Assembly: GCA_038087875.1 (NCBI GenBank)
Contig: CM075988.1
Coordinates: forward strand, 11,286,001 to 11,350,000
Direction of reading: 5' to 3'
Origin: Malacoraja senta
Lineage: Eukaryota
DNA: 64,000 bases
The stretch's first letter is position 1. Each line of letters begins with the position of its first letter. The position numbers were made by a program, and so were the translations under genes. Shown here piece by piece: positions 1-64,000 of this stretch. A model generated the notes under the pieces. It was not told the origin of the DNA and did no database searches. It saw only the letters and a program-made list of their open reading frames with translations.

Positions 1-432
1 ATTGGTTTAAAGAGAGAATAAATGAATCAATTTGGGCTGAGAGGCCGTGACTAGTACAGTGATGCTGTGAATAGCAAACTGTCCACAATCTAAATAAATC
101 ATTTGGATTCAAGTACGAAATGAAGTGATTTATTTAAATTGATTTTTTTGTTGTTGATTTTGCTTCTGTTTACTGGGCGTTGCAATAAAGCTTGACCTGT
201 TAATTGCTTGACTGTGGTTTAGTATCTAAGTGCTGGTCTGTTGAAGTGGAATTGGAGTGCAGAAGCGCTTTGTTTCCCTCCACGCAACATTCACGGAGCC
301 ATGGAGTTAATCGGCACAGGAACAAGACTTTCAATCCTTAAGTTGCACATCTCATGACATCGCAGGCTGAGCCATGCATCTTTCATTCAACGATGGCTGT
401 AATCCTTGGTGGAAGAACTACAAACTCCATTG

Positions 433-790
433 TTCATAAGGTCATAAGGAATAGGAGTAGAATTAGGATTTTCGGCCCTTCTCTGCCTCTACTCTGCCAT
501 TCAATCATGGCTGATCTATCTCTCCACCCTAACCCCATTCTCCTGCCTTCTCCCCCTAACCTCTGTCACCTGTACTAATTAAGAATCTATCTATTTCTGC
601 CTTAAAAATATCCACTGGCTTGGCCTCTACAGCCTTCTGTGACAAATAATTCCACAGTCACCACCCTCTGAATAAAGACATTTCTCCTCATCTTCCTAAA
701 AGAATGTCCTTTAATTCTATGACCTCTAGTTCTAGACTCTCCCACTAATTGAAACATCTTATCCATATCCACTCTATCCAATTATTAACT
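433..790 (-). mobile_element. CR1/HER1-like LINE 3' fragment
   Basis: Reverse-complement CR1-type 3' end (cataaggtcataagg tail, ccattcaatcatggctgatc, aaccccattctcctgccttctcc) followed by degenerate ORF2 end. Confidence 0.8.
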
Positions 791-1581
791 TACAAGTAAA
801 TGAAGAACACTTCTTGCAATGTTTTGAAAAGGGTATTTAATTTAAATCTGCCATGTTATATCAACGTCCTGCAAACAGCATCTGCTAGTTTCACTTTTCA
901 ACGGGAAATTAGTCACTGAATTTCCTTTCATTGATCACAGTCTTTTCTTTTTAGCAGATGTTGCATTTGGCAAGAACTAGTCCATCGAGTAATCCATACT
1001 GGACAGGAGCATTCATAGGGCAGGAGCCAGATCATCGTGGGAGGAGGGTAGCTTCAGTGCAATAAGCCTCCCGCCACCGTCCCTTCCAAGGAAACTTTTG
1101 CTGTGGACTTTGTGGGCCGAAGGGCCTGTTTCCACACTGTATCTCTACAGTAAACTATTGCGGTTGCCATGGAAAGAAGTTAAAGCAATCTACAGCAAGG
1201 AAACAGCCATTTGGCTCAATTCACTCATGTCAACTCAGTGGGCACCCTTCTTTATTCATCACCAAGACTTGGGCCTTTTTTCCTGGCCAATTCAAGTTCT
1301 CATCTAGACAATGCTGTCAGTAACCCAGCTTCAACCCTTCTCTCCATCAATGCGCTATGGTGCTTCTGTGAAGAAAGTGCTTTTCATATCCCCAATAAAT
1401 CTTTTCACCCTTCCCCCAAATCTTTCTTGGTCAGCATTGATGAGTTGGGCCAAATGGACTGTTTCCATGCTGCACATCTCTATGACTTCTAATTACCTCT
1501 AATTAATTAGAGTTACCTCTAATGTTTCTATGTCTGATGTAGGGAAACATTTCCTGCAGTCAACCTTAACTATACCCAATC

Positions 1582-1871
1582 GTAGAGTTGCTCCCTTAGA
1601 GCACCAGAGACCCGGGTTTGATCCTGATGACAGGTGTTGTCTGGACAAGTTTGTACTTCCGCTCTGTGACCACATGGATTTTCTCCAGGTGCTCTGGTTT
1701 CCCCCCACACTCCGAAGACGTACAGGTCTGTAGGTTAATTGGCTTCTGTAAATTGTCCCTTGTGTGTAGGATAGTGTTCGTGTTAGTGTACAGAAATTGT
1801 TGGTCTGTGCAGAATCGGTTGGATGAAGGGCCTGTTTCCACGTTGTATCTCTAAAGTAAACTAAAGTAAAC
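1582..1871 (+). mobile_element. tRNA-derived V-SINE (HE1-like)
   Basis: Partial head with B-box-like gggtttgatcc, V-domain ggtttcccccacactccgaagacg, tail gggcctgtttccacgttgtatctctaaagtaaactaaa. Confidence 0.85.
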
Positions 1872-2333
1872 ACTGTACATAAGACTCTTTAAGTCTTATG
1901 GTTCTATCTATGCTGCAAAAACACTGCAGCGGCAAATTCTGCACCGATGTCCAGACAAGAACCTTCTCTCCAGAGATGCTCCCTGTCCTTCTGAGTTACT
2001 CCAGCATTTATGTCTATCTCCACTCTCCGTTTTTCCAGTTCACTCTACTCCCCCAATTTGGGCAAGGCAACATCTGGTAGCCAATAAAGGAATTATCCCG
2101 ACAGTTAAACTTTCAGGAAGGCAATAGGAATTTGGATATTAATTTTTATTTATTCATTCTTCTGAATAGTATTGACTATATTTTTTACTTCACTGCAGAA
2201 ATTTCCAGAACCACTAAAGCTGTTGAATGTTAAATCTATGTTGTTGAGAATGACACATCCATCCATCCCATATTTGCATATATTAAACACATCACATACT
2301 TAATTTAAGGAGGCAAGTTCTTTGCTTGTCTGT

Positions 2334-2657
2334 CACCGTGGCGCAGCGGTAAAGTTGCTGCCTTACAGAGAATGCAGCGCCGGAGACCCGGGTTCGATCC
2401 CGACTACGGGTGCTGTCTATATGGAGTTTGTACGTTCTCCCCGTGACCGCGTGGGTTTTCTCCGAGATCTTCGGTTTCCTCCCACACTCCAAAGACGTAC
2501 AAGTTTGTAGGTTAATTGGCTTGGTAAATGTAAACTTTGTCCCTAGTGTGTGTAGGATAGTGTTAATGTGCGGGGATCGCAGGTCGGCGCGGACCCGGTG
2601 GGACAAAGGACCTGTTTCCGCGCTGTATCTCTAAACTAAGAAAACTAAACTAAACTA
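2334..2657 (+). mobile_element. V-SINE, full length
   Basis: A box tggcgcagcgg, B box ggttcgatcc, V domain, (ctaaa)n tail. Confidence 0.92.
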
Positions 2658-2839
2658 ATGGTTCCTACTCTGAGCTGTGTTCACCATTTAAATGCACGTC
2701 GGTGGGACAGCAATATATTTATTACGCTTGGTTTGAAAGCTTTTCTGAAGGCGACAGAGATGAAAAGTGTCGTACCTCTTAATTTTGAGGCCTTTGTGAC
2801 AACTAAAGATAAATTATAGAACATCTTCCATGCACTCAG

Positions 2840-3100
2840 TTGTAATTCTCTGCCTCAGCTGTCAATCAGTGACGCTTGTAAACATAATTCCTTTTCCATT
2901 AATTTCCTCCACATTTCATGTGCGAGTTAATTAAAGGGAAAATCGCTGAAGATAAATGATATTTGGAGATGTGTCCTGAATCAAAACTGCTGGTTCCCTC
3001 ATCGGTTTCAATTTCAGCTACAGAAATCTGCATTTATGTAGCGGTGTGGTACCAAATGCTTCACAGCCTTGTTTTTGAGGGAGTTTTCACACTTTGCCAT
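2840..3100. promoter_or_regulatory. Candidate conserved non-coding element
   Basis: Repeat-free; CTGTCAATCA (Pbx-Meis decamer reverse complement) 2859-2868, TGTAAACA Fox site 2877-2884, ttaattaa. Confidence 0.4.
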
Positions 3101-3774
3101 ATCAAGTGTGTCGAGAGTGTTTTATTGTCATATGTCCAGAAACGAACAATGAAATTCATACTTGCAGCAGCACCACAGGCTGAGCCATGGTAGAACTATG
3201 GCAGAAATCCTTTGTGAAAGAACTACAAACTCATAAGGTCATAAGGAATAGGAGTAGAATTAGGACTTTCGGCCCATCAAGTCTACTCTGCCATTCAATC
3301 ATGGCTGATCTACCACTCCTAACCCCATTCTCCTGCCTTCTCAATGGTGGGATCAATTCTATCCAAAGGGCATTTACTCAGTTAATGTGAAACTGCTATG
3401 CAGAGAAGTTAGTGTGGATGATAGCAAGGATTCAAACTGGTAAAAGATATGTGAATAATATGTAAACTATTCATCATTTTTTTTCTCCTATGATGAAACA
3501 ATGAGGAGAAATAAAAAGTGATCATTATATCCCTTCAGCTTTAAATTCTCCACCACAAAAAAAATCACAAATGAGCTTATTGACCTGCCCAACATAATTT
3601 CACTCTTTCCTGCACTATGTACTTGCTCAGATAAATTATGAAGCATTGGCATGAGGTAGTTGGAGAATTGAATTATGGAAGGAATGTTCTTCCCCTCTGT
3701 AATCGGGATTCTGAATAGTCCTTCCATACGCAAGGGTACAGTCCAATTCTCAAACCAATTTAATTGGGGATGTT

Positions 3775-3980
3775 AGACTTTGTCTCCGGAACTGTTATGC
3801 AACAATGCTGAGAAATGTATTCTGCACTCTGTGTCTTTCCCTTTGCTCTACCTGTTTTACTTGAGTTTGGCTTGATTGGTTTCATGTGTAATTTTATCTG
3901 ATTTGATTTTCATAGCATGCAAAACAAAGCCTTCCACTGTACCTCAGTACACATGATAATGACAAACCTAAACCTAAATA
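3775..3980 (+). mobile_element. Rex1/Babar-type LINE 3' UTR remnant
   Basis: Ends in aagccttccactgtacctcagtacacatgataat...aaacctaaacctaaa, similar to tails at 16290-16330 and 63810-63860. Confidence 0.6.
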
Positions 3981-5159
3981 AAGTTGTTTTAAATGAAGCA
4001 ATGCGCCTTAATATGTAGACAGCTACAGACTGGGTACTAAATGTTCAAACAGGTGATTGTTTCCATTGGATTTACGCAATGTCCTGACCGATTCAATAAC
4101 AGAGCCCTTGGTCCAGAGGTTCAAGAGCTATTGAAGTTCTTTCAAAGTGAACCATGACTTGCCTATATGGTATGAAGAGGAGAAAAAAAATGGTTTCTGG
4201 TTGCAGACTTGAGACTGGTGGCTGGAATTTGATGAAAAAAAATTAAAACTGCTGGTGGAACTCACCAGGTTGAACAGCATCTGTGGGGAAGGGAATTATT
4301 GATGATTCGGGTCAAGACCCCGCAATGGTTTCTTTTTACAGCTTAGTCCTGTGAAGGAGAATAAACGTTGTTACCAGGGAGGTCTCGTAGTATTCAGCCA
4401 GCATCTTCTTGAGTAATGTTGAGATTTTATTTTCTAACATGATTTCAACAAATCAATTATTCAGGCTGAAGATACTTCCTACAAAATGTATGTGGGTCTG
4501 CAGAGATTTCAATTGCTATGCAGATATCTTTTACCCGTCTGAATCCTTCATAGTTGCTTCACAAGCTGCAATGGTTTTCAGTTCAACACCAGCTGAGAGG
4601 AGATGCCAGAGGTGCCAGATATGATTGCAATGTTGAAGGCTTACATCTGAAAATAAACGTAATACATTCAATGTAATCACAATGAAGTGTGTACACTATG
4701 AGAAAAGAGTGAACTATAAGATCTTATCATTCCTGATTTACCACAGTGTGAGGGTGAGATCTTAATCCTTAGTCATAGCAGAGAATTTAACTATCTAAAA
4801 CCCGCTGAGATATTTTCCATGTGGCACGACTACCTTCCATTCTAATCTCTGTAGTTTCCATGCATTCACACTTAATCTGCAACAAGGTGAGTCAAATGGG
4901 AAAAAAAAAACCTTATGACTAACTGATCTTATTTGCCTCAATAAAAGACGGCTCACTAGCGATCCAATTTAACACTGAGATGGAAAAAAACCAGAGGATT
5001 TATTTTATAAAACCTAAGTCTAATGGAGGCTTTACTGATTCCGAGGAGTAATGGATGGATATTAAAAGTCAGGGAAGTCAGACTACAAGTTATTTTTCCA
5101 AATTCTATGGTAATTTATGATGAAATGAGGAAAGCAGGCAAAATACTTTTAAAGCTGTT

Positions 5160-5468
5160 CTAGTTTAGTTTTGTGATACAACATGGAAAGCAAGTCCATG
5201 CCAACCATCGATCACCAATTCCCACCAGTTCTATGTTATCCCACTTTCTAATCCACACCCTACACACTATGGGCAATTTACAGTGGCCAATTATCCTATG
5301 AACCAACATGTCTTTGGGATGTGGGAGGAAACCGGAGCATCCAGGGAAAACCCATGTGGTCTTCGGGAGAACGTGCAAACTCTACATAGACAGCACCTGA
5401 TGTCAGAATCGATCCTGGGTGTCTGGCATTGTGAGGCAGCAGCTCTACCAGCTGCGCTACTGTGCCAC
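5160..5468 (-). mobile_element. V-SINE
   Basis: Reverse complement of SINE tail, V domain (gtgggaggaaaccggagca) and tRNA head. Confidence 0.85.
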
Positions 5469-5679
5469 TTACAAAATGGATTGTTACTATAAGAGCATCG
5501 TGGCAGGGATTAAAACGTCAGGAAGATGAAATTCCATGGTAAATAAGTTCAATATGGATGTGTACTTGTTCGTTGGCAGTATCTATGCCATAAAGCTCTG
5601 GCTCAACAGAAATCCCTTTTAAAAGCATATGTTTTTGAGGTGGAATGGTTTCTTCCTCATTCTAATATTCACACAAAGA

Positions 5680-5988
5680 GGGCGACAAATTGGCGTAGCG
5701 GTAAAGTTGCTGCCTTACAGTGCCAGAGACCCATGTTTGATCCTGACTATGGGTGCTGTCTGTGCGGAGTTTGTACGTTCTCCCTGTGACCGCATGGTTT
5801 TTTTCCTGGTGCTCTGGTTTCCTCTGACCCTCCAAAGATGTACAGTTTTGTAGGTTAATTGGCTTTGGGAAGATTGTAAATTGCCCCGAGTGTGTAGGAT
5901 AGTGCTAGTGTATGGGATGTTTGCTGGTCGGTGGGGACTCTTTGAGCCGAAGGGCCTGTTTCCAAACAGTATCTCTAAAGTCTAAAGT
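5680..5988 (+). mobile_element. V-SINE
   Basis: Head tggcgtagcggtaaagttgctgcc, V domain, ctctaaagtctaaag tail. Confidence 0.88.
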
Positions 5989-6367
5989 TGAACAAATTTG
6001 AGCAAAGACTGCTTTGATATTTTGACTATAATTTACAACTGGTTTTCTCAAAGCTAGAATCGTTCACCGAATGAGCCAATTTGCATCCTGCTGACCACTG
6101 ATGGTCCTTGCATAGTTTGTGAGAAAAGGGTCATAAACATTGCAATTGTGACCTGTAATTTTCAGAGTTTGCTCCCTTAATCAGTTTAGGATTAATTGTT
6201 AAATTTGAAAACATTATTGAAGAGTCCATTCTGTCACAAAGGTAGTTTATGCATCTGCACTTTATGGTGCAGGAATTGCAATTCATATGAGGCAGAATTG
6301 GAAATGGTTTGCACTGCTTTCATGAAAAAGATGCTGCAGCAATGATGGACAAGTGTAGTAAACCACA

Positions 6368-6455
6368 GGTACACAAAAATGCTGGAGAAACTCAGCGGGT
6401 GCAGCAGCATCTATGGAGCGAAGGAAATAGGAAACTTCAGACGGTTTTGCACACA
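6368..6455 (-). mobile_element. Short Penelope-derived element with 14-bp TSD
   Basis: Matches reverse complement of the Penelope 3' end; TGTAGTAAACCACA duplicated at 6354-6367 and 6456-6469. Confidence 0.75.
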
Positions 6456-8217
6456 TGTAGTAAACCACATGTGTGCGAATCAGATCTCCAGCAACGTAAG
6501 GCCCTGTTTAGGATGAGAGTTCCAAGAACATCTCTCGCCGTACCTGCTGTCATGACCTTTGCAAGCAGATGCTGACATATTTGATTTCATTCCCTGGTTT
6601 CACATGTTATGTTGGTTGTTGCTGTCTGGCACAACTCTGCACACAAGCAGGAATTTTAATTTGCAAACTGGCATTCCTGCAGAAACCTGTAATTCGATTG
6701 AAAGAAAATACATATGGAGACATCATTTACCCTGGCACATCCTATTGGGAGACATCTGTTGATCTGATGATTTCTAATGCAAAAGAAACGTGTGGAAGTT
6801 AAACACTGCCACTGCCTTGGCAGTCAGGAATCCCACTGTGCAGAAGAAGGCCCATTAGAGTTCACTTTGCCAGATCGTAGCCAACATGGTCCATGCCTCA
6901 CAGACACCCTCCCCTGACCAACACGAGAACCACAGCCACAATATTCTTCTGTCCTGCTGATATCTCTGTCTCAGTCACTCTATGAGGTTCGTGAAGTCAT
7001 GAATGGTGTCTGGGTCGCAGGCAGTGGAAACTAAAGTTGTACTGAGGGATTACATGAAAGGTTACTGCCGCTATTTCACTGGAGAATACTCAGCATATAT
7101 CAGGCTTCAATCATGTGAGACTTGAAGTATACCATGGTACGGACCAGGACCTGTTGATCTTGAGGAACTTCAGCAGTTTATTCTTGTCCTCCATATTCCC
7201 TATGATCTAACTTTGCTTTCTGAGGTCTTTGATTTTAGTTTTGAGATCGATAGTTTCTCGTATTTCTGACCCCAGGCTTTCTTAAAAGATTTGTTATTTC
7301 TCTCTTACTGCATAACAACTTCCACCAATGTTTCGTCTTGTAGTGAAAACAAAAATCTGGTTTTCATAGGCCCAGTCCAATGGTCATAGATGTGCTTCTC
7401 CAAAAATCAATGGCCCCAATTTGGAGACCTCCTTTAAATACCTTTAAATATTTATTGGCTTCTTTCTGTTTTGGAAATTAAGATTTTTGATTGATCAAGC
7501 TTAATGGATTCAATTAATTTGTATTTCTCTAACAGTCTTGTCTAAAAATTTATAAAATAATTTATTGACATTCCTGTCCTTGGAAATGTTCACTTCAATT
7601 CCTTTATTGTCATCTTGCAAGCAACAGTTGTGCAGTGCAAAACGAAAAGACGTTTCCCAGGGAATTCCCAGAGCATCGCACATGAAGTTTAAAACATTTC
7701 ACACATAATAATAACAACACTAAAACAATCCAGTCCCTGGTGGAACAGTATAAAGTTAAAATAGATAAAAACAACGTTAAAATACAGTATGACCACTTTG
7801 CTCGGTCATAACCAGAAAATGTAATACATTTTTTTTTTAAAGAATTCTTTTTTTCTGACAGCAACAGAAAAAGTATTCTTATTATCTTGGAAGTTGCAAT
7901 TTATTGTGACTGCTACGTATAGACTCACCCGCAAAACTTCTAAGCATAGTCAAAGGTGATTTCACAAGTTAAGCAAGCCTTCTGGACAGCCTATCACATT
8001 ATTGGATGATATACCATTGGATACACAGTTAAATGTTATTTACTTGATGCGGCAGCCTGGAGACCATATGGGTCATCTCATGTAAGTATCAAATATTTAC
8101 CTTAGGCTAAACCCATCAGTCAAATTTATTTCAAATAAAAAGAATTACCCATTTGTTTGTAAGGTAATTAGACAAAACCACTGATACACAGCAAGAATTC
8201 TTAAGAACATAAGATTA

Positions 8218-8538
8218 GGGTGGCACGGTGTCACAGCGGTGGAGTTGCTGCCTTACCGCGCCTGAATCCTGGGTTCGAACCTGACTACAGGTGCTGTCTG
8301 TATGAAGTTTATATGTTCTCCCTGTGACCAGCGATTCCCGGTGGGTTTTCTCTGAGATCTTGGGTTTCCTCCCACACTCCAAACACATACAGGTTTGTAG
8401 GTTAATTGGCTTGGTATAAATGTAAATTGTCCCTGTTTGTTTAGGATAGTGTTAATGTACGGGAGTCACTGGTCTGTGCAGACTCAGTGGGCCGAAGGGC
8501 ATATTTCTGCGCTGTATCTCTAAACTAAACTAAACTAA
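8218..8538 (+). mobile_element. V-SINE inserted in the tail of a degenerate CR1
   Basis: ggcacggtgtcacagcgg head, ggttcgaacc B box, (ctaaa)n tail; minus-strand CR1 3' sequence resumes at about 8540. Confidence 0.88.
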
Positions 8539-8539
8539 G

Positions 8540-8990
8540 TACATAGCAGGAGTAGGCCACACAGGCCACCAACCTTGCCCCACCATTCATTGTGATTATG
8601 GCTGATCTGCCTCCTGCCTCATCTCCTCTTCTTTGCCAAAGCTTTGAATTCCCTGATCATTGAAAAACTAAAACATTTACTTCTTCCTCATATAACCCAA
8701 TTATAACTCCTCCACAGCTCTTGGAGTGGAAAATTCCAGGTTCACTGATGCCTGCGAGAAACACTTGGAACGCCTTTTAGTTTTTGAATTACTCCCTAAT
8801 CTTGTAACTAAGTCTCCTTATTCCAGACCCCCCCCATGTGGGAAACAGGTCAACATCCACATTTCCATGCCCACTCATGTTCCAATAAAGCCATCATTCT
8901 TCTAAACACACCAAATATGGTTGGAATTTCTGCAGCCACAATATCCCTCTGGAATTAGTCATGTGGATTTCTTCTGGACTGCCTCAAATG
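8540..8990 (-). mobile_element. Degenerate CR1-like LINE 3' fragment
   Basis: gcaggagtaggcca...attatggctgatctg and decayed ORF2-end motifs. Confidence 0.6.
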
Positions 8991-9029
8991 CCAGTAGATG
9001 ATTTGTTAATTAAAATCTGTACATATCTC

Positions 9030-9842
9030 TGGGTGTGGCCACACCAGTACTCATGCACACTTGTCACCGGCTCGCTAGGGAATTTGTGTGTGTCCCCCCC
9101 CCCCCCCCATGTTTTAAAGTGATTTACTATGGCTCCCATCTGTCCCCGTGGCTGGGGTGGGGGGTGAATCACCAGGTGTGGGTGTCGGAGGTGAATCACC
9201 GTGTGTGTGGGTTGTGGGTCGGGGGGTGAATCACCCTGGTGTGGGGGTTGGGGATCGATCGCCGTCAGTGACTCTGGGTGGGCGGAGGGACCAACCTGTC
9301 CCACACCTCTGCTCCACCCGACCCACAGCCGTCACAGTGCGGCCGCATGGGGAGACAAGGCGGAGGACGGCCATGGCCGTGGGAGAGTGGGGGCTGTCCC
9401 GAGCGATGCTCTCCTTCGGCCGCTTACAACTTGGTGCTTGGGTTTAGAGTGCCCAGTCACCTATGGCTTGTGTGGGAAAATTACCCCCACCCTCCCGTCT
9501 CCACCGGCCAGTGATGTGATGGACGCGGGAGTCTGGACCAATCGCTGACAAGTCCCGCCCCCTCCCCCCCCCCCCGCGACGTCATGTCCATTATTTGGCT
9601 TTTCGGCAGAGCGGCCTTTCGGTGAGTTGTCTTGTAGGCGATGCAGCCTTTCGGTAAGTTGGTGTTTCGGCATAGCGGCCTTTCGGTGAGTTTGCTTTTA
9701 GGCATCCCACCCTTTCGGTTAGTTGGCTTTTCGGCTTTGTACGCTTTCGGTTATTTGGCGTTTTGGCTTTGTTTCCATTCGGTTATTTGGCTTCCACTTC
9801 TTTGCTTCGGCTTCTCGTCCTTCGACGCCACGTCCGGGCACC
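9030..9842. mobile_element. GC/CpG-rich composite insert, probably a DNA-transposon remnant with periodic subterminal repeats
   Basis: Sharp GC increase; three GGTGAATCACC palindromes; 16-bp periodic ttcgg array 9601-9785; ends gtccgggcacc. Confidence 0.5.
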
Positions 9843-10814
9843 AATTAATACAGGCATTATCTCAATTTCTAAAAATAAAATGCTATTTAAAATAGATCAA
9901 TTTTTATGCCAACAAGTATTTACCAGTCAAGGCATATGAGACAAACTTAACAGCCTGGAGGAGATATTCGTTTTAGTTTGCACTGGTGATGTCCAAGTTG
10001 ATAATTTCCTGGTAATTGGTCAAATATTTAACATTGATCACAGTTAGCAAGATTAATAACAAATTGATCTGATCTTTTGCCAAAAGATATTAGGTATTTA
10101 ATGGTTCACAAGCTGTACAATTTTAAGGATTTTCATTTCACATCCTCTACTCTAAATGATGTCTTTATGCTCCTTGTTCCCATGCCAATGTCTTTGGCTA
10201 AGTTTTGTTTCAAAATTGATCTCATCCAACTATTCAACTTAAGTTGTGTTCATCTTTGCTTAGTTGGATAATATTTATAGCTATGACAGTCTTCAATTGT
10301 GTGAACTGACTATAATTCATTTGCACTTATTATGAGCAAGTCACATTTGTCATGCTAGACATTAATCTACCATGTGTCCAAAGTTGCAGCACACAGACTC
10401 ACCTTGACAGCCAGAATTTCAGTCATTTCTGAACTCGGTGGGTTCAGCTAGAAACAATTCATAGCAGACAAAAAAACAGATTTGTGAGACTCAAAACCAA
10501 GTAAACAGGGACAAGCACTGTAGAAAGCTGGCTGAGCAAGGTTGAGAAAAGGTGACCTGATCTAACCCACTTCCAATATTGTGTTTGTAGCAGACTAGAG
10601 CTTTTCAAATACACATCCAAACATTTCTCAAATGTAGAAACAAAGAATGTCAGATGCGAGTTTATACCAAAGATAGGCACAACGTGCTGGAATAACTCAG
10701 CATTTCAGGCAGTATTTCTGTAGAATAAGGATTGGAGGTGTTTTGGGTCAGGACCTCTCTTCAGACTGCTTTAAAAATTATACTGAAAGTTATTAAAGAA
10801 TTGAAAGGTAATTA

Positions 10815-10990
10815 AAGTACCTTGGACAGAGTTGGGAAGGGATTGGGCAATGCCGGATAGAATATAATCGAGATATATAGAGGTGAGTTCAGTGGAGCTG
10901 GAGCAGGCAGAAACAATGGGTCATGCGGGGCTGAGGAAAGATTAGTGGAGGCTGTGGAGGGCTGATCGCCAGAGGTGATGAAATCAGAGA
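10815..10990 (-). mobile_element. Penelope-like RT N-terminal remnant
   Basis: Minus strand reads approximately SDFITSGD.PSTAS...PIVSACSSSTEL...YLD.IL...QSLP, frameshifted. Confidence 0.6.
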
Positions 10991-11083
10991 TAGTTTGGGA
11001 GTTAATGGACTGGTGCTGCTCAATATATTGTGTTGCTACTTGTTTCTAGTAGTCTTTCAAGCAGTAAGTTCCAGTCCACTCAT

Positions 11084-11478
11084 CATAGAAACATAGAAAA
11101 TAGGTGCAGGAGTAGGCCATTCGGCCCTTCGAGCCTGCACCACCATTCAATATGATCATGGCTGATCATCCTACTCAGTATCCTGTACCTGCCTTCTCTC
11201 CATACCCCCTGACCCCTTTAGCCACAAGGGCCACATCTAACTCCCTCTTAAATATAGCCAATGAACTGGCCTCAACTACCTTCTGTGGCAGAGAATTCCA
11301 CAGATTCACCACTCTCTGTGTAAAAAATGATTTTCTCATCTCGGTCCTAAAAGACTCCCCCCTTATCCTTAAACTGTGACCCCTTGTTCTGGACTTCCCC
11401 AACATCGAGAATAACCTTCCTGCATCTAGCCTGTCCAACCCCTTAAGAATTTTGTAAGTTTCTATAAGAATCAATCCC
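11084..11478 (-). mobile_element. CR1/HER1-like LINE 3' end
   Basis: ORF LIETYKILKGLDRLDAGRLF...TRGHSLRI...FFTQRVVNLWNSLP; (ctatgttt)n tail. Confidence 0.93.
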
Positions 11479-11494
11479 AATTCTTAGTGGAATT

Positions 11495-11722
11495 CTCAGT
11501 AGAATTCTCTGCCACAGAAGGCAGTGGAGGCCAATTCACTGGATGTATTCAAGAGAGAGTTAGATATCGCTCTTAGGGTGAATGGAATCAAGTGATATGG
11601 GTTAGAAAGCAGGAACGGGGTACTGATTGTGGATAATCAGCCATGATCATACTGAATGCCGGTGCTGGCTCGAAAGGCTGAATGGCCCACTCCTGAACCT
11701 ACTTTCTATGTTTTCTATGTTT
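11495..11722 (+). mobile_element. CR1/HER1-like LINE 3' end
   Basis: gaattctctgccacagaaggcagtggaggcc...gaatggcc...ttctatgttttctatgttt. Confidence 0.88.
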
Positions 11723-11779
11723 CCTCATATTCCCTCCAGTCCAATTACCAACCACTTTAAATCAACACTCATTAGTTTT

Positions 11780-12020
11780 TGTGTAGGAAGGAACAATTGG
11801 TTTACACCGAAGATAGACACAAAATGCTGGAGTAACTCAGTGTCTCTGATTTAATGCAGCATCTCTGGAAAAAAGGAAAGGAGTTTGATTTTTGCCACCT
11901 CTGCTAAAATAAACAGATCCTTCTTCTGAAGAAGGGTTTCGACCCGAAACTTTGCCTATTTCCTGTTCCATAGATGCTGCCTCACCCGCTGAGTTTCTCC
12001 AGCATTTTTGTCTTCCTTCT
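11780..12020. mobile_element. Palindromic Penelope-derived element
   Basis: Two inverted arms (aaatgctggagtaactcag / ctgagtttctccagcattt) around ctgaagaagggtttcgacccgaaac. Confidence 0.75.
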
Positions 12021-13131
12021 TTAATGTGTTTTGGCCTCTCATAATGTTGTTCACCCCAATCAAATCTCACCTTCAGTCTTTACTATTCAAAAGGAAATAA
12101 TCCAGTTTACCAAATATTTCCTTATTGGTACAATCTTATAGTGAACATGTATTTTATATCACATCCCATGATTTTGCAGAAGATAAATCATGGTTTGATA
12201 ATGCTTGTAATCTTCTTGCCACCTTTCTGACCATTTCTAACAGATGTCAGCTGGAGACCTTCCAATCAGTGAGTGACAGGTCTATGTGTATTTGTGTTCA
12301 CACTCTCAATCAATTATTTTCTAAAGAGGTAATTGTCTGAGAATAATTTGACAGAATTAAATGCTGGGGTATTTTAATCTTGTCAATCATGTGACTTTTG
12401 TTTGCACTGTTTACTGATCTGTGTGGAAGAGTTCATTGCTTGAGGCTTTGTCTCAATCACCTCAATCTGAAAATGAAATCCTCGCCCACACATTGAAGCC
12501 AATATGTTTCAGTATTTCCCAGGAAACTTAAGAAAAGTTAATGATTGAAGGTAGTATAATGTGAATAGTGAAGGAATGGATGTTGTTCTCATGAACACGA
12601 TCATCAAATAGGGCTATTGAGCTGTTGTAATTTTCATTCTATTTTAATGTATAATTTTATCCTTGACTTGGTTTGAGAACACTTATTCTTTCTCCCTTTC
12701 TCTCCCTCCTACATTATTGAATGCGTTTTCCCAATCTGTTTTGCAATTTCAAATATTTTATTCTTGAGTTGTTTCTTGCCTTCTACCTGCATGTTGAATT
12801 AATGTACAACAAAGAGACCTTCTCTCTCCACTCCTCTAGCAAAACCTAAAGGTAGAACATTAACCCCTTGAAACCCATGGAATCTACTTTTCTACTGATT
12901 GATTTCCCATCCCACAATTTGCAAAAGGGACAACTCAAAAGGGACAACTCAAGTCCATTGCCTGTGAAGCACTTGTGGTGCCATGTGTTGGCCAATATCA
13001 CAGTCGCAAATTAGCCTGTCTGCATTTTCCTTCAACCACAGTTTCGCCAAGATATCCTGCGGAGAACAAGACCATCGACTTACCCCAAACTCTGCTGACT
13101 ATTTACCATCTGTATTATTTCAGATAATATG

Positions 13132-13900
13132 TAGAAACATAGAAACATAGAAACATAGAAAATAGGTGCAGGAGTAGGCCATTCGGCCCTTCGAGCCTGC
13201 ACCACCATTTGATATGATCATGGCTGATCATCCAACTCAGTATCCCATCCCTGCCTTCTCTCCATACCCCCTGATCCCTTTAGCCACAAGGGCCACATCT
13301 AACTCCCTCTTAATTATAGCCAATGAACTGGCCTCAACTACCTTCTGTGGCAGAGAATTCCACAGATTCACCACTCTGTGTAAAAAATGATTTCCTCATC
13401 TCGGTCCTAAAAGTCTTCCCTCTTATCCATAAACTGTGACCCCTAGTTCTGGACTTCCCCAACATCGGGAATAATCTTCCTGCATCTAGCCTGTCCAACC
13501 CCTTAAGAATTTTGTAAGTTTCTATAAGATCCCCCCTCAGTCTTCTGAATTCCAACGTGTACAAGCCGAGTCTATCCAGTCTTTCCTCATATGAAAGTCC
13601 TGCCATCCCAGGAATCAGTCTGGTGAACCTTCTCTGTACTCCCTCTATGGCAAGAATGTCTTTCCTCAGATTAGGAGACCAAAACTGTACGCAATACTCC
13701 AGGTGTGGTCTCACCATGACCCTGTACAACTGCAGTAGAACCTCCCTGCTCTTATACTCAAATCCTTTTGCTATGAATGCTAACATACCATTTGCTTTCT
13801 TCACTGCCTGCTGCACCTGCATTCCTACTTTCAATGACTGGTGTACCATGACACCTAGGTCTCGTTGCATCTCCCCTTTTCCTAATCGGCCACCATTCAG
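13132..13900 (-). mobile_element. CR1/HER1-like LINE ORF2 C-terminus and 3' UTR
   Basis: ORF 13334-13870 QRDLGV...VRPHLEYCVQFWSP...RRLRGDLIETYKI; (ctatgttt)n tail. Confidence 0.95.
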
Positions 13901-13954
13901 AGAAACAGATTGGTATTCAGATATACATGTACTATTACATGTCTTAAGAAAAGT

Positions 13955-14225
13955 TCCGACCTGAAACTTCGCTTATCCAGGCTCTCCTGGAATGCTGCCA
14001 TAGAGATCCATAGAGTTACTCCAATGGATCTTGTGTCTATTGTGAAGAAAGGAACTGCAGATGCTGTATTTTCCAAAGATGGACACAAAGTGCTGGAGTA
14101 ACTCAGCGGGTCAGGCAGCATCTCTGGAGAAAAGAAATAGGCGATGTTTCAGGTCAGAACCCTTCTTCTGACTAGACTGAAGAAGGTTTTCAACCCAAAA
14201 CATCACCTATTCCTTTTCTCACCTA
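13955..14225. mobile_element. Cluster of Penelope-derived short elements
   Basis: Repeated arms gctggagtaactcagcgggtcaggcagcatctctggag and ctgaagaagg...aaacatcacc in both orientations. Confidence 0.7.
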
Positions 14226-14839
14226 CAATGACCCATTATTGTAGGTTAATGGCAAAAAATAGTTAAAGGGGAATTGTTGAGCATGAGTATAAGTTGCAAA
14301 GGTGCAGGAAAATAAAGGGGAATTGAAATATTGGGATTGGTCTGCTGGGCCAGCATAGATTGGATGCGCTGAATAGCTGCCTCCTGTGTTGTAATAACCA
14401 TGTAGCCTGATCTCCAATTATCTTAAAGCCCTTAGCAATTTGACCAAGTTATTGCCAGGATAAGCAGATCGCATTCTGAGTGGCATCCTTGATCTGAGGA
14501 ACAGTTATGAGAAGTTAATTTTAGCACCATTTTAGCACCAGCTACACTGAGACTGGTCATCTGATAACCCCAGAATGATGTCTTAAACCCTTGCTAGACA
14601 TTACTACACAGCGATCCACTCAATAAAACTATCAAAGCTGCTTAGGTTTAGTTTTATTGAACAAATTCTCAGCTTGTCCATCCATTCATTCTATGGATCT
14701 TCCAATGATCCTTCAGAATATGCTCAGAAAGATTACTGTTTTTTGAGGGGGATTGTACTTTGGTAAGAGAAAGGTGGACTATAACTTCAGCATCCAGATA
14801 GATTGATATAAGCCCAGCTTGTTCAGCTGCATTTGACAA

Positions 14840-15600
14840 TGAAAATGGAATCAATTGCTGCTGTACTCATTCCCTCGCAATAAAAGAATAATCCTGTGTC
14901 TTGATTTCTTGTTGCAATTGTTACAGGGCTTTAACTAAACAGACCAGCTCAGCAAATGAAACTATTCTTTCTAAACTGATACTTCTTTCCCCACTCACTT
15001 GTCCATTTTCTTTTGATAAGATGTTGAGATTTGGTTGGCTTTCTGACGGGGTTTGGCAGGAATATAATTAAAGCCGCAAACCTTCCACCGAATCGTGAAG
15101 GATATCTGCAGCAGCCAAGCATGTGAGGGAAAGAACATGAAGCAAAATCGGAACAACTAGGCTGTCGAACTCTCCTCCAAGAACAGCATCTCTCAACTGT
15201 CAGAGAATGAATATAAATGGGGATACATTTTTTGGACATTAGTTCTTCTCCCACATACAATCGACACAAGGCATTATCCTGTCACCTGCCAAGTTGTAAA
15301 CTTCCTCATTCATCTGATAAACGGGCTTTGTGTATAAAAATTTCTGGCTACCCATGAATACAAAACTGAATTAGAACATTTTTTAAGCTTCAGCGACAAA
15401 ATCTGGTGCTGTCAATTAAATAAATTATTTATAAAAAATTTAGGTGCTCCGGTTCATAAAAATAACTAAATCACCATTTACACACTTCATCAGACAATTT
15501 AATTCTGAGACAATCGTGCTCTGCATCTCCTCCTTAATCAAGCAGAAGCATTTTCATAAAGAAACAATTGCTAACGCTCCTTTTTAACAAGAATAGAAAA
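14840..15600. promoter_or_regulatory. Candidate conserved non-coding element
   Basis: Long repeat-free block with ctgtcaatta, ttcataaa, aacaatt, tgtaaac motifs. Confidence 0.4.
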
Positions 15601-15819
15601 TAAATGCCATGTTAATGGAAATAGAATAAAGTTGAAAATAGCAAGGATGATTGGGGTGGATTGTTAAAGTTATGTTCAGAAAAATGACTGGATGAACTGT
15701 AATCAAACTGGATATTGCTAGAAAATGGGATGACCCCCTAACTTGGCTGTCAACAGCAACATCAAAAGACTGAAGAGAAGCTTTGAAGAAGATACATCTA
15801 TAACCGTGACGATAAGATA

Positions 15820-16330
15820 TTGCAGAGAGCTGTGGATGTAGCCCAGGCCATCACACACATCATTGAGTCCTCACCCACCCCTCTCCATCGACTCCATCAA
15901 CACCTCACGCTGCCTCGGGAAAGCAGCCAACATAATTAAGGAACATTTTCACCCCAGTCATTCCCTGTTTGATCCTTTCCCATTGGGCAGAAGATACAAA
16001 AGTGAGAAAGCATACCACAATATTCAGTAAAAGGTTCTTCCTTGCTGTTTTTCAGACCGCTGAATGGTCCACCCGTAAACTAGGGTGTAGTCCTGATCTC
16101 CCAAACAACCTCATTGCAGACATGGGACTTTTTTTTTAACCTGCACTTTCTCTGCAACTGTAACTCTAGAATGCTGTAACCACATCACCTGCGTCTTGGT
16201 ATTTTCTCTTTGCCTACTTGTTTGCTTGTGTCAGTCTTAAATTGTTTCATGTAAAGTACTATTTGACTGGATAGCACGCAAAATGAAGCTTGTCATTGTA
16301 TCCCTGCACAGGTGACAATAAAAATCCATT
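15820..16330 (+). mobile_element. Rex1/Babar-like LINE 3' fragment
   Basis: Reads LQRAVDVAQAI...RCLGKAANIIKE..HP.HSLF..P.GRRYKS; tail ttgtatccctgcacaggtgacaataaa. Confidence 0.8.
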
Positions 16331-16849
16331 ACCATTAACCAAACATGAATTGCAGATGATGATAAACCTTTTCTCTGTAATAAGCAGATTCTCTTTTAAA
16401 TTAGCAGAAATGATGTTGTGAAAGGCTTTGCAATTCAAAGCCATTGTCATTAGCTATATTAACATAATGCCATAACTATAATATAATCAAATAAAATCGG
16501 TTTTAAATGCAAGCAAGGAACATTGGAATAACAATTTGCATACATTAGTATTGTTTTCAGTTTCAGTGATCAAAATGGATTATTGAAAAATCAAATAATG
16601 ATGATATGTATTTTCTGCTTGCTCACAGAATTGTTATAGGCAAAGCATTGCAAAAAGAATGGTTTACTTGTGGAGTTTTAAACGATTTATGTTCTACTCG
16701 CATACAAACTCACAGTGGTATTTGTCCCCATCATATTTGACTTCCATCTTTTTCAGGATAAGCAAATCAAAAATGCACCTAATTTTAATTGTTAATTAAA
16801 TGTATTCTAGCTCAGGTTTATCATGGAACCTCGAGTCCTGTGAATATTA

Positions 16850-17690
16850 CGATGAGTCAGAGTGTAGGAGGAAATCGATTACCTGATTGGTGTCAGAATC
16901 CAACTCTTAACGTGAGCTTGATTAAGGAGCTGATTGTTGACTTTGGGACGGTCCATGCACCTGGCTTTATCAGTGGAACAGCGGTGGAGTCAACAGCTTT
17001 GAGATTCAGGGTGTGCACATCTTTGAAGACCTGATAGACACAAAATGCTATAGGAAAGGGTGATATTTCAGGCCAAGACACTTCTTCAGAAGGGTCTCGA
17101 CCCAAAACATCACCCATTCCTTCTCTCCAGAGATACTGCCTGTCCCTCTGAGTTACTCCAGCATTTTGTGTCTATCTTCGATTTAAACCAGCATCTGCAG
17201 TTTTTTCCTACACACTCTTTGAAGACCTGTCCTGGGCCAAGCACATCGATGCAAAAACAAATAAAACTCATCAATGCCCTGACTTCCTCAGATGTTTGAG
17301 GAGGTTTGGCATGTCGCCGAACACCCAATTGAACCTTTAGAGTCATACTGTAGAGAGTATACTGACTGATTGCCTCATGGCCTGGTTCAGTAACTCGGAT
17401 GCCCAGGAGCAAAGGAGGCTGGAGGAAATGGTCAACATTGCCCGGTCCATCATGGTTATTGCCTTCCCCTTCATCAATGACATCTACAGGAAGCAATGCC
17501 TCAATCAGGCAGCCGATATCATCAAAGACTCACACAACCTGGGCCACACCCTCATCTCACTGCTACCACCCGGAGAAAGGTTCAGCAGTCTGAGAACCAT
17601 TACCTCCAGGTTCAGGAACAGTTTTTTCCCAGCAACTTTCAGTTTTGTGAACTTCACTGCACAACTCCAACCACAACTCCACCTCAACAG
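16850..17690 (+). mobile_element. Rex1/Babar-like LINE RT C-terminal fragment (interrupted)
   Basis: WCQN..LNVS..KELIVDF; ORF 17377 AWFSN...CLNQAADIIKDSHNLGH.L..LLPPGERF...RFRNSFFP. Confidence 0.85.
17034..17215. mobile_element. Palindromic Penelope-derived element with 14-bp TSD
   Basis: TCTTTGAAGACCTG at 17020-17033 and 17216-17229; removing the insert restores contiguous Rex1 sequence. Confidence 0.85.
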
Positions 17691-18299
17691 TGAACTATTA
17701 TGGACTTTTTCTAGGTTGCGCAGTGTTCTTCAGCTCACATTGAACAATTATAGTCTGAGTAAAACTATTATTCTTGAATATTGCAAGGAAATCAATAACA
17801 TTGTTCCGTTTCATCTAAAAGATGGAATAAAAAAATGGAGATTCTGAAATCCTTTATTGATTTTCTGTGTACACCTTGGATATTCTTGTATTCCTTGATA
17901 TACTTTTTTTTTATGCGCAAAACTCAATCGTTCAACTAAAACATGATTGCTAAGTACATAGAGTGTACATTTTTGGGAATTATGGTGAGGTTCTCTCAGC
18001 ATGTGACCACTTACTATCCATGTTCCAGTGTCATCCATCAATATGCAACACTTATGCCAGACTATGGAAGTGAAACATCTTTCATAACTTGGTATTGGCA
18101 AGCACATTTTCTTAGTGTAAAATTCTCTGGAGCAGGGACCCTGTGTGATGAATATTCCAATTAATAGTAGCCACCTCATTCTTAAATAGGGTGAGGGAAA
18201 ACAAAAAATCGCTATATCAAGTCAAACTATTGACCGTTGTTCAATGGTACTTTATGGTCACATATACCTCAGTACAGTGAATATCTTTTTGCATACAAT

Positions 18300-18610
18300 T
18301 CACAGCATCGCAGTGGTAGAGTTGCTGCCTTACAATGCCGGAGACCCGACTTCAATCTTCACTGTGGGTGCTGTCTGTAAGAAGTTTATACATTCTCCCT
18401 GTGACCGCATGAGATTTCTCTGGTGCTCTGGTTTCCTCCCACATTCCAAAGACGTGCCGGTTTGTAGGTTAATTGTAGGTTTGTAGGTAGGTTGTCCCTA
18501 GTGTGTAGGATAGAACTAGTGTGCGGGGTAATTGATGGTTGGCATGGCCTCAGAGGGCCGAAGGGCCTGTTTCCATGCTCAATCTCTAAACTAAACTAAA
18601 ACTAACTAAA
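18300..18610 (+). mobile_element. V-SINE
   Basis: Head, V domain, (ctaaa)n tail. Confidence 0.85.
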
Positions 18611-19271
18611 GTTCAGTATTTTCCCAGCTCGTCCATCTCACACCTTGTTTTGTTTGCCTACTGACTGCTGTTCACCCAAAAAAAAGTGAATGGGCATAGA
18701 GATGAATGTGGTGACAAGGAAACTGTGCTCAGAGTTGAATACTTTTGATTGCTTCTGATATATTGTAGCAATGTAGTGAACCAATATCAGAGGGATTGAA
18801 TTTACTCCGAGAAGTCATGGATCAGGTCTGATGGTTCTGAACACCAAAAGAGATGAAATTAAACAAACTGCTGAGGAATTAGGCTATTTTGTGAGTAATG
18901 CTCAGGGATTTTGATTTATGAGACAACATGAGAAGCAGCAGATGTTACCTGCCATCGTACTGAAGCCTTGATGATAAATGGGAACTTTAGTTAGTAAGCA
19001 GAAAGTTGATCAATATCTTTCTTGAACTTTTACTTTTAAATTACTATATACAAATTATTCAATCCATTCCAGGTTTTGTATGTGATACCGAGACAATCTG
19101 ACCATTGATAGAGCATATGTTTGCAATCTCCTGCAGATGGCACAGTGTGAGTTGGTTTGGGCTAAATATGGAGGATTCTATACTCCCTTCTCTGGAAAAA
19201 TACAGAAAGGGAATTGTATTCTTGCATTATACTTGGTATTGATTTCCACCATTTTAGCATCATGGAGATGA

Positions 19272-19645
19272 GGGTGACACAGTGGTAAAGTTGCTGCCTT
19301 TCCGCGCCAGAGACCCGATTCAAATGCTGACTTTGGGTGCTGTCTGTACAGAGTTTGTACGTTCTCCCTGTGCTGCATGGGGGTTTTCTGGTGTTCCGGT
19401 AATAGAAATCCGAGGGGTAAATTTTTTACACAAGGATGGTGGGTGTATGGAACAAGCTGTCAGAAGAGGTAGTTGAGGCTGGGACTATCCCATCGTTTCA
19501 GCAACAGTTTGACATGTACATGGATAGGACAGGTTTGGAGGGATATGGATCAAGTGCAGGCAGGTGGGACTAGTGTAGCTGGGACATGTTGGCCGGTGTG
19601 GGAAAGTTGGGCCAAAGGGCCTGTTTCCACACTGTATCACTCTTT
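19272..19645 (+). mobile_element. V-SINE 5' half joined to a CR1 3' end
   Basis: SINE head and V start to about 19400, then CR1 FFTQR-type region and tail gggcctgtttccacactgtatcactct. Confidence 0.75.
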
Positions 19646-20299
19646 GTCTGCTGGGTCTCAATCCCCTTTGATACTTCCCCAGTGCATCATCTGAAAGGGA
19701 CTGCAGTGCATGGTTCAAGGAGAGGATTCTGAGGAAATCTCCCTTCAATAAAGGGTGAGAATTGGTTGTGCAGGTATCAATTTGGAAGGAATTGGAGGTT
19801 GAATCAGAGATTGTTGTTTCAGGTGGTAGGGACTGAGTGTGGCTGCTGGGGATTCAACAGGTAATCATGAGAGGATCAGCAGTAAAGTGGAGGAAACCAG
19901 CTCTGGGGGATTGGAGTAAATAATCAAGTCAGATTGCAGCACGACTCAGACTCGGAGCTGATTGTCCTCTTTCCCTCCTCCTGTGTTGTAAGATTATGTG
20001 ATTCATACCGTGTCACAGTAATTTCTACATGTTGTATTTAGGGAGAACATTGCATCTGCCAATAAATTAAAGTTGTGTGGGCCATATGTCCCTTAGTTAG
20101 CAGTCTATCATACTGTATGCAAAATCAATTTGTTCAGACAGCTGACTTTATTTAAAAGTAAAGGAAATATAAACTATAGCAAACTCACTGAATTAAAGTA
20201 AGAACAATTCTCAGGAAGTGAGTGAATGAAAAGTTGCATGTAAATAAAATCAAGCAACAGCAAGCTTGATTGACAGCAATTATCCAGTTATGTTCATGT

Positions 20300-20490
20300 T
20301 CAAAATTATAGGAGCAGAATTAGGCCATTCAGCCCATCAAGTCTATTCCGCCATTCAATCATATCTTTCCCTCCTAACCCCATTCTCCTGCCTTCTCTCC
20401 ATAACACCTAATGAGGAATCTATCTATCTCTGCCTTTAAAATATCCATTGACTTGGCCTCCACAGCTGCCTGTGGCAATGAATTCCACAG
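20300..20490 (-). mobile_element. CR1-like LINE 3' fragment
   Basis: ataggagcagaattaggccattcagccc...gaattccacag. Confidence 0.75.
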
Positions 20491-20619
20491 ATTACAGATT
20501 TTCAGCTCTAATAATAATAATAATAATACATTTTATTTATATAGCTCTTTTCAGGACTCAGAGTCGCTTCAACTCTGTCATCCAACCAGTGTTTATGACC
20601 TACTTATGTCTTAGTAACA

Positions 20620-21860
20620 GAGAAACATAGAAAAACAGGCTCGGGAGTAGGCCATTTGGCCCTTCTAGCCAGCACCACTATGCAATATGATCATGGCTGA
20701 TCATCTAAAATCAGTACCCCATCCCTGCTTTTTCCCCATATCCCTTGATTCCTTCAGCCCTGAGAGCTAAATATAGCTCTCTCTTGAAAACATCCAGTGA
20801 AATGGCTTTCTGTGGCAGAGAATTACACAAATTCACAACTCTTTGGGTGAAAAAAAAATCCTCATCTCAGTCCTAAATGACCTACCCCTTATTCTTAAAC
20901 TGTGACCCCTGGTTCTGGACTCCCCCAACAACGGGAACATTTTTTCTGCATCTAGCCTGTCCAATCCCTTAAGAATGTTATATGTTTCTATAAGAAACCC
21001 TCTCATCCTTCTAAATTCCAGTGAATACAAGCCCAGTCGACCCATTCTTTCATCATTTGTCAGTCCCGCCATTCCAGGAATTATCCTGGTGAACCTCGCT
21101 GCACTCCCTCAATAGCAATAATCTCCTTCCTCAAATTAGGAGACCAAAATTGCACAGAATACTCCAGTGCAGTCTCACCAGGGCCCTGTACAACTGCAGT
21201 AGGACCTCCTTGCTTCTAAACTCAAATCCTCTCGCAATAAAGGCAAACCTGCCATTAGCTTTCTTCACTGCCTGCTGTACCTGCTTGCTTACTTTCAGTG
21301 ACTGATGCACAAGCATACCATGGTCTCGTTGCACCTCCCCTTTTCCTAATCTGACACCATTCAGTTAATAATCTGCCTTCCTGTGCTTGTGTGTCATTCT
21401 TAATTGTCATTGTAAGCCATGTTGTCACTTGTCTATTAAACTTTTTCATTCATTCTTTATTCATCTGCCTTCCTGTTCTTGGCACCAAAGTGAACCTCAC
21501 ATTTATCCACATTATACTGCATCTGCCATGCATCTGCCCACTCACCCAATCTATCCAATCCTGGGTGGATTGGATAGATTGCAGTCTCATAGCATCCTCA
21601 TCGCAGCCCACACTGCCACGCAGCTTTGTGTCAACCGCAAACATGGAGATGTCACATTTAATTCCCTCGTCTAAATCGTTAATATATATTGTAAATAACT
21701 GGGGTCCCAGCACTGAGCCTTGCGGCAACCCACTAGTCACTGCCTGCCATTCTGAAAAGGACCCGTTAATTCCTACTCTTTGCGTCCTGTCTGCCAACCA
21801 GTTCTCTATCCATGTCAATAACATACCCCCAATACCATGTAATGCTCTGTTCTTCATTAT
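20620..21860 (-). mobile_element. CR1/HER1-like LINE RT fragment (frameshifted pseudogene)
   Basis: ORFs with [13 protein letters not shown]...[23 protein letters not shown]...FAVDTK and RRMRG.LIETY; CR1 tail. Confidence 0.93.
21385..21462 (+). mobile_element. 78-bp truncated retro-insertion with (TTCA)n-like tail inside CR1
   Basis: ATCTGCCTTCCTGT duplicated at 21371-21384 and 21463-21476; attaaa then ttcattcatt. Confidence 0.7.
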
Positions 21861-22003
21861 CTAGCTCATTAATCATGAGCTCTTCCCCATTCCTTTTCCG
21901 GTGTTTCTCCTGCTTGCCTGAATGACAACACAGGGTAGCGAGTTCCATGTACTTGGCACTCCAATGGTAAAGGAGGATTTTTGATTTCTGTCGTTTCAGG
22001 CTG

Positions 22004-22625
22004 AGATAGATACAAAATGCTGGAGTAACTCAGAGGGTCAGACAGCATCTCTGGAGAAAAGGAATAGGTGATGTTTCGGGTCGAGACCCTTCTTCAGACT
22101 CTTGACCCAAAACGTTACCTATTCCTTTTCTCCAGAGATCTTGTCTGACCCGCTGAGTTACTCCAGCTATTTATATCTAACCGGTTTCAACCAACATCTG
22201 CAGTTCCTTCCTACTCGTTTCAGGCTGGGACCCTTCTTCTTGAAGCTGTCTGAAAAAGGGTCCCAGCCCAAAATAGCTCCTATACATGTTTTCCAGAGAT
22301 GCTGCCTGACCTGCTGAGCTACTCCAACAATTTGTGTGTTAGTATGCTGGCCAAAGCAGGACATCATTGTCATCACTTGACGTTGATGCATACTCCTTTG
22401 TTAATAAAATCTTCTGATTCAGCAAAATGAATCTCATATTGATTTGCTTTCCAGGTAAACCTTGTAGCCTGTGTTATATGTTTAAGAAAGAACTGCAGAT
22501 GCTGGAAAAATTGAAGGTAGACAAAAATGCTGGAGGAACTCTGCTGGTCTCGACCCGAAACGTCGCCTATTCCTTCTCTCCGTACATGCTGCCTCACCTG
22601 CTGAGTTCCTCCAGCATTTATGTCA
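22004..22625. mobile_element. Nested or adjacent palindromic Penelope-derived elements
   Basis: Inverted arms; TCGTTTCAGGCTG duplicated at 21991-22003 and 22215-22227; another copy at about 22480-22625. Confidence 0.75.
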
Positions 22626-22742
22626 GCCTGTGTCATATGATTCCTGCTTAGTTCAGAGACTCTCTTTGAGGATTTCAAAGTGATCTATTCTTATCAAAAG
22701 CTTGCATACTGAACTTTATAGATTGTTGCCGTAAAGCATGAT

Positions 22743-23042
22743 TAGTTTAGTTCAGTTTAAAGGAATTGTGCGGAAACAGGCCATACAGCCCACCAAGTCC
22801 ACGCTGACCAGCGATCCCCGCACATTAACACCGTCCTACACACACTAGGGACAATTTACAATTATACCAAGCCAATTAACCTACAGATCTATATGTCTTT
22901 GGAATGTGGGAGAAAACCTGAGAAAACCAGCGCAGATCACGGGGAGAACATACAAACTCCGTCCAGACAAGCACCCGTAATCAGGATCGAACCTGTGACA
23001 CTGGCGCTGTAAGGCAGCAACTCTACCACTGCGCCACTGTGC
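22743..23042 (-). mobile_element. V-SINE
   Basis: Reverse complement of the full SINE. Confidence 0.88.
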
Positions 23043-23547
23043 TGATCCACAAAGATTATTTCACTATGACACTCACTGGTTATGGGGCCCTTTCTGCAGA
23101 TTACTGAACCTTGATATTCTCTTTGCATGTTATAAGATAAAGGGCTGAATTTCCAAAATAAATGAGTAACATGCAAAAAACTGAATTTTTTTGAAAATCT
23201 CACTGAGGCTATATAGCATTTGTGAGAGAATATTTCAGGTCTGAAATGTAAACTTTATTTTTCTTTCCACCGATGTTGTATGATCTGCTGAGCATTTTGG
23301 GCATTTTCTGTTCCGATGTCAAATATTTTGCAGCATTTTCTCTTTTTAATTTTAGATTTCCAGCAACTTCAGGTTTTTACTGATTAACCTTTACTTTGCT
23401 GCAGCCTTGGTTTAGAAATCAGTGGAGTAGAACTTTGACAAAGTTGCAGTCTGAGCTTATTCACAGAATTGCAAAGAAAATGTAATTATTGGAGCAATCC
23501 GTATTTTAAAAAAGCAGCATTCCTGCTGCCATACCGAGATACCGAGG

Positions 23548-23845
23548 GAGGCACAATGGTAGAGTTGCTGCCTTACAGTGCCGGAGACCCGGGTTCGATC
23601 CTGACTGTGGATGCTGTCTGTATGGAGTTTGTATGTTCTCCTCGTGACCTGCGTGGGTTTTCTCCGAGATCTTCTGTTTTCTCGCACACTCAAAAGACGT
23701 TCAGGTTTGTAGGTTAATAGGCTTGGTATACGTGTAAACTATCCCTGGTGTGTGTAGGATAGTGTTAGTGTGCGGGGATCGATGGTCGCTGTGGACTCGG
23801 TGGGCCGAAGGGGCCTATTTCTGCTCTGTATCTCTAAACTAAACA
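23548..23845 (+). mobile_element. V-SINE
   Basis: B box gggttcgatcc, V domain, tail. Confidence 0.9.
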
Positions 23846-24043
23846 AAATATGTTTTAAATTAGTTGAAGTGCCCTGTTAAAAATAATGCTGTTGGATGAT
23901 ACTTTTGTGGATACATTTTCTTTCTAATAGTGAGAGTATCTTTACCAAAGATCTGTATCTTCCTTCTCTCACAGTGCCCCTGTACAGTTTCATATAGATC
24001 TGGATGGAAAGGCACCTTTCATCCACTTTGCAACGAAGCCTTA

Positions 24044-24275
24044 AGGGCCTGTCCCACTTGGGAGTCATTTGCGCAGGTGGCGCGCGAAGATTTTGTGAAT
24101 ACAAAAATCCGGGGGCGCTGCGCGCGACCGCGCGTCACTGCCTACATCACCACGCACCATGCGTGCATAATGCACGCCATGCGCGCATCACGTGCGCTTC
24201 ACAACGCGTGCGTCGTGACGCGTAAATGATGTCGCGTAAATGACGCGCAAATGATGCCCAAGTGGGACAGGCCCT
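24044..24275. mobile_element. Harbinger-like MITE
   Basis: TIR AGGGCCTGTCCCACTTGGG / CCCAAGTGGGACAGGCCCT; TTA on both sides. Confidence 0.85.
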
Positions 24276-25153
24276 TTAATGTGTGTATCAGTTGAACGTG
24301 CTGGAGATGGTCCAGAGAAAGACACGATCAACTGCATATGAGCAGTCCTGGCTTCCGCTGGCACTAGGACATGACAAATCTCTGCCTCGCAGTTATGATA
24401 GCAATTACTGACATGAACAGTTCATTTTGTATAGAAAACATTTCTTTTCCCCCCTGAACCTGTGGCTGAGCTATGTTCAAATATAGTCCAATTATTACGT
24501 TTCAAGAGGCATTCAGAAATATTTTTTAAAAATACAGGAGATATCTGCCCTAGCACTATGCAGTGCATAAAATTGCCTGCAGGCATTCTAGAGGTAACTG
24601 GCTATGGTAATTTATAGAGCATTCTTAGAAATTGTGGAATGTTATTTTGTGAGAGGAACTACTGACTATGGATCAACAAATAATATTGGTATATGCTATG
24701 GATTAGGCTTAAGAATACTTGCAGAATGGATCAGTAGCCACATAGTTTATCGTGAAACTTCATCACATTGTTGTACTAGAATTACATTGGACTGATCGAG
24801 AAAGGGGAAGACCTGAGGAAATGAAATAGTTTGACTTTTCGATTTTCATGCTTCAGAAATGGGATTGAAGTAAATGCTCTGGGCACAGCGATCCACAGAA
24901 AAGCCTTTCTCTTGTCTAATGTGCAGTCTTGTTAAAGCAAGCACTGTAGAGGAGAGTTGCTTAGCCTCTGACAGTTTGACAATGCAACTAAATGTTTGGA
25001 CCTTTACTAATGGGCACAATTTGCCCAGTGCACATGTGGATAACTAGTGGGGTCATTATTGACACATACCAGAAGGCCTCTTTGCTACTTAGAATTATTT
25101 TTGCTACTCTTTGCTACCAATAATTCTAATTGGTAAAAGAATACCAATTATTT

Positions 25154-25564
25154 GAGACCAAGCACAGGCTTGGCGATCGTTTCGCCCAACACCTCCGTTC
25201 AGTTCGCATTAACCAACCTGATCTCCCGGTGGTTCAGCACTTCAACTCCCCCTCCCATTCTGAATCCGACCTTTCTGTCCTGGACCTCCTCCATAGCCAG
25301 AGTGAGTCCCATCGCTTGGGTAGTTTTCACCACAGTGGTATGAACATTGACTTCTCCAATTTCAGGTAGTCCATGCTTTCTCCCTCCTTCCCCTCCCCTA
25401 CCCAGCTCTCCCACAGCCTACTGTCTCCGCCTCTTCCTTTCTTCTTCCCACCCCCCCCACCCCCACATCAGTCTGAAGAAGGGTCTCGACCCGAAACATC
25501 ACCTATTTCTTCGCTCCATAGATGCTGCCTCAGCCGCTGAGTTTCTCCAGCATTTTTGTCTACC
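25154..25564 (+). mobile_element. Penelope-like element 3' fragment (GIY-YIG end and terminal repeat)
   Basis: ETKHRLGDRFAQHLRSV...HFNSPSHS...GMNIDF; TSD ACCAATTATTT at 25143-25153 and 25565-25575. Confidence 0.88.
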
Positions 25565-26030
25565 ACCAATTATTTTATGACTGCATCATTGTCCAGTAGA
25601 TTGCAAGGTTTAGGTAGCATTGAACATGCATCAAAAACAGGCAATGCTGAAAATCCCAGCAGGTCAGGCAGCGTCTGTGGTGAAAAAAGTAGTGGTTTAT
25701 GTTTCAGGTTGGACTGCATATTTCACCAGAAGCTCACCATCCAGAAATATATTGTTCGGAGATGCACACAGCATCTGCAGGTTTTTAATTTTAATTTCCA
25801 AGTAAACATGCATCTATTTCCAAATGATATCAAATCATAATTATCACATGTATGGAGAGAGGAACAAACCAACTCCAGTTAACCCCAGATGTAAATTAAA
25901 CTGCTGGATAAACTGAGTGGGTCAGGCAACATCTGAGGAAAATGGACAGACAACATTCAGGTTAGGACTCTTCTTCAGACAGAGTAGATTGCAATTACTA
26001 GTTTAGAGAGGTGCAAGGCCTCATTCCTTA

Positions 26031-26513
26031 AGGGCCTGTCCCACTTTCACAAGGTAATTCATAAATTCTCCTGAGTTTTCCCCTGATTCAAACTCGCAGA
26101 ATGTTCGTAACAAGTCCGTAGGAGGCCTTAGGAGTTCGTGGATATATCGTAGCGGCTCGTTATGCTAGCCGTAGGTACTCGGGGCATCAGGTAAGTTGGG
26201 ACTTTTGTCCAGCCCGATGAAAAATGTCCACGAGTAAAAAAATAGTCGGGATGTAAAAAATTGCAACTTTTTACTCGTAGATAATCGTGGGTACTCGTAG
26301 CTCGGCAGCTGGACTGAGAAAAAAAGGTGAGTGAAAAAAACCCTTGTCATCATCATCAGCACATGACCCAGCATGTGCATAGCACTCCAGTCTGTGAGCA
26401 TATTCGTGGAAGGTCATAGGAGTTCGTAGATGACTAAAATCTTGATTTTTTTTTTTAGGTCCTTTAAACTCGGCAGAGGTTTTGGATTAAGTCGTGAAAG
26501 TGGGACAGGCCCT
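26031..26513. mobile_element. Harbinger-like MITE
   Basis: Perfect 20-bp TIR AGGGCCTGTCCCACTTTCAC; TTA at 26028-26030 and 26514-26516; tcgta-rich interior. Confidence 0.88.
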
Positions 26514-26559
26514 TTACCCTCACCTCTTTGTTTCAACTTTCTCCCCTCTACTCCAACAG

Positions 26560-26950
26560 TTTGAATAAGGGTCCTGACCTGAAACCTCATCTGTCTATTT
26601 CCCACGGCAGGTGTTGCCTGACCCACTGAATGCCTCCAGCAAAGATAGACACAAAATGCTGAAGTAACTCGGCGGGAAAGGCAGCATCGGGTTTCGGCCC
26701 GAAACGTTGCCTATTTCCTTCGCTCCATTGATGCTGCCGCACTCGCTGAGTTTCTCCAGCACTTTTGTCTACCTTCGATTTTCCAGCATCTGCAGTTGCT
26801 TCTTCAGCATTTACTCCACTGTATCTCCCATAGAATGAATCTGGCAAGAACAGAACTGAAGGCCACAAAGTGGTGGAATAACTCAGCTGGTCAGACAGCA
26901 TCTCTGGAGAACATAGATGAATGCCATTTTGGATCGAGACCCTTCTTCAT
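26560..26950. mobile_element. Cluster of Penelope-derived short elements
   Basis: Several arms in both orientations, including gggtttcggcccgaaacgttgcc. Confidence 0.7.
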
Positions 26951-27263
26951 CCAGAACTGCCCCTTTAGATTTGAATTCTCTGTTCTGACAATTGAATTTT
27001 CATATCTAACCATTGCATCCCTCAAACTGTAATCACTCATAAAATAAAATCGAAGAAAAAACGCTGATGTAGGAAATATAAAAATAGAAAATGCTGGAAA
27101 TACTTAGTGGATCAGGCAGCATCTGTGGGAGGAGAAACAATTAACATTTCAGGTTCAGAATGCTTCCTTACTTTTGGGGTGAAGAATAAAGTGGATCTGT
27201 GAACCACAACATTTTTAAGATGGAGTAAATGAGTGTTTTTGCAGAGCAGGGTTATGCATGAAA

Positions 27264-27482
27264 TGTGTAGGAAGGAATTGCAGATGCTGGTTTACACCGA
27301 AGATAAAAACAAAATGCTGCAGTAACTCAATGGGACAGGCAGCATCTCTGGAGACAAGGAATGGGTGATGTTTCGGGTCACCCATTCCTTCTCTCCAGAG
27401 ATGCTGCCAGTCCCGCAGAGTTACTCCAGCATTTTGTGTCTATCTTCGGTGTAAACCAGCATCTGCAGTTCCTTCCTACACA
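27264..27482. repeat. Near-perfect hairpin Penelope-derived element (arms about 105 bp)
   Basis: tgtgtaggaagg...gaatgggtga / tcacccattc...ccttcctacaca with loop tgtttcggg. Confidence 0.85.
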
Positions 27483-28429
27483 AATTCCTCTAGCACGTTG
27501 CTCTATAACTCCAGCTGTTCTGAACATGATTTCTTTCCCATATATCAGATTTTCTTTTTGTTTGTTTACATTTTTCATACTCTCGCTTCAGACATTTCCC
27601 CTGTTCCTTTAATCATTGACTCCATTATATCTGTTGCTTCAGTGGTAGCTGGTGGAAGTTATGAGCTGAGTGTTGGAGTGAGGGGGGTGTGGGGACAGGT
27701 GGCAGGAGGTAACGGCTTCTGTTGAGTGGAGCACAGGGACAGGTGGCAGGCACTGAAGGATTCAGATTGGTCTTGAGGTGCAAACAGGGAAGGTACGATT
27801 GTGCTGCTGGGAAGAAAAAACCTTGCACTTACACAGGAGAGAAACGTGTTCCCTATGTTGGCTGAGTGAGTCTGAGGCAAGAATACTAACCTATTTATTG
27901 AATTGTATAACTTTGTTGTTACAAAGTACAAAAATGTTATCTCTGAGGACCCATCTTTTTTAAACTTAAATTGATTTTACTGATGTGTTTGAGATGTTCG
28001 GTTGATTTAACAAAGAGTTTTTTACATTTTAAAAACATTTTCCCTTTGCAAATTGTGTGAATGAAGATGGTTAGGAAATAAATAAAATAAATGACCTTTC
28101 AAAAGAGCAAGCCCATGGATGATGGACAGAACGGCCTCCATGTTTGCTGTAAATTGCAATGAATGATGTCGATGATATCATATTTATATGCCATGCCTGA
28201 TTACTTTGTGTCCTTTAATGCTCAATTATATCAGGCACAGGCAAGCTAGTAGTCAGAAGGTTATGTTCATGCAGCAGAATTGTGAACAAATTGAATTTTT
28301 GTTGCCATCTAGCTTATACTTTCAACAGTTATTAAATGTGAAACAATATGTCTCTCATTATATGCAGATGTATGGTTGCAAGAACATTAATCTGTACCAT
28401 TCTCTGCACTTAATATGGAATCATTAATC

Positions 28430-28670
28430 AGGGTGGCGAATCTGTGAAATTCTTTGCCACACAAAGCTGTGGAGGCCGTCAGTAGATACAGTATATTTAA
28501 GGCAGAGATAAATAGATTCTTGATTCTTACGGGTGTCAGAGCTTATGGAGAGAAGGCAGGAGAATGGGGTTAGGAGGGAGAGACAGATCAGCCATGATTG
28601 AATGGCGGAGTAGAATTGATCGGCCGAATGGCCTAATTCTACTCCTATCACATGATCTGATGATCTTATG
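28430..28670 (+). mobile_element. CR1-like LINE 3' fragment
   Basis: cagggtggcgaatctgtgaaattc...gatcagccatgattgaatggcg...gaatggcctaattctactcc. Confidence 0.8.
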
Positions 28671-30034
28671 ATTAAAACAAACTATGTATGAAAAATCCAA
28701 CCTCATTGGTTTCCACAACGTTGCCATGCTCTGAATCCCCCCCTTTTCACATTATGTAAGCTGGGCAGAATTTGTTTACTTAAGACATTAATTGCATTGA
28801 TAGTTTTTCAAAAATTAATATAACAGACGGAACTGGAGTAGGTCATTCAGACCCTCAAGCTTGGTCTGCCATTCAATCAGTTCATTGGAAATTTGCATCT
28901 CCTTGCCTTGATGCTATAACCTTTAATATCTTTGCCAAACAAAAGTCTCGCAATCTTTGCAAATTTATAGCTGACTTCTTCTCAACAGCTTATCGCGAAG
29001 GAAAAAAAATGAAGATTGTTTTTTAATGTGTGAAGAAATGTCAACCCTGAATAATCAAGCACTTTCCATCCAATTCTTCTCCATGCTCTCGACTCACCAC
29101 TATCGGAATTAACCATTATTTATCCTTTAATTCAGTGTGTTATTTTAAGGTCTCAAGAAGATGATTGCCTGTTCTTTAATCACAAGGAATGCAAGCCAAA
29201 GCAAAGGCAAATTTTGATGGCTCCAAAGGCAATTTTAGGATTGGTGCCACACAGTTCTTCAAGTGTGGTATCGCACAAGTTAAAATGCTGACATGGTAAG
29301 CTGAACGCTTGATTTAGTCCAGAAGAAAACGTTCAAAAATGCTGAGGAACTGAAACTTGGTTAATTAATGAAATCTGGACCCTCTTTAAATTAAATGCTT
29401 GTTGCATTTCTGCTGCTATCCCACGTTTTATAATGCTGCAAAGATTAGGAACCCACTCAATATGGACATGCAAAGGTTTTGTTACCGATATTGATGGACT
29501 GAACAGAGAGAAAATAAAATTAGCAATCAGAAAGAAAGGTCTTGTGAGGGGTGAATATAACAGCTCAGTTATATTCACCCCTCACCCCAAGTTATCTCCA
29601 TGCAAATATAAGAACCTGCCGTCCTCCAGCACAGTATGACAGACTGCTTTCCCAGAACCATCTGCTAAAATGTATGAGCAGTCACTATCCTTGTGTGATG
29701 GTCACAACCAAATGAGAAAGGTATGAAATACCAGTTCACTGTAGGTTCCTAATATCCATTCATTGGCATTCCACAATGCACAATTTAAAGTGTCATAGAC
29801 TCACACAGCATGGAGACAGAACATTCAGCCCTCCACATCCATGCTGACCAGTGGGTACCTTTCTTTATTAAGCTCAACTTCCAAAGCTTGGCCCGTAGCT
29901 TTCAATGCCTAGACAATTCAAGGCATAATCCTTCCAGTGAGGCTGCTTCCACAACCTTCTCCACTCCAAGCAAATCAGAACCAGGCTTTTAAAAAATATA
30001 TTTATTGAAGGGATCCAGGCATGCTGTCAGTATA

Positions 30035-30232
30035 GACATAGACAGAGAAAATAGGTGCAGGAGTAGGCCATTTGGCCCTTAGAAAATAGGTGCTAGGCCA
30101 TTTGGCCCTTCGAGCCAGCACCGCCATTCAATATGATCTGATCATCTAAAATCAGTACCCCATTCCTGCTTTTTCCCCATATCCCTCGATTCCTTTAGCC
30201 CTAAGAGCTAAATCTAACTCTCTCTTGAAAAC
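30035..30232 (-). mobile_element. CR1-like LINE 3' end with local duplication
   Basis: agaaaataggtgc...taggccatttggccctt present twice. Confidence 0.8.
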
Positions 30233-30399
30233 AAATTGGCATTTAATTGCCCATTCTTTCTTGCATTTGAAATGATGTTAACGAGCAGCCCTCTTGGGCC
30301 ACTGCAGTTCTTGAGGTATGAGTATACCAACAATACTGTGTGAGAGAGAGAAAGATAGTTTCATGATTTTAACCTAGCACTCATTAAGGTCATTTTAAG

Positions 30400-31650
30400 T
30401 CAAGTTGAGTTTATAGTCATATGCACAAGGATAGGTACAATGAGAATTCTTGCTTCAGATTCAGTCAAAAACACAAAACACAATTATTTATAAATATCTT
30501 ATAGATAACATTTGTAAAGAAAGAAAACTGCAAAAAAAGAAGACATTACAGAAAAGATAATAATGTTTAAAAAGTCCATGGTATTGCAATGGATGGGCTG
30601 CAGTGTGCCAATGAAAAGGTAGGATTAATGTTAGGAAGGTTGGTTCAAGAATCAAATGGTTGAGGGAAAGTAGCTATTCCTGAACATGGTGATGTGGGAC
30701 TTCAGTCTTCTCATACCTCTTGCCCAATGATGGCTCTAAGAGGAGGGCATGACTTGGATGGTGGAGTTCCTAGATAATAGATATCGCCGACACCTCATGC
30801 AGATGTTTTTGATGGTGAAAAGGGCTATGCCCTTGATGGACTGGTCTGAGTTTACCACACTCCGCAGTCTCTTGTGTTCCTGTGCTTTGGAATTGCTGTA
30901 CCAGACCATAATGCAACTAATCTGTCTGAACAGAGTTTGTAAGTTCTCACTGTGACCTCACAGGTTTTCTCCAGGTACTCCAGTTTCCTCCCACATTCCA
31001 AACATGTTCAGGTTTGTAGGGTAATTGGCTTTGGTAAAATTGTAAATTGTCCCCAGTATGTAGGATAGTGCGCGTGTATGGGGTGATCGCTGGTTGGCAC
31101 TGACTCGTTGGGCCGAAGGGCCTGTTTCCAGTTTCGTTTATTGTCATATCTACCGAGATACAATGAAAAGCTTTTATTGTGTGCTATCCAGTCAGCAGAA
31201 AGAAAATACATGATTACAATCGAGCCATTTACTGATAAGGGAATAATGTTTGGTGCAAGGTAAAGCCAGCAAAGTCCGATCAAGGATAGTCTGAGGGTCA
31301 CCAAAGAGGTAGATAATGGTCAGCACTGCTCTCTGGTTACGGTAGGATAATTCAGTTGCCTGATAACAGCTGAGAAGAAACTGCCCCTGAATCTTGAGGT
31401 GCTAAGTTTTATCTCTAAAAGTCTGAGGCCTAAATCAGGATATCTTCTACAGTGCATCTGTTAATTTGTTAGAATATTTGGTGACAGACAGAATATTTTT
31501 AAACTTCTAAGGAAGTAAAAGTTCTGGCATGCTTTCTTCATTATAATCTATGTGCTGGGTCCAGGACATTTCATCCGAGATTAAGTCTCGGAATTTGAAG
31601 CTGCTAACTCTCTCCCGATTTCTCCTTTCTGAAGTCAACAATTAGGTGAT
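30400..31650 (-). mobile_element. Degenerate Rex1/Babar-like fragments interrupted by a partial V-SINE (30948-31129, +)
   Basis: Minus-strand tttattgtcat tails and gaagaaactgcccctgaatct (SFF-type) motifs. Confidence 0.6.
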
Positions 31651-31924
31651 ACAGGAATCCTCAGAAACTGCAATCCATATTGGGCCATGCATCAATCTTA
31701 AACACAGCGGAACAAGTATTGAAGGATGTAATGTAAATTTTGAACTTGGAATGTAAACCCAACAAAAATGCAACAAATAGCATTAAAGGCAGATATAATT
31801 TAGCATTAATTAATTGGTTTTAATTGAAAAAATGCTATTCAGCAGCAAATATATCCCAAATCCTGATGCAGGGCATCAACCCAAAATGTTGACACTCCCG
31901 TTTTCCCTTCAACATCCAGGTTTC

Positions 31925-32278
31925 TTTAGTTTAGTTTAGTTTAGTGATACAGCACGATAACAGGCCCTTTGGCCCACCGATTCCACGCCGACCAGTGATC
32001 CCCGCACATTAACCCCCACATAATCCCCGCACTATCCTACACATACTGGGGACAGTTTTCACTTATACCGAGTATTGAAACCCACGCCAATTAACCTACA
32101 AACCTGTACGTCTTTGGAGTGTGGGAGGAAACCAAAAATCTCAGAGAAAACCCATGCAGTCACGGGGAGAACGTACAAACTCCGTACAGACAGCACTCAT
32201 AGTCGGGATCGAACTCGCATCACTGGCACTGCAAGTGCTGTAAGGCAGCAACACCACCGCTGCGCCACCGTGCCGCCC
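31925..32278 (-). mobile_element. V-SINE
   Basis: (tttag)n, V domain, ccgctgcgccaccgtgccgccc head. Confidence 0.9.
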
Positions 32279-32549
32279 TGTTCTCTGAACTTGTTCCGCT
32301 TGCTTCCTCTCCTTACTGGGACATGATGGTCGTTAGGTTAAAGTTCTATACTTATTCTTAAGCTGAAGGGTAAATGTGGACTACATCTTTACTTGACCTT
32401 TAAAGTTTTATATTTATTATGAATTATTAAACTGAGAGAAAATTGCAATATTTATGGTTTATACAATTACCGGCAGATAATGTGCACACAAAGCAATTAT
32501 TTTGTTTGATAATGTACTGTAGAAATGCTAAGAGTTCTTTTGTCCTTCC

Positions 32550-33160
32550 CAGTTAAAAGTGGCATCATCCAATGGTGATGGGGTGCTGAGACAGAAGATA
32601 GGATGAGCTTGATATAAGAGAGATTAAGGACATAACCAGGCTGTGAGCTGACCGAGTCCATATCAACCATGCAGTGGCTGGGTTCATGCTGAGAACAATT
32701 TAGGACCTTGTGTACCAGTACTACATTCTTTGTTAATATTTTCAAACTAATAGAATTATGATCACTGATACCAAAGTACTCCCAACTGACACTGTAATCA
32801 CTTGCCCAACCTTGCTTCCTCAGAGGAGGCCTAGTGTTGCTCTCTTGTAGGGCCCTCCGTCTGTTCACGCCCTTTGCACTGTATATATTACCCAGTCAAT
32901 GATAGGGAAGTTAAAATCTCCCACAAATACTAGCCTGTTATTCTTAGAGCTATCTCCCAACACATCTGTTCTTCTAATTCCCGCTATTTGGAGACCTATA
33001 ATACAGTCCCACCAAAGTGATCATCCCGTTCTTGCTTCTAAGTTCTATGCACTTAGTCTCATGGAATGAAACCACAAGAATATCCTAACTGATCACTGTT
33101 GATATGTTCTCCCTCATTATTACGGTGATCTCTCTTACCAGTACGTCTATCCATCTTGTG
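32550..33160 (-). mobile_element. Degenerate CR1 endonuclease-region remnant
   Basis: Minus strand contains SDHNSI and a GDFNFP-like (gggaagttaaaatctccc) motif. Confidence 0.55.
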
Positions 33161-33689
33161 GATGTTGTGTTGTGAACCAATTGCAACATAAAAAGTCTTT
33201 GAAGAAAGAAGACTTTGAAGAAAGAAAACTTTAAAGGGAGGTTTTGAAGAAAATAAGCAGTGTTTTGACGTGGAAATGTATAATGAAATGAGGGGAAGAG
33301 ATAGAGTATATTCAGGCTCTGCACATTTGTAAGATTGTTTTTTGACCTTGGAAATGAACAGGTCAGACAGATAAATCCCTTTCCTCATTTTAAATCACTC
33401 AGCTATGATGCACTGTAGCTTAGTATAAGCTGTTATAAATTGATAGGATGTGACTTTGTGGTGAATGCTCTGTGACCACAGAAATGAATAGCCTCATTTA
33501 ATCTACTCATTATTCCCAAAGTGTTACTGAAAAATATGAAAACTTATTAACATCCATCTGCTCTCAAAAGTGGGAAATAGATATTTAGGGATGGTGCTTG
33601 TTCATGATCAGAAAGGAATGAAATTGTGTTGGTTCACTAACTAGATTATTCTCATTGCGATTTCCAGAGATTTGTGGCATCATAAATTC

Positions 33690-34100
33690 ATATAACAACT
33701 TGTTAATTTTGATTTAGGCAAGTCAAACAGGATAAATGGACAATGTAAGAAGAAAAGTGAATATTTTCATTAAATAATAGAATTACATTGACATAGAGGC
33801 TTTGCTAATGAATGGCATTATCATATGGTTTGCTGAAATGGCATTTTTACAGCATAGCAGGGCAATGATGTTCGGTGAATGAGTTTGACCACATGTCATG
33901 ATCAACGCCTCAGAATTATAACATTTAAGTTCAATTAAGCAAGGCAATCCTCTTTTACTATATTTAATAGAACATTGAAAAGAAATCATTGAATTTCCAA
34001 ATTGTAGCTGATGAGGTGCTGAGCTCATGAATGAATCGACCATTATCTCACACTTATTATGGGCCACCACCGTTATCCCATGACAGATGATATAATGTTT
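33690..34100. promoter_or_regulatory. Candidate conserved non-coding element
   Basis: Repeat-free; tgatttag, caatta, tgacag, acaatg motifs. Confidence 0.35.
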
Positions 34101-35049
34101 AAGAAATAAGTTGGTTGAACAAAAAAGAATATGAATATGTTGTTCCCTTGTGGGATAAAGCCTATCCTCAGATGGGAAATGTTAGGAAGGTTTCTAATTA
34201 GTATATTTTTCTTCCTAATGTTGACTCTCCAACTTGTATTTTCCACTATTCCAAACCATTCAAAAACAACTGTGTGAGTTTCGAGAGTATTTTAACTGCC
34301 TTCCTGAGCAATACCAATGAAGACACATAATGCTGGAGTAACTCAGTAGGTCAGGCAGCATCCCTGGAGAACATGGATGGTAATCTTTCTGGTTGGAACC
34401 CTTCTTCAGATTCTGACCATATTTAATTCTACCCATATTTGACACAGAAATATTTGAATGCATTGTTGCCGAATTCCTTGACCTTATTGCCCTATAACTT
34501 ATATCACAGACACATATTTTTGAATCTATGCTTTTGGATGTTGCTAGTTAAAGTGAATTTAACGAGTTTAGAATGACTTCGATTTTAAATTAAATCTACA
34601 GCATGGAAACAGGCCCTTCGGCCCATTAAGTCCACACTGATTATCGATCATCCATATACACTAGTTGTGTGTTATTCTCAATTTTGTATCCACTCCTAAC
34701 ACATTAGGAGCAATTTTGCAGAGGGCAACCAGCCTACAAATCGTATCAAAATGTAAAGCATCAGGCATAGAATGAATAATTCTCACACATTCTATGTTTA
34801 TTCATAAAAATATTTTTTGTTAGAAGATAGGTAAAAATAATGTTGATGATACAAGTTCTTGCAGATGCTGGAATCTTGAGCAAAACTGAGTGCTGAAGTA
34901 ATTCAGTGGGTCAGGTAGCATCTGCAGAGGGAATGGATAGGTGGTGTTTCAGGTCTGAAGAAAGACCTCAACCTGGAACATCAGCTATCCGTTCACTCCA
35001 CAGATGCTGCTTGACCTGCTGAGTTGTTCCGGTATTCTTGCATGAGCAG

Positions 35050-35318
35050 CACAGAGGCACAGGTGGTGGAGTTGCCGCCTCATAGCCCCAGAGATCTGGG
35101 TTCCATCCTGACCTTGAGTGCTGTCTGTGCAGAGTTGGCACGTTCTCCCGATGACATGCGGGTTTGTGGGTTAATTGGCCTCTGTAAATTGCCTCCAGTA
35201 TGGAGGGACTGGATGAGGGAGTAGGAGGACGTAGAATTAGTGGAAATGAGTGATCGATGGTCGGTGTGAACTTGGTGGGCTGAAGGGCCTGTTTAGATGT
35301 TGTATCTCAAAACTAAAT
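35050..35318 (+). mobile_element. V-SINE (internal deletion)
   Basis: Head and tail present, V domain partly missing. Confidence 0.8.
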
Positions 35319-36767
35319 TGATACTTTATGTTTTGCACAAAATTCATATTGCAAGATCCCCTTGATAATTAACTGTGGGGATAGTTTAGTTTAGTTTATT
35401 GTCGCGTGTATCGAGGTACAGTAAAAGGTTTTTGTGGCGTGCCAACCAGAAAGACAATAGAGGGCGGACTGGTAATAGATACATAAGAGGCTGTATATGC
35501 TAGAATCTGGAAACAAAAAGTAAACTGTTGAGAGAACTCAACGGGTCAAGCAGCATCTTTGGAGGCAAAAGGGATGTGTCGACATTTCAGGCTAAGATCA
35601 TGCATCAGGACTAGTGATATGTTGGCTGTAGAACGGCAATTTTTATTAACTTCTATTAATTTGATTTGTCTGATGATTAAAAACCCAGCTAGTCATGGTT
35701 GTTTCAACATTCCCAATTAATTAATGGTAAATTCACCGTTAATGTTTGTTGCATTTTAGCTGCTTTACATTCCCAGTTTGAAGCCCGCATTACATTCGAG
35801 TTTGAAACCCAAATAGATCTTGAGTATAGTTCATCAGAGAATAGAAACATAGCTAATATTTGGCATTTTCATTGGTGGGTTGGGGTGGAGAGAGTTGACA
35901 GAAGGGTCCCAAACCAAAATGTCACCTATTCATGGTCTCCAGAGATGCTGCCTGAACTGATGAGTTACTCCTGCACTTTGTATCTATTTTTGTTAGCCAG
36001 CATTTGCAGTTCATTGTTTCTCCATCAATACTTGTTCTGTTGTGTTTAAGATTTATACTTGAACTAATATGAGTTGTGGTTTCGAAGGACAGTGTTGAAT
36101 ATGATCCTGAGGATTCTGATTATTAACGAATCTTTGACATCAGAAAGGGCAACCACATGTTATTTTTTGTTGGTGTGTCGGAGGTGGAGAGAGTTATCAG
36201 TTTCAAATTCCTGGGTGTTAACATCTCAGATGACCTGTCCTGGGCCCAACTGTTTTCTTAAAGGTTTTGCATATCCCTTTCATGATCTTGTGTAACATAG
36301 ATATATTGTACATAAATTATACATAATATTAGTTTTGTGTGTTGTCTGAGTCTATGTGTCTGATGCTGCTGCAAGATTTCCAACGTCCCTTTACCTCACT
36401 GTCCTTGTGCACAGGGAAATGAATCTGACTTGATTATCTCTCGAAAACATGAACATATAAAACATGAAAATATAACGACATATCATCACTGGAATGCAGG
36501 AAAATGGTTCATGTATTCGATTTATAAACCGCAGAAGGAGGCTACATCGACCATTAGACATGTGTACTCTCTTTGAAAGTCCTGTGTTATTTATCAGATC
36601 GCAGCTTTTTATTATAAACTCGGAGAACTATTTGACCTCTTACATCCATGAAAGAAAGTCTATCCTGCCTCAAGCCACCTTCCAGCTATTCGTCTGTAGC
36701 CCTGTGGCTCACAATTCTTCTAGTAAATATCCAAGAATAAAGGTATTCAAATATCCCTTTTCCCTGT

Positions 36768-37045
36768 GGGCAGTTTGGTGGCGCAGCGGTAGAGTTGTTG
36801 CCTTACAGCGCTTACAGCATCAGAGAGTCTCGTTCGATCCTGACTACGGATGCTTGTCTGTACGAAGTTTGTACATTCTCCCTGCGACTGCGTGGGTTTT
36901 CTCCTAGATCTTTGATTTCCTCCCACACTCCATAGACAGGTTTGTTGGTAAATTAACTTGGTATAATTGTAAATTGATCCTAGTGTTTGTTGGATAGTGT
37001 TAATGTGCGTGGATTGCTGGTATCTCTGAACTAAACTAAACAAAA
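36768..37045 (+). mobile_element. V-SINE
   Basis: ggtggcgcagcggtagag head, gttcgatcc, V domain, tail. Confidence 0.88.
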
Positions 37046-37183
37046 CATTACACTTCTCAGTTTTGTAATTAAAAAAAATAAAAAATTCCAACGCGCCTAC
37101 AGGTCCCTTTTGAAATGTATCCTATATGCTTTGAACAGTAACTTCTGGATAATCGCAACTCATGGTAAATGCTGAGAGAATGT

Positions 37184-37936
37184 ATCTTCTTCTTCTTGCG
37201 AATGAAACATAAATAAACCAAAGGAATAGTTAGATCTCAAGTCGTGTGTTGAGCAGCCAGGTTGTTGTCTCTGCGTCAATGTCTGCCAGGCCCTGAGCTC
37301 CATTTGGTGGGTGGTAGAGCGGACACCCAGAGATGACATGGTTGGCTGTCTGTTGTTCCGCTCCGCATTCACAGGTTGGGCTCTGGCGGAGTCCCCATCT
37401 CCACTTGCTGGCATTGAAACGACCAACTCCAGTATGAAGTCTGTTGAGCTTCACCCATGTTCCACTGAGGAGGTCAGACCCTGGACAGCTTTTATCTCGT
37501 GAAGAGATGTAGCTGTGTAATGGAGATGAGGTTGCCTTCCACTCCTGTGACCACTTGGTGGCTATCCAGTGTGCTTTTGTCTCAGTTGGCTGGATGGATG
37601 CAAGGAGTTGTTTTCCATGTAGAGCAAAGGGGTGACGGGACTTTAGTCGGGGTGGCCTCTGCTCTCTGCTGATAGCCTGATGGAGGAGGTGATCTGGGTC
37701 CATGGCACGACGAGATAGTGCCAGAGTTGCTGCTTGCCTTCGGATCCCTGCAGGCAGATTGCCTGCAAGTGTAGGGAGCTCCTCGACTGGAGTAGGTTGA
37801 AGGCACGCAGTGATTGTTCGCAAGGTGCTGTTCAAGCTCGTGTCTGCCAGGCTAGTGTGTCTGCTTCTACTCCATACGGGTGCGCAGTACTCAGCTGGAG
37901 CATACATAATAGCTAAGGCAGAGGTGCGAAGCGTTT
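37184..37936 (-). mobile_element. Vingi/Ingi-like non-LTR retrotransposon, 5'-truncated
   Basis: TLRTSALAIMYAPAEYCAPVW...LNRLHTGVGR...CECGAEQQTANHVISGCP; 3' end CATTCGC(AAG)n; AGAATGT at 37177-37183 and 37937-37943. Confidence 0.8.
37230..37907 (-). pseudogene. C-terminal part of a Vingi-like RT polyprotein (post-RT region and Cys/His knuckle)
   Basis: 225-aa open frame from the ORF track; lacks the RT core and endonuclease, so cannot be autonomous. Confidence 0.8.
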
Positions 37937-38546
37937 AGAATGTCTTATAACAGGGGAGTCCACAACCAGAGTACATATTCTCAGAATAAAGGGATGGCCA
38001 GTTACACCTGATATGAGGCTGAATTTCTTCCCTCAGGGAGTTAAGTATTTTGAACTTTCACACACAGAATTGTGTGGGCAGAGTCCATGGGGGGCGGGGG
38101 GGGGAAAGACTACTCCTGCACCTATTTTCTATGTTTCTATGTTTCTCTCTCATCTGTTGAACATAGCTTCAATCTGGCTATTGATTTTCTGCAAGTGGAA
38201 GCAGTTTTTCCTTATTTAGTCTATCAAAATATGTTGTCACAATATTCTTCAATGAAGCCACGCTTTATATTAAAACAGATCGAAAATATTTCTTAGGGCA
38301 TGAATTTCTCTAGCACGAACTTCAGAACATAAAATAAAGCATGAAATAGGAGGCAGTCATTCACTGACACCAACAAATTTGACTTGGTCGGGTATGGAGC
38401 TATGAGTATTAATGGCCTTCAATTGTGTCAACCTGTAGACCATTTTTCTTATTAAATCCTGTCAATGAGTTTCAGTAGGAACTTCATCCTCTTCAGCAAT
38501 CCTTTTGTCATAAATGAAGGTGTGATTTAAATAATTAAATCAGGAT

Positions 38547-38856
38547 GGCATGGTGACGCAGGGGTAGAGTTGATGCTTAGCAGCACCAGTAGACCCGGGT
38601 TCGAACCTGACTACGGGTGCTGCCTGTACAGAGTTTGTACCTTCTCCCCGTGACCATGTGGATTTTCTCCGAGATTTTCAGTTTCCGCCCACATTCCAAA
38701 GACGTACAAGTTTGCAGGCTCTAGGCATGATGTAAGTGTAAATTGTCCCTAGTGTGTGTAGGATGGCGTTAATGTGTGGGGATCGCTGGTCGTTGCGGAC
38801 TTGGTGGGCCGAACGGCCCTGTTTTCACACTGCATTTCTAAACCAAACTAAACTAA
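38547..38856 (+). mobile_element. V-SINE
   Basis: Head with gggttcgaacc, V domain, tail. Confidence 0.88.
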
Positions 38857-39829
38857 GTTAGCAGACAGCAAATCATTTATTCCCCTCCCCACCCCCTCCA
38901 CCCCCTACCCCCCATTTTGTGTGCCTGGTGTACTGAGGCTGGTTGTAGCACACCTAATAGATAGTGTTATTGAGATTGGGCAAAGGAGCTAGAAGGTAAA
39001 CTTCTGGCTTGCATTGTTTAACCTTAGTTGCCCATGCTAATACTTTGTGCCCTAACATTTTGTGTGGACTCAATTACAATGAGGAAGACCAGAATTAAGT
39101 TCAGATTGTGGGAAAGAAATCTGCGTGGTATTTTCACATCCCTTTCAAGATGCCCTATTGCTTTATAGCGAATGGTATTTTTGGCTTATGGACGAAATCC
39201 ATCATCATGACTGGTCTTTTTGGCATATGGGCGAAATATCATAGCTGTTAGTGGCGTTGTTGGAATTAATTTCTGCTGTGAATAAACTGAATTTAAGGAG
39301 TGAAATGAAGTGAAATTGACTGAATGAAGGCATTCTCCAAGGAAGGAACTTTTTCAAAACAAGTAAAGCTGGGAAAGTAATCTTATGATGAAATGGTGAT
39401 TGAAATAGTGAAAAGAATAAAGACAACTTTCAAATGTAATAGTTGGCAACCCAACAAGGCTAATCAAATGCTGGTCACATGTGAATGTAGATACTTTGTA
39501 AATACACAGAATGATGTCTAGGATCTGTCCAAATAGTTTCTCATGACTGTATAGGTTATATAGTCCAAATCTTTTTTCTTAAGGGAAGGGTGTCCAGAAC
39601 TTGAGGGCACAGGTTTAAGGTGAACGGGGAGAAATTCAAAGGAGGAAGCTTTCCAGACAGTGGTTGATGAACATTCAGAACAAGTTGTTTGAGGAGATAG
39701 TGGATGCAGATAGTAATACAATACAATGCTAAAATGGCATGTGGACAGTGGGTTGGACAGTTCATAAATTCACAGGAAATGGACAAAGTTGACCCTGAGG
39801 TCCTGTTTCTTTGCTTCTAAAGTTCGATT

Positions 39830-40112
39830 TAGACAATAGACAATGGACAATAGGTGCAGGAGTAGGCCATGCGGCCCTTCGAGCCAGCACCACCATTCAC
39901 TGTGATCATGGCTGATCATCCACAATCAGTACCCCGTTCCTGCCTTCTCCCCATATCCCTTGACTCTGCTATCTTTAAGAGATCTATCTAACTCTCTCTT
40001 GAAAGCACCTGGAGAATTGGCCTCCACTGCCTTCTGAGGCAGAGAATTCCGCAGTCACAACTCTCTGGGTGAAAAAGTTTTTCCTTGTCTCCATTCTAAA
40101 TGGCCTACCCCT
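39830..40112 (-). mobile_element. CR1-like LINE 3' end
   Basis: (agacaat)n tail, taggtgcaggagtaggcc, KNFFTQRVV on the minus strand. Confidence 0.88.
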
Positions 40113-40114
40113 TA

Positions 40115-40500
40115 CTGCAGTATTTCCTTCAAACATCAATTTCAGAAGAGGGTCATACTCACTTGACCTTTCCGCCTTTTTATTTTTACATCTTATTAAT
40201 GCATGCTGCTCAATTTCATTCCTGTGTCTTAATGTGAGGCCGTGTTGCTGCAACGTGGGAGATAATGAGATAAGCAAGCGACAAATTGAAATGAGATGCT
40301 ACTACAGCAGTTTCCCATTAAGTGCATTAATCAGGGATATGGGGTTTTGAGGCAAGTGCAATTACAAGGGGATCAATGGACACAAAATAACCTATGTACA
40401 GGCAATTATATTGCAAATAGTTTATTGGCCAACATTAATTCACACCAGATAAATTGAAGTGCCGATGTTGTTTAGTGGATAACAGATGGCAAAGGTGAAC
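40115..40500. promoter_or_regulatory. Candidate conserved non-coding element
   Basis: Repeat-free; GGGTCA-n8-TGACCT at 40150-40169, cattaag/cattaatc, gataa motifs. Confidence 0.4.
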
Positions 40501-41759
40501 GTTGGTCCCTCACAACCATTATCTCACCTCACAGCTTCCTTACTGAATGTGTTGCCCATTAGAAAACTCTGTGGAGCGCTCCTGCTAAAGGATATCATCA
40601 GTCAGCATTCCTGCAATATTCTGACATGCTCCCACTGATGGCAAATACTTACTAAAATCTAGCTTGGGATTGATTGATCATTCCATCATTATTGTGGTCA
40701 CATTTTTTTCCACAAAACACCCCCCTCTCTGTGAACATCAAATGTGAAAACTTGGTGAAAATGACTGATAGACAAAAAATGCTGGAATAACTCAGCGGGA
40801 CGGGCAACAACCTCTGGAGAGAAGGAATGGGTGATGTTTCTGAAAACAGTAGTTGGCGGCTCTAATAAGCTCTCCCTTCTTTCGTACACAGAAGTTAATA
40901 CTACTTTGGCTGGGCAATCAAATCAATACGCGAATTCAATGTCTGAAGAAAGGTTTCGACCCAAAACATCAATATTCATGTTCTTCAGAGATGCTTCATG
41001 ACCCGCTGGGTTATTCCAGTATTTTGTGTAATTATATAGGCAATATTATTTCCAATGGTGGAGGGGCTGGAAAACAGAAGGCACAAATTAAAGGTGATTG
41101 GTGAAAAGTCTGAGATGATGTAGAGAAACATAATCATGCATTTGTCATGACATGCTATTGAATGTCTGGCATGGTAGTGGATGTAGCTTTTATTGGAACT
41201 ACCAAAACATAAGTGGCTAATGCTTTGGAAGGAATGAGGAACTAATTCTGGTTAGGTAGCTCCAATAAATTCCACTTTTTGTACAATATTATTCTGTTTA
41301 CAAGAATCATCACTGATTCATCAGCATGTCATCAATGTTAGCTTGAGCATTTTTTAGGCCTTAGTGGAACATTCACACCATATATCCTCATTGGAATATC
41401 AAGTGTGTGACTTGAAACATAGGGGGATCAGTGTCAAGACACCTATTGACTTAATACCACCCATTATGTTTCTATTAGAATCAAAAGGTAGAGTGCTCAG
41501 ATCAAATGGAAAAGATTCAAAGAACTCATAAAACTGCCTGAATCACTTTCATGATGTACATCAAAGAATCTTGTGACTGCCTCTTTAATTGAAGGGTAAA
41601 ATGATAAAAGTTGTCAAAATCAGTGTTACTGGCTGTAGTTGATTACCATGCGAGTTTCAAAGGACTAAAATTTGAAGAGCATGTATCAAGCTAGGTTGTG
41701 TACTTGTATTTGGAATATCACATTCGTAAGGGATGTATTAATCCGTAGCAAGTATGCCA

Positions 41760-41963
41760 AGTTTGCCCTTGACCCATACTCGCAGGATGGTCGTCACGAG
41801 GTTGTAGGAGGTTGTAGGAGGTCGTAGGTAGGTCGTAGCAGGCCGTGATGCTACTCGTAGGTACTCGTGGCATCAAGTAGGTCGGGCCGTTTTTCTAGCC
41901 TGCTGAAAAATGTCCATGAGTAAAAAAGGTCGTGAATTAGGTCGTGAAAGTGGGACAGGCCCT
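41760..41963. mobile_element. Harbinger-like MITE, left end missing
   Basis: Right TIR GTGAAAGTGGGACAGGCCCT followed by TAA; interior similar to 26031-26513. Confidence 0.8.
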
Positions 41964-42289
41964 TAAGTGAAGTTAATGAGGAAAATTAACAATACAATAT
42001 TGGTTTGCTTTCATTCATCTTTCCATGTCTCTCCGCATGCAACTCTTGGTAAAGTAAATGGGCGACGATACTAGGTCACATGACTTGCTATTTCCTCTTC
42101 CTTTCTGCAAGTGCAATGGCTCTTTGTTGTTTTTTTTGTCCTTAAATCAGGTTATAAACTTGCCTGCCAGAGACCTGCCCATCCCATTTGAACAATAGAA
42201 ATCGCCTTGTTTTTTTACTTTACAGCATGGTTGGGGAGGAGGGGGGGAGGAGGGGAGTGGGGGTTGAGAGAGAGAATGAGAGCAACCAT

Positions 42290-42740
42290 TCCTGAACTGT
42301 TACACAATTAAACCCAGTGCATACTGAATGCTAATTAGCGCCGCAAGCTGCATAGTTTTTAAAGGTGAAAAAAAAGATGAGACAAATAAAGAATGCGGCA
42401 AAATGGAAAATGCTGTTGGCAGGCTGACTGTCATTAGCAGGCTGATTGCTTTTAAATCTAATAGTTCAAAAGCAGAAAGAAAATGAAGTAGCTGCATGGG
42501 AATGTAAATGGACATTTTTCCTTCTGATTTTTATGCAACAATAGGTAAGCTTGCCCAGTTCAACATTTCAGTAATGCCAGTAGGTAGTGTCAACGAATAA
42601 TGCTGCTTCATGGCATTCGACTTCAACTTTGTAACGAGGAAATTTTAGGTTGATTGATGCTGATTAATTAATAATTATCACAGTGCTTTGTATATTCATG
42701 CTTTATTAATAAATTCTAATGACTGAATCGATGAATATTA
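42290..42740. promoter_or_regulatory. Candidate conserved non-coding element
   Basis: gctaattagc, caattaa, ctgtcatta, TGATTGAT 42651-42658, tgattaattaat. Confidence 0.45.
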
Positions 42741-43059
42741 TTATTTTCCACATAACCATTTCCTTATTTATAATGTTTTTAGGCTCTGATTCAGTAATAA
42801 TTGTAAGGTATATACACCTCCTACAGTCTTGTGGTTTTCCCAAATTGCTTCTATTCCCCCAATTTCATGCATTGAGCAGCATCTGTTCATTTTTCTACGC
42901 ACATAACATTCAAAGTCCCTGCAGTGTGTTTTACATTGTACAATCTCAAGTCCACCGCCATCACCCCATTAATTGTAACTTTCCCCTAGGAATTCCACCT
43001 ACCTTTAGTCTTGTGTGTGTAGGCTGCTACGAAAGTAAACAATAAAGGTAGAACCAGCA

Positions 43060-43470
43060 GCAATATACGATACGATATAGCTTTATTTATCACAGGAGGG
43101 ACATTGGTCTGCCAACAGTCACAAAACACAGCAAGATACATGAAACATGAAATTAATGTGACAAGTGGAAAGTCCAGGATTGGGAATATGCAAAGATTGT
43201 GGGGGGGGGGGGGCGGGGGAAGGTGAGTCAGTCTAACCCACTACAGAAGGGGGAGGAGTTGTTGAGTTTGTTAGCCACAGGAAAAAGGATCTCCTTTGGC
43301 ATTCTGTGCTGCATCTTGGTGGAACCAGTCTGTTGCTGAAGGTGCTCCTCGGGTTGACCAGTGTGTCATGGAGGAGATGAGCTGTATCATCCAAGATGCT
43401 CTGCAGTTTGAGGAGCATCCTCCCCTCCAAGACCACCTCCAATGAATCCAACTCTACCCCCAGGAGGTTG
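43060..43470 (-). mobile_element. Rex1/Babar-like LINE 3' fragment
   Basis: LGVELDSLEVV.E.RML.KL.SILD..AHLLH...RL..PRC.TE..RRSFF; (atacg)n tail. Confidence 0.75.
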
Positions 43471-43707
43471 AAGGCAGTATGCAACCACACAATGATGTCT
43501 GTTACAGCAATGTATCAAAATCACATCATCTTATATACTCAGTTTTTAAATATCCCACTGCAGCTTCATACAGCACACTACCTCCATCTTTAATGATGGG
43601 CTAAACACAACCAAATCATCAATAATTTACACATGTAAATTTATATTGTGGTTTGAGTATTTACAGATGTCTATCAGTTACCATGTCAACCGATTTAAAA
43701 TCTAATT

Positions 43708-44304
43708 TTTTTTTATTTATTTATTTATTTATTTTTATTTATTAGAAGTACATTACATTACAACCACATACATTAGTACTCGTCATTTATATCTTCTTAC
43801 AATTAATGTACACCATTTATTTTTTACACTAGAAAAGGAAAAGATTGAAAGAAAGAAGAAAGTGAAGGAAAAAGTGAAAGTGTAGGAAATGTGACAACAA
43901 AAAAGGACGAAGACCCTATAAGAGCTAAATTAAAAACAAAAGAAAAAGAGTTAAGAAATAGACCCTAGGAAAGAAAGAGAGAGAGAAAGAGGAAAAAGAG
44001 AGAAACAAATATTTTTATGAGCATTACGTAAATGGGACATACCAACTCTTCAACTATCATCCCCCCTTACCTGACCTCAATTTTGGACTATGGGTTAATA
44101 ACTGGAAAAAAGCTAATTCTAAAATTTTGGAAGAAGGCTCCAATACCAACTATAAATATGTGGATTTCAAATATGTTTGAAACATTACACCTAGAAGAGA
44201 TAAGACTCCTCCTAGCAGGTAAACCAGATCACTTCCACCTGACGTGGTCTGCATTTATAGAATTATTACAAACATAGGGTGCAAAAGTACTTAAAAAAAA
44301 AAAA
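43708..44304 (-). mobile_element. L1-clade LINE 3' end with 5' inversion
   Basis: T/(TTTA)n tail and 3' UTR on minus; ORF2 C-terminus GKKLILKFWK...PT...W...LHLE...F...W..F on plus; TSD AAAATCTAATT at 43697-43707 and 44305-44315. Confidence 0.75.
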
Positions 44305-45389
44305 AAAATCTAATTGATCTCGTAATATTAACCTCTGAGATTGTTTAGAATGCAATAGTTCATTCATCACCCAAGTAAGCACTCCAAATGCTCTCAAACC
44401 AGGTGGATAACCTCTTCCTTTTGTGTGTGATCCACAGAGTTTTGGGCTCCTGGACCTTGAGTCCTGCTAAGTGGTGGCTGCATCCTCGTACACATCATTG
44501 ATATTCTTCACACCCTTTTGGCGATACATTAATATCTACTATTTATTTTTGAATAATCTCCAATTAGAATCCAACATCCAAATCTGGATTGCTGAATCTT
44601 TGCTCAGGCAGGATTTTCCCAAATGTTTTCATGAAGTTATGCTTCAATGTTATTTATTAAATGACCAGAGTGTTTCCAATATTTAGATTGTGTCCAGGTG
44701 AGAAACAAATGAACTGTTGATCACTGAACAGAAACACACACAATAGTTTGAGGTTGCAATGGCCCTAAATCCGGGGCCATTGAAACCTTATGATATGTAT
44801 CAGCAGATAACACAGAAAAATTGAAAATATAAATAATAGGTCTTTCCTCAGTCTGAGTACTTATGAAGATGCACATTTCCATTGATTATCTTTTACTTGA
44901 TTTGGATAAATTTCTGGATGTAGATAGCAGTCATTTCTTGTAAGCATTTTTTTGTGTGAGCTTAATGAATATTAAGGTGACATTAATACTTGAAAGAATA
45001 TTTTGCATTTCAGATGTATAATTCAGATGTACCAAGCATTTCGTGTTAAGCATATCACTCGTAATCCAAAATACTCTTCCATCTCTTTTGCTTGAATAAA
45101 TGTCTGGAAATGTATCTCTGGTCAGTCACGTTAAATGATATCCATTCTTTTGAAGTCCACAAAAAAACAACTTTAGATGTTTACTGCCATACACTGATAG
45201 AACTAGGTCCAGTGCCATGGACAAGAAATTATTTTTTGGGAAAACTGATTTGAACCTGTTCATATGGCATCAGAAGTAAAGAGTCTATGTTTTCCAATTC
45301 TCTTGTTGATTCTAGTACTGCACATTAGTATGGGAACTATACATAACTTGAAAAACTACCAGAAATGGATGAACTCTCACCCCTCTAAT

Positions 45390-47850
45390 CTTCAGGGAAC
45401 TCAAGGTAAAGGAACCGCTGGGAGGTAGTGACCATAATATTGATAAGTTTATCTGCAATTTGAGAGGGAGAAGGTTAATTCAGAAGTGTCAGTGTTGCAG
45501 TTGAACAAAGGAGACTATGAAGGCATGAGAGAGGAGCAGGCCAAGGTGGACTGGAAAAGGATCCTAGCAGGAATGACGGTGGAACAGCAATGGCAGGAAT
45601 ATCTGGGCATAATCCAGAAGATGCAGGTTCATTTCATTCCAAAGTGGAAGAAAGATTCTAAGGGGAGTAAGAGGCAACCGTGGCTGACAAGGGAAGTTCG
45701 GGATGGAATAAAACTGAAAGAAAAGGTATATAACATAGCAAAGAGTAGTGGGAAGCCAGAAGATTGAGAAACTTTCAAAGGACAACAGAAGGTAACAAAC
45801 AGGGCAATACAGGGTGAAAAGATGAAGTAGGAGGGTAAGCTGGCTAAGAATATTAAGAAGGATAGTAAAAGATTATTTAGGTATGTTAAGAGAAAATAGA
45901 CAAATGTGGGTCGCTTGAAGGCAGAAAGGTGAAATTAATATGGGGAACAAGGAAATGGCAGTAGAGTTGAAAAAGTACTTTGTTTCTGCCCACTAAGGAA
46001 GACACAAACAATCTCCCAGATGTACTAGAGGACAGAGGATCTAGGGAGATAGAGGAACTGAAATAAATTTCCATCAAGCGAGAAATAGTATTGGGTAGAC
46101 TGATGGGACTGAAGGCTGATAAATCCCCAGGGCCTGATGGTCTGCATCCCAGGGTACTCAAGGAGGTGGTTCCAGAAATTGTGGATGCATTGGTGATCAT
46201 TTTACAATGTTCTATAGATTCAGGATCAGTTCCTGTGGATTGGAGGGTAGCTAACGTTATCCCACTTTTCAAGGAAGTTTCGAGAGAGAAAACAGCAAAT
46301 TGTAGACCAGCTAACCTAACATCGGTGGTGGGGAAGATGCTGGAGTCAATTATTGAAGAAGTAATAACAGCGCATTTGGATAGCAGTAAGATAATTGGTC
46401 AAATTCAGCATGGATTTATGAAGGGGAAATCCTGCATGACTAATCTTCTGGAATATTTTGAGGATGTGACAAGTAAAATGGATGAAGCAGAGCCAGTAAA
46501 TGTAGTGTATCTGGACTTTCAGAAAGTCTTTGATAAGGTCCCACACAGGAGATTAGTGGGCAAAATTAGAGCACATAATATTGGGGGTAGGGTATTGACA
46601 TGGATAGAGAATTGGTTGGTAGACAGGATACAAAGAGTAGGAATAAACGTGTTCCTGTCCCAAAAAGGGAAGTGCAACGAGACCTGTGTGTCCTTGTACA
46701 CCAGTCACTGAAAGTAAACATGCAGTTTTGGTCTCCTAAATTAAGGAAGGACATCCTTGCTATTGTGGCAGTGCAGAGTAGGTTCACAAGGTTAATCCCC
46801 GGGATGGCGGGGCTGTCATATGAGGAAAGTTTGGAAAGACTGGGCTTTTATTCACTGGAATTTAGAAGGATGAGAGGGCACCTTATAGAAACATGTAAAA
46901 TTATAAAAGAACTGGACAAGCTAGATGCAAGAAAATGTTCCCAATGTTGGGGGAGTCCCGGAACCAGGGGCCACAGTCTAAGAATTAAGGGGAGGCCATT
47001 TAAAACTGAGATTTAAAAAATCTTTTTCACCCAGAGAGTTGTGAATTTGTGGAATTCTCTGCCACTTAAGGCAGTAGAGGTCAATTCACTGGATTAATTT
47101 AATAGAGAGTTAAAGGCCTGTCTCACGAGTCTGCGGTCATTGGCGGCGAAACGGGAAGAATCTGCCGCCATAGACCGCGCACTCATGAGAACGCACAATT
47201 CCGGGGCCGTGCGGCGGTGTTCCCAACACCGCACGGTGCTAAAATAAAACCTACACTGTTGAAAACTATATTCTTACCGCACAACCTCCACCAGTGATGC
47301 ACGAGTGCGGCACGGCCACCCGCACGGGCCGCCGCCAGTGTGGCTCGAGCGCCGTGTGTCAAACTTCCACTGCCACAGCCTCCGCCAGTGAGGCACGTGT
47401 GCGGCACGGCCGCAGGCACAGCCACCGCTACAGCGCCGCGATCAGGACGGCCGCCGCCACAGCCGCCGCTCGTGAGTCACGTGCGGCGGGCCGACGTCAT
47501 CGCAGTCGGCCCGCCCTTTTTTTTTACTTACCGCAAGCACGTGGGACCAGCCGTATTTGAATTACTCGGCCCCCGCGCAGCATCCGTGCGGCGCTCCTGT
47601 GGATAGGCTCGGCGCTCTCGCCGTTGCCGTGCGGTCCCCTCTACCGGCGATGCCGCGCTTCACCGCCGATGACCGCAAACAGGTAAGACAGAGCCTTTAG
47701 ATAGAGCTCTTGGGGCTTGCGGAATCATGGGATATGGGGGAGAAGGCAGGCACGGGTTACTGATTATGGATGATCAGCCATGATCATAATGAATGGCAGT
47801 GTTGGCTCAAAGGGTCAAATGGCCTCTTCTTGCATCCATGTTTCTATGTT
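45390..47850 (+). mobile_element. CR1/HER1-like LINE ORF2 pseudogene with internal deletions and a MITE insertion
   Basis: KSPGPDGLHPRVLKE, WRVANVIPLFK, QHGFMKGKSCMTNL, VYLDFQKVFDKVPH; stops and frameshifts; (ctatgttt) tail at about 47850. Confidence 0.95.
47113..47696. mobile_element. GC-rich Harbinger-like MITE inside CR1
   Basis: Imperfect TIRs aaggcctgtctcac / gtaagacagagcct, subterminal tgcggtcattggcggcgaa / ttcaccgccgatgaccgca; TTA at 47110-47112 and 47697-47699. Confidence 0.85.
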
Positions 47851-47869
47851 TCATTGAATTTGAACAGAA

Positions 47870-48230
47870 GTTGTAGAAACTTTTGTCAAGCCAAAAGCTC
47901 CAAATGGTGAAACGCAAGCCACTTGAGAAGTTGGCTTTTTTAGTATTCTAATGAAACTAGAAGGATAATAAACACATTGTTTTTTAAATACAGCTGCCTG
48001 AATTTTTAATGTAGGCTGTTGAAAATCCAATTTAAGCATGACATTTGGCATTGAAACTGACTTCAGCCAATTGGTTTTCAGTCTTTAACATATTATAAAA
48101 TGAAACGATTGCACTATTTGTCATTGTTTGTCATGGCCGTGAAGGAACATAATAAAAATTAATTGTCACCTCTAAATTCAATTGTTGACATTTATGGCAT
48201 GATGGAAAGCTAATTAAAAGTATAGGGAGA
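47870..48230. promoter_or_regulatory. Candidate conserved non-coding element
   Basis: Repeat-free; cattgtt, ttaattgtca, tttatgg, gctaatta. Confidence 0.35.
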
Positions 48231-48904
48231 GAGTATTTTTAGTTTAATAGTTATATTCTCTTTCCCTAGTTGGATATTCATGGTATAATTTCAAAAGATA
48301 TATTCCATTGGTGAGTTTCTGGAGCACCCGCTGAGTTTCTCCAGCATTTTTGTGTACCTTCCATTGGTCTGTTTGAATACAGAGTTAAGTTAACATACAA
48401 ATGTGTAATTTATTCATCGCCAGCCTGTTAATATTTATTATTATAGTTGCGTCGATCACCAGATATTTTGCACAAAGATCCAAATTGCATCCCTCACTGA
48501 AGAATATTCCACGTCATTCTGCTCTTTGTTAATGTGAATCTAACCATTAATGTTTCAAAGGTGGTTTTATGAATAAAATTATGCCTCCTTCGACATTAGT
48601 GCTTTTGTTCAGGATTTGAAAACTGGTGAATGTAGCTTAATCAGGAAGCCAATGAGAGAAGTTACATGTCCTTGGGTAATGACACTTTGTGCAGAATCGA
48701 GCAATGCCTTAGAATTTTGCATTCAGTTTGCACATAATCCAATAAGAATAGTGCTCGTTGAAATAAAACTATAATTAGGGATGGAAAATGAAAAGGTGTC
48801 ATGGTGAGAATAACTTGGATGAAAATGCCTTAATATGACTCATTCAGAGGACAATGAGATTCTACTTTTGGCAATGTTTATTCTTACTAATGAAGTAAGG
48901 CATG

Positions 48905-49090
48905 AAGTACTGGAGTAACTCAGTGGGCCATGCAGCATCTCTGGAGGACATGGATAGTTGACATTTTGGGTTGGGGCACTTCTTCAGACATGAAGATAGA
49001 CACAGAATGCTGGAGTAACTCAGCAGGACAGCAGCATCTCTGGAGATAAGGAATGGGTGACGTTTCGGGTCGAGACCCTTCTTCAGATTT
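48905..49090 (-). mobile_element. Tandem Penelope-derived terminal repeats
   Basis: Two head-to-tail copies; the second has CTGAAGAAGGGTCTCGACCCGAAACGTCACC on minus (49056-49086). Confidence 0.8.
49056..49086 (-). ncRNA. Minimal hammerhead-ribozyme-like motif
   Basis: CUGAAGA, extra A, stem II GGGUC/GACCC, GAAAC, GUC triplet; stem I weak. Confidence 0.5.
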
Positions 49091-49419
49091 TCGTTCTACA
49101 TCACCCTCTTCAGACACATTGTGCCTTATTTCATTAGCAAGAATAAATATTACCTCGGGACAGTCTAATTGTCTTCTGAGTCAAATTAAGGCATTTGAAC
49201 AAAGGGCCCCCACCTGAAGTCACCTATCCCTGTCCTCCAGAGATGCTGCCTGACCCGTTGAGTCCTCCAGAGATGCTGCCTGACCTGGCTGATGACACAT
49301 TAAACATTGCTATGTTGAGCTGAGTTGGTTGATTGTAATGGATATTCAGGCTGCTCACAGCATACACAGCTCTGGGTGGGCTATTGACATTGTACACAGA
49401 CCTGTTCAAACATTCCTAT

Positions 49420-49765
49420 ATAGAGTCATAGAACCTTACAGCATGGAAACAGGCCCTTCGGCCAAACTTGCCCATACCAGCATACATGCCACATCTACAC
49501 TAGTCCCAACTACCTGCATTTGGCCCATATCCCTCGAAAACCTCCCCTTTCCATGTACTTGTCGAAATGTTTCTTAAATGTTGTGATAGTACCTGCCTCA
49601 ACTACCTATTCTGGCAGCTCGTTCCAAACACCTACCATCCTTTGCATGTGAAAGTTACCCCTCAGGTTCCAATAAAATCTTTCCCCCCTCACCTGGTTCT
49701 CGATTCCCCAACTCTGGGCATGAGACTCTGAGCGTCTACGCGATCTATTCCTCTCATGATTTTGT
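49420..49765 (-). mobile_element. CR1-like LINE 3' end sharing its tail with the SINE
   Basis: acagcatggaaacaggcccttcggcc followed by ORF2-end motifs. Confidence 0.8.
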
Positions 49766-50289
49766 CTTCATTGAAGGACAAGACTTCTCTCTAACAGGAG
49801 AGAAAAGAGGCAGCAGACCTTTTCTTAAATCTTTGCAATCTTGATACTTCCCTGTTTTGTCAAGTTATAATCTGTATCTGAGTGAATAATTAGTCCAGAT
49901 TCTTCCCCCCAAAAGTCAATACACCTTATTGCTCTGGATGTTTATTCCACGTCGACATGTTTCTCAGGTCATGTCCCAGGCTTCTTGCTGTTTGTTTACC
50001 ATAGTTTAAACTTGACAGCTGTGCGGATTACCTTTGATGAGGCAGAATGCCAATTGAAACTTTTATTGGCATTAAATTCTGCCTTTTGCTGATAACTTAT
50101 TTGAGATGTCTGCATCAAACTGTGCATCCAGTGGTTGTTGGTGTCAGGACCTGTTGACACCAAGAGGAAGCAGGGATTCCTGATTTACAAACATGTAATT
50201 CTGGTGCATGCCATTGAACCAGAAATCATCACCTTGCTTTGTTAACATGTTTAATTATTCAAGCTTTGCTAATTGTGCATTGTGCATTG

Positions 50290-50813
50290 ATTTGGAGCCT
50301 CGTGGCTCCAAATCGGCGCGGCCCTGTCGGCTTCAGGTGCCATCGACTCCGCTGGGAAACCAGCCGTTCCAGCCGCTGCGAGGACTCTCCCGACGGCCAG
50401 GAACATTGGGCCTCCATAGAGGCAACTGTGGTGGCCTCGATGGGCCTGACTCTGGGGAGAACTGGGTTGGGGACTGGACATTGTGCCTTCCCCCACAGTG
50501 GTGGTCATTGTGGGGGGATGATTTTGTGTGCTGTGCCTGTTAGTCCGTGTACAAGATGGCGGTCGGAGGGGAGAGTGGACGCTGGCGCGAATTGGTCGCC
50601 GCTGCTCTCTCCTCAAATTGTGTTTCTTATTTTCTTTTGGTGCTCTTGAAATTGAATTCTGTCCTTGATTTGTGTACTGTGGTGTTTTTATATTTAATTT
50701 ATTCCGATTATGTGTTTTGTATTTTTTTTTGTTGTGATTCTATGCATTGTAAGGTGTCCTTGGGTTTTAGAAAGGCGCCAGTAAATAAAATGATTATTAT
50801 TTATTATTATTAT
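50290..50813 (+). mobile_element. GC-rich non-autonomous retroelement with L2-type tail
   Basis: Ends tgtaaggtgtccttgggttttagaaaggcgccagtaaataaaatg(att)n; internal caagatggcg. Confidence 0.6.
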
Positions 50814-50907
50814 TGATGTAACAATGTATCCAACCCCTCTTTTGTACCACTCTGGGATTCATTGTGTTATATTTAATACATGGGTCGTTTAAGTAAATTC
50901 CACATAC

Positions 50908-51207
50908 TTTACTTTGGACTTTAGAGATACAGTGTGCTGTACAGGCCCTTCGGCCCATCAAATCCGAGCTGACAAGCGATTATCCCATACACTAACACTA
51001 TCCTACACACGAGGGACAATTTACAGAAGCCAGTTAACCTGCAAACAAGTACGTCTTTGGAGTGTGAGAGGAAACTGGCGCACCCGTAGAAAACCCACGT
51101 GGTCACAAGGAGAACGTACAAACTCTGTACAGACAGCATCCACAGTCTAGATTGAACATAGGTCCCTGACGCTCTAAGGCAACAACTCTACCGCTGCGTG
51201 ACTGTGC
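50908..51207 (-). mobile_element. V-SINE
   Basis: Reverse complement of the full SINE. Confidence 0.85.
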
Positions 51208-52699
51208 AGTTTATACCTGTATGCAGGGCGATTATTCGAGAATGGAGTGCTGAAGAGAGAGCAATGAGGACTGATGAAGAGTGTAATGGAAGAGAACAGT
51301 AAGATTGTGAATGAGAATAAGTAAGGTAAAATTGGCCTGAGTACAATAGACAAGTTAATGAAAACAACTCGCCCAAGTTTTATAAATAGAAGATAAATAG
51401 AGTGTGCTGGTATTCAGTATGATTACTAAGGAATGCTGTACAAAACTTTCTTCACTGTTTTTCTGCTTTCAGTAATTCAACTGATTTAACTTCTATATTA
51501 ATACACAGGCTCTCCTCTTTCCTAGTACCTGAAGAAATATTGGTAATATTTTAATTTGAAACACATTTTTAACAAATAAATATCGCAAAATGTCCCAGTT
51601 AAAATGGGTTGAATTTATTTTGGAGTCAAAATATACAAGGGGCATGTTAAATGTCTGAATGGATTTACTGACCTTGAAGCTTGCCTCAGTAGGATTCCAA
51701 TTCTAAGACAGAAAAACTGCTGTTTTTTCAAGTGATGCAGGAAAGTCCATACGACCTGGGAGAGTCAGTAATGAGGCATCACAATCTGAGGTTTTCACAG
51801 CAGAAGTTAATGATGCTGATTCTAACCTTGGATGATTCCAGCAGGAAGGCAGGAGGGATGGAAGATGGGTAGTTAAATCTGCATTGCGCTGTGTTAGTGT
51901 CACCTTGCTTATATTCTGTTAGTCAGTCTCTGCCAAAATCTTTAACTCAGGATGCCTTGAGGGGGAATCTGCACATACGATTCAAGCTACTATAATGTCA
52001 GGAAAACAATTAATTAAAATTATGCTCGTACCATGGCCACAAGGTTCCTCCCTCCACGATCAGAGCCTGACGACTTGTTTCCAATTGTCCCCTCGACTCT
52101 GATCATGATATAGGAAAGATGGATTTCAAGATGATGATAACTACATCGTATGAATTGAAAATCACACTGCAATGCAGACTCAGGCCAGATGACCCACCAA
52201 GTTCATGCTGACCATCTGGAACCCATTTTGTATTGACTGTCTGGTTCAATTGCACCCTTGTTTGAGCAACCCATTCCATCAATAGTTGAGGCACACACAA
52301 ATCCTTAACAAACTTTCTCTTAGCCACTCATTAAAATGTTTTTAAGGTATATTTCAAGATGTTTACATGTAACCAACTGAAATATCCTCACATTGGTTGT
52401 TGCTGCTCATGAGACCTCGAAGATCTCTCCAGCGATAAGGGTGATAATGTTCGAAGTAAATAAATATTTAGTTGAAGCCTCACGGGATTGCATTTCTCTC
52501 TTATTTACACAGCAATTGAGAATGAGGTTTAGATCGCTTACTTGTAGCAGGATAAACTTTGGCCAACCCTTCAATATTGTCAGGACTGTTAAAATTGAGG
52601 CTATGGTTTCTTCAGCCTATTCCACAACTTCCAACTCAACTTTCCAGAACTCAGCTGTCTCAAAAGATGTCAAGTTGAACTCTAGCATCTGCCACCATT

Positions 52700-53040
52700 A
52701 CATAAAGCATAGAAGAGTACAATGCATCAACAGGCCATTCATCCAACAATGTCTGGGCTGGATATGATGCCGAGATAAACCAATCTCCTCTGCCTGCATG
52801 TGATCCATATCCCTCTATTCCCTACACATCCATGTGCCTATCTAAGAGCCGCTTAGATGTCATTATCATTTCTGCCTCCTCCTCCATCCTCGGCAGTGTG
52901 CTCCAGGCATCTACAACCCTCTGAGTAAAAAAATCATGCTTGGCACATCTCCTCACCTTAGCGCTTCGCCCTCTAGTCATTGACATTTTCTTCTTGGAAG
53001 AGAGGTTCTGACAGTGTACCCTGTCTTCACCTTTATCTAT
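52700..53040 (-). mobile_element. Degenerate CR1-like LINE 3' end
   Basis: FFTQRVVDAWSTLP...KRLLDRHM on the minus strand. Confidence 0.75.
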
Positions 53041-54211
53041 GATCGCAGTAAAATTTCCATTTTCCACTGTTCCCAAATTTATCCTTAACTTTTGTGCATC
53101 ACTTGCATTTGTGGGTTGTTTTTTTCCGACGCATTTCTTCTGATGGCTCATATTTCTTTCACTTTCACCTTTCAGAAATGTTATTTTTGTACCGTCATTC
53201 AATTATGTAACAAGGGATTTGAGCATTTTCTGCCTGACTATTTGCATCTCCCACTTCTTCTGTTTGACATCTGTGGGTTATTTTAAAATTTTGTTTCTCT
53301 TGGATAAATTTCACTGAATATTAATGATGTCTACCAGGGCACTGATTTTGTCTAAGTTACTCTCTGAGATAGCGTTGACATAGAACGACTCAATTTGGCC
53401 CATCAAGTCTATGGCAGATTACAAAGTGATCCTGTTCTTGCACTTATGTTCCTGTAATGTATTCTCCCTCCATTCCCTTTGATTTCCCTCTACCACTCCA
53501 GAATTCTGCCATTTAGTGCTATTTGCAGCACTGATTAACCTACCAACCCGCATATCTTCCTGACGTGGGAGGAAACCAAAGCAACTCGGGGGGGGAAAAC
53601 AACGGGGAGGGTGTGCAAGCAGAGTGAATGTGCAAACTCCACATAACACCGGATGTCAGGATTGAACCCATGCCACTGCAGTAGTGAGGCAGCAGCTCAA
53701 TTCAATTACAGAACAAGGCTGAGTTAAAACTGGTAGAGGTATAGTTATTTGTCAACCATTTCATTCACAGTGGCGTTGCACTGGCAATTCCATTTCCCCC
53801 ATAATTTGTAGTTCAAGACTATTTGATAATATCTTTGGAAGATGCTAATGCTGCTTTGAAATGTCTGAAATGGCAATTGGATCACATCTCTGAAGTACAC
53901 CTCAGCTATATAAGCAGGCAAAGGCAGTTCAACCCCTCATACTAGCATCGCAGAAGATATTTTACCTCGGCAGCACATTCTTAGGGTCATCCTGTATCCC
54001 TTGCTTTTCTTAATATATTACAAATGTATTATATTTATCTTGAATATACTCAGCAACAGCCTAAATGGCTCTCTGGGGGCAGTGGAATACAAGGGAACAT
54101 AGTGGCACAGCTGGTAGAGGCTCTGTCTTACATCAGGAGAGATCTGCGTTCAGTCCTAACCTTCAATGCTGTTTGGAGCTTGCACGTTCTCTCTGTTAAA
54201 AAAAAGACACG

Positions 54212-55866
54212 TGATTGACTTCCGCTTTCTGAACCCCCACTCCCTCATCTTTACTAAGGACGTTCAATCACTCTATACCTCCATCCCCCACCAGGAAGGC
54301 CTTATAGCCCTCCGTTTCATCCTCGACCGCAGAACCATCCAATTTCCCTCTACCAACACTCAACACTAGTCCTCACACTCAACAACTTCTCCATTGACTC
54401 CGCCCACTTCCTCCAAGTCCAAAGCATATGCCATGGGCACCCGTACGGGCCCCAGCTATGCCTGCCTCTTTGTAGGGTACGTTGAACAATCCATGTTCCA
54501 GGCTAACACTGGCCATATCCCCGAACTCTATCTCTGTTACTTTGATGACTACATCGGTGCTACGTCCTGCACCCTTGCAGAACTCATGGACTTCATCAAC
54601 TTCACCACCAACTTTCATCCTGCGCTCTAGTTTACTTGGACCATCCCCGACTCCTCCCTCCCCTTTCTTGATCTCACAGTCTCCATCAGAAGAAATAGAC
54701 TATTGACTGATGTCTATTACGTACCCACTAACTCCCACAACTATCTCGACTACACTTCTTCCCACCCTGCTTCCTGCAAAGACTCTATCCCCTACTCCCA
54801 ATTCCTCCGTCTACGCCGCATCTGCGCCCAAGATGAGGTGTTCCATACAAGAACATCCGAGATGTCCTAATTCTTTAGGGAATGGGGGTTCCCCTCGCCC
54901 ATCATAGATGAGGCCCTCACTCGTGTATTCTTGGTACCGCACAGCTCTGCCCTTGCTCCCCCTCCCCCTAGTCGCAACAGAGTCCTTACCTTCCACCCCA
55001 TCAGCCATCGCATACAACACATAATCCTCCAAAATTTCCGCCACCTCCAACGGGATCCCACCACTAGCCACATTTTCCCATCTCCACCCCTTTCCACCTT
55101 CCGCAGAGACTGTTCCATCCGCAACTCCCTGGTTAACTCATCACTTCCCACCAAAACCACCTCCTCCCCAGGTACCTTCCTAAGCAACTGCAGAAGATGC
55201 AACACCTGTCGCTATACCTCCTCCCTCGATTCTGTCTAGGGACCCCGACGGTTCTTTCAGGTTAGGGAGAGGTTCACTTACACTTCCTCCAACCTCATCT
55301 ACTGTATCCATTGTTCAGGATGTGGACTCTTATAAATCGCCGAGACCAAACGCAGACAAGTGATTGTTTCGCGGAACACCTTCGCTCAGCCTGCGTGAAC
55401 CAACCTGATCTCCCGGTTGATGGACACTTAAATTCTCCTTCCCATTCTTACACAGACCTTTCTGTCCTCGGTCTCCTCCATTGTCAGAGTGAGGCTAAAC
55501 ACAAATTGGAGGAACAGCATCTCATATTTTGCTTGGGCAGCTTACAGCCCAGTGGTATGAATATTGATTTCTCTCACTTCACGTAGTCCTGGTATTCCCT
55601 CTCTCTCTACCCCTACCCCATCCAAGTTGCAATAGCTTCTCATTTTCACCCTACAATCAGCTGACAATGGGCTTTTTCCTTTATCATCGTTACTTTTTTG
55701 CATATCTTTCATTCATTATTCTTTATCTCTCCACATCACTGTCTATATCTCCCATTTCCCTTGTCCCCAACCAGTCTGAAGAAGGGTCTCGACCTGAAAT
55801 GTCACCCATTCCTTCTCTCCAGAGATGCTGCCTGTCCCGCTGAGTTACTCCAGCTTTTTGTGTCTA
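54212..55866 (+). mobile_element. Penelope-like element, RT and GIY-YIG pseudogene plus terminal repeat
   Basis: KDVQSLYTSIPHQEG, AMGTRTGPSYACLFVGYVE, YFDDYIG, FLDL, CRRCNTC, NLIYCIHC; stops and frameshifts; ends in ctgaagaagggtctcgacctgaaatgtcacc arm. Confidence 0.93.
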
Positions 55867-56590
55867 AGCAAGTGATACGTGGATGCAGGTGAAGGGAAGA
55901 GGGGTTGATTGGCAGATGGGTGGACAAAGGTCAGAGATGAAAAGAAGACAAATGGGTTTGAGAGTAGGAGAGAAGACGAATGAAATGTGAAGCCAGAGGA
56001 AGGAAAAGAGGTGGAAGTGCAAAAGGGAGGTGGAATACTGATGGGAAATTGGTGCACATCCAGGTGGGTCACAGGGAAGAGAGAGGGGGAAAGAAGAGGT
56101 GTTGTGGTATAATAAATAACCAACAACACCCCTGCCTTTGCTCCCCCCTCTCTTTCCCATGCCCTACCCGAATGCGCACCCATTTCTCCCTCCATCCTGC
56201 CTCACTTTCCCCTTACTCCCCTTCCCCTTCCACCTGTGTCCCTTCCTCTGGCTTCACATTTTGTGCCTCTTCTCTCCTTATCTCACAGCCTTTTTATCTC
56301 GTTTTCTGCTCTGGTCTTTGTCCATCACACCTGCCAGCAAATCCATCACACCTGCATCTACTTATCACTTGCTTGACTTTGTCCTACCTTCACCTCTCTT
56401 CCAGCTTTTTCCTCTGCCCTGCTACAGTCAGTCTGAAGAATGGTCAGTGTGAACTCGTTGGGCTGAGGGGCCTGTTTTCGTGCTGTATCTCTAAGCTAAG
56501 CTAAGGGTCCCGACCCGAAACATCACCTATCAACGTCCTCCAGTGATGCTGCCTGACCCGAAGTTGTTCCTCCAACATCTGCAGTTCCTC
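55867..56590. mobile_element. Inverted pair of pyrimidine-rich Penelope-type 3' regions
   Basis: 55867-56090 is an imperfect reverse complement of about 56140-56375; the plus copy continues into the terminal arm. Confidence 0.65.
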
Positions 56591-57513
56591 CTGTCTATAT
56601 GTTTTCCCTGTAACTGCATGGGTTTATTCCAAAAGCTGTGGCTTCCTCCCACATAGGTTAATTGGTGACAGTAAGTTGTCCCTTGTCAATGTGCATGAGT
56701 GATAAAATGTGGTGGAGGAGAGCTGATGGAAATGGAGTTACTTAGCATTGGTGTGAATGGATGATTGATGGTCAGTGCAGATTCAATGGGCCAAATGGCT
56801 TAGTTCCATATTGTATCTTCCTATGTCTCTAAGGCTCAAAGATTTACCCACCTTATGACATTACTTAACAATCAGTCTTTAAATTATGAGTTCTAACTTT
56901 GTGTCATGACCCCTGGTTCTAGATGCTACAGGGGGAAAAAAAACCCTGCTTTTATCCAGTTATAACACGTTTCAGTGAGAGCACCCCTCATTCCACTCGA
57001 CCTTTGTAGAGATTATAGACCCCGGATGTTTAATCTCTCCTGCCTGTCTGTTTTTTAAGTAGAATTCCCACTCACTAATGTGTCTCAACCTGTGGAGGGA
57101 TTACTTCTGAAGACTATTAAAGCCTGAGATGAGGCTTGATCAGGGCAACAGTGATTTTGAAGGCTAAGCCATGAATCACTATCTGCACAGTTTGAATTCT
57201 GTTCTGGAGTCGAAAAAGGAAATAGCAACAACTCGGTCAAATAAATTGAAACAGGCAAAAGATTAAACCGTCGCAGTCACAGAAATCATATTTGCGAGCT
57301 TTTGCACCAAAGTCTGAATTTAAGCAGGATGGGAACAAAGGGATGGGGTTTAGAGAAGCAAGCAGTCAGTTTCACATGGGGGTGAAACATTATTAGCACA
57401 TAAAATGCAAAGCATTTGGCGGATTGTCTTGAAAATCATGGTCTCTCCGACATTTGGAGATTTACATTGTGTTGATTCTGGCTCCATTGCAGTGTCCTCA
57501 ATGCTTCCAGTGT

Positions 57514-57824
57514 TTTAGTTTAGTTGAGTTCAGATACAACCGGGACACAGGCCATTCGGCCCACCGACTCCATGCTGACTAGCGATCCCGGCACACTTAC
57601 ACTGTCCTACACACACAAGGGACAATTTACAATTTTACCAAGCCAAATAACCTATAAACCTGTATGTCTTTGGAGTGAGGGAGGAAACCGGAGCACCCGG
57701 AGAAAACCCACGCAGGTCACGGGGAGATCGTACAGAGTCCGTATATGCAAACACCCATAGTCAGGATCAAACCCGGGTCTCTGGCGCTCTAAGGCAGCAA
57801 TTCTACCGCTGCACCACTGTGTCG
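57514..57824 (-). mobile_element. V-SINE
   Basis: Reverse complement of the full SINE. Confidence 0.88.
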
Positions 57825-58232
57825 TTTTCAGGTATCTAAGGGAGATAATAGGCCCTTGCCTTTAACAGCCTTACCTTTATGGACTCTCTTCAAGGGAGTA
57901 AGAAACTGTTAACAAATCCATAGAATATGAGGGTGCCAGTCCCAAGCATTGATATCATATTTACATTCCATCTGACACGTTGGCATTTCTGTGGACTGAG
58001 TTGTGAAACTGTAATTACTGCTCTACTGCTGCAAATGAAGGGAATGACTACAGCTGCACATTTGGTCTGTCAGGATTTTCCCAAAAGGTAACATTTTCTG
58101 TTCCGCAATCTCATCTTCTCTTTTTGTCTAACCACTTGATCAAGGAATACCTCATTTGTCTCCAAAGCTCCCATCTACCAACTGATTTTGAATTTTTCCA
58201 TGGTTTTTGTTTTCCAACCTAGGATATTTGAG

Positions 58233-58845
58233 TTGAATGAATGAATGAGTGAATGAGTGAATGAATGAATGAATGAATGAATGAAATGAGTGAATGAATA
58301 CGTTAATTTACCAAGTATGTACACATACAAGGAATTTGCCTTGGTGCTCTGCTCGCAAGTAACAATACAACATATAGTACAATTAAGAATAAAACATTAA
58401 AATATTAAAATATTAAGAATAAAACATTATGGCTTAAACATGTGAATGAAATAAAATACCAGAGCAAAAAGAGGCTGCAGACTTTTGGTTATTGAGTAGA
58501 GGTTTATTCTACTGTTCGTGGAAAAAAAGCTGTTTTTATGTCTGGCTGTGGCCGCTTTTGACACTCCGGAGTTGCCTTCCAGAGGGAAGTGCTTCAAAGA
58601 GTTTGTGGCCAGGGTGAGAGGGGTCAGAGATGATCTTACCCGCTCGCTTCCTGGCCCTGGCAGTGTACAGTTTGTCAATGGGGGGAAGGTTGCAGCCAGC
58701 AACCTTCTCCGCTGATCGAACGATTCTCTGCAGCCTCCGTATGTCGTGCTTGGTGGCTGAGCCAAACCAGACCATGATGGAGAAGGTGAGGACAGACTCT
58801 ACTGCGATGACAGTGTAGAATTGGGCCATCATTGCCCATGGCAAT
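58233..58845 (-). mobile_element. Rex1/Babar-like LINE 3' fragment with (ATTC)n tail
   Basis: ORF FYT...ESVLTFSIMVWFG...LQRIVRSAEK..GC.LP...DPSHPGHKLFEALPSGR; (gaat)n at 58235-58298. Confidence 0.9.
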
Positions 58846-59209
58846 AATATCACGTGTATTTTCAGCCTTTCAAGTAACTATTCACTGGATGAAAAATGAA
58901 AGAAAGACTTGCTTTTACATGGGGACAGCACACATTTTTTTCCACAGCCCAGGTTGTTTAGTGAAATGGCCATTCTGTCCCATGAATATACGTGTATGGT
59001 AGAATCTGGGGAAAGCTGATAGGAATGGGAGTAGAATAAAATAAGATTAGAGTAAATGGGTTATGATGGTTAGCAAAGACTGAGTGAGACAAAGGGGGTG
59101 TTTCTATGCAGTCTCTACGACTCTGACTTCATGACTAAGAACAGCCCAAAGTGCTTATGCCAATGAAGGTGTCCTGTTGGAAGGAGATTTCAAAGTTTGA
59201 TAAAGTTGA

Positions 59210-59490
59210 TACATAGAAACATAGAAACATAGAAAATAGGTGCAGGAGTAGGCCATTCAGCCCTTCGAGCCTGCACCGCCATTCAATATGATCATGGCTG
59301 ATCATCCAACTCAGTATTCCGTACCTGCCTTCTCTCCATACCCCCTGATCCCCTTAGCCACAAGGGCCACATCTAACTCCCTCTTAAATATAGCCAATGA
59401 ACTGGCCTCAACTACCTTCTGTGGCAGAGAATTCCAGAGATTCACCACTTTCTGTGTGAAAAATGTTTTTGTCATCTCGGTCCTAAAAGT
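59210..59490 (-). mobile_element. CR1/HER1-like LINE 3' end
   Basis: Near-identical to 11084-11350 and 13132-13410. Confidence 0.92.
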
Positions 59491-60084
59491 CTTGATACAA
59501 TGAAGTTGTTTTCTGTGATAGATACTTGCGATATGGTAGTGAAACAAGCTGATGACTGGAACTTTGTTAAATAAATATATGACATTAGGCTGTTGTTACT
59601 CAGGGATAAGTTGGCTTAATGGTCAGGTTAAAGAACTAGCTGCCAAAGTACTGAACCATTCATTTAGAGTGAATCCCATCTGGACAGATGGGGAATATAA
59701 ATGCAAATACTTGAATAAAACAGTAATTATTTTCTTTTCCTTTTTAAAAAGCAGTCTCATGCAACACAATATCATGAAAAATCAGCTGGTTCACCAATGT
59801 TCTTGAGGGTAGGAAATCTTTCATCCTTATCCAGTCTGACATGGGCAATGTCTCTTAACTACCACCTCGCTTTGGGGCTGTTAGAGCTGGACAATAAATA
59901 CAATTATTAGCAACATTTCCATACCCTAAATAAATGCAGTGTTAAGGGGCAGGTACAGGTGACTTGCACAAAGCTTGCATTTCTTTGAGTATGGAAGAAA
60001 ATGGGATAATGTAGGCAAAGTGCTCGATCTAATTAGAATTTATTAAGATTACAGGAACAATTTACACCAAGTGACCGTAAATGT

Positions 60085-60200
60085 CAAAGATAGACACAAA
60101 AAGCTGGGGTAACTCAGCGGGACGCGCAGCATCTCTGGAGAGAAGGAATGGGTGATGTTTCGGGTCGAGACCCTTCTTCAGACCCAAGTCTGAAGAAGGA
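60085..60200. mobile_element. Penelope-derived short element
   Basis: gggtgatgtttcgggtcgagacccttcttcagac...gtctgaagaagg. Confidence 0.75.
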
Positions 60201-60293
60201 CCCATGTCTAAAGAAGTGTCTTCATCAGATAAGGTATGAATAGTTACATAGTAAAGAACAACCATGATAGAATTGAATGATAGAACAAAAGTA

Positions 60294-61307
60294 GGGGTGG
60301 CACTGTGGAGCAGCTGGTAGAGATGCTGCCTCACAGCACCAGAGACATAGAAACATAGAAACATAGAAAGTAGGTGCGAGAGTAGACCACCAGGCCCATC
60401 GAGCCCGCACCGCCATTCGCTCATGGCTGAACACTAAACAGACACCCTTACCCACAAACAGTAGACACAAGACACAGAACACAAGACACTACCCTCCCCT
60501 TTATATCGCTATCACCCCTCTCCACCCCAAGAACCGCGTGATCTCCTGGGGGAGGCAAAAAAACGGATAAAAACCCAGGTCCAATTCGGGAAAAAAATCC
60601 GGGAAATTCCTCTCCGACCCCAATCCAGGCGATCGACACTTGTCCAGGAGATCACTCAGGTCTTACTATACTAACCATACCTAGGTCCATATCCCTGCCC
60701 TCTCCCCGTAGCCCCTTATCCCCTTGGCAGCTAAAAAACCATCTATTTTAGACTTAAATATATTTAATGTTTCTGCTTCCACTGCTCCCTGGGGCAGTGA
60801 ATTCCATAAATTAACCACCCTCTGGGTGAAGAAGTTCTTCCTCATCTCAGTTTTAAAAGAGCCCCCTCTTATTCTACAACTATGTCCCCTAGTTCTAGTT
60901 TCCCCGATCATTGGGAACATCCTCGGTGCATCCACCCGATCAAGGCCCCTCACGATCTTATATGTTTCAATGAGATCGCCTCTCATTCTTCTAAACTCCA
61001 AAGAGTAGAGTTCCAGCCTACTTAACCTTTCCTCATATGTCAATCCCCTCATTGCAGGAATTAATCTTGTAAACCTAGGTTCGATCCTGAACTTGGCTGC
61101 TGCCTGTGTGGAATTTGCACGTTCTCCCTGTGACAATGTGGGTTTCCTATGGTTGTTCCGGTTTCCTCCCACATCCCAAAGACATGGAGTGTGGTAGGTT
61201 AATTATTCTCCATAAATTGCCTCTCATGTGTAGGGAGTGGATGAGATAATGATCAATGGTTGCCATGGGTTGAAGGTCCTGTTTCCCTGTTGTATCTCAA
61301 AACTAAG
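60294..61307 (+). mobile_element. V-SINE split by a CR1 insertion
   Basis: Head 60294-60346 (...cagcaccagagac) resumes at about 61074 (cctaggttcgatcc). Confidence 0.85.
60346..61073 (-). mobile_element. CR1 subfamily with long 3' UTR
   Basis: RFTRLIP...RRMRGDLIETYKI...FFTQRVVNLWNSLP...GIWT, then about 330 bp of UTR and (ctatgttt)n. Confidence 0.93.
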
Positions 61308-62129
61308 CAAGTTGTTGGGGCAGAATGGCCCATACCCATCCTTGTGTTCCAGATGTATCAACAGCGTCTACAGCTTAGATTTAACGTAGTCAGTGGAAAC
61401 ACTCGTCTTAACCACTTGGATTCACAAAAGTCAGTTGAGCAAAGGCATTTTGTTTGATATTTTGGTTTTGTCACCATCTGTTCAAAACCTGCCTGCCAGG
61501 AGTTAACAGCATGAACATCAAAGCCGATTTTAATGTTTTCAATTACTCATTTTTAGAGAAGGGACTGATTAAAGGTCAATGTAACATGAATGTGTGGTAC
61601 TATACAAATATTATATATTAATTGGCTTTTTTCATGTTTTCTGGATTCATATTTTGGAACAAGTGGGTGCATTAAACAACATGGAGAAAGCTTCAAAACT
61701 TCCACCCATGTTCGTGACTCAACCAAATCAAAACTTGAAGTAAATACATTTAGATTAATTCGATTTATATCTCAACATTTTGGTCATGTTGGATAGTTAT
61801 CAAAACGATTCCATGCATATTTTTTTTCTGTTCTGAAATATTAATATACTCCATTACAATACTGGCTGATGGGGTTTTCAAAGATTATGGCTGTAATTAC
61901 TTTTCATAAACATTGTGGCATGACTCCTATGAGGAAGACCACAATTCGTTAACGTCAATAGAGTATTATTAACAAATGTAATTTTCTGTGTAATTAAAAG
62001 TTCCAGGATGAGAGTCTAAAAATAATGTTAATTCCTGGGGTCCAATTTCTCCAGAAAACAAAGTTGTTATAAATTGCTGGATTTTCTAAAACACCCTGGT
62101 TGCATCCTTGGCATCTGGAGATCAAGAGG

Positions 62130-62305
62130 GAGTATTCAAGAGAGAGTTAGATATAGCTCTTAGGGCAAACGGAATCAAGGGATATGGGGAGAAAGCAGGA
62201 ACGGGGTACTGATTTTGGATAATCAGCCATGATCATTAAATGACAGCGCTGACTCGAAGTACCGAATGGCCTGCTCCTGCACCTCTTTTCTATGTTCTAT
62301 ATTCT
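62130..62305 (+). mobile_element. CR1-like LINE 3' end
   Basis: ttcaagagagagttagatatagctc...gaatggcctgctcctgcacc...ttctatg. Confidence 0.82.
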
Positions 62306-62339
62306 ATCATGTTGGTCCAGACAGTTATTTTAATAAGAC

Positions 62340-62992
62340 GTTCAAGAAGGAACTGCAGATGCTGGAAAATCGAAGGTAGACAAAAATGCTGGAGAAACTC
62401 AGCGGGTGCGGCAGCATCTATGGAGCGAAGGAAATAGGCAACGTTTCGGGCCAAAACCTTTCTTCAGACTGATGCAGGGTGGGGGGGGGGGGGCGGGAAG
62501 AAGAAAGGAAGAGGAGGAGCCAGAGGGCTGAGGGAGAGCTGAGAAAGGGAGGAGACAGCAAGGGCTACCGGAAATTGGAGAAGTCAATGTTCAGGCCACT
62601 GGGGTGCAGACTGCCCAAGCGGAATAGGAGGTGCTGCTCCTCCAATTTCCAGTGGTGCTCACTCTGGCCATGGAGGAGGCCCAGGACAGAAAGGTCTGAT
62701 TCGGAATGGGAGGGGGAGTTGAAGTGCTGAGCCACAGGGAGATCAGGTTGGTGTTCGGCGAAACGATCGGCAAGCCTACGCTTGGTCTCACCGATGGAGA
62801 TCAGCTGACATTTAGAGCAGTGGATGCAATAGATGAGGTTGGAGGAGGTGCAGGTGAACCTCTGTCGCACCTGGAACGACTGCTTGGGTCCTTGAATGGA
62901 GTCGAGGGGGGAGGTAAAGCGACACGTGTAGCATCTCTTGCGGTTGCAAATGAAAGTACCCGGGGAGGGGGTGGTGCGGGTGGGAAGGGAAG
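62340..62992 (-). mobile_element. Penelope-like element 3' fragment (GIY-YIG)
   Basis: NLIYCIHCSKCQLISIGETKRRLADRFAEH...GLNIDF; terminal arm with ctgaaga...cccgaaacgttgcc. Confidence 0.9.
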
Positions 62993-63005
62993 CGATGCAA
63001 TGGTA

Positions 63006-63560
63006 CTTTAATATTATGTGTACCTTAATACAGTGAAACTTTGTTTTACATACAATTCAGTAAAATATGCACAATGATCAATAAATATAAAAGTGCAATG
63101 ATTATAGTGCAGGAAAAGTATACTTGAGTGAGGCAACACACAAAGACTTGCCACGTTTCTAGTGCCATCTTGTACCTTTCAAGTTCTGAAAATAGTGTCT
63201 TATCTTGGCCTTAAAGGCCTGTTGTCCGGGCAGCGGCATTGGGTCAGCCCAATATGGCATGGTGTCGATTTCCTCCAGTGCTGCTCCACCGCTCTGTGCT
63301 GCTGCAGGCCGTGTCCGATCCATGTGGCCTCAAGCAGTGACTGATCTCTGCAATCTCCCAGCTGTTGCAGGGCTTCCAGCTGCCCACTCTGCCCACACTT
63401 TGACCCGCCAATGTGCCAAATCCGAAGCCTCCGGCAAACGGCGCATCCTTGGGTCGATCCCAGAATTCCCAGAGCGCCTCCCATTGCACGGTAAACAATC
63501 CCCCATCCCGCTCACTAGCTCCGATCCTCTGCTCCATCTGCTGCTGCTGCCGATTTGGTT
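63006..63560 (-). mobile_element. Possible non-autonomous retroelement with Rex-type tail
   Basis: GC-rich 63200-63560; tail-like tgtgtaccttaatacagtgaaac near 63010. Confidence 0.4.
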
Positions 63561-63699
63561 GATGGCCATAAATATCAGGATATCCAACAGAAAGCTTGGA
63601 TAATTAAATCTCCACAGGATGATGAAAATTAAAGATAGAAATATTTTTGCTTTTCAATAGCCTATTTCCATCTGCAAAATGATATTGGATAAGCTGGTC

Positions 63700-63862
63700 T
63701 TTCTGCTTCATGTTGTAGGCCCCTATCTCCACCGCTCTATCTATTATACTTGAGTTCGAACTGATTGTATCTATGTAAGGTGTATCAAATCTGTTTGGAT
63801 AGCATGTAAAACAAAGCTTTTCACCAAACCTTGGTACATGTGGCAATGCTAAACCTAAACCT
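63700..63862 (+). mobile_element. Rex1/Babar-type 3' UTR remnant
   Basis: ggatagcatgtaaaacaaagcttttcacc...ggtacatgtggcaat...aaacctaaacc. Confidence 0.6.
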
Positions 63863-64000
63863 CGGTGGAATGCTAAGGGACCACTTTAACCAATCCACCC
63901 ATCTAGCTCTGCTACCCTCCTCCACCCCCTGTTCTACACCTCGGATTAATTTATGCTCAATCCAGGCAAATACTGTAGAATGGGTGGGATTGCAGGCAAT

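Follow-up and report, generated by a model that had tools for sequence, protein, structure and literature searches.

The motif at 49086-49056 on the minus strand of the window (the whole 64-kb stretch of DNA analysed here) is, on its sequence, a genuine minimal hammerhead of the Penelope-like element (PLE) type. It probably belongs to the pseudo-LTR of a Neptune/Nematis-type PLE and has spread as truncated end insertions. A PLE carrying a minimal hammerhead is a known arrangement. Going by its letters, we take the motif to be a selected ribozyme in master elements, and we infer that the genomic copies, including the one at 49087 that was flagged by a sequence-only reading, are passive relics; the flagged copy most likely does nothing.

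The motif that carries this assignment is the following.

49056..49086, minus strand: minimal type I hammerhead core (C3-A9, extra A, helix II, GAAA, ACGU, C17)

Read along the minus strand from 49086 to 49056, the order is CTGAAGA, an extra A, GGGT-CTCG-ACCC, GAAAC and GTC, the same letters that the sequence-only reading had parsed as CUGANGA, stem II, GAAA and GUC. Helix III of this core is a palindromic ACGU without a loop, and the cut is predicted between 49059 and 49058. Helix II has 4 bp (GGGU/ACCC) and a 4-nt CUCG loop and was independently predicted by RNAalifold on 16 copies, which replaces the 5-bp stem with a 2-nt loop proposed earlier; a 2-nt hairpin loop is sterically impossible. 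Similarly, the proposed stem I of about 2 bp (gt/ac) describes the family state (GU/AC) but not the flagged copy, where helix I is a single pair. The flagged copy retains the full set of 13 core and helix III bases, and no other copy joins 13/13 of these bases with GUC and 4/4 helix II pairs. The CTGANGA..GAAAC pattern has 10 matches in the window, compared with 0.82 +/- 0.85 in 100 shuffles. The earlier classification as a type I minimal PLE hammerhead agrees with the order and spacing of the core, the extra base, the palindrome and the terminal location. An Rfam scan, which had been suggested as a check, returned 26 weak matches at E<=10, with zero hammerhead models among them; its microRNA-like matches are head-to-head hairpins. 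The folding energy of the unit is nothing unusual, and pattern scans of viral and metagenome contigs gave zero matches.

The hammerhead opens a unit of 93-135 nt for which a profile HMM finds 44 matches in the window and 0 in the reversed window, the matches making up 5.2% of the 64 kb. Units end either in a short form (~93-98 nt) or after an optional tail (to ~130-135 nt), and their copies fall into several subfamilies. Each of the 11 positions listed in the sequence-only reading was read out and all 11 hold family sequence, with 56433/56504 being one copy split by another insertion; the list understates the family (11 positions vs 44 HMM matches). In that copy (56431-56580, plus strand), the CUGAAGAAG stretch is interrupted by a 60-70 nt insertion, which we take to resemble a CR1/SINE 3' end. 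In two old copies CUGA is preceded by an added C and the triplet is followed by an added G, giving one more helix I pair; the extra C-G pair is seen in the copy below and also at 31861-31893 (plus strand).

35522..35610, minus strand: old subfamily copy whose helix I is lengthened to 3 bp by a further C-G pair at its base

Just before the short end lies a conserved hairpin with AUGCUG/CAGCAU arms (48997-49035, minus strand, with equivalents in other copies), a candidate protein-binding or RT-start signal.

Coding sequence of PLE type is present at three places in the window, 54160-55586 (plus), 62990-62568 (minus) and 25154-25366 (plus). In all three fragments, as had been claimed for the ends of the coding Penelope fragments, the stop codon is followed by a pyrimidine-rich UTR of ~100-190 nt closing with CAG and then by the hammerhead unit.

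54160..55586, plus strand: broken PLE ORF with RT motifs, linker and GIY-YIG endonuclease, carrying stops and frameshifts (read in translation)
55587..55866, plus strand: pyrimidine-rich UTR, CAG, then hammerhead unit (C15.2U) with short end
62334..62990, minus strand: 5'-truncated PLE with CX4CxxC linker, GIY-YIG end, UTR, hammerhead (U17, intact core) and long tail
25154..25562, plus strand: 5'-truncated PLE with endonuclease end, UTR and hammerhead unit (G16.2A)

A Pfam search gave zero matches for these fragments, and the GIY-YIG match of P0003, a relative protein to which they are 62-66% identical, is weak (E 0.00046, below the cut-off); the PLE assignment therefore rests on motifs read in translation, namely those of an RT and, C-terminal to it, of a GIY-YIG endonuclease with CCHH. 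Skate and ray gene models, with 59-71% identity, are the best 4 of 9 protein matches, which makes it probable that the window comes from a batoid. P0001, P0002 and P0004, skate/ray gene models with unrelated names, contain the element's endonuclease end, joined in P0001 to DUF4518; these models are probably annotation chimeras and possibly cases of exonisation. Both longer fragments carry a CX4CxxC linker before the endonuclease. Since a CX2-5CxxC linker is reported to mark Neptune and Nematis and to be missing from Penelope/Poseidon (PMC8557442), the element is, by this motif, a Neptune/Nematis-type PLE; the Poseidon clade, our first reading, was dropped on the same ground. No full-length element with two pseudo-LTRs was found within the 64-kb window. 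The three UTRs (25366-25472, 55583-55774 and 62567-62469) all start with G-GTAG at the stop and end in a pyrimidine tract and CAG, and look intron-like, with the 3' end abutting helix I, a position reported for an intron of Drosophila virilis Penelope (PMC4209133). No GT-AG splice joint occurs among the 15 joints listed, out of 774, from the contigs of four sequencing runs, and splicing of the UTR would leave helix I no longer.

The two neighbouring hammerheads at 48905-49090, which the sequence-only reading had described as a tandem with the layout of a dimer, are one copy inserted in an older broken copy.

48991..49087, minus strand: younger PLE terminal unit (profile match), short-end form without tail, with the downstream hairpin
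49088..49106, minus strand: 5' junction, where the young insert has a 9-nt stub and 10 further nt
49107..49116: first copy of the 10-bp target-site duplication, in which the older unit's CTGAAGA box lies
48981..48990: second copy of this duplication
48898..48988, minus strand: decayed unit from a different subfamily, older than the young insert that hit it (G12A, C15.2U, helix II 2/4)
49199..49287, plus strand: oppositely oriented decayed unit with a short internal duplication (profile match)

The 10-bp duplication (48981-48990 and 49107-49116) is exact, and a score of at least 10 was reached by 0 of 300 random controls. The young insert sits inside the core of the older copy, which becomes continuous with its flank once the 116-bp insert is removed. 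The two units are 74% identical to each other, while the young one is 89-91% identical to the copies at 55775, 60182 and 22098. The 9-nt stub in 49088..49106 is able to pair with the ACGUCACCC stretch, from which we infer a remnant of an inverted arm. The unit at 49199..49287 is probably the head-to-head partner of the older copy; no target-site duplication was found for this old pair (48898..48988 plus 49199..49287).

This history leaves very little probability for an active double hammerhead at 48898-49087 that cuts a host or element transcript. The two cores do share a strand and are separated by 99 nt, the first of them is intact, and ACGU can pair with AUGU via one G-U wobble. Neither copy makes a convincing enzyme strand, however: helix I has 1 bp when the enzyme strand comes from 49087, and when it comes from 48988 the core is dead, with G12 lost and helix II reduced to 2/4. 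Furthermore, the predicted probability of an inter-copy helix III is 0.0001, the double-hammerhead fold of the pair scores +11.5 vs -28.0 kcal/mol for the best fold, and the layout itself was produced by insertion.

Head-to-head pairs of terminal units are seen at about 10 places in the window, four of them bounded by clear duplications.

17020..17229: head-to-head terminal pair, 14-bp duplication, one long and one short arm
21991..22227: head-to-head terminal pair, 13-bp duplication, inside helix II/GAAA of an older family copy
22466..22639: head-to-head terminal pair, 15-bp duplication (1 mismatch)
34856..35042: head-to-head terminal pair, 8-bp duplication (at least 8 in 3/300 controls)

Duplications of 8-15 bp flank 5 of the 12 units tested (these four pairs and the young copy 49087) and are not clear in the other 7; counted over pair-type units, 4 of the 10 tested have a clear duplication of their own. 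All four duplication-bounded pairs combine one long and one short arm, and the other pairs include one in which both arms are long and one in which both are short. The head-to-head junctions differ from pair to pair, and a fixed MITE-like hairpin element was rejected on this ground. An older hammerhead was the target in 2 of the 5 duplication-bounded insertions (p 0.024, post hoc). The young copies 26641 and 14041 lie against or within older family copies, with no significant duplication, and are further hints of self-targeting.

The 5' ends of the copies are informative as well. In 17 of 41 matches the copy reaches model column 1, which is both the edge of the model and the hammerhead's first base, and 18 of 23 copies with a CUGA box lack the pyrimidine-rich upstream stretch. 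Among the 41 downstream-anchored copies none starts at columns 29-30, where the cut site lies, and two start at column 31, start positions that are in line with uncleaved RNA as the insertion template. With their 8-15 bp duplications, differing junctions and optional tail, the dispersed copies resemble separate insertions of the PLE end, either 5'-truncated or head-to-head, more than one fixed non-autonomous element. The separate non-autonomous family proposed earlier is doubtful in view of the differing junctions and of the duplications that 4 of the 10 pair-type units tested have of their own, which independent truncated insertions would be expected to show. Random truncation does not account for so sharp a 5' boundary at the first base of the hammerhead.

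In good agreement with the earlier remark that many copies are core-mutated, all 13 core and helix III bases survive in just 2 of 20 whole-core copies (49087 and 62468). G12, the proposed general base of the hammerhead (PMC6155905), is lost in 6 of the 20. The extra A after A9 is kept in 19 and G10.1 in 14, G-C being the commonest closing pair of helix II (10.1-11.1). The ACGT of helix III is intact in 2 of the 20 copies and mostly CpG-decayed in the others; at position 15.2, C is the majority base in the aligned contigs of all four sequencing runs. CG is kept in 11/30 rows at C11.1-G12, in 5/30 at C15.2-G16.2 and in 11/30 at the downstream CpG. Core CpGs therefore decay like the downstream one, as expected of neutral decay, which makes a comparison of core and flank meaningful on subfamily consensuses and not on individual copies. 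Such a comparison, suggested earlier, gave a divided answer on the copies: A13 (29/30 rows), A14 (29/29) and A15.1 (29/30) are kept better than downstream A/T columns (mean 83%), but conservation of at least 90% is also reached by 22 of 59 downstream columns, so that conservation is not specific to the core. The overall figures of 95% for the core vs 85% downstream (permutation p 0.0001) are inflated by the fact that rows reach the CUGA box only if they match it, the internal GAAA box being the fairer test.

The pairing tests are similarly mixed. Covariation, the other check suggested with the sequence-only reading, is not above shuffles on the 22 decayed window copies, with 209 of 500 shuffles reaching the same score. 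The helices are paired in 80% of cells, compared with 7-46% when the structure is slid along the alignment. Helix I, taken as 2 bp, is paired in 75% of cells, with 3 bp in copy 35608 and 1 bp in the flagged copy. For best-case homodimers of three natural copies, the double-hammerhead fold scores +0.1 to +3.4 vs -22 to -34 kcal/mol for alternatives; these modelled scores fit reports that PLE hammerheads have low activity or depend on protein (PMC4209133, PMC11167929).

Contigs of four sequencing runs were aligned on 55250-55900 at 80% likeness, yielding 268,313 and 252,190 contigs for one pair of runs and 26,317 and 21,472 for another pair, presumed to be RNA, counts that give neither copy number nor expression nor cleavage. 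Strand-switch (inverted) joints at the hammerhead start recur in all four runs. Joints that run head to tail, leading from the short end back to where the hammerhead starts, are recurrent too, the top two with 25 and 31 contigs (X1) and 37 and 44 contigs (X5), and fit either true multimers or repeated self-targeting as at 49087. The contigs also hold a second subfamily, in which the loop and flank are changed and the GAAAC-GTC-AC core is the same.

These patterns suggest a mechanism in several steps. The RT-endonuclease of the PLE would cut its target with a stagger of 8-15 nt, and reverse transcription, starting at one of two internal RNA sites, would produce the long and short ends. Reverse transcription would usually stop within ~130 nt, often on both DNA ends, and such an early stop would leave solo or head-to-head terminal copies. 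The template would be mostly uncleaved RNA. In an active master the ribozyme would be under selection and cut after C17 (or U17), only as a dimer held via ACGU and probably only with the help of protein, which the 2-bp helix I makes a probable requirement.

Two other accounts of the family have to be weighed. One is a short non-autonomous RNA of ~95-135 nt, hammerhead plus tail, which is transcribed independently and moved in trans by the PLE protein in the manner of a SINE or retrozyme. Just 3 of the 44 matches are attached to coding sequence, and the clustering of 5' ends at the hammerhead edge keeps this reading alive, as do, from outside the window, the recurrent head-to-tail joints in the contigs of the aligned runs and the proposal of PLE-derived retrozymes for vertebrates, one chondrichthyan included (bioRxiv 10.64898/2026.07.22.740005). 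However, the sole readable head-to-tail pair involves two subfamilies and arose by nested insertion, which yields the same type of joint, a tandem array of the unit is absent within the window, the junctions of the inverted pairs all differ, and the same subfamilies are attached to coding fragments. Moreover, the retrozymes first described carry canonical hammerheads with loop-loop contacts (PMC7229834). We therefore regard this account as unlikely, while giving it real weight.

The other account holds that the likeness to a hammerhead is incidental, the motif being merely a cis-signal that is conserved, or else the beginning of the PLE ORF. The Rfam scan without a hammerhead match, the lack of a covariation signal, the ordinary folding energy and the conservation of downstream blocks speak for it. 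Against it stand the 13 core and helix III bases, the extra base, G10.1-C11.1 and the palindrome, all correctly spaced and located where PLEs have their hammerheads, together with the old subfamily that adds a C-G pair by one base on each side of helix I, and we consider an incidental likeness very improbable. Truncated end insertions of a hammerhead-bearing PLE remain our preferred reading.

This reading adds a cartilaginous-fish, Neptune/Nematis-type example to the link between PLEs and hammerheads, and illustrates that a large share of a genome can be ribozyme-derived relic (here 5.2% of the window). It also calls for caution: two hammerheads that a motif search finds side by side may be nested insertions and not working dimers. 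The many short, duplication-bounded insertions are material for testing the inverted ends and tails of PLEs, whose mechanism is unsettled. More speculatively, a Neptune-type PLE protein of skates and rays may mobilise a discrete RNA of 95-135 nt that begins at the hammerhead start, perhaps with a preference for older hammerheads, an idea that we think rather unlikely to hold. If it did, a ribozyme-headed, self-targeting short element would be among the commonest repeats of skate and ray genomes, the insertions with a long and a short arm head to head would document, on the scale of a genome, how a dimeric PLE protein primes on two strands, and PLE insertion would be open to statistical testing.

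The window holds other repeats and coding remnants. A TTTCGG-rich tandem repeat of 32/64 bp (9595-9791) lies by a GC-rich stretch and a 27/36-bp repeat (9161-9257). A 234-codon open frame with a Cys/His motif at 37230-37934 (minus strand) has zero Pfam matches and, as we take it, resembles the C-terminal part of a LINE ORF2. The stretches 13334-13972, 21450-21860, 46067-47016 and 60681-61202 (all minus strand) are presumably CR1-like LINE reverse transcriptase fragments; 46070-46711 has a Pfam RVT_1 match.

In the portions of the literature available to us the family is undescribed in skates or rays, and preprint tables or repeat libraries may already hold it. Like the non-LTR retrozymes (PMC7229834; bioRxiv 10.64898/2026.07.22.740005), the unit described here is short, non-coding, headed by a type I hammerhead and found in many monomers, and both are related to PLE pseudo-LTRs. 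They differ in that the hammerhead here is minimal and not canonical and the sole head-to-tail pair is a nested insertion; a retrozyme-type tandem with an intact hammerhead in consecutive units was not found in the window, the second unit of the pair being dead and of another subfamily.

A closer parallel is the Poseidon element PAc of Anolis carolinensis (Frangieh et al. 2024, PMC11167929), which shares with the present element a pseudo-LTR hammerhead and two alternative ends that define the tail. As reported there, uncleaved RNA is the insertion substrate of PAc in vitro. The PAc protein has two internal start sites for reverse transcription, both cuts and extends the two strands, and in vitro also severs the junction between its own ORF and pLTR. 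In contrast to PAc, the window element has the CX4CxxC linker that Penelope/Poseidon lack. Head-to-head inverted ends are likewise common to the window insertions, the Penelope insertions of Adineta vaga (PMC3846280) and the PLE layout described in PMC8557442, and these two sources report a 30-40 bp tail on one arm only and duplications of 8-10 bp. Unlike in Adineta vaga, most insertions here consist of two ends alone (~115-210 bp) with no coding sequence between them.

Finally, the minimal hammerheads of metazoan PLEs (PMC4209133) match the present one in consensus, in the lack of a loop 3, in their location in terminal repeats and in occurring mostly as solo copies with some opposite-strand pairs. 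Their reported hallmarks are an extra base after A9, G10.1-C11.1 and the palindrome; the consensus of Cervera and de la Pena consists of CUGANGAH, G..C, GAAAN, the palindrome and NUH, and their Fig. S3 includes 2-bp helices I and U17 (PMC4209133). Cartilaginous fish did not appear in Table S1 of that paper or in its Fig. S3 alignment as consulted. Compared with the hammerheads that it describes, the helices here are at the short extreme (4 bp for helix II and 2 bp for helix I) and the copy density is very high, with 44 matches in 64 kb.
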